NCBI GenBank assembly: GCA_965230435.1
Contig: CBDDLB010000006.1
Span: 2,591,101-2,623,100 of the forward strand
Length of the DNA stretch: 32,000 bases
From: Bacteroidales bacterium
Lineage (GTDB): Bacteria; Bacteroidota; Bacteroidia; Bacteroidales; JBDKHP01
Direction of reading: 5' to 3'
The notes beneath the pieces are model-generated. The model had not been told where the DNA came from. It saw only the letters and a program-made list of their open reading frames with translations, and made no database searches. Every line of letters starts with the position of its first letter. The stretch's first letter is position 1. Below, in pieces: positions 1 through 32,000 of the stretch. The position numbers and the translations under genes are program-made.

Positions 1-5310: not shown

Positions 5311-8300
5311 ATGGGCCATAAAACAGCTTTCCTATCCTACAACCGTAAGGATTCATTGGCTTTTACAGCGCGGCTATATCAGTATTTGGAGGACAAGGGG
5401 TACGGTGTCTGGTTCGATTATGTGAATATTGAATCTGGGGAGAACTTCCTTATCCATATACAGAACGGTATTCGGGATGCCCAGAACTTTGTGTTCATTA
5501 TGTCGCCGGATTCGGTAGATTCCCCATATTGTATGGATGAACTCAGGTTTGCAATAGCCCATGGCAAGCGGGTTATCCCTATCACCCACATTGCGCTGAG
5601 GGGCAACCAGTACGATCTTCTCCCCAAGGAGGCGCAGCTGGCAGATTGGATACCCGCGAAGCAGGAGCAGCATGCGGAGCTTAATAGGATGCTGAAACCG
5701 CGTATCGATAATTTGGGTGTTGGGGCAGAGGAGGTAAGGCAGCTTATAGAACAGAGCAGGGAGCATGATATCGATGAGCTGGAGGTGTCTTTTGATGAGC
5801 TTACACGGGTGTTCGACAAAGAGGCTGATTTTACGCACTATCATAGTAGGCTTTTGGCACAGGCGCACAAATGGGAGCAGAGCCACAAAAGCACCCAGTT
5901 TCTGCTGGTGGGGAAGGAAAAAGAGCTGGCCCAGGATAGGTTGAGGCAGGCTGCAGGGCGCAAATTCCCGCCCTTTTTTACGGATTTACAGGCGGAATAC
6001 ATCTGCGAAAGCCGCAAAAACGGCGAGGGGATGCTTACGGATGTGTTCATAACATACTCGCGTAAGGACACGGAACTGGTTGATAGGTTCGACCGTGCCT
6101 TGCAAAAACACCTTGTAACGACTTGGCTCGATAGGCGCGATATTGAAAAGGGGCGCGAATACGACGAGGAAATACAGCATGGTATAGAGAATGCCGATAG
6201 TTTTATTTTTCTGATTTCGCCAGATGCTGTCCGGTCAGCTTGGTGCATGAAAGAATTGGCCTACGCGCAGGAACTGCAAAAGCGTGTAATACCGGTGTTG
6301 CTTAGGCCAACGGGAGATGATGCGCTGCCGGAGGCTCTTAGCAAGTCTCAGTACGAGGATCTGAGCAGGGATGTGGCCAAGGTGTCGTCCATTCTGGGTA
6401 TTCTGGGTAACGAAACGGGGTATTATTATCAGCACAAAACGCTGTTGGTGCAGGCTCTTAAGTGGAAGCGACAGAACTACAATGTTGCCATTCTTTTGCG
6501 CGGTAACCAATTGGAAAAAGCGCTGCAATGGCTCACAGCCAGCGAAAGCAGAAAAAGGCATAACCCTACGGCTGTTCAGAAACAGTTTATTGCCGAAAGT
6601 GAAGCCCGAAAAGGGCAGTTGAGCAGCGAGGTTTTTATTTCTTATAGTCGTACGGATGGGGATTTTGCACGGGAACTGAACAACCGTTTGCAATTGAACG
6701 GGCACACTACATGGTTCGATCAGGAGAGTATTCCTGCCGGGGCAAGCGATTTTTGGGAGCAGATACAGCGCGGCATTCGTGCCAGCAACAACTTTGTATT
6801 TATTATTTCGCCAGAGAGTATACTTTCTGAATACTGCAAGCAGGAGGTGGATTTTGCGCAGGGGAACGGAAAGCGAATCATTACGCTGAATTATAGGACT
6901 GCCAGTAGTGAACGCCTGAAGGAGGTTGGCCTTGCCCAGATTAATTGGATCGATTTTGAGAACAAAGCAGATCTGGGACAGCCTTTTGGCGAACTGAGCC
7001 GTAGTTTGGCTGTAGACCGTGCTTATATTGAGCAGCATACTTTCTGGGGGCTGAAGGCGCTGGAGTGGGAAGAGCACCATAGGGACAAGGGGGGCTTGCT
7101 TATGGGGGCACAGCTCGATCAGGCTCTGGCATGGCTGCGCGAGGCCAACGATGCAAAAAAGCAACCTGCACCTACGGATGTGCAGCGCCAGCTTATTGCG
7201 GAAAGCCGCAGGGAGCATCTGGTGGCCATAGCGGCAGAGAGGCGGACTAAACGGCGTTTGCAGTTGCTTCTGGTGCTTTCTGTTGCTGCGGCGGTGGTGG
7301 CTCTTTTGTTGGGGTGGTTTGCTTTTAACAAATACTTGGAGGCAGATGAGGCATTGGCCACGGCCAACCGACAGACAGAAATTGCTAATGCGGAAAAAGA
7401 ACGCAACAAAGGGCTTTTCGAAGAGGCCAATCGGCAAAAGGAAGCGGCCGATAAGCGGAAAAAGGAGGCCGAAAGGGAAAAGGCTGCTGCCGATGTTGCT
7501 CGCGATCTGGCCAAGAAGAAGGAAACACTGGCGCAGAGCCTTCTGCGGGGTACTACATCTATTCTTAAAAGCTTTTTGCCTGCTAAAGAGCAAAACATCT
7601 ATTCTTTTTTTAAGAAGCATGCCGATAGTCTGTTTAACGAAGGGAAATACCACGAAGCCTTTCAGAATTATAACATGGCCAATAATGCACCGGATAAAAG
7701 GGCTGATGGGCTGGGCGAGAGAATGAAATTGTGCGAACAGCTCTTTAGGACAAGGGAGCTGGCAGATCGGAATTTCGAACAAATGAACTATAAGGAGGCC
7801 GAGAAATATTATTTAAAACTGAAGGCGTTTGAAAAGGAAAATGCCTATGCTCAGCGTCAGTTGGCGGTAATAAATCCGCTCTACGATATGGTATATATAC
7901 AAGGGGGCACATTTAATAGAATATGCACTGATGATACCGATCAGGATACTTTGTCGGAGGATACGGATTTCTTTACAATATCATTGAGCAGTTTCAGTAT
8001 AGGCCGTTGCGAGGTTACCGTTGCTCAGTATGCTAAATTCCTGAACGAGTATGGTAGCCTGAAAGTAAAAGAAGGGCAATATAAAGGGAAAGATTTAATA
8101 GAGGTTAACTCGTGTAAGATTTTGAAAAAAGATGGGCGGTGGGTAGCGTGGGAAGATTATGAGAATTATCCAATGTGTGAAGTATCCTGGTATGGAGCTC
8201 AGGAATTCTGCAAACATTACGGATTGCTGCTTCCAACCGAGTTTCAGTGGGAATATGCAGCTTGTGGTGGTACTTTATTGCTTAATGAAGACCTGCTGCA

Positions 8301-8700
8301 GCCAATACCTTATCCTATAAGTAATAGAGCATCTTACAAAGGATTCAGGGAAAAGCTTGAAAAACATGCCGCTTTTGCATGGTACAGAAATAACTCGCAA
8401 GGAAAAGTACAGCCTGTTGGTAGGTTGCAGCCGAATGTTTTAGGTGTACATGATATGAGTGGGAATGTTTGGGAGTGGTGTTACAATGAAGATTGGGATT
8501 GGGAGCGGGATTGTATAAAAGGGGAGTTGAAAAATCCTGTAGGAATAAGAAGTAGTTATTATGGTATGGATAAAAGAAGGATTTTTCGCGGAGGGAGTTA
8601 CGATGTGGATTTATCTAGGTGGTTTATAAGACTTCGTTTAAGCTTGCAAGCTAACCGTTCGAGGTATAATCTTGGTTTTCGTGTGTGTTTTGAGCCTTAG
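5311..8700 (+). CDS. triple-TIR / single-TM / coiled-coil / FGE-sulfatase (SUMF1-type) domain protein
   Basis: 1129 aa. TIR modules are at aa 4-93 (nt 5320-5589), 243-331 (6037-6303) and 439-527 (6625-6891), with (A/V)F(L/I).Y.R.D starts and SP(D/E)...S.(Y/W)C..E(L/V) blocks. The TM helix is LQLLLVLSVAAAVVALLLGWFAF (nt 7258-7326), preceded by RRTKRR. The C-terminal FGE-sulfatase motifs are YIQGGTF, CEVTVAQYAKFL, LLPTEFQWEYAACGG, GNVWEWC, RGGSY and GFRVC (nt ~7882-8697). Confidence 0.9.
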   Translation: MGHKTAFLSYNRKDSLAFTARLYQYLEDKGYGVWFDYVNIESGENFLIHIQNGIRDAQNFVFIMSPDSVDSPYCMDELRFAIAHGKRVIPITHIALRGNQYDLLPKEAQLADWIPAKQEQHAELNRMLKPRIDNLGVGAEEVRQLIEQSREHDIDELEVSFDELTRVFDKEADFTHYHSRLLAQAHKWEQSHKSTQFLLVGKEKELAQDRLRQAAGRKFPPFFTDLQAEYICESRKNGEGMLTDVFITYSRKDTELVDRFDRALQKHLVTTWLDRRDIEKGREYDEEIQHGIENADSFIFLISPDAVRSAWCMKELAYAQELQKRVIPVLLRPTGDDALPEALSKSQYEDLSRDVAKVSSILGILGNETGYYYQHKTLLVQALKWKRQNYNVAILLRGNQLEKALQWLTASESRKRHNPTAVQKQFIAESEARKGQLSSEVFISYSRTDGDFARELNNRLQLNGHTTWFDQESIPAGASDFWEQIQRGIRASNNFVFIISPESILSEYCKQEVDFAQGNGKRIITLNYRTASSERLKEVGLAQINWIDFENKADLGQPFGELSRSLAVDRAYIEQHTFWGLKALEWEEHHRDKGGLLMGAQLDQALAWLREANDAKKQPAPTDVQRQLIAESRREHLVAIAAERRTKRRLQLLLVLSVAAAVVALLLGWFAFNKYLEADEALATANRQTEIANAEKERNKGLFEEANRQKEAADKRKKEAEREKAAADVARDLAKKKETLAQSLLRGTTSILKSFLPAKEQNIYSFFKKHADSLFNEGKYHEAFQNYNMANNAPDKRADGLGERMKLCEQLFRTRELADRNFEQMNYKEAEKYYLKLKAFEKENAYAQRQLAVINPLYDMVYIQGGTFNRICTDDTDQDTLSEDTDFFTISLSSFSIGRCEVTVAQYAKFLNEYGSLKVKEGQYKGKDLIEVNSCKILKKDGRWVAWEDYENYPMCEVSWYGAQEFCKHYGLLLPTEFQWEYAACGGTLLLNEDLLQPIPYPISNRASYKGFREKLEKHAAFAWYRNNSQGKVQPVGRLQPNVLGVHDMSGNVWEWCYNEDWDWERDCIKGELKNPVGIRSSYYGMDKRRIFRGGSYDVDLSRWFIRLRLSLQANRSRYNLGFRVCFEP

Positions 8701-8802
8701 TGACTGGAAGTTATTCTGCTGATTTTGTTTGCAAAGGTCTTCATGAGACCACTTTGCTCAATGAATAATTCCTAAAATTCCCCAAACCTTAACAGTAGTT
8801 CT

Positions 8803-10890
8803 ATGAACGTAAAAAGAAAATATGCGGTCTTCTTTCTATTTCTACTTCACTTAACTGCAATTGCACAAAAGCAGCCCTCGGTACAGTTTTTTGAAGAAAA
8901 GCAGCAATATGCCCTGGTGAACAGTAAAGGTAGGGCCGTTTCGGGTTATTATACTGCGGTTTTCGATTTTGAACATTCCCATGCTATTGTACAGAAGGGC
9001 GTGCTTTTCGGAATTATAAACCAGAGTGGGAAAGAGATAGTTCCTGTGCGTTATTCTGCGAAGGAAATTAAAGACCAATTGGCAAAACGTTTAAGAAAGA
9101 AACTTGGAGATAAGGGCGAATTCTGGCTTTATCTAGCAGAAAAACACAGGAGGGACGAAGGACGGGTGAAGGAATATTGCCGAAAGGGGTATGAAAGCGA
9201 CAGTACAGATATAGAGCGTATTTTAAGTATTGCAGAACTGGTAAGAAGGGTGGATAATGATAAGGGGCTTTCTTATTATGAAAAGGCTTACATGTTGGAC
9301 AGTACCAATAAAGAGCTTGTTCTACGAATTGCAGATATTGTTGGGAATGAAGAGAAGGAGGGAAATGATGCATTTCTTTATTATAGGAAGGCTTACCGTC
9401 TCGATAGCACCAATTTGGAGCACATACTGCAACTTGCCGATAAGGTGAAGAAAAAGGAAGAGGGTGAATTTCTTTTCTATTGCAGAAAGGCTTATGAGCG
9501 GGATAGTACAAATGCAGGGACGGTATTGAGAATTGCCGAGAAACTTACAAAGGAAAAGATGTTAAAGTCTCTTTTTTATTACAAAAAATCGTATGAACGG
9601 GATAGTTCCAATTTTGAACACGTGTTGAAGATTGCAGATGCAGTGCAGAAGCTGTGGTTTCAGTATGAATATTCGGGAGGTGAAGTGATAGATAAAGAGG
9701 CGTATTTTTATTATCGCAGGGCTTATGAATTGGACAGTAGTACAGTGGAGCATTTAATAGAGATTATAAATGGAATAATGATAAATAGAGAAAGGGCTAA
9801 TGCCTATTACAGACAAGCTTATCGGGTAGATAGCAATAATGTTGATCATGTTTTGAAGATTGCAGACTATGACTTCAATGATTGGGATAATATTGATTGT
9901 GGGCTTGAGTGTCAAAAAGGCGAATATTTGGAAGAAATATATAAGAAAGATAGCACCGATGTACGGGTTCTTTTGAAGCTGATAGAGGCTAAATATTTTT
10001 GGGCACTCGAAAAGGTTTATAAACTCGATAGTCTTAATGCAAGTCAGATAGTACAGGCACTTGATGCGTCTAAACATTGTGAGGAGTTAAATGAGGAATC
10101 TGAAGATCCTGTGACGGGCGAAATTCGAAGTGAGAATGGCGACCTGTTCATAGAGTATGCCCGAAAAGCTTATGAGCTCGATAGTGGTAATGCTGAACAT
10201 GTGCGCAAAATAGCAGCGTGTTTTAATTCCAGAACAATAAATGTAACTGGGAGAAGTAGAGAATTGCTTGAGCGTTATGTAAAAAAGGCTTATGAGCTAG
10301 ACAGTACAAATCATCAGAACCTACTGGGAATAGCAGAGGTACTAAAGCCTGTCAATGAACAACGGGCTATTGATTGGGCTGAAAAGGCATACCGTATTGA
10401 TAGTACAGATGTTTCGGTACTTCTATGGTTAGGGGATGCTTTGTGGGATGAAAGCCAGGCATTATTGTATTATAAGAAAGCAAATCAGTTGTACCATGAT
10501 ACAGCGAAATTGAGAGATAAGAGTGAATTTATTAATGACATGCTTGATTTTGAAGATCCTGTTACTGGTGAACTTTTTCGGATTGATTATTTAGGGAATA
10601 ACCTAACCTATGCATGGTCTTATAAAAGTATACGGGCGGGGTGTTTTATGAATTCCAGAGAGCGGGTATTTGGTTCTTTTGAAGAATCAATAAGGTGCTT
10701 TACTGAAGATGCTTATTTCAGGAAAGATGATAAAGGGAAATGGGGTGTGATGGATGTAAAGGGGAAGGTGTTGGTGGATTATAAATATGATAAGGTGATA
10801 GAGGTGTTGAAAGAGGGAAAAGCCAAGGTGATGGAGGGGAAACAGGCTTTTTGGATCAATAAGAAAGGGGAGCGTCTGGCTGGGATTTGA
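8803..10890 (+). CDS. secreted repeat protein: WG-type beta repeats at both ends flanking 12-13 TPR/Sel1-like helical repeats
   Basis: 695 aa with signal peptide MNVKRKYAVFFLFLLHLTAIA-QK. WG-like segments are at the N-terminus (YALVNSKGRAVSGYY...FGIINQSGKEIVPVRY) and the C-terminus (KGKWGVMDVKGKVLVDYKYD...AFWINKKGERL). The core (F/Y)Y.KAY.LDS(T/S)N.EH(V/I)L(K/R)IA occurs 12 times between nt ~9169 and 10438. Confidence 0.85.
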   Translation: MNVKRKYAVFFLFLLHLTAIAQKQPSVQFFEEKQQYALVNSKGRAVSGYYTAVFDFEHSHAIVQKGVLFGIINQSGKEIVPVRYSAKEIKDQLAKRLRKKLGDKGEFWLYLAEKHRRDEGRVKEYCRKGYESDSTDIERILSIAELVRRVDNDKGLSYYEKAYMLDSTNKELVLRIADIVGNEEKEGNDAFLYYRKAYRLDSTNLEHILQLADKVKKKEEGEFLFYCRKAYERDSTNAGTVLRIAEKLTKEKMLKSLFYYKKSYERDSSNFEHVLKIADAVQKLWFQYEYSGGEVIDKEAYFYYRRAYELDSSTVEHLIEIINGIMINRERANAYYRQAYRVDSNNVDHVLKIADYDFNDWDNIDCGLECQKGEYLEEIYKKDSTDVRVLLKLIEAKYFWALEKVYKLDSLNASQIVQALDASKHCEELNEESEDPVTGEIRSENGDLFIEYARKAYELDSGNAEHVRKIAACFNSRTINVTGRSRELLERYVKKAYELDSTNHQNLLGIAEVLKPVNEQRAIDWAEKAYRIDSTDVSVLLWLGDALWDESQALLYYKKANQLYHDTAKLRDKSEFINDMLDFEDPVTGELFRIDYLGNNLTYAWSYKSIRAGCFMNSRERVFGSFEESIRCFTEDAYFRKDDKGKWGVMDVKGKVLVDYKYDKVIEVLKEGKAKVMEGKQAFWINKKGERLAGI

Positions 10891-10927
10891 ATGCTCTGTT
10901 TTTTGGTGACTGTTCTTTTGCCTCAGA

Positions 10928-11204
10928 TTGAAAAGGCTTGCTATTTTCAGTGTCAATAGCAAGCCTTTCAATAAATCTGCTAACGAAAACGGAGCGCAGA
11001 TTTAGAAAGCACAGCAGTTCTGGAAATAGCCGTGACTGTAGCGGAAAGCCCACAGCCACGCGTGCCAGTAACACACGGTGCGGAGGCTATGGAGCGGGAG
11101 CGGAATAGACCGCCGCGCTGATGTGGAACGGCACGGGGGGCGAGGACTTGCAGCGGAAGGCGCGGAGGTGTGTTCTTGGGAAAAGGTGGTGTTGTGCTCC
11201 TAAA
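10928..11204 (+). repeat. R2 dispersed repeat, copy B (intact, including the 5' hairpin H)
   Basis: Near-identical to copy A at an exact offset of 6020 bp. Confidence 0.9.
10932..10968 (+). terminator. hairpin H (14-bp stem, 9-nt loop) 42 nt after the stop of the WG-repeat gene
   Basis: The stem is aaaggcttgctatt (10932-10945) paired with aatagcaagccttt (10955-10968). There is no strong T-run, so terminator function is inferred only. The same hairpin at 3112-3130/4929-4948 is the MITE-A target. Confidence 0.4.
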
Positions 11205-11324
11205 AAAATCATGATCTGGTTGGTTGGGGTAATGTTCTGTTATTTTTTGTGCGATGCTTTAGTAGTGAGGGAACTATAGGTGTGGCAGAACGTATGTTCT
11301 GAATATATCAGCAAACTTTGTGAA

Positions 11325-11765
11325 ATGGAAACGTTATTGAAGTATGTGATTTTGCCAGAGGAAAAGGTGGTGCTGGAGTATTTTGTGGGAAATGTTGATT
11401 TAGATGCATTTATTTCCTACAAAAAGGAGCTGAGTAAAGATCCTGATTATGATGCCAGTTATTGTAGCATTGCTGATTGTAACGAGGCTGAGTTACAAAT
11501 TGAACAGCAGGATGTTTTAGACTACTGCTCTTTTTTGGAGACAGAACCAAAGTTGATTGGGGAAAGGCGTGCTATATTAATAACAACTAGACCAAAGCAT
11601 ATAGCTTTGTTAATGCTTTTTGAGTACACAAAAACCAAACTGGAAATTACGCCTGCTATCTCTTCGTGCTTGGATGATGCAATGCGGATTTTGTCGATTC
11701 CGCTTCGGGATTGGAAAGCAATAGATGCGGCTTTTATGAAATTGAAGAGTAAAACGGCTGTCTGA
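11325..11765 (+). CDS. hypothetical protein (possibly an STAS/SpoIIAA-like fold; unverified)
   Basis: The ORF track starts at GTG 11280. ATG 11325 (METLLKYVILPEEKVVLEYFVGNVDLD...) is the more plausible start. No motif was recognised with confidence. Confidence 0.5.
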   Translation: METLLKYVILPEEKVVLEYFVGNVDLDAFISYKKELSKDPDYDASYCSIADCNEAELQIEQQDVLDYCSFLETEPKLIGERRAILITTRPKHIALLMLFEYTKTKLEITPAISSCLDDAMRILSIPLRDWKAIDAAFMKLKSKTAV

Positions 11766-11782
11766 TTTCTGGTTCATGGGGT

Positions 11783-11847
11783 AAAGAAGAAGTTCTGTGC
11801 AATTTATTTAGCGCGGATAAATGTTTTCTGCCAGAACTTTCTTCTTT
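11783..11847. terminator. long-loop inverted repeat between convergent genes
   Basis: The arms are aaagaagaagttctg (11783-11797) and cagaactttcttcttt (11832-11847), which differ from perfect complementarity by one extra t. Confidence 0.3.
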
Positions 11848-11861
11848 TGGTTTTTGTTAGC

Positions 11862-12662
11862 TTAGTTTGCCTGTTTTTTGGTCAGGCCGATATGCGGGTC
11901 GTGCTGTTTGCTGATTGTTTGATAGAAATGGCGGAAATTGCCGCTTTCTTTCACAACATTGCCAATAATGATAATGGCGGGCGAACTGATCTGTTCTACT
12001 TCTGCTGCTGCCTGTATTGAATCTACAGTGCCAAAAACTATTTTTTCTTCGGGTGTGGTGCCGTTCTGTATAATTGCAGTCGGTGTTTTTCCTTTGCCTT
12101 CTTTTTGTAAGATGGAAACAATCTGATCGAGTTTGTGTACGCCCATCAGAATAACCAGCGTGGCCGTTGATTTTGCTGCAACGGCAATGTCTTCGGATAG
12201 TTGGTGGTTTTTGGTTGTGCCGGTAAGCACCCAAAAGCTTTCGGAAACACCACGTGCTGTAACGGGTATGCCCAAGTGTTCGGGAACGCTTATGGCAGAT
12301 GTTATCCCGGGTATAACAGTGGTGGGGATATCGTACGATTTTGCGTGGTTGATTTCTTCGGATCCACGGCCGAACACAAACGGGTCGCCGCCTTTTAGTC
12401 GAACCACATGACCATAATACAGCGCATACTGAACAATAAGCTGGTTGATTTCTTCTTGGGTGTAAACGCATTTTCCACGGCGTTTCCCAACGTAAACCAG
12501 CACTGCGTCTTTGCGTGTGTAATTAAGTATCTCGCGGTTGGCCAAGGCATCGTAAAGGACTACATCGGCGGTTCGGAGTGTTTTTATTGCTTTTAGGGTG
12601 AGCAGATCGGGATCTCCGGGGCCTGCTCCAACTATACTTATCTTAGGTTCTATGGTTTCCAT
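11862..12662 (-). CDS. cobA: uroporphyrinogen-III C-methyltransferase (siroheme branch)
   Basis: Motifs are ISIVGAGPGDPDLLTLKA, VVLYDAL, RLKGGDPFVFGRGSEE and VIPGITSA. The start was moved to ATG 12662 (METIEPK...) because the 22-codon extension to 12728 runs through a REP-like hairpin. Confidence 0.85.
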   Translation of the reverse strand: METIEPKISIVGAGPGDPDLLTLKAIKTLRTADVVLYDALANREILNYTRKDAVLVYVGKRRGKCVYTQEEINQLIVQYALYYGHVVRLKGGDPFVFGRGSEEINHAKSYDIPTTVIPGITSAISVPEHLGIPVTARGVSESFWVLTGTTKNHQLSEDIAVAAKSTATLVILMGVHKLDQIVSILQKEGKGKTPTAIIQNGTTPEEKIVFGTVDSIQAAAEVEQISSPAIIIIGNVVKESGNFRHFYQTISKQHDPHIGLTKKQAN

Positions 12663-12734
12663 AATACAAGTTTGTGTGGGGGGGCTGTAGAGACGCGCTA
12701 CCTGCGCGCCTATAACAGGATCACCCACTAATTT

Positions 12735-14825
12735 TTAAACATGAAGCGCATGAAAAGCCTTTGCTTTCTGAACAAAACTGATGGTTTGTTCGAGATACTG
12801 CTTTGCAAAGGCTTCGCTAGGCTCGTTTTCTCTTATCTGAAGTACCAGCTCGGAGAAGCTTTTGCCGACAGATAGTTTTTCTTCGTTGCCAAACTTCTTG
12901 TCGAAGCCTTCGATGATAGAAGCGCGGGAATTGGTTTTTTGGCCTTCTGCAACCAGCAGGGCTTTTGCTGTGTTTATCTGTACCCAATAGGCGTGTGCTA
13001 TTGCATCTGCCCAGCGTTGCTCGTCGATGGCTGTTTGTGAGTTGGCTAACTTCTCTTTTCCTTCGTTGAAAAGGACAGTTACTAGGTCGATGCTTACTTT
13101 TTTGCCTGCTTTTGGACGTTTTTCGTACTGCGCATCTTTGCCCCAGTCTATTAGATCTTCTTCTTTTACTGTTGTGAGGTCTGTAAGTGGCTCAAGGAAC
13201 GTTTTGAAAAACTCCAGCCCGAAGCGCTGATAGTATTGTATGAATGTTTCGTTGTCTTTCCGTTCGGCTAAGAAATGGTTGAGCAATTGACGGACAAGTT
13301 CAGGGCCGCGTTTGCTTGGTATTTTTACAACTTTTTCTGCTAAGTGGGCTTCGCCATCGCCAACACTGCCTCCTCCTAATACTACCTGAAATGCAGGTGC
13401 AAGACCGATTGGTGTTTTTACCCCTGCGCCATGAAAACCAATATGTGCCATGTTGTGCTGTGCGCAGGAGTTAGGGCAGCCGCTTATTTTTATGGTTACT
13501 CCTTTTTCCTGTAGCAGTTGTGGGTATTCTTTTTCCAGAATGTTTTCGAGCACTTTTGCAAGACCTGTACTTGCAGAGATTCCTAAGTTACAGGTATCTG
13601 TTCCGGGGCAAGATGTTAGGTCGATAATGCTGTGATAGCCCGGTTTAACGAAGCCAAGCTTTTTTAGTTCCTGATAGAAAAATGGAAGGCGTGCTTCTGG
13701 TATGTTACGGATCTGGAAGTTCTGACGGAGTGTAAAACGGATTTCGTCGGCTCCATAATCACGGATCAGCGCGGCCAATTGTCGTACTTCTTTGGAATAA
13801 ATATCTCCCAGATGAACGCGGACACCAATGGCAACCAAGCCTTCTTGACTTTGCTGAAAGATGTTTGTGTCTTTCCATAGTTGGTAGGCCTGCTGGTCTT
13901 CGATTTCTACAGCGGCAGGCTCTTGGTTGCTGATGTTAACTTTTGTGCCGTATTTCTCCAGATCGATTGGAAATGTTTTGTGTGGCAGCGCAAGCTTTTC
14001 TTCTTCGATATAAGCTAGGAACTGTTCTACCCCAATGGCTTCTACCAAGAACTTAATACGTGCTTTTGTTTTGCTGGCACGGAAGCCGTAGCGCTCGTAT
14101 ACACGCAGTACGCTTTCTGTAAAAGGTATCAGTTGGTCTTCTTCCAAGAATTCCTTGATCAGTTTTGCTTTAATGGCAGTTGTTCCAAGTCCTCCGCCAA
14201 AGTATACTTTGAAGCCGCGTTGTACTTTGCCATCTACTTCGCGTGTTTTGGCTATGAAACCGATGTCGTGCATGTAGACCTGCCCTGTGTCGTGCTCGTT
14301 GTTCGAGAACGCTATCTTGAATTTACGGCCTAGGTCGGAAGAAATAGGCAGGCGCAAAAAGTAGTCGTTTATGGCTTGGGCATATGGCGATACGTCGAAA
14401 TCTTCGTTTGGGTCGATACCTGCTGTTTCCGAAGCTGTAAGGTTACGCACGTTGTTTCCACAGCCTTCGCGGATGGTAAGGAAGTCTTTTTCTAACTCAG
14501 CCCACATTTCAGGAATGCGGTCGAGGCTAACGAAGTGTACCTGTACACACTGGCGTGTTGTAATGTGGATACGGCCTGTTGAGTATTCGTCTGTTACATC
14601 GGCAAGGCGCAATAGCTGTGCGCTGTTGATTTTTCCGTAAGGTACTTTTATGCGCACCATCGACTGGCCTGCTTGCCGCTGACCGTAGATTCCGCGTGCT
14701 TTTTTGATGGCAACGTACTGGTCGTCGTCTATTTTGCCTTCGTTATATTCTTGTATTTTTTGCCCAAGATAGATAATGTCCTGTTCTACTACTGGATCGT
14801 TGGTTTCTATTGCGAAGCTTCTCAT
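12735..14825 (-). CDS. sir: assimilatory sulfite reductase hemoprotein (nitrite/sulfite reductase 4Fe-4S/siroheme family)
   Basis: 696 aa. The cluster-binding motifs are TSCPGTDTCNLG and ISGCPNSCAQH. It sits between cysN and cobA. No cysJ-type flavoprotein is in the operon, so a ferredoxin-type enzyme is inferred. Confidence 0.85.
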   Translation of the reverse strand: MRSFAIETNDPVVEQDIIYLGQKIQEYNEGKIDDDQYVAIKKARGIYGQRQAGQSMVRIKVPYGKINSAQLLRLADVTDEYSTGRIHITTRQCVQVHFVSLDRIPEMWAELEKDFLTIREGCGNNVRNLTASETAGIDPNEDFDVSPYAQAINDYFLRLPISSDLGRKFKIAFSNNEHDTGQVYMHDIGFIAKTREVDGKVQRGFKVYFGGGLGTTAIKAKLIKEFLEEDQLIPFTESVLRVYERYGFRASKTKARIKFLVEAIGVEQFLAYIEEEKLALPHKTFPIDLEKYGTKVNISNQEPAAVEIEDQQAYQLWKDTNIFQQSQEGLVAIGVRVHLGDIYSKEVRQLAALIRDYGADEIRFTLRQNFQIRNIPEARLPFFYQELKKLGFVKPGYHSIIDLTSCPGTDTCNLGISASTGLAKVLENILEKEYPQLLQEKGVTIKISGCPNSCAQHNMAHIGFHGAGVKTPIGLAPAFQVVLGGGSVGDGEAHLAEKVVKIPSKRGPELVRQLLNHFLAERKDNETFIQYYQRFGLEFFKTFLEPLTDLTTVKEEDLIDWGKDAQYEKRPKAGKKVSIDLVTVLFNEGKEKLANSQTAIDEQRWADAIAHAYWVQINTAKALLVAEGQKTNSRASIIEGFDKKFGNEEKLSVGKSFSELVLQIRENEPSEAFAKQYLEQTISFVQKAKAFHALHV

Positions 14826-14914
14826 TGGTTTTCTTTTAGTGCATTAGTTGAATGACTGTTGTTTAATTGATTTCGATTATCAGATATATTTTCGAGAAAC
14901 GTTTGGTAACCTGG

Positions 14915-15010
14915 CTCCCCTCCTCATTGAGGCGGGGGCGGGGGTGGTGTTTATAATTATTGGTATTATTGAACCACCCCTAATCCCCTCCTTGGAAAAA
15001 GGAGGGGAAT
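14915..15010 (+). repeat. R3 GC-hairpin repeat element, copy 1
   Basis: The sequence is cccctcctcattgaggcgggg + gggggtggtg ... AT-rich spacer ... accacccc + cccctccttggaaaaaggagggg (14985-15007). The same parts occur inverted at 31890-32000. Confidence 0.6.
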
Positions 15011-15143
15011 TGAAAAGCTTTGCTTTTCTTGGAAACCTCTGTTTTCTCTTGATTACTACGTTGAATTATGATATTCGGCAGGCATGAAATCCTATGCCAC
15101 ATGTGACTTATTTTTAAAATTTTGATTACGAATGATTCATAAT

Positions 15144-16391
15144 TTAAACTATCAGCCCAACAGCCGATGTATTATGTGTATTAGGATCAATTAAAATGAA
15201 AGAACCATTTCCTCGTGATTCATCGAATTTGTCGGGGAAAATAGCCTGTCCAAGCCGTATGCTGACAGTTGCAATTTCGTTTAGCTTTACCTCTTGAGCC
15301 TGATCTGCTTCGCCCGAGAAATCTGGATGATGAACTGCCTCTATGCTCTGTATTTTTGCCTGTACTTTATTTATTCCGTGCTGAAGTTTATATCTGCTGC
15401 CAACAGTAAGTTTTTGAGCATCTGACCAGCAGATTTTAGCTTTTATCTCTTTTAGTTGTTGTGGGGCATCCTCTTTTTTCACAATCAGGTCGCCACGGCT
15501 GATGTTTACTTCGTCTTCCAGAGTAATGGTTGCTTGTTCGTCGGCTTTTAGCACCTCTACAGATTCAGTAAACTGATCTATGGACTTAATACGTGATATG
15601 CGCCCAGAGGGAAGTACTTGTACTTCGTCGCCAACGCGTAGTTCTCCGTTTTGCAACTGACCAGAGAAACCTCTGTAGTCGCGGAATTCTTCAATCTTTG
15701 GACGCACAACATATTGAACAGGGAAACGGGCAGAGTTGATTTCGCTGCTGTGGTCGATTTCTACACCTTCCAATATTTCTAACAGGCTTTGGCCTTCGTA
15801 CCATGGTGTTTGTGCAGAATGTTTTACAACATTGTCGCCCCAGAGTGCGCTGATGGGTACGAAGTGTAGTTTTTTTGCAGGGAAACCGCTTTTGTGAGCA
15901 AGGATCTCGAAATCGCTGACGATGTTGTTGTAAGTAGTTTCATCGAAGTTTACTAAGTCGATCTTGTTGATGGCAACAATTACGTTTTTGATGCCCAAAA
16001 GCTGGGTGATGTAGAAATGACGGTAGGTTTGTTCTACGATTCCTTTGCGGGCATCTATTAGGATAATGGAGAGCGATGAGGTAGATGCACCAGTTGCCAT
16101 ATTACGGGTATATTCCACGTGTCCCGGAGTGTCGGCAATTACGAAACTGCGTTTGCGGGTAGAGAAATATATGTGTGCTACGTCGATTGTGATTCCCTGT
16201 TCGCGCTCGGCTACAAGGCCGTCGGTTGCTAGCGAAAAGTCGAGGTAGTCGAAACCATTACGTTTGCTGATTTTTTCTATTGTCTCGATTTTGTCTCTTG
16301 TTAGCGATTCTGTATCGTAAAGTAGACGCCCGATTAAGGTGCTTTTTCCATCGTCTACACTGCCTGCTGTTGCCAATTTTAGTAAATCCAT
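15144..16391 (-). CDS. cysN: sulfate adenylyltransferase subunit 1 (GTPase)
   Basis: Motifs are GSVDDGKSTLIGRLL, EREQGITIDVA, DTPGH and NKID. At 415 aa it has no fused APS-kinase domain. Confidence 0.9.
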   Translation of the reverse strand: MDLLKLATAGSVDDGKSTLIGRLLYDTESLTRDKIETIEKISKRNGFDYLDFSLATDGLVAEREQGITIDVAHIYFSTRKRSFVIADTPGHVEYTRNMATGASTSSLSIILIDARKGIVEQTYRHFYITQLLGIKNVIVAINKIDLVNFDETTYNNIVSDFEILAHKSGFPAKKLHFVPISALWGDNVVKHSAQTPWYEGQSLLEILEGVEIDHSSEINSARFPVQYVVRPKIEEFRDYRGFSGQLQNGELRVGDEVQVLPSGRISRIKSIDQFTESVEVLKADEQATITLEDEVNISRGDLIVKKEDAPQQLKEIKAKICWSDAQKLTVGSRYKLQHGINKVQAKIQSIEAVHHPDFSGEADQAQEVKLNEIATVSIRLGQAIFPDKFDESRGNGSFILIDPNTHNTSAVGLIV

Positions 16392-16621
16392 GCTGCTTTG
16401 AATTTGATTGTACGATTCCCTGTCATCCTGTTCGTAAGGATGTTAAATGCTTGTTTTTTAGAATAAAATAAGATTGAAAAATTGGGTGGGGGGATCTTTT
16501 TTAAGGATCAAAACCCGATGTCGTATTGAATGTTCTTTTGCCTTTAGCACCTGGGCCGATTAGATGGTCAGCTTTGGAAAACCGAACCAATGACCGATGA
16601 CTAAAAAAACTAATGACCACT

Positions 16622-17515
16622 CTAGAAATAACCCATCTGTTTGCGTTTTTCCATCGCATTTTCAGATCGCTTATCGTCCATACGGGCTCCACGTTCGGAG
16701 ATGTCGGAGTCTATTAGTTCCTGAACAATTTGTTCGATACTATCGGCTGTCGACTCCACAGCAGCAGTACAGGTCATATCGCCAACGGTGCGGAAACGTA
16801 CCGTTCGGTTTTCTACAGTTTCGGTTTCGTCGATATTAATAAAGTCTGAATAAGGCCACACAAAGCCATCGCGGATAAAAGTTGGTCGCTGGTGCGAGAA
16901 ATATACCGATGGAATTTCAATACCCTCTTGTTGAATGTATGTCCACACGTCAAGTTCTGTCCAGTTCGAGATTGGGAATACGCGAACATTTTGCCCTTGT
17001 TCGATTTCTCCGTTTAGGATGTTGAAGAACTCTGGGCGTTGATTTTTTTCGTCCCACTGGCCAAAGTCGTCGCGTACGGAGAAGATGCGTTCTTTGGCAC
17101 GTGCTTTTTCCTCGTCGCGACGTGCTCCGCCCATGCAGGCATCGAACTTGAATTCTTCGATTGTATCTAGTAGAGTATTGGTCTGTAGTAAATTACGGCT
17201 GGCGTATTTTCCACTCTCTTCCTGTACACGTCCTTGATCAATGCTGTCCTGTACGTAGCGTACAATTAGTTCAACACCAAGTTCTTTCACCAACCTGTCG
17301 CGAAATTCTATTGTTTCGGGAAAATTGTGTCCTGTGTCGATGTGTACCAGTGGAAATGGAATTTTCCCAGGATAAAATGCTTTTTGTGCCAAGCGGACAA
17401 TCGCTATGGAATCTTTACCGCCAGAGAATAGCAACGCAGGTCTTTCGAACTGGGCGGCAACTTCCCGCAGGATGTAAATCGATTCGGTTTCTAGTGCTTT
17501 TATGTTTGTACTCAT
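16622..17515 (-). CDS. cysD: sulfate adenylyltransferase subunit 2
   Basis: It carries the PAPS-reductase-fold motif FSGGKDS, followed by HIDTGHNFPE, and lies beside cysN. Confidence 0.9.
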   Translation of the reverse strand: MSTNIKALETESIYILREVAAQFERPALLFSGGKDSIAIVRLAQKAFYPGKIPFPLVHIDTGHNFPETIEFRDRLVKELGVELIVRYVQDSIDQGRVQEESGKYASRNLLQTNTLLDTIEEFKFDACMGGARRDEEKARAKERIFSVRDDFGQWDEKNQRPEFFNILNGEIEQGQNVRVFPISNWTELDVWTYIQQEGIEIPSVYFSHQRPTFIRDGFVWPYSDFINIDETETVENRTVRFRTVGDMTCTAAVESTADSIEQIVQELIDSDISERGARMDDKRSENAMEKRKQMGYF

Positions 17516-17604
17516 TGTTTCCTCTTGATTTATTTGGTCTTCAGTAATTGGTCGTTAGCCATTAGCCGACCTTTCAATTATTCTGTGATTCGATTATTTA
17601 ATTA

Positions 17605-18306
17605 TTACTTCGCGTGTAGGCCACATTCTTTATGCGATTGTTCCCAAGGCCAACGTCCGGCTCTAATGTCCTGACCTTCTTCAATTGGAATAGTACATGG
17701 TGCACACCCGATACTTACATAACCTCTTTTGTGCAGACTGTTCTGAGGAACTTGGTTCGTTTCTAAAAAATCGTTGAGCTCCTGAAGCGACCAGCGCGTT
17801 AGCGGGTTGTACTTGATTATCTGAAAGCGTTCGTCCCATTCAAACAAGGATACTTCGCCTCTGGCATTCGATTGAGCCGACCTAAGTCCCGTAACCCAAA
17901 CTTTAGCTCCTTGTAATGCGCGTTTCAGCGGTTCAATTTTTCTGATATTACAGCATTCCTTGCGGTTTTCTACTGAAGTGTAGAAGCTGTTGGGGCCTTT
18001 TGTTTGTAGCAATTTCTCTACTTGTGCCGCATCTGGAAAAAAGACCTGAATCTTGTTTCCGTACTTTAGTACCGTTTTGTCGAACACATCGTAGGTTTCC
18101 TGAAAAAGCCGTCCTGTGTCCAGAGTGAATACACGTACTGGCAGGTTGCCGTCGAAAATAATGTGGCTAATGGCTTGGTCTTCTTGTCCGAATGAGGTGG
18201 AGAAAGCTACTCCATCGCCGAATTCTTTGGCAAGACCTATCAGTGTTTCTGCTATGCCTGCGTCGGCGAATGTTTGTTGTAGTCGTTGTGCTGTTTCTTT
18301 ACTCAT
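17605..18306 (-). CDS. cysH: adenylylsulfate/phosphoadenylylsulfate reductase (thioredoxin-dependent; Cys pattern suggests the Fe-S APS-reductase type)
   Basis: It has the C-terminal ECGLH motif plus the cysteine pairs KECCN and GCAPC. Confidence 0.85.
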   Translation of the reverse strand: MSKETAQRLQQTFADAGIAETLIGLAKEFGDGVAFSTSFGQEDQAISHIIFDGNLPVRVFTLDTGRLFQETYDVFDKTVLKYGNKIQVFFPDAAQVEKLLQTKGPNSFYTSVENRKECCNIRKIEPLKRALQGAKVWVTGLRSAQSNARGEVSLFEWDERFQIIKYNPLTRWSLQELNDFLETNQVPQNSLHKRGYVSIGCAPCTIPIEEGQDIRAGRWPWEQSHKECGLHAK

Positions 18307-18569
18307 TTTTTACCCCATTTAATTGAATTCCAAATCCTTTCGTGAAAAAAATACAAAATCATCTTGGTGACAATCTCAACCGAACCGATTGTAAAAGCTA
18401 GAACCAGTTCGCCAGTTAGTATCAAGGAGATTACGATTGTGTCGAGTGTCCCGACTGCCCGCCAGCTAATGGCCTTTGCCACGCTGCGCAGCGAATGCTC
18501 TCCTTCTTTTTCCTCTGCCACATCTTTTTGTGTGTCAAGCTTTTTCTCTAAAAGCGGTGCTATAAACAT
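18303..18569 (-). CDS. small membrane protein, DUF2061-like
   Basis: 88 aa containing AKAISWRAVGTLDT...FFHERIWN. It overlaps the cysH start by 4 nt and is the first gene of the operon. Confidence 0.7.
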   Translation of the reverse strand: MFIAPLLEKKLDTQKDVAEEKEGEHSLRSVAKAISWRAVGTLDTIVISLILTGELVLAFTIGSVEIVTKMILYFFHERIWNSIKWGKK

Positions 18570-18595
18570 CGGGCTGTTTTTTAGTTTTTGTGCAC

Positions 18596-18629
18596 AAAAA
18601 AAGCCCTTTCACATTACGCGAAAGGGCTT
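18596..18629 (-). terminator. intrinsic terminator inside the operon leader (attenuator)
   Basis: The minus strand reads aagccctttc-gcgtaatgt-gaaagggctt followed by ttttt, ending 27 nt upstream of the first start codon (18569). Confidence 0.65.
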
Positions 18630-18769
18630 CTGGCTTCTTAGGTTTATGTCAATACACTTACCGTCCCTTTCGCATATCTAAAGAGCAACACATACACATC
18701 ATTGTGCATAATGGCTGGCTGTTCGATATGTCAAGGCGGTTATTCATATTTTTCTTTTTCTAACTGTTG

Positions 18770-18800
18770 CAAACATAAGGAGCTTTTTTTAAAGCGCAAA
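18770..18800 (-). promoter_or_regulatory. Bacteroidota-type promoter of the sulfate-assimilation operon
   Basis: The minus strand reads TTTG (rc of 18797-18800), then 19 nt, then TATGTTTG (rc of 18770-18777). This fits the TTTG / TAnnTTTG consensus and spacing. Confidence 0.55.
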
Positions 18801-18967
18801 AAGAAATTAGAATATTTTTTTATCTTTTATTATTTTAATTTTGAAAGTTCTTGATTTTTAAGATATTGAGCGGTGTGGTTGTGAGGAGTATTGTAGTAAG
18901 AGTGATTTTAGGATTTCAAGTTCAGAAAAGGCTGGGGTGAAGATGACTAAAAACAAGTTGAGATAGT

Positions 18968-19498
18968 TTATGCTGAACCGAATCCTTTTGATGTGTTCAC
19001 GTCTCCGTTTTCTACATTTCGTAATTCTAACTCAGATGTTATTTGTTTCAACAAATCTATCGACCATTGTTTTGCAAACGTTGAGGCCATGAAAGTTTGA
19101 TCGTTTACTGCAAGCCTAAGAAAGTATCTGTTGGGTTCAGTACGATTTATGGCAAAACGTACTTTTGAATTGGGGACTTCAATACAAATTACTTTGGTTT
19201 CTATCTTTATTGTTTCTGATGAAAATGTAATCCGTTGTATGCCATACTTGCGAAGTTGGAACTGTTCCTGTAGGTAAGGGATGAGGATTATTGTTGTTGC
19301 GAGCAAAACCGCAATACTTGCTCCTAGTATGCCTCCTTTATTTATTAGTGCTGCTAATGCACCAGTTACTTGAATACCGACGGCGATAACAGCAACTGTA
19401 ACTATAGTTATGGATTTGGTGTTCCAGCCAGATTTTGTCGATTCTGTTGGTTTATGGTTAAAAATTACAACATCAGGCTTATCTTGTTGTTTGTTCAC
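18968..19498 (-). CDS. hypothetical membrane protein (two TM helices plus a soluble C-terminal domain)
   Basis: 176 aa with a hydrophobic pair ITIVTVAVIAVGIQVTGALAAL / ILGASIAVLLATTIILIPYL. No family was recognised. Confidence 0.6.
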   Translation of the reverse strand: MNKQQDKPDVVIFNHKPTESTKSGWNTKSITIVTVAVIAVGIQVTGALAALINKGGILGASIAVLLATTIILIPYLQEQFQLRKYGIQRITFSSETIKIETKVICIEVPNSKVRFAINRTEPNRYFLRLAVNDQTFMASTFAKQWSIDLLKQITSELELRNVENGDVNTSKGFGSA

Positions 19499-19555
19499 AT
19501 TTTATGTTTTGGGAAAGTTCAAAAAATAATTGTCAATTCAGCTACAAATACTTCG

Positions 19556-20674
19556 TTATAACTTGTATTGTCGTTCAATTTTCATTTCAGGTTCATTGCA
19601 AAACAAGTAAAGAAAAAATAGGAACAGCCACTCTAAAGGTTTCATAACAAAGTACGTAATGTTTGAACGTAGCGGAGTGTTGATATATTTGGACAAAGGG
19701 AAGCCATATTTATCATAAGCCGAGCGGATAATTTTGTGAAGTCCAGGTGTTGATTCCTGAATCATTTCTTCAAATGCATTGGCCACCATAAGCTGTCTGT
19801 TCACAATAATTTCTTGGCCGTGCCTATTTCCAATTCTTAGTGGCCTTACAATTTTTCTATCACCTCTAGCGGCTACAGTGCAGAGATAATGCCCTCGTGA
19901 GGGTAAATAATCGGGATGCGACATTTCTGAGAAACGCCAACATGTGGTTTCCGTAAATACTTTTACAATGCTGTTGGTTTCTTGGCCAAAAAGAACAAGA
20001 ATACAAGTAACAAGTAGAAAAACAGGGAATATTGATATCAGAACCCAAGTAGGGAGGTTGTAGGCTGTAGCAATTAAACTGTTCAAGCGATCTAAAAATA
20101 AATTTGAGTAGTTTCGCTGATTAGATACTTCGCCATGCATCCTTATTGTTTTAATGATCAATACCAATGCAAGAATTATGTTCAAAGCAGGGAAAAGAGC
20201 AAAGAAAAAAGCAAAAGCAGGGTCGAGGTTGTCGTAGGAAACAGGATTAGGATCATCGTAATGAGTAACCTGTAGAATAGATATGCTGCCAATTACAATT
20301 CCAATTGTTAGAAATGAAAGAGAAAGAACGAGTAATAGAGGAGGGAGCTTAGATCTTTTGAACCAAACCAATATAGCACTGATCCAGAAGAGGATGAGAA
20401 AAGTAATTAAGGTTGGAGAATGATCTATACTGAATGGACTGTACCCATTGAAATCGGGTACAATTGCTTCTGTGTGATGAGCACTATTTTCTGCACAGGC
20501 AAGAAGAAACAACGCACTGGCAAAGAAATATGCACAGAGAAAGGCAAATTCAGCAAGTACAATTTGCCAGCTTACGTATTTGAGTCTTTGTCTGATAAAT
20601 AGAAATGAGATGGCAATTACGCTGATAAAGAAAAGTGCTGGGAGTAGTTGGTATACATAAGCTGAGTCCATCAT
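19556..20674 (-). CDS. multi-pass membrane protein with a conserved soluble C-terminal domain (DUF6688-like; from memory)
   Basis: 372 aa with about 7 hydrophobic helices. The C-terminal block is GHYLCTVAARGDRKIVRPLRIGNRHGQEIIVNRQLMVANAFEE...YDKYGFP. Confidence 0.65.
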   Translation of the reverse strand: MMDSAYVYQLLPALFFISVIAISFLFIRQRLKYVSWQIVLAEFAFLCAYFFASALFLLACAENSAHHTEAIVPDFNGYSPFSIDHSPTLITFLILFWISAILVWFKRSKLPPLLLVLSLSFLTIGIVIGSISILQVTHYDDPNPVSYDNLDPAFAFFFALFPALNIILALVLIIKTIRMHGEVSNQRNYSNLFLDRLNSLIATAYNLPTWVLISIFPVFLLVTCILVLFGQETNSIVKVFTETTCWRFSEMSHPDYLPSRGHYLCTVAARGDRKIVRPLRIGNRHGQEIIVNRQLMVANAFEEMIQESTPGLHKIIRSAYDKYGFPLSKYINTPLRSNITYFVMKPLEWLFLFFLYLFCNEPEMKIERQYKL

Positions 20675-20677
20675 GTG

Positions 20678-21364
20678 TTAATCGCTTGATTCGTGAAACT
20701 GATGAATGTTGTGTTTGCAGGGCTTTGCTTCTTCTGGGGGCTCAAGCTCCTTTTCTGGTTCTTTTCTTAACCAACCTATCAAATTTACAGCTTCAACTTT
20801 CCATTTGGCATTAGCATTTAGAAGAGGGAAACGCTCTCTAGATGTCCCGAAAGGCCCTGGGTTCTGCTGAATGATTTCGACTTCAGTCCCGCTTACTGCC
20901 GAAACAATTGCAACATGGCCATAACGATTCCAAAGGCTAGGTTTGAATACCACAAGGTCGCTTACTGCTGGTTTGGTAGAACTTGGATTGGAAAATTGTA
21001 ACAATCCTCTTCTCTCATTTAGCTCTCCATCTTCTACTTCATAATCAAAGAAACTTTTTGCGTGCCCATAACTATCTGGCATTTTAAAGTTTAAGTGCTC
21101 ATAGTAATAGCGCTTAACAAATTCAACACATTGATATTTTAAACCCAAATTGTAGCCATCCGGAGCTAGGTTGCGCTCTTCAACATTCCCCACACCACCG
21201 TTATAAAATACAGTTACATGGTTCAGGCTGTCGACAGCTTGACCAACTTCAAAGCTAGGGTTAATGTTGCTTCTGGTAACAAATAAGTAAATACCAATGA
21301 TAAGGGCAATCAACAACGCAGTGCGGTAAGCAAATTTCAATCGTACTGTTCTGTAAAGTTCCAA
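20678..21364 (-). CDS. membrane-anchored CHAP-domain amidase/peptidase
   Basis: TTG start and an N-terminal TM helix (ALLIALIIGIYLFV). The CHAP catalytic signature is YQCVEFVKRYY ... RYGHVAIV ... QQN. Confidence 0.75.
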   Translation of the reverse strand: MELYRTVRLKFAYRTALLIALIIGIYLFVTRSNINPSFEVGQAVDSLNHVTVFYNGGVGNVEERNLAPDGYNLGLKYQCVEFVKRYYYEHLNFKMPDSYGHAKSFFDYEVEDGELNERRGLLQFSNPSSTKPAVSDLVVFKPSLWNRYGHVAIVSAVSGTEVEIIQQNPGPFGTSRERFPLLNANAKWKVEAVNLIGWLRKEPEKELEPPEEAKPCKHNIHQFHESSD

Positions 21365-21490
21365 AATGGTAGAATTAATTTCTTTACAAGTTCTAATGAT
21401 CTAAACAGCAAACAACACCCAATAGCAACTTAAATTACTGGGTGTTGGTTTGTTCTTTTTCCTATTACTGAATATAAATTCAGCAACCTA

Positions 21491-21859
21491 TTAAAGATAC
21501 TTGTCCAAAATCTTCTTTAATTCACGGATATGAATCGGCTTAGCAATATAATCATCACAACCCGCCTCAAGTACTTTTTTTCTGTCGTTGGCCAATGCAT
21601 AAGCCGTCTGTGCAACAATAGGCAAGTTAGGACGGAACGCTTTGATCTGCTTGGTGGCTTCGTAGCCACTAAGGATCGGCATCTTCATATCCATCAGTAC
21701 CAGACGGATTTCTCTGTTGTTCTGGCAATACTCAACAGCTTCGGCTCCATTTTTAGCGTGGAGCACCCTAAAATCTAGATTGGTAAGAAATTCCCTAAAA
21801 AACAAATAGTTAACCTCTTCGTCTTCTGCAATTAATATCGTGATTTGTTCGCTTTCCAT
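21491..21859 (-). CDS. stand-alone response-regulator receiver (CheY-like)
   Basis: 122 aa with ILIAEDEEVN, LVLMDMKMP and DDYIAKPI. Confidence 0.9.
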   Translation of the reverse strand: MESEQITILIAEDEEVNYLFFREFLTNLDFRVLHAKNGAEAVEYCQNNREIRLVLMDMKMPILSGYEATKQIKAFRPNLPIVAQTAYALANDRKKVLEAGCDDYIAKPIHIRELKKILDKYL

Positions 21860-22000
21860 AAAAACGCTGTTCTAAAGTTGTAACTCTTACTTCATGAAAT
21901 GCAAAATTACCTAAGTTTTAAGAAGTATCCCGTCGTTTTTTCAATTTGCACATCAATTTAGATACATTCACTGTTTCAGGCATCTGTCTACGAAGGTACG

Positions 22001-23293
22001 CTATTTTGGTAAAGTAAAGATAATTGTTGTACCCTGACCAAAAACAGATTCCACCCTGATTGTTCCTCCCAGCAACTCCACATACCCTTTAGATATCGCC
22101 AATCCAAGACCAACACCATCCGAGTTGGCAATTCCAGAATATTGGTTGTTCTGATAATAGTTGAAAATTTGTTCCTGCGCCTCTTGTCTAATACCTATGC
22201 CAGTATCCTTGATGTAACATTCCAGAAACGTCCCGTGATCAATTGCCCCATACTCAACCTCACCGTCAGATGTGAATTTCAGGGCATTCCTGAGCAAGTT
22301 GGAAAATACAGCATGTACCTTTTGTCTATCAGTATATACCTTGCTATTGGCAGCCTTCAGCTTATCGGTGAGCTTAAGCTCTATGCTCCGCTCGGTAGCA
22401 GTGTCGTAAAAATCCAGATACAGGTCATGCAACAGAATATTGAACGATATCTCCTGAATATCAGGCTTTATCTGATGAGCCTGAATCTCCGATATTTCGA
22501 TAATGCTGTCTATAGCATGCAACAGTTTTCCACTGCTCTGGTTAATGATATTTATGTAATCATCCCGTTTAGCCTCTGTCACCCACGATTCGCCCATCAT
22601 ACTCGCATAACTAACAATCCCACTCAGTGGCGTACGAATCTCGTGTGAAATATTTGCCAGAAAAGCAGACTTCAGGCGGTTGTTTTCTTCAGCCGATTCC
22701 TTGGCCTGCACCAGTTCTATTTTCCGCCTCTCGTTAGGGGTAACATCGTGCAGGCTCAACAAAAGGCCTATAATCGCACCCTCATCATCCTCAATCGCAC
22801 TGATTATCCAATCGTAGAACTTCTCCTCCATATCCTCTGGCAACACAGGGAACAGCTTGGCCTGGCGTATCCATGTTCGGCCCGTTTCCAAAACCTGATC
22901 AAAATGTAATCTGTACTCTTCAAGCGAAAAAAGTTGGAAGATATTCTTGTTCAAAAAGAAAAGCTCTTTCTGTTGATTTGCCTTGCAGAATGCATTGTTA
23001 ACCTTCACCATATTGAAATCCGTGTCGATCAGCACCAAAAGCAAATGAGAATGTGCAAAAAAGCCATCTATGATGTGCCTGCTTATAGAACCGTCCACAG
23101 TAGAGCCATGCAACAACTGCTGATCAATATCATTGGTGTATTGCAACAATGCCTTTTTCAGGCGTTCATTCTCTTCTTTTAGCTCATTATAGCTCAATTC
23201 GGATTCCATTTTCGGAGTGTTATAGTCGTACCCTTTCATAAGTGAACTCAAGTTACGAATTGTTCCCTTTAGATTCAACTTCTTTGAGCCCAA
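22001..23293 (-). CDS. PAS-domain sensor histidine kinase (HisKA + HATPase_c)
   Basis: H-box FLANISHEIRTPL, N/G boxes DTGIGI and GVGLGLAISKGYVELLGG, and a coiled-coil plus PAS-like N-terminal half. The start is TTG 23293 or ATG 23239. Confidence 0.9.
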   Translation of the reverse strand: MGSKKLNLKGTIRNLSSLMKGYDYNTPKMESELSYNELKEENERLKKALLQYTNDIDQQLLHGSTVDGSISRHIIDGFFAHSHLLLVLIDTDFNMVKVNNAFCKANQQKELFFLNKNIFQLFSLEEYRLHFDQVLETGRTWIRQAKLFPVLPEDMEEKFYDWIISAIEDDEGAIIGLLLSLHDVTPNERRKIELVQAKESAEENNRLKSAFLANISHEIRTPLSGIVSYASMMGESWVTEAKRDDYINIINQSSGKLLHAIDSIIEISEIQAHQIKPDIQEISFNILLHDLYLDFYDTATERSIELKLTDKLKAANSKVYTDRQKVHAVFSNLLRNALKFTSDGEVEYGAIDHGTFLECYIKDTGIGIRQEAQEQIFNYYQNNQYSGIANSDGVGLGLAISKGYVELLGGTIRVESVFGQGTTIIFTLPK

Positions 23294-23454
23294 TGTGTTT
23301 AGACAAAAACTAAAGTATCAAAATAAAAACAAGAGCCTTTTTACAGAACACCGATTATTCACCGTATGAATATCCAGAAACAGAGGTCAATCCGTTCTTG
23401 CTCACAGATATTTTGAAGGTTCAGAAAATTATTATTTGGCAGCACAACTGCATT

Positions 23455-23645
23455 GCTTTTTACCAACATCGTCGCGCTTTCCGCTACAAGTCCTCGCACC
23501 AAGAGCTGTTCCTCATCGCTCTGGCAGTCTATTCCGCTGCGCTACATAGCTGCCAGAACGTGTTCCACTAGCCCTTGTTGCTGTGGGCTTTCCTCTACAA
23601 TCGCGGCTGAACCCAAACGCAAACCCGTTCTATAACAGCCCCATG
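23455..23645 (-). repeat. R2 dispersed repeat, copy D (diverged)
   Basis: The reverse complement aligns with 5007-5145, for example cagccgcgattgtagaggaaagccc ... tctggcagctatgtagcgcagcggaatagactgccaga ... gcgaggacttgtagcggaaagcgcg. Confidence 0.75.
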
Positions 23646-23695
23646 ATTGAACAGTACAATTTCAAGTCTGGACATACAAAAATAAAACTTCAATT

Positions 23696-24700
23696 TCATC
23701 TCTTTGCATAACGGCTCAAAACCACAATAAACACAGAACCGCCCACTATTCCAGTAATAACTCCAATAGGAAGTTCGTTGGGCGAAATGATAGTTCGGGC
23801 AATGGTATCACTAAAAATCATAAAACTAGCACCGCCCAGAAAAGCACCGGGAAGAAGAATGCGGTAGTCCATGCCAAGCCAAAGCCTAATAAGATGTGGA
23901 ACCACAAGACCAACAAAACCAATCACTCCCGATATGGCCACACTAACCCCCGTCAATAACGATGTAATAATGAAAAGCGCACGTATAGCAGTGTCCGTGT
24001 TCACCCCAAGATATCTAGCCTTCTCTTCTCCAAGTCGCAATGCATTCAGAGGTTGGGAAAACAAAATTGTGGTAAACAGACCAAGCAACGAAATACCAAA
24101 CATAGAATAGATGAGTGTAGTATCCGTTTCATCAAGAGAACCCATTATCCAAAATACTATTCCGTGTAAGTTCTCGGAAGTGGTGGTGGACATTAGGAAC
24201 ATCATGCCCGACGAGGCAACAAAACTGATCATTACCCCCACAAGCAGCATGTTTTTCACCTCCAACTGCCCTCTTTTCAAGCTCAGGAAGTAGACTGATA
24301 TTATAGTCGCAAGAGCACCGGTAAAACCAGCGGTTGGTAATACAAACAGTCCAAATTTTTGCTGAAGCCCAAGGACTATAGTAAAAGCAACACCTAAAGC
24401 TGCTCCGCCTGAAATACCCAAGGTGTAAGGTTCTACAAGAGGGTTTCTGAAAATTCCCTGTAGCACCACACCGGAAAGACTAAGGGCACCACCAACAGCA
24501 AAACCAAGAATGATGCGCGGAAGGCGGATATTGTAAAGGATGGTGTATTCCATGCTCTCTTTGTCGAGATCTAGAATGGACAAAATCTGAGAAAAAGGGA
24601 TTTTCAGTTCTCCACTGCCTAACGAATAAGCGATTGTAATGCAAAGCAGTAAGAACAGAAGTAGTAAATACCCAGACCATTTTATGTTGCGATTCAGCAT
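23696..24700 (-). CDS. FecCD/BtuC-family ABC transporter permease (iron-siderophore/cobalamin type)
   Basis: 334 aa containing LRLPRIILGFAVGGALSLSGVVLQGIFRNPLVEPYTLGISGGAALG, with about 9-10 TM helices. Confidence 0.9.
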   Translation of the reverse strand: MLNRNIKWSGYLLLLFLLLCITIAYSLGSGELKIPFSQILSILDLDKESMEYTILYNIRLPRIILGFAVGGALSLSGVVLQGIFRNPLVEPYTLGISGGAALGVAFTIVLGLQQKFGLFVLPTAGFTGALATIISVYFLSLKRGQLEVKNMLLVGVMISFVASSGMMFLMSTTTSENLHGIVFWIMGSLDETDTTLIYSMFGISLLGLFTTILFSQPLNALRLGEEKARYLGVNTDTAIRALFIITSLLTGVSVAISGVIGFVGLVVPHLIRLWLGMDYRILLPGAFLGGASFMIFSDTIARTIISPNELPIGVITGIVGGSVFIVVLSRYAKR

Positions 24701-24957
24701 ACTTTCTTCTTTAAAAAAACGATGGGCAAAGGTACACTTTCAGATTTTCAATGGAAGAGTCTTTCAGAAGAGTCTGAAGTTTTTGTGCCGTGTCTGGGGT
24801 AACAGGTTGTTTTTTCACTTTCACTAGATGCGGTCTTTTATGCTGTATAATATGTTTCTGTTGCTGCATTTCTTTTCTACAACATATTTGGCAAGACTTC
24901 TTTGTAGTCGATGCAGTTTACATTTGTGACCGACCCACAATTCAAAGAACTACAATT

Positions 24958-26469
24958 ATGGAAAAAACGCACTATATCTCTTCTGAGCGGCTAACATTTT
25001 GGCGAATTGAAGAAATGTTGAACGGCAACCACAAGCTGGCATTATCGGACGGAGCAGTGAAACGCATTCAAAAATGTCGCGATTACCTAGATAATAAAAT
25101 GAAGAACCAGAAAGAACCCATCTACGGTGTTTCTACTGGTTTTGGTGCATTGTGCGACGTTACGATTTCGAACGAGCAGTTATCACAACTGCAAGAAAAC
25201 CTCGTCGTGTCACATGCTTGCGGACAGGGCGATGAGGTGGACACGAAAATCGTAAAGCTGATGCTTATCCTAAAGGCTCAGGCACTTTCATCTGGACATT
25301 CCGGTGTGCAGGTAATTACGGTTCAGCGTATTTTAGATTTTTACAACAATGGCATTTACCCAGTTGTTTATCAGCAAGGTTCGCTAGGAGCTTCTGGCGA
25401 CTTAGCCCCTTTGGCACACCTTTTTTTACCACTTTTGGGTCAGGGCGAAGTAAATTACGAAGGGAAAAAGTACTCAGGAGCAGAAATCCTAAAAAAGTTC
25501 GGCTGGAAACCCATCACCCTACAGTCGAAAGAGGGATTGGCTCTGCTCAACGGCACTCAGTTTATGAGTTCTCACGGTGTTGCCGTTTTACTAAAAGCAT
25601 TCAAGTTAGAGCAGTTAGCGGACATCATAGCAGCAGTATCGCTAGATGCTTTCGACGGGCGGCTCGATCCTTTTATGGACGAAATTCAACAGATTCGCCC
25701 ACACAATGGCCAGATCGAAACAGCCGAGAATTTCCGTCGCATTCTCAAGAACAGCGAAATGCAGGAGCGCTACAAGCGTCACATACAAGACCCATATTCG
25801 TTCCGTTGCATTCCTCAGGTACATGGGGCTTCAAAAGACGCAATTAACCATGTCGCGAAGGTAGTTCAAACAGAGATTAATGCCGTAACAGATAATCCAA
25901 CCATTTTTCCAGATAAAGACCTGATTGTTTCTGGTGGGAATTTCCACGGTCAGCCTCTCGCACTTTCTTACGATTATCTGGGCATGGCACTAGCCGAGCT
26001 TGGGAGTATTTCAGAACGGCGCGTATATCGCCTAATCTCAGGTTGGAGAAAACTCCCGGAGTTTTTGGTAGCAAGCCCCGGCCTAAACTCTGGCTTTATG
26101 ATCCCACAATACGCCGCAGCATCAATCGTAAGCCAGAACAAACAGTTGGCAACCCCATCGTCCGTAGATTCCATTCCTTCTTCGAACGAACAAGAAGACC
26201 ACGTAAGTATGGGCGGAAACGGCGCAACCAAACTTGTCCGTATAGTAGACAATCTAGAGCGCATTTTAGCAATCGAACTTTTCAATGCAGCTCAGGCTCT
26301 GGAATTCCGACGTCCAACAAAATCTTCGCCGTACATCGAGCGGTTCGTTGGAGAATTTCGCAAAAAAGTAGACTTCATAAAAGAAGACAAAGTAATGTAT
26401 CAGGAAATTGATAAGGCTGTGGATTTTTTGCGTAGCGTTGATTTGGATGCTGTTGGGGAGGGGCTATAA
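24958..26469 (+). CDS. hutH: histidine ammonia-lyase
   Basis: It has the MIO-forming motif GSLGASGDLAPLAH, GVSTGFGAL, and a length of 503 aa from ATG 24958. The 56-codon extension in the ORF track (GTG 24790) is Cys/Phe-rich and implausible. Confidence 0.85.
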   Translation: MEKTHYISSERLTFWRIEEMLNGNHKLALSDGAVKRIQKCRDYLDNKMKNQKEPIYGVSTGFGALCDVTISNEQLSQLQENLVVSHACGQGDEVDTKIVKLMLILKAQALSSGHSGVQVITVQRILDFYNNGIYPVVYQQGSLGASGDLAPLAHLFLPLLGQGEVNYEGKKYSGAEILKKFGWKPITLQSKEGLALLNGTQFMSSHGVAVLLKAFKLEQLADIIAAVSLDAFDGRLDPFMDEIQQIRPHNGQIETAENFRRILKNSEMQERYKRHIQDPYSFRCIPQVHGASKDAINHVAKVVQTEINAVTDNPTIFPDKDLIVSGGNFHGQPLALSYDYLGMALAELGSISERRVYRLISGWRKLPEFLVASPGLNSGFMIPQYAAASIVSQNKQLATPSSVDSIPSSNEQEDHVSMGGNGATKLVRIVDNLERILAIELFNAAQALEFRRPTKSSPYIERFVGEFRKKVDFIKEDKVMYQEIDKAVDFLRSVDLDAVGEGL

Positions 26470-26492
26470 GTAAGTTTTTGTTCAATTATTAG

Positions 26493-26804
26493 ATGATGAA
26501 GAAGGTAGGAATAGCAATAGTTGCACTTTTTATAATTGTTGTTTTTGTGTTTATGATGAGGTGCTTGGAGGAGAATGAATACAAAGAGAATGGTCAGCAG
26601 CTGATCAATGCAGTTGAGACTTTTCGTTCAACAAACGGAGTACTTCCTTCTTCATCAGAAGAAATTGATTTTGAGTTTCAAATGGGGAAGGGGCCTTATT
26701 ACAAAAAAATAGATTCGATGAAATATATCGTCTATTTCAGTATTGGTTTCGACAACAGTTATGTTTATAATTCTTGGACTAAGACTTGGAAAGATATGCC
26801 TTAG
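26493..26804 (+). CDS. small hypothetical protein with an N-terminal membrane anchor or signal
   Basis: 103 aa beginning MMKKVGIAIVALFIIVVFVFMM. Confidence 0.5.
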   Translation: MMKKVGIAIVALFIIVVFVFMMRCLEENEYKENGQQLINAVETFRSTNGVLPSSSEEIDFEFQMGKGPYYKKIDSMKYIVYFSIGFDNSYVYNSWTKTWKDMP

Positions 26805-26842
26805 AAAGAGTGTGCGCTATTACTAGAGAAACGAATTGTTCT

Positions 26843-27166
26843 ATGGGTGTTTTAAAAAAAAGCTTTTTTGTTCTTATCGCTTTGTTTATAGGAGTATCTT
26901 CACTTTTTCAAGTGAAATTAGAGAACTATATAAGAGATCAGAACCGGAAATATGAAATTTTAAATGAGCGAAAGAGAAATAGTTATTTGCCAGCAATATT
27001 TTATTATCTCTATCGTCCAGAAGATTGTCACAGGTCTTTTCTTTTGCCATACAAATCTGAAGAAGTACGAGAATTTTCTTCAAGAGGTTTGTACGATGAA
27101 TATATTGTCTTTTGCTATTTCACGAAAACTGAACGCGAAATTTTCTTAAGTGGAAAACTAAAGTAG
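26843..27166 (+). CDS. small hypothetical protein with an N-terminal signal or anchor
   Basis: ATG 26843 gives MGVLKKSFFVLIALFIGVSSLF.... The ORF track's TTG 26786 start overlaps the previous gene. Confidence 0.45.
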   Translation: MGVLKKSFFVLIALFIGVSSLFQVKLENYIRDQNRKYEILNERKRNSYLPAIFYYLYRPEDCHRSFLLPYKSEEVREFSSRGLYDEYIVFCYFTKTEREIFLSGKLK

Positions 27167-27317
27167 AACGAAGGAAGTTGGAAGTATAAGTCTTTTTTGT
27201 TGTCTAGGTGAATTACACAGGTGTGTTAATGGTAATCTTCTTGATAAATATAATGGAAGTGGTGTTAAATTGTATGATAAACTGATTTGAGGTTTTGATC
27301 AAATGAATATTTGAAGA

Positions 27318-27677
27318 ATGATAAAGAGAGTTCTGATTTGTTTATTATTTCTAATATCTCTATCGTGTAACGAAGACTGCAAAATAGACAAACGCTTCAA
27401 AAAACGCTTTTCCTCAGCCATTGAAACCATTCAAGATTCACAAACCTGCTATTTCTGCAAAGATTTTCTTGTTCAGGATATACAAAACGCAGTTTTTTTC
27501 TTGGTATCCATTAACAAGATAGAACCTAGTGATTTCGACATCGAACACGGAGCTTATTATAAAAAAGATAACTGCCGCAGTGACATTAGGAAGTGGAAAA
27601 ACTGGTACAAAAACAACAAATGCGGTTTCACATTAGAAATGGCCGATAGCATGTTTGCTAATTCAACTTCATACTGA
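27318..27677 (+). CDS. small putative lipoprotein
   Basis: 119 aa with a lipobox-like LLFLISLSC. Confidence 0.5.
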   Translation: MIKRVLICLLFLISLSCNEDCKIDKRFKKRFSSAIETIQDSQTCYFCKDFLVQDIQNAVFFLVSINKIEPSDFDIEHGAYYKKDNCRSDIRKWKNWYKNNKCGFTLEMADSMFANSTSY

Positions 27678-27836
27678 GACGATTTTCTTTCGAAATCAGA
27701 AAATAGGCAGTGTTAAGTAGGTGTGCTAATATAAACGACACTTTTAGGTATGTCACAACACTGAATATTAGCACAATGCTTTTCCTAATAAATAGCACCA
27801 CGTGCTTACATCCACCTATTTTCAGAACTATGGAAA

Positions 27837-28277
27837 TCACTTAACAACAGTAATCAAAGCAGTTTCATCATTATAAACCAGTTCCCCATTGTACCATAGT
27901 TTCGTAATGTAAGCGAAATTGCTGCCAGACTTTATCTCCGTAACAATTGTATCCGTAGTTGTTTCAGACAATTTCAAGTATGTGGTTTGGTTGGTCAAGT
28001 TCAAGAGCAAAGTATAAAAACCTCTTTCCTTAGAAAAAAGATTGGAACTGCCGTTAGTTATCACCTCCTTAGATCCAGACTTCATGATAAACGTTTCAAT
28101 TAGGCTATGATCAAAAGCTTCCGGTGTATCAGGATCAAGCATATCGTTCCCACTCTTGTTTTTAAATGCAAATTCCATTACGGTGCTATAGAAAGCATCT
28201 GGTTTTTCTACCGAGCGTTCGTCTTTTTCACAGCCGAGAAACATCACAAACGCGATTACAAACAGTATGTACTTCAT
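27837..28277 (-). CDS. small putative lipoprotein
   Basis: 146 aa with signal plus lipobox MKYILFVIAFVMFLGC. Confidence 0.55.
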   Translation of the reverse strand: MKYILFVIAFVMFLGCEKDERSVEKPDAFYSTVMEFAFKNKSGNDMLDPDTPEAFDHSLIETFIMKSGSKEVITNGSSNLFSKERGFYTLLLNLTNQTTYLKLSETTTDTIVTEIKSGSNFAYITKLWYNGELVYNDETALITVVK

Positions 28278-28332
28278 TAGTTTTAAAAATATTAAGGTTT
28301 AGTTTTTTGTATAAAAAATAGTTAATTAAAAA

Positions 28333-29022
28333 TCAATCCACCAATCTCTCCTGCAAAGCCAACCGCACAAGATCAGCCACATTATTCACCTTCACCTTTT
28401 TCATAATATGCAAACGGTGAGTCTCAATCGTGCGGATGCTGATACCAAGCTCCTCAGCAATCAGCTTATTGTTTTTCCCGTTCACAATCATGCCCAAAAT
28501 CTGTTTCTCGCGCTTAGTGATTTCATATTTCGCAGGCACTTTTTCCTTTGCCACCTTCGATTTACTAGGAGCCTGTTTCGGCGGCTTCACAGTATGCAGG
28601 TACTGATTCACAATCACATTAGCAACCTCACTACTAAAATATTTCTCCCCCTCGTACACTTTCTTGATAGCCTTAATAAAACGCCCCTTGTCAGTATCCT
28701 TCAAAATATAGCCATACGCACCATATTCCACAGCATTCAGCACATATTCCTCACGGTCGAACATCGACAAAATCAGAACGCGCGCATCAGGATTCTGCTT
28801 CACCAATTCCTGAGTCGCCTCAATACCCGTCATATTCGGCATACTGATATCCATAATCACAACATCGGGTTGCGTTTCTTGCACCACACGCACCGCCTCT
28901 TCTCCGTCCGATGCCTCACCAATCACCTTCAGATAACCCTCCGATTCCAACATCTGTTTTATCCCGTTGCGTACAATTTGGTGGTCGTCAGCCAAAACAA
29001 GCTTTATCTCTTTGTGTTTCAT
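28333..29022 (-). CDS. NarL/LuxR-family response regulator (REC + HTH_LuxR)
   Basis: Motifs are LVLADDHQIVRNG, VVIMDISMP and TKREKQILGMIVNGKNNKLIAEELGISIRTIETHR. Confidence 0.9.
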   Translation of the reverse strand: MKHKEIKLVLADDHQIVRNGIKQMLESEGYLKVIGEASDGEEAVRVVQETQPDVVIMDISMPNMTGIEATQELVKQNPDARVLILSMFDREEYVLNAVEYGAYGYILKDTDKGRFIKAIKKVYEGEKYFSSEVANVIVNQYLHTVKPPKQAPSKSKVAKEKVPAKYEITKREKQILGMIVNGKNNKLIAEELGISIRTIETHRLHIMKKVKVNNVADLVRLALQERLVD

Positions 29023-29071
29023 AATCTTTCGATCGTATTTTTCGTAATTGTCTTAGAAATATCAGTTTTTT

Positions 29072-29285
29072 TATTAGGAGCAGGAAGTTATCTCTCTATA
29101 AAACGACAGTCGCGCCTTCCCCTCCAAGTCCTCAGCTCCCGTGCCGTTCCACATCGCCGTGGCGGTCTATTCCGCCGAAGCTACATAGCCGCCACACCGT
29201 GTGTCACAGGCACGCGAGCTTCCGGGCTTTCCGATACAGTCGCGGCTATTTTTACGACTGAACCGCTTTTTAATACAGCCCTTTT
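29072..29285 (-). repeat. R2 dispersed repeat, copy C (diverged)
   Basis: The reverse complement aligns with copy A from tagccgcgactgtatcggaaagccc to gctcctaataa. It ends 50 nt upstream of the regulator start codon. Confidence 0.8.
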
Positions 29286-29302
29286 TTGAAATGTATATTT
29301 TT

Positions 29303-29471
29303 GATAGTACTATACATGTAATGTTCGTTCGAAATGCCCCCTATTTCCCCCTAAAGGGGGACTTAGTTACCGAATAGTCCTGAAAGGTGTGCGAATCAAT
29401 ACGATATAATTCAGGAACATTCACATTTGGGCCCTATTTCACAATAAAAGCATTACATGTATAACACTATC
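29303..29471 (+). mobile_element. MITE-A copy 2 (intact, 169 bp, carries an empty IS110 target site)
   Basis: TIRs are gatagtactatacatgtaatg and cattacatgtataacactatc. The flanking 8-mers atattttt (29295-29302) and attttttt (29472-29479) match at 7 of 8 positions. It contains ccccctaaaggggg at 29347-29360. Confidence 0.8.
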
Positions 29472-29764
29472 ATTTTTTTTATGTTGATGAAGAAATGATC
29501 TTGGCATATCAGAAATAACCACATATCGATAGCATTTGTTATCAGTACCATCGCTACGCGATTCATCGTTGGCAAAACATATTTTTACAGGGATTTACAT
29601 CCCTGCCTACAAACCTGTCACTGCTACGCAGTTCTAAAAATATAGCAAGCTCAAAAATTACTATTTACACTGGGATAGCATTACATGTGTTCTTGTCGAC
29701 ACTTACACCTCCAAGGTTTTCAAAACCTTGGAGGTGTGATGCTTCAAAAAAAGCATTTCTGAAT

Positions 29765-29883
29765 GAATAGCATTACATGCAGAACACTACCCACAATAGC
29801 ATATCCAGTACTGATACGTATACTTTTCAGAACTATTCGGTAACCAAGTCCCCCTTTAGGGGGAAATAGGGGGCATTTCAAAC
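29765..29883 (-). repeat. MITE-A-related partial or rearranged copy, inverted, with a second empty IS110 target site
   Basis: The reverse complement reads gtttgaaatgccccctatttccccctaaagggggacttggttaccgaatagttctgaaaag...gtagtgttctgcatgtaatgctattc. The target hairpin is at 29850-29863. Confidence 0.65.
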
Positions 29884-29904
29884 ATAACACCACCTCCCAA
29901 ACCA

Positions 29905-31749
29905 TCAAACAACAAATATATCGCTTTCAATCGGTAATTCTACGTAAATATGCGTCCCTTTCCCAGGCCGCGAATGAAGATACAGATTACAGTTGATCAG
30001 TGCCGCGCGTTCACGCATATTGTTAAGACCATTACCCGATTCGCGCTTCTGATTTTGCTCTTCCACACTGGAAATGTCGAAACCGACACCATCATCTTTA
30101 ATAATCATAAGAATATGCTCAAGCGTATTCGAAACCTCAACCACGATTAACGACGCCTCCGAGTACTTCATAGCATTATTGATAGCCTCCTGACAAATAC
30201 GATAGAAACTAATTTCAATGTTTTTGTTCAACCGACGCTCAATCCGAAGCTTGTCGTTAAATTCTATCGGAATCCGATACTGTGGCATCGAAGTAAGCTC
30301 ACGTAATGCTGGCGACAATCCATAATCGCGTAAAACAACAGGCAACAGGTCGGACGAAATACGCCTTGTTTCTTTAATTGTATCTTGCAGAATCTGCTTC
30401 AACCCATCAATTTTCTCCTGTTCCTTCTCCTCTTCAGAATGGATCGATTCAAGGCCGAATTTCAGTGCCGTCAACATTTGCCCAATACCATCGTGCACTT
30501 CCTGCGCCATGCGTTTCCGTTCACGTTCCTGTCCCGTAACGATCGATAACGATCGGATTTTCTGCTCATGCTGTTGCTTACGTAAACGTTCATCGTTAAT
30601 ACGTTGCAGTTCAGTTTCAGTGTGTTTTCTTTTCGTAATGTCCGAGCAGATCACAAGGTACTGATACAGGTCACCTTCCATCGAAATAATCGGAATAAGC
30701 GTAACATCGAGCCAGAAGAAACTATAGTCCTTAGCATGGTCGTATATCTCTCCTTGCCAAAGTGTTTTGCACTTTTCAGGATTGCGAATATGGTCGTAAA
30801 TAATACTTTCCTCTTCTCCCAGTTTGTTCTCAAAAAGCTTTCTACTGGTGAGTTCTTCAAGCTTGTATTTCGTAATCTGGCAATAGAGCTTGTTGGCATA
30901 TAGAATTCTACCGTTCTGATCTGTTTTTATCAAGATCGTAGCTTCATCCAGAGCGTAATTCGTGTCATGTAGTTCCTTGTTCGAAAGTATCAACGATTCG
31001 TTCGTGGCCTTAAGCTCATTAGCAAGCTTAGTAGCTTTGGCTTCAGATTGGGTGAGTTCTGCGATTACCCGTTTTATTTTCTTTCCAACAGGATTGAAGA
31101 TAAAAACGGCCTCAAGCGTAAGGACGATGAGTACTACCGCAAGCAAAAAACTTTCAATATTTTTCAGACGTTCCACACGCGCCTGAGCCTCTTCCGCATA
31201 GCGGAATACAATAGCATCCATGCCATGTAAAAATTCTGACTCGTACTTCAGAATCGTCTCTTTCCCTTCAATAAGCTTTGCTTGGTTCCAATTCCTTTGT
31301 TGCTCCAACACAAGAGCCGCCCCTTCTTTTATCTTCAAGAACGAAGGAGACAATTGTTCGAAGAGTTTCATCACGTCATCGCTATTCTCTCCATGAAAAC
31401 CCATTTGCGAGTCGCGGCTTTTCAGGGCATTATGAAACGACGTCCATTCCTCTACTGTGTTCTTCAGCTCGTCAAAGTTTGATTTATCTCGATTTGTTGA
31501 TATAATGAGGGTGAGTTTTGCAATTTTCTGGCTCAGCATTCGCTGTCGGCCTGCAATATTCACTATCTTAGAATCATTATTCTGTTCTGAGATAATGTAT
31601 TGAACAAGCACATTGCTTGCAATAGACACAACAGCAACAGTAAAAAGTGCAATCCCATACATCGTATTGAAGTACCGGAAGGCATATCGCCCCGAGTCTT
31701 CAGATGTGGAGGCAGGGATATTTTGACTAAATAACTTAAGAAGTTTCAT
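29905..31749 (-). CDS. NarX-like sensor histidine kinase (PilJ/P-box sensor, TM, PAS, HisKA_3, HATPase_c)
   Basis: Motifs are NIAGRQRMLSQKIAKL (a NarX-type periplasmic box), the H-box ERERKRMAQEVHDGIGQ, and IKDDGVGF...GNGLNNMRERA. ATG 31749 (MKLLKLF...) is preferred over the ORF track's TTG 31782. Confidence 0.85.
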   Translation of the reverse strand: MKLLKLFSQNIPASTSEDSGRYAFRYFNTMYGIALFTVAVVSIASNVLVQYIISEQNNDSKIVNIAGRQRMLSQKIAKLTLIISTNRDKSNFDELKNTVEEWTSFHNALKSRDSQMGFHGENSDDVMKLFEQLSPSFLKIKEGAALVLEQQRNWNQAKLIEGKETILKYESEFLHGMDAIVFRYAEEAQARVERLKNIESFLLAVVLIVLTLEAVFIFNPVGKKIKRVIAELTQSEAKATKLANELKATNESLILSNKELHDTNYALDEATILIKTDQNGRILYANKLYCQITKYKLEELTSRKLFENKLGEEESIIYDHIRNPEKCKTLWQGEIYDHAKDYSFFWLDVTLIPIISMEGDLYQYLVICSDITKRKHTETELQRINDERLRKQQHEQKIRSLSIVTGQERERKRMAQEVHDGIGQMLTALKFGLESIHSEEEKEQEKIDGLKQILQDTIKETRRISSDLLPVVLRDYGLSPALRELTSMPQYRIPIEFNDKLRIERRLNKNIEISFYRICQEAINNAMKYSEASLIVVEVSNTLEHILMIIKDDGVGFDISSVEEQNQKRESGNGLNNMRERAALINCNLYLHSRPGKGTHIYVELPIESDIFVV

Positions 31750-31889
31750 TTGGTATTTGCGATTGGGGCTGTTTTTACACAAAAATACGTAATTTTACTG
31801 AAATAGACCGATCAAGATAACATGTAGAGTCAGGGCAGACGCATCAAATGAAAACCGAAGGTTTTCCCGAAAGACAAAGTCTTTCAGTT

Positions 31890-32000
31890 CCCCTCCTTGT
31901 TAAGGAGGGGCTAGGGGTGGTTTATTACTTCAAATCATAAGGTATTAATAACGAACGGATTGTGTTTTTTTTGTTATACAACCACCCCCGCCCCCTCCTT
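31890..32000 (-). repeat. R3 GC-hairpin repeat element, copy 2 (inverted, truncated by the window end)
   Basis: It starts with cccctccttgttaaggagggg (31890-31910), then ctaggggtggtt, an AT-rich spacer, and aaccacccccgccccctcctt at 31980-32000. The reverse complement matches the order of parts in 14915-15010. Confidence 0.55.

Follow-up and report, generated by a model that had tools for sequence, protein, structure and literature searches.

Do two neighbouring genes in a 32,000-nt stretch of a Bacteroidales genome (the window) form a two-gene system that carries TIR signals across the envelope, or does the first gene encode a receptor in its own right? The initial annotation had proposed the former. 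On balance we favour the latter: gene 1 would encode a single-pass TIR receptor in which a variable outer sensor is set over a constant cytoplasmic TIR array, with gene 2 as a local add-on. Gene 1 is laid out as follows:

5311-8700, + strand: gene 1 (1129 aa; ORF and translation), with [TIR + helical linker] x3, one TM helix, a stalk helix, TPR-like helices and a non-catalytic FGE-sulfatase fold
5311-6030, + strand: module 1 (aa 1-240), TIR with conserved Glu E77 (codon 5539-5541), then helical linker; the three modules align mutually
6031-6621, + strand: module 2 (aa 241-437), TIR with E315 (codon 6253-6255), then helical linker; Pfam and mutual alignment
6622-7245, + strand: module 3 (aa 438-645), TIR with E512 (codon 6844-6846), then linker, its last helix continuous with the TM helix
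7258-7326, + strand: single TM helix (aa 650-672), RRTKRR just before; Kyte-Doolittle hydropathy 2.7
7330-7572, + strand: K/E/A-rich, putatively extracytoplasmic stalk (aa 674-754); one ~80-residue helix in the AlphaFold2 model (H2-82 of the fragment)
7597-7887, + strand: TPR-like helical bundle (aa ~763-859), helices 91-187 of the AlphaFold2 model; the GC3 break of the gene falls inside it
7885-8685, + strand: FGE-sulfatase/C-type-lectin-like fold (aa 859-1125; Pfam), two catalytic cysteines missing; GC3 0.36

Most of what the initial annotation said of this gene held up. Pfam matched TIR_2 in three stretches (E 5.4e-78) and FGE-sulfatase at the C-terminus (E 1.3e-38), with the TM and TPR-like helices between them, and E77, E315 and E512 lie at exactly the codons given there. 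The claimed TM helix is the single hydrophobic segment by Kyte-Doolittle hydropathy, and the profile contains no hydrophobic N-terminus, in keeping with the reported lack of a signal peptide. Five K/R fall in the 15 residues preceding the helix, where RRTKRR had been noted, versus two in its C-side flank. Considering hydropathy, the positive-inside rule and the parallel with CHASE2/Cache proteins of the same family, we infer a type II orientation (N-terminus in, C-terminus out), as had been proposed. The domains that follow the TM helix in relatives include CHASE2 and dCache, which are established extracytoplasmic sensors, and signal-peptide-like N-termini occur in 71 of the 114 closest FGE relatives versus 0/112 multi-TIR relatives, which also argues for cytoplasmic TIRs and an outer FGE domain.

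Module 3 was modelled confidently by AlphaFold2 (pLDDT 93; helix 187-242 unbroken), and its best Foldseek matches were the TIR domains of SARM1, SPARTA, TLR1 and AbTir, with TLR1/2/6 TIR domains among both the structural and the sequence matches. Across the family the catalytic Glu is retained in at least 94% of modules (first 116/120, middle 175/185, last 113/120), and this conservation points to an enzymatic rather than a scaffold function. The gene 1 TIRs are predicted to be of the NAD-cleaving type, with an NADase or signal output. For the FGE domain, Foldseek confirmed the fold (best matches FGE, TvpA, PvdO and PorK). When aligned to solved FGEs, it reads RGGSY---DVDLSRW against RGGSYLCHDSYCNRY: both Cu-binding catalytic cysteines are gone and the segment is shortened. 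Owing to this loss, we consider the domain non-enzymatic and a binding module, most likely for a ligand. Its closest relatives include fusions to TIR, caspase, kinase and trypsin effectors.

Gene 1 belongs to a large family, of which 612 proteins were found; species-representative genomes contain at least 563 of its loci. The [TIR + helical linker]x3-7 part and the single TM helix after it are constant, and the C-terminal domain beyond them varies. Among 120 relatives, 90 have three TIR modules and 30 have four to seven; in 115 of them a TM helix lies <60 aa past the last module, with none earlier. The C-terminal domain may be WD40, CHASE2, dCache, LRR, DM9 or FGE, the most frequent being WD40, whose propellers are not classical extracytoplasmic sensors. 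The search for orthologues of gene 1 turned up none above ~46% identity, and the order multi-TIR, TM, FGE recurs in two members, P0009 and P0049. Family members are found in Cytophagales, filamentous cyanobacteria, Thiomargarita/Beggiatoa and Gemmatimonadota, as several paralogues per genome and in tandem arrays. SLOG and SLATT genes are the sole recurrent downstream neighbours: in some cyanobacterial relatives, LSDAT_prok SLOG and DUF4231/SLATT(-lysozyme) genes follow directly. The family consists mostly of stand-alone receptor-like proteins. Open-access full texts yielded no paper on it or on any bacterial TIR protein that carries its sensor outside the cytoplasm, and no experimental work on any member turned up in them. 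This large bacterial family is apparently undescribed, and the initial view that such an outside-in layout is not a described TIR defence architecture is supported by this search.

In the receptor reading, binding of an outside ligand would shift the oligomeric state or helix packing via the stalk and TM helix, and the TIR arrays would be drawn into head-to-tail assembly, which TIR NADases require. The TIRs would then cleave NAD+, and the outcome would be either NAD+ depletion or an ADP-ribose-derived signal to effectors encoded elsewhere. Filamentous and gliding bacteria probably use such receptors in conflict, immunity or regulated cell death.

The same mechanism could serve a purpose other than phage defence, with envelope, neighbour-cell or environmental cues steering how filamentous and gliding bacteria develop, recognise kin or undergo programmed cell death. 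The surroundings of the locus bear on this:

1412-1720: ParE toxin
3358-4738: IS110-family transposase, frameshifted
4921-5186, + strand: upstream copy of a 266-nt repeat, its 5' hairpin part (3089-3130) split off by the IS110 element
10907-11206, + strand: downstream copy, uninterrupted, opening with a 13-bp-stem hairpin just past the gene 2 stop codon
11862-18306: sulfate assimilation genes, on the opposite strand and beyond the downstream repeat
29296-29478: MITE-like fusion of IS ends

The toxin, IS, MITE and direct repeats that had been taken as a mobile setting are all present. The repeats (4921-5186 and 10941-11206, 97% identical) do bracket genes 1 and 2, but they are members of a dispersed intergenic hairpin-repeat family and so do not, alone, mark a mobile cassette. 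As had been stated, known TIR partners are absent: the scanned ORFs of the window (those <~90 aa partly covered) contained no SIR2, Macro, SLOG, SLATT, cyclase, STING or STAND domain. No known defence system was called; across 10 neighbouring ORFs, PADLOC gave a single, weak match (ORF 21491-21859). The neighbourhood, with its housekeeping sulfate-assimilation genes, is not a recognisable defence island, which fits a non-phage purpose, as do the concentration of the family in filamentous cyanobacteria, Cytophagales and giant sulfur bacteria and the presence of CHASE2 and dCache, general small-molecule sensors, among its ectodomains. However, conflict systems are typified by a constant effector with a variable sensor, many paralogues per genome and tandem arrays, and the SLOG/SLATT-lysozyme neighbours are cell-killing modules as in Thoeris and CBASS (bioRxiv 10.64898/2025.12.03.692087). 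Defence and non-defence purposes can also coexist. We regard a non-phage role as unlikely, while taking it seriously.

Turning to the second gene, the features are:

8701-8802, + strand: 102-nt spacer between genes 1 and 2 (sequence and terminator scan)
8803-10890, + strand: gene 2 (695 aa), signal peptide 8803-8868, GC3 0.37; N-terminal WG-type repeats (aa ~30-95), ~13 Sel1/TPR-like helical repeats (aa ~120-575) and C-terminal WG repeats (aa ~590-692)

ORF and motif calls agree with its initial description as a same-strand gene for a secreted protein (signal-like N-terminus MNVKRKYAVFFLFLLHLTAIAQ) with WG and helical repeats. WG_beta_rep matched at E 8.3e-10 and Sel1/TPR at sub-threshold level only, with the ~33-aa helical repeats resting on a motif count (at least 10 strict, ~13 total). 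If genes 1 and 2 formed an obligate two-component trans-envelope TIR defence, secreted gene 2 would be the true sensor or co-receptor, docking on the FGE domain in the periplasm. Both products are predicted outside the cytoplasm. The terminator scan found no terminator-like hairpin in the gap, and a hairpin follows right after gene 2; the genes are probably co-transcribed. In addition, the FGE domain of P0124, which shares 33% identity with that of gene 1 (E 7e-35), is joined in one chain to a gene-2-like, colinear module, although this evidence comes from a single protein cluster. Together with the low GC3 common to gene 2 and the FGE part of gene 1 (0.37 each), these observations make a local link plausible, and the gene 2 product may cooperate with the FGE domain once in the periplasm. 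Conservation argues against an obligate pair. Of 1.84 billion representative proteins, only two are real relatives of gene 2; one further locus, in metagenomes, has no TIR gene near it. A gene-2-like ORF lies within 8 kb of 0/81 gene 1-relative loci, WG/Sel1 families were not found among the recurrent downstream neighbours, and no gene-2-like segment occurs inside the 120 closest FGE relatives or 120 multi-TIR relatives. In P0009, the other FGE-type member whose context could be read, an AAA_35 ATPase follows instead. Gene 2 is therefore a near-orphan, lineage-specific secreted WG/Sel1-like repeat protein rather than a conserved family component; the cassette as a functional unit is not borne out, and we judge the obligate pairing decidedly improbable.

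Gene 1 itself is a compositional chimera. GC3 changes from 0.56 in the TIR part to about 0.37 in the FGE part at codon ~831 (nt ~7804; LLR 15.8, where 500 permutations reached at most 7.1), which may mark the gene as a young fusion. The break, the IS110 element and repeats immediately upstream and the missing close orthologue are also what would be expected if an incoming TIRx3-TM gene had fused accidentally and recently, in frame, with a resident secreted FGE gene, giving no selected function as a unit. This is very unlikely, as the 1129-codon ORF, all three catalytic Glu and the FGE fold are intact, and as the independent origin of multi-TIR/TM/FGE in P0009 and P0049 indicates that the combination is recurrently selected. 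An enzymatic FGE domain, with formylglycine-generating or related oxidase activity and a tie to the sulfur-metabolism genes nearby, is scarcely credible. Its Pfam family name and the adjacent sulfate genes might suggest one; against it stand the lost cysteines, the strand and position of those genes beyond the repeat, and the well-documented non-enzymatic uses of the fold, e.g. PorK/GldK and TvpA.

The preferred reading, a TIR receptor with a variable outer sensor, shares parts with several known systems. The best structural matches of its TIR, the SARM1, AbTir and SPARTA-type NADases, have a Glu at the equivalent position. Their activity depends on induced oligomerisation, and their regulatory parts differ (ARM/SAM domains, a coiled coil, Argonaute), none being a transmembrane receptor. 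In Bacteroidota, the periplasmic proteins PorK/GldK, which are lipoproteins belonging to the type IX secretion ring, likewise place an FGE fold outside the cytoplasm without FGE chemistry, as does the DGR target TvpA; the similarity of gene 1 to PorK/GldK is distant (E ~1e-7, far under the family cut-off).

TIR plus SLOG/SLATT wiring is established in the anti-phage systems Thoeris types III (several TIR proteins with a SLOG effector) and VII (TIR with a SLATT effector) (bioRxiv 10.64898/2025.12.03.692087). Like Thoeris, gene 1 has TIRs with the catalytic Glu, and some cyanobacterial family members directly precede such genes. The best NCBIfam match of gene 1 is ThcB4, a Thoeris type III TIR protein, but at 117 bits it is below the cut-off of 220. 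In Thoeris, the TIR proteins act as soluble sensors in the cytoplasm and their genes sit beside that of the effector, whereas the gene 1 TIRs are triplicated in one chain, membrane-tethered and joined to a predicted extracytoplasmic domain, and the window holds no effector or signal-receiver gene.

FGS sensors (FGE-sulfatase/C-type-lectin fold) of conflict systems (Kaur et al, eLife 2020, 2021; PMC7159879, PMC8195603) similarly couple a C-terminal FGE-fold to an N-terminal effector (TIR, caspase, kinase or trypsin) and prefer multicellular bacteria. They are described as intracellular, regulated by STAND or MoxR-vWA NTPases and often accompanied by a diversity-generating retroelement, whereas gene 1 has a TM helix and a predicted outer FGE domain, in a window with no NTPase, reverse transcriptase or template repeat.

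Finally, animal Toll-like receptors, like the gene 1 family, combine a ligand-binding ectodomain, one TM helix and cytoplasmic TIR, and P0026 and P0116 even have LRR ectodomains. In contrast to Toll-like receptors, the chain order is reversed (TIR N-terminal, type II), there are three to seven TIRs rather than one, and the catalytic Glu is conserved. As homology does not extend beyond the TIR fold, this is analogy and not membership: the gene 1 family is built like an inverted Toll-like receptor.

Gene 1 proved to be an FGE-headed, compositionally chimeric member of a widespread, receptor-like family of multi-TIR membrane proteins. The open reading frames of gene 1 and its downstream neighbor lie exactly where the initial annotation had placed them, with the spacing it had claimed:

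5311-8700, plus strand: gene 1, an ORF of 1129 aa.
8803-10890, plus strand: gene 2, an ORF of 695 aa, 102 nt past gene 1.

The domain calls for gene 1 were borne out by Pfam, which identified TIR_2 in three stretches (E 5.4e-78) and FGE-sulfatase at aa 859-1125 (E 1.3e-38), and found no NTPase domain. Every TIR is followed by a helical linker of ~70 residues, the three TIR-plus-linker modules can be aligned with one another, and the Glu of the C..E motif is present in each (E77, E315 and E512, at the codons previously named). By hydropathy, the sole strongly hydrophobic segment is aa 650-672 (nt 7258-7326), and the N-terminus has no hydrophobic segment. RRTKRR lies immediately on the N side of this transmembrane (TM) helix, with five K/R on the N side versus two on the C side. 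Module 3 and the TM helix were modeled by AlphaFold2 with a pLDDT of 93 (18-sequence alignment), and the final linker helix runs continuously into the TM helix in this model. The top structural matches of the TIR part were the TIR domains of SARM1, SPARTA, TIR-STING, TLR1/6 and AbTir; the linker helices had no match in the PDB.

The part of gene 1 beyond the membrane was modeled with a pLDDT of 85 (41-sequence alignment) as a single helix of ~80 residues, then five or six TPR-like helices and finally an FGE fold, and its top Foldseek matches were FGE enzymes, TvpA, PvdO and PorK. When aligned with solved FGEs, gene 1 has RGGSY---DVDLSRW, with no Cys, in place of the motif RGGSYLCHDSYCNRY that contains the copper-binding catalytic Cys pair (LCH.SYC). 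Because both catalytic cysteines are missing though the fold is kept, we read this domain as a probable binding module that retains the fold and has lost the chemistry. An enzymatic FGE role was considered and rejected because these catalytic cysteines are absent.

The initial annotation had presented gene 1 as singular, which does not hold: a protein search with gene 1 returned 612 relatives, and a scan of one genome per species gave at least 563 loci. Among the best 120 of the 612 relatives, 115 have a TM-like hydrophobic helix less than 60 residues past the last TIR-linker module and none has a hydrophobic helix ahead of that position; the number of modules is three in 90 relatives and four to seven in the other 30. 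The catalytic Glu is retained in 116/120 first modules, 175/185 middle modules and 113/120 last modules (at least 94% at each position). A signal-peptide-like N-terminus was seen in 0/112 full-length multi-TIR relatives. The ~70-aa helical linkers share a motif (H..L...A..W....LL.G..L..A..WL....P....Q..FI..S). Beyond the TM helix, members differ in what they carry: a WD40 or another propeller (in most cyanobacterial members), CHASE2, dCache, LRR, DM9, DUF5711, FGE-sulfatase (in P0009 and P0049 besides gene 1) or nothing recognizable. Gene 1 shows all four family features, namely tandem modules, a TM helix after the linker, a Glu in each TIR and an exchangeable C-terminal domain. CHASE2 and dCache are established extracytoplasmic sensor domains, so their position after the TM helix in the family, together with the charge rule, supports the predicted orientation of gene 1, with TIRs in the cytoplasm and the C-terminus outside, as had been proposed.

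Family members occur in Cytophagales (Flexithrix, Algivirga, Bernardetia), filamentous cyanobacteria, relatives of Thiomargarita/Beggiatoa and Gemmatimonadota. Multiple copies per genome are common, some of them as tandem arrays, and databases name the proteins “TIR domain-containing protein” or “WD40 repeat protein”. Two or three paralogous multi-TIR membrane genes stand head to tail at loci from Microcoleus and Xenococcaceae (L061 1734-15264, L048 6693-16564 and L044 1-10781), a pattern as expected of diversifying receptor genes. No paper on the multi-TIR family, or on a bacterial TIR protein with an extracytoplasmic sensor, was found in open-access full text, in keeping with the earlier claim that the architecture has no described precedent.

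We then considered the neighbors of family genes. A same-strand ORF lies within 300 nt downstream of 41 of 87 family genes, and the only recurrent Pfam families among 40 scanned downstream ORFs were DUF4231/SLATT (4) and LSDAT_prok SLOG (3). All-against-all clustering of six-frame ORFs at the relatives’ loci returned mostly shadow ORFs within the TIR genes, the real recurrent neighbors being only SLATT, SLOG and histidine kinases, the last of which are probably there by chance. In cyanobacterial relatives, a SLOG gene (LSDAT_prok, E 5e-69) and/or a DUF4231/SLATT gene with two TM helices lies directly downstream, at the following loci:

L041 10604-11347, L054 7871-8635, L061 15441-16202; L064 10939-12483, L071 11581-12993, L076, L078: SLOG/SLATT genes beside gene-1 relatives.

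This arrangement of TIR with SLOG and/or SLATT is a Thoeris-like three-gene layout, and some of the SLATT genes also encode a fused phage-type lysozyme. Elsewhere, the FGE-type relative P0009 has an AAA_35 ATPase gene downstream. In Algivirga pacifica, 13 nt separate a multi-TIR-TM-WD40 gene from the next gene (L002 13511-14710), whose 399-aa product begins with several hydrophobic helices and ends in a GRAM-like domain (E 7e-5).

Gene 2 shows a different distribution. As had been called, it has a signal-peptide-like start, and each of its ends carries WG-type repeats (Pfam WG_beta_rep, E 8.3e-10), with ~13 copies of a ~33-aa helical repeat (YY.KAY.LDS.N.EH.L.IAD) that falls below threshold for both Sel1 and TPR. 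A word-index search with gene 2 matched only gene 2 itself. An exhaustive search of 1.84 billion representatives gave 2867 matches, of which only two go beyond generic WG repeats: P0122 (407 aa), with the gene 2 architecture and fewer helical repeats, and P0124 (624 aa), in which a signal peptide and an FGE-sulfatase domain precede a WG-helical-WG module. The contigs of P0122, P0124 and P0283 are short and yielded no usable neighborhood. A metagenome scan seeded by the gene-2-like module added one locus, which encodes P0122 again and has no TIR gene in its vicinity. No gene-2-like six-frame ORF was found within 8 kb at any of 81 loci of gene-1 relatives, and no gene-2-like segment in the 120 closest FGE relatives or in 120 multi-TIR relatives. 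WG repeats noticed by eye in the periplasmic parts of three relatives (P0116, P0026 and P0084) were rejected as evidence, with one sub-threshold Pfam match (P0116, E 0.004) and none by phmmer. The initial annotation’s proposal that the two genes form a conserved system is thus contradicted by 0/81 loci and by the finding that gene 2 has just two real relatives, which makes gene 2 a lineage-specific secreted neighbor of gene 1.

A local link between the two genes is plausible. The FGE domains of P0124 and gene 1 share 33% identity (E 7e-35), and the C-terminal part of P0124 aligns colinearly with the two ends of gene 2 (E 1e-13 and 2e-18), which makes P0124 a single case of a Rosetta-stone-type fusion. 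In addition, gene 1 is a compositional chimera: GC3 drops from 0.56 to 0.37 at about codon 831 (nt ~7804; support interval codons 737-918), a break with a log-likelihood ratio of 15.8, whereas 500 permutations gave 7.1 at most. The GC3 of gene 2 is likewise 0.37. As the FGE part of gene 1 and gene 2 are both low in GC3 relative to the TIR part, they have a common history from which the TIR part is excluded. We infer that a TIRx3-TM-stalk module came in and was fused to a secreted FGE gene already resident there, next to which the WG/helical-repeat gene stood. The mixed composition of gene 1 and the one fusion protein illustrate how receptors of this kind may be built from secreted proteins that a genome already encodes. 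The two genes are likely co-transcribed, since no terminator-like hairpin was found in the 102-nt gap and a hairpin with a 13-bp stem lies directly 3' of gene 2. A promoter scan, built for other than Bacteroidota-type promoters, stayed at chance level.

The surroundings of the pair contain the following features:

4921-5186; 10907-11206; 29111-29282 (minus); 23466-23608 (minus); 932-986 (minus): copies of a dispersed, GC-rich intergenic repeat with a ~170-nt core.
3089-4927, element at about 3131-4920: IS110-family element whose transposase is frameshifted (ORFs 3358-4242 and 4184-4738), inserted within the 5' hairpin of the upstream repeat copy.
11862-18306, minus strand: sulfate assimilation cluster (sirohaem-type methylase, sulfite reductase, CysN-like GTPase and two PAPS-reductase-family genes), directly downstream of the gene pair.
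21491-21859, minus strand: 122-aa ORF with weak PADLOC matches to PD-T4-6 (E 1.2e-5) and PDC-M60B (E 1.3e-4), adjoining CHAP and DUF6688 genes.

The gene pair is bracketed by 266-nt repeats (4921-5186 and 10941-11206) that are 97% identical and the most alike of the dispersed copies, the non-flanking copies being 75-80% identical. The repeat folds into a long, imperfect hairpin in which 12 of the 45 predicted pairs show compensatory changes among four copies; Rfam gave nothing at gathering score for the window or the flanking repeat, with chance-level matches only at E up to 1. As copies occur elsewhere in the window, the repeats alone define no mobile cassette. Recombination between the flanking copies could, however, excise or deliver the 6-kb segment. 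The two IS110 ends also occur joined, without a transposase and thus MITE-like, at 29296-29478 beside a further copy of the repeat; a partial copy in inverted orientation lies at 29808-29883. A tandem array at 2695-3040 has 8.4 copies of a 41-nt unit (95% matches), and, as the period is no multiple of three, the ORFs over it (2606-3031 and others, minus strand) are unlikely to be genes.

Considering how such a protein might work, TIR NADases (SARM1, AbTir, SPARTA, Thoeris ThsB) are activated by gathering into ordered assemblies, and a long outer helix of the gene 1 type is typical of a dimeric or trimeric stalk. In gene 1, each chain has three TIRs suspended from a helix that is modeled as running on into the membrane span and beyond it as a long outer helix. 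A ligand bound by the FGE/TPR-like head would alter the packing or clustering of the stalk and TM helix, which would in turn order the TIR arrays and switch on NAD+ cleavage. Candidate triggers are a phage or competitor surface molecule, a glycan or a danger signal from lysed neighbors, and also a ligand presented by the gene 2 repeat protein. No SLOG/SLATT-type effector gene was found among the window ORFs scanned, so the effector may be encoded elsewhere in the genome, or NAD+ depletion may itself be the effect.

Taken together, we tentatively propose, as a reading that we hold to be possible with the odds somewhat against it, that the gene-1 family is a bacterial counterpart of Toll-like receptors, in which a triple TIR NADase array is coupled across a single TM helix to swappable domains for extracytoplasmic recognition (LRR, beta-propeller, FGE/lectin fold, Cache, CHASE2, DM9). 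An outside threat or a neighbor’s danger signal would be answered by NAD+ cleavage or a nucleotide signal, and here a secreted WG/Sel1-like protein would have been recruited as a periplasmic co-receptor. To our knowledge, nearly all characterized bacterial immune sensors, Thoeris TIR proteins included, detect intracellular events. If true, the family would be the first case of outside-in TIR immunity in bacteria, and some bacteria, mainly filamentous or gliding ones with many paralogues per genome, would sense threats at or beyond the envelope. As the cytoplasmic part is constant and the ectodomains are swappable, the family idea is directly testable.

The closest known systems differ in several respects. 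Consistent with the expectation that no known defense system would be called, PADLOC-DB v2 matched only the TIR portion of gene 1 (best SAVED-TIR, PDC-S66 and ThsB), with no full-length system match, and did not match gene 2. For Thoeris, the best NCBIfam match of gene 1 was the type III TIR protein ThcB4, at 116.9 bits against a cut-off of 220. Gene 1 reached no curated Thoeris TIR model (the PADLOC ThsB models matched at TIR-domain level only), and no adjacent effector (SIR2-SLOG, Macro-TM, SLOG, SLATT and others) was found among the window ORFs scanned. In Thoeris types III and VII, a nucleotide made by the TIR protein activates a SLOG or SLATT effector (bioRxiv 10.64898/2025.12.03.692087), and the same SLOG/SLATT wiring is found downstream of some cyanobacterial gene-1 relatives.

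In conflict systems of multicellular bacteria, FGE-fold (FGS) domains are described as the sensor part of fusions with TIR, caspase, kinase and trypsin effectors, and these systems are described as intracellular, NTPase-regulated and often DGR-diversified (PMC7159879, PMC8195603). The closest relatives of the gene 1 FGE domain likewise include TIR, caspase, kinase and trypsin fusions, and 71/114 have signal-peptide-like N-termini. No STAND or MoxR-vWA NTPase is fused to gene 1 or present in the adjacent ORFs. A DGR-diversified FGE target was considered and rejected, as the window has no RT domain (ORFs scanned) and no template repeat matching nt 8400-8700. For Thiohalocapsa, DGR targets with a lectin fold have been predicted to lie in the periplasm (PMC10907252). 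Six Bacteroidota proteins among the FGE relatives (P0307, P0329, P0358-P0360 and P0363) look like exported caspase-FGE proteins, with a signal-peptide-like N-terminus, Peptidase_C14 and FGE-sulfatase, and other layouts are kinase-TM-FGE (P0342) and PF19964-TM-FGE (P0298, P0320).

Finally, Toll-like receptors have an N-terminal LRR and a single C-terminal TIR, whereas gene 1 has the reverse order, three TIRs and an FGE ectodomain. The family is alike in logic, some members having LRR ectodomains, but its TIRs retain the catalytic Glu. The likeness is best regarded as a resemblance in logic, not membership, and, if the proposed reading is true, the family would be a prokaryotic parallel to the ectodomain, TM and TIR layout of animal Toll-like receptors.
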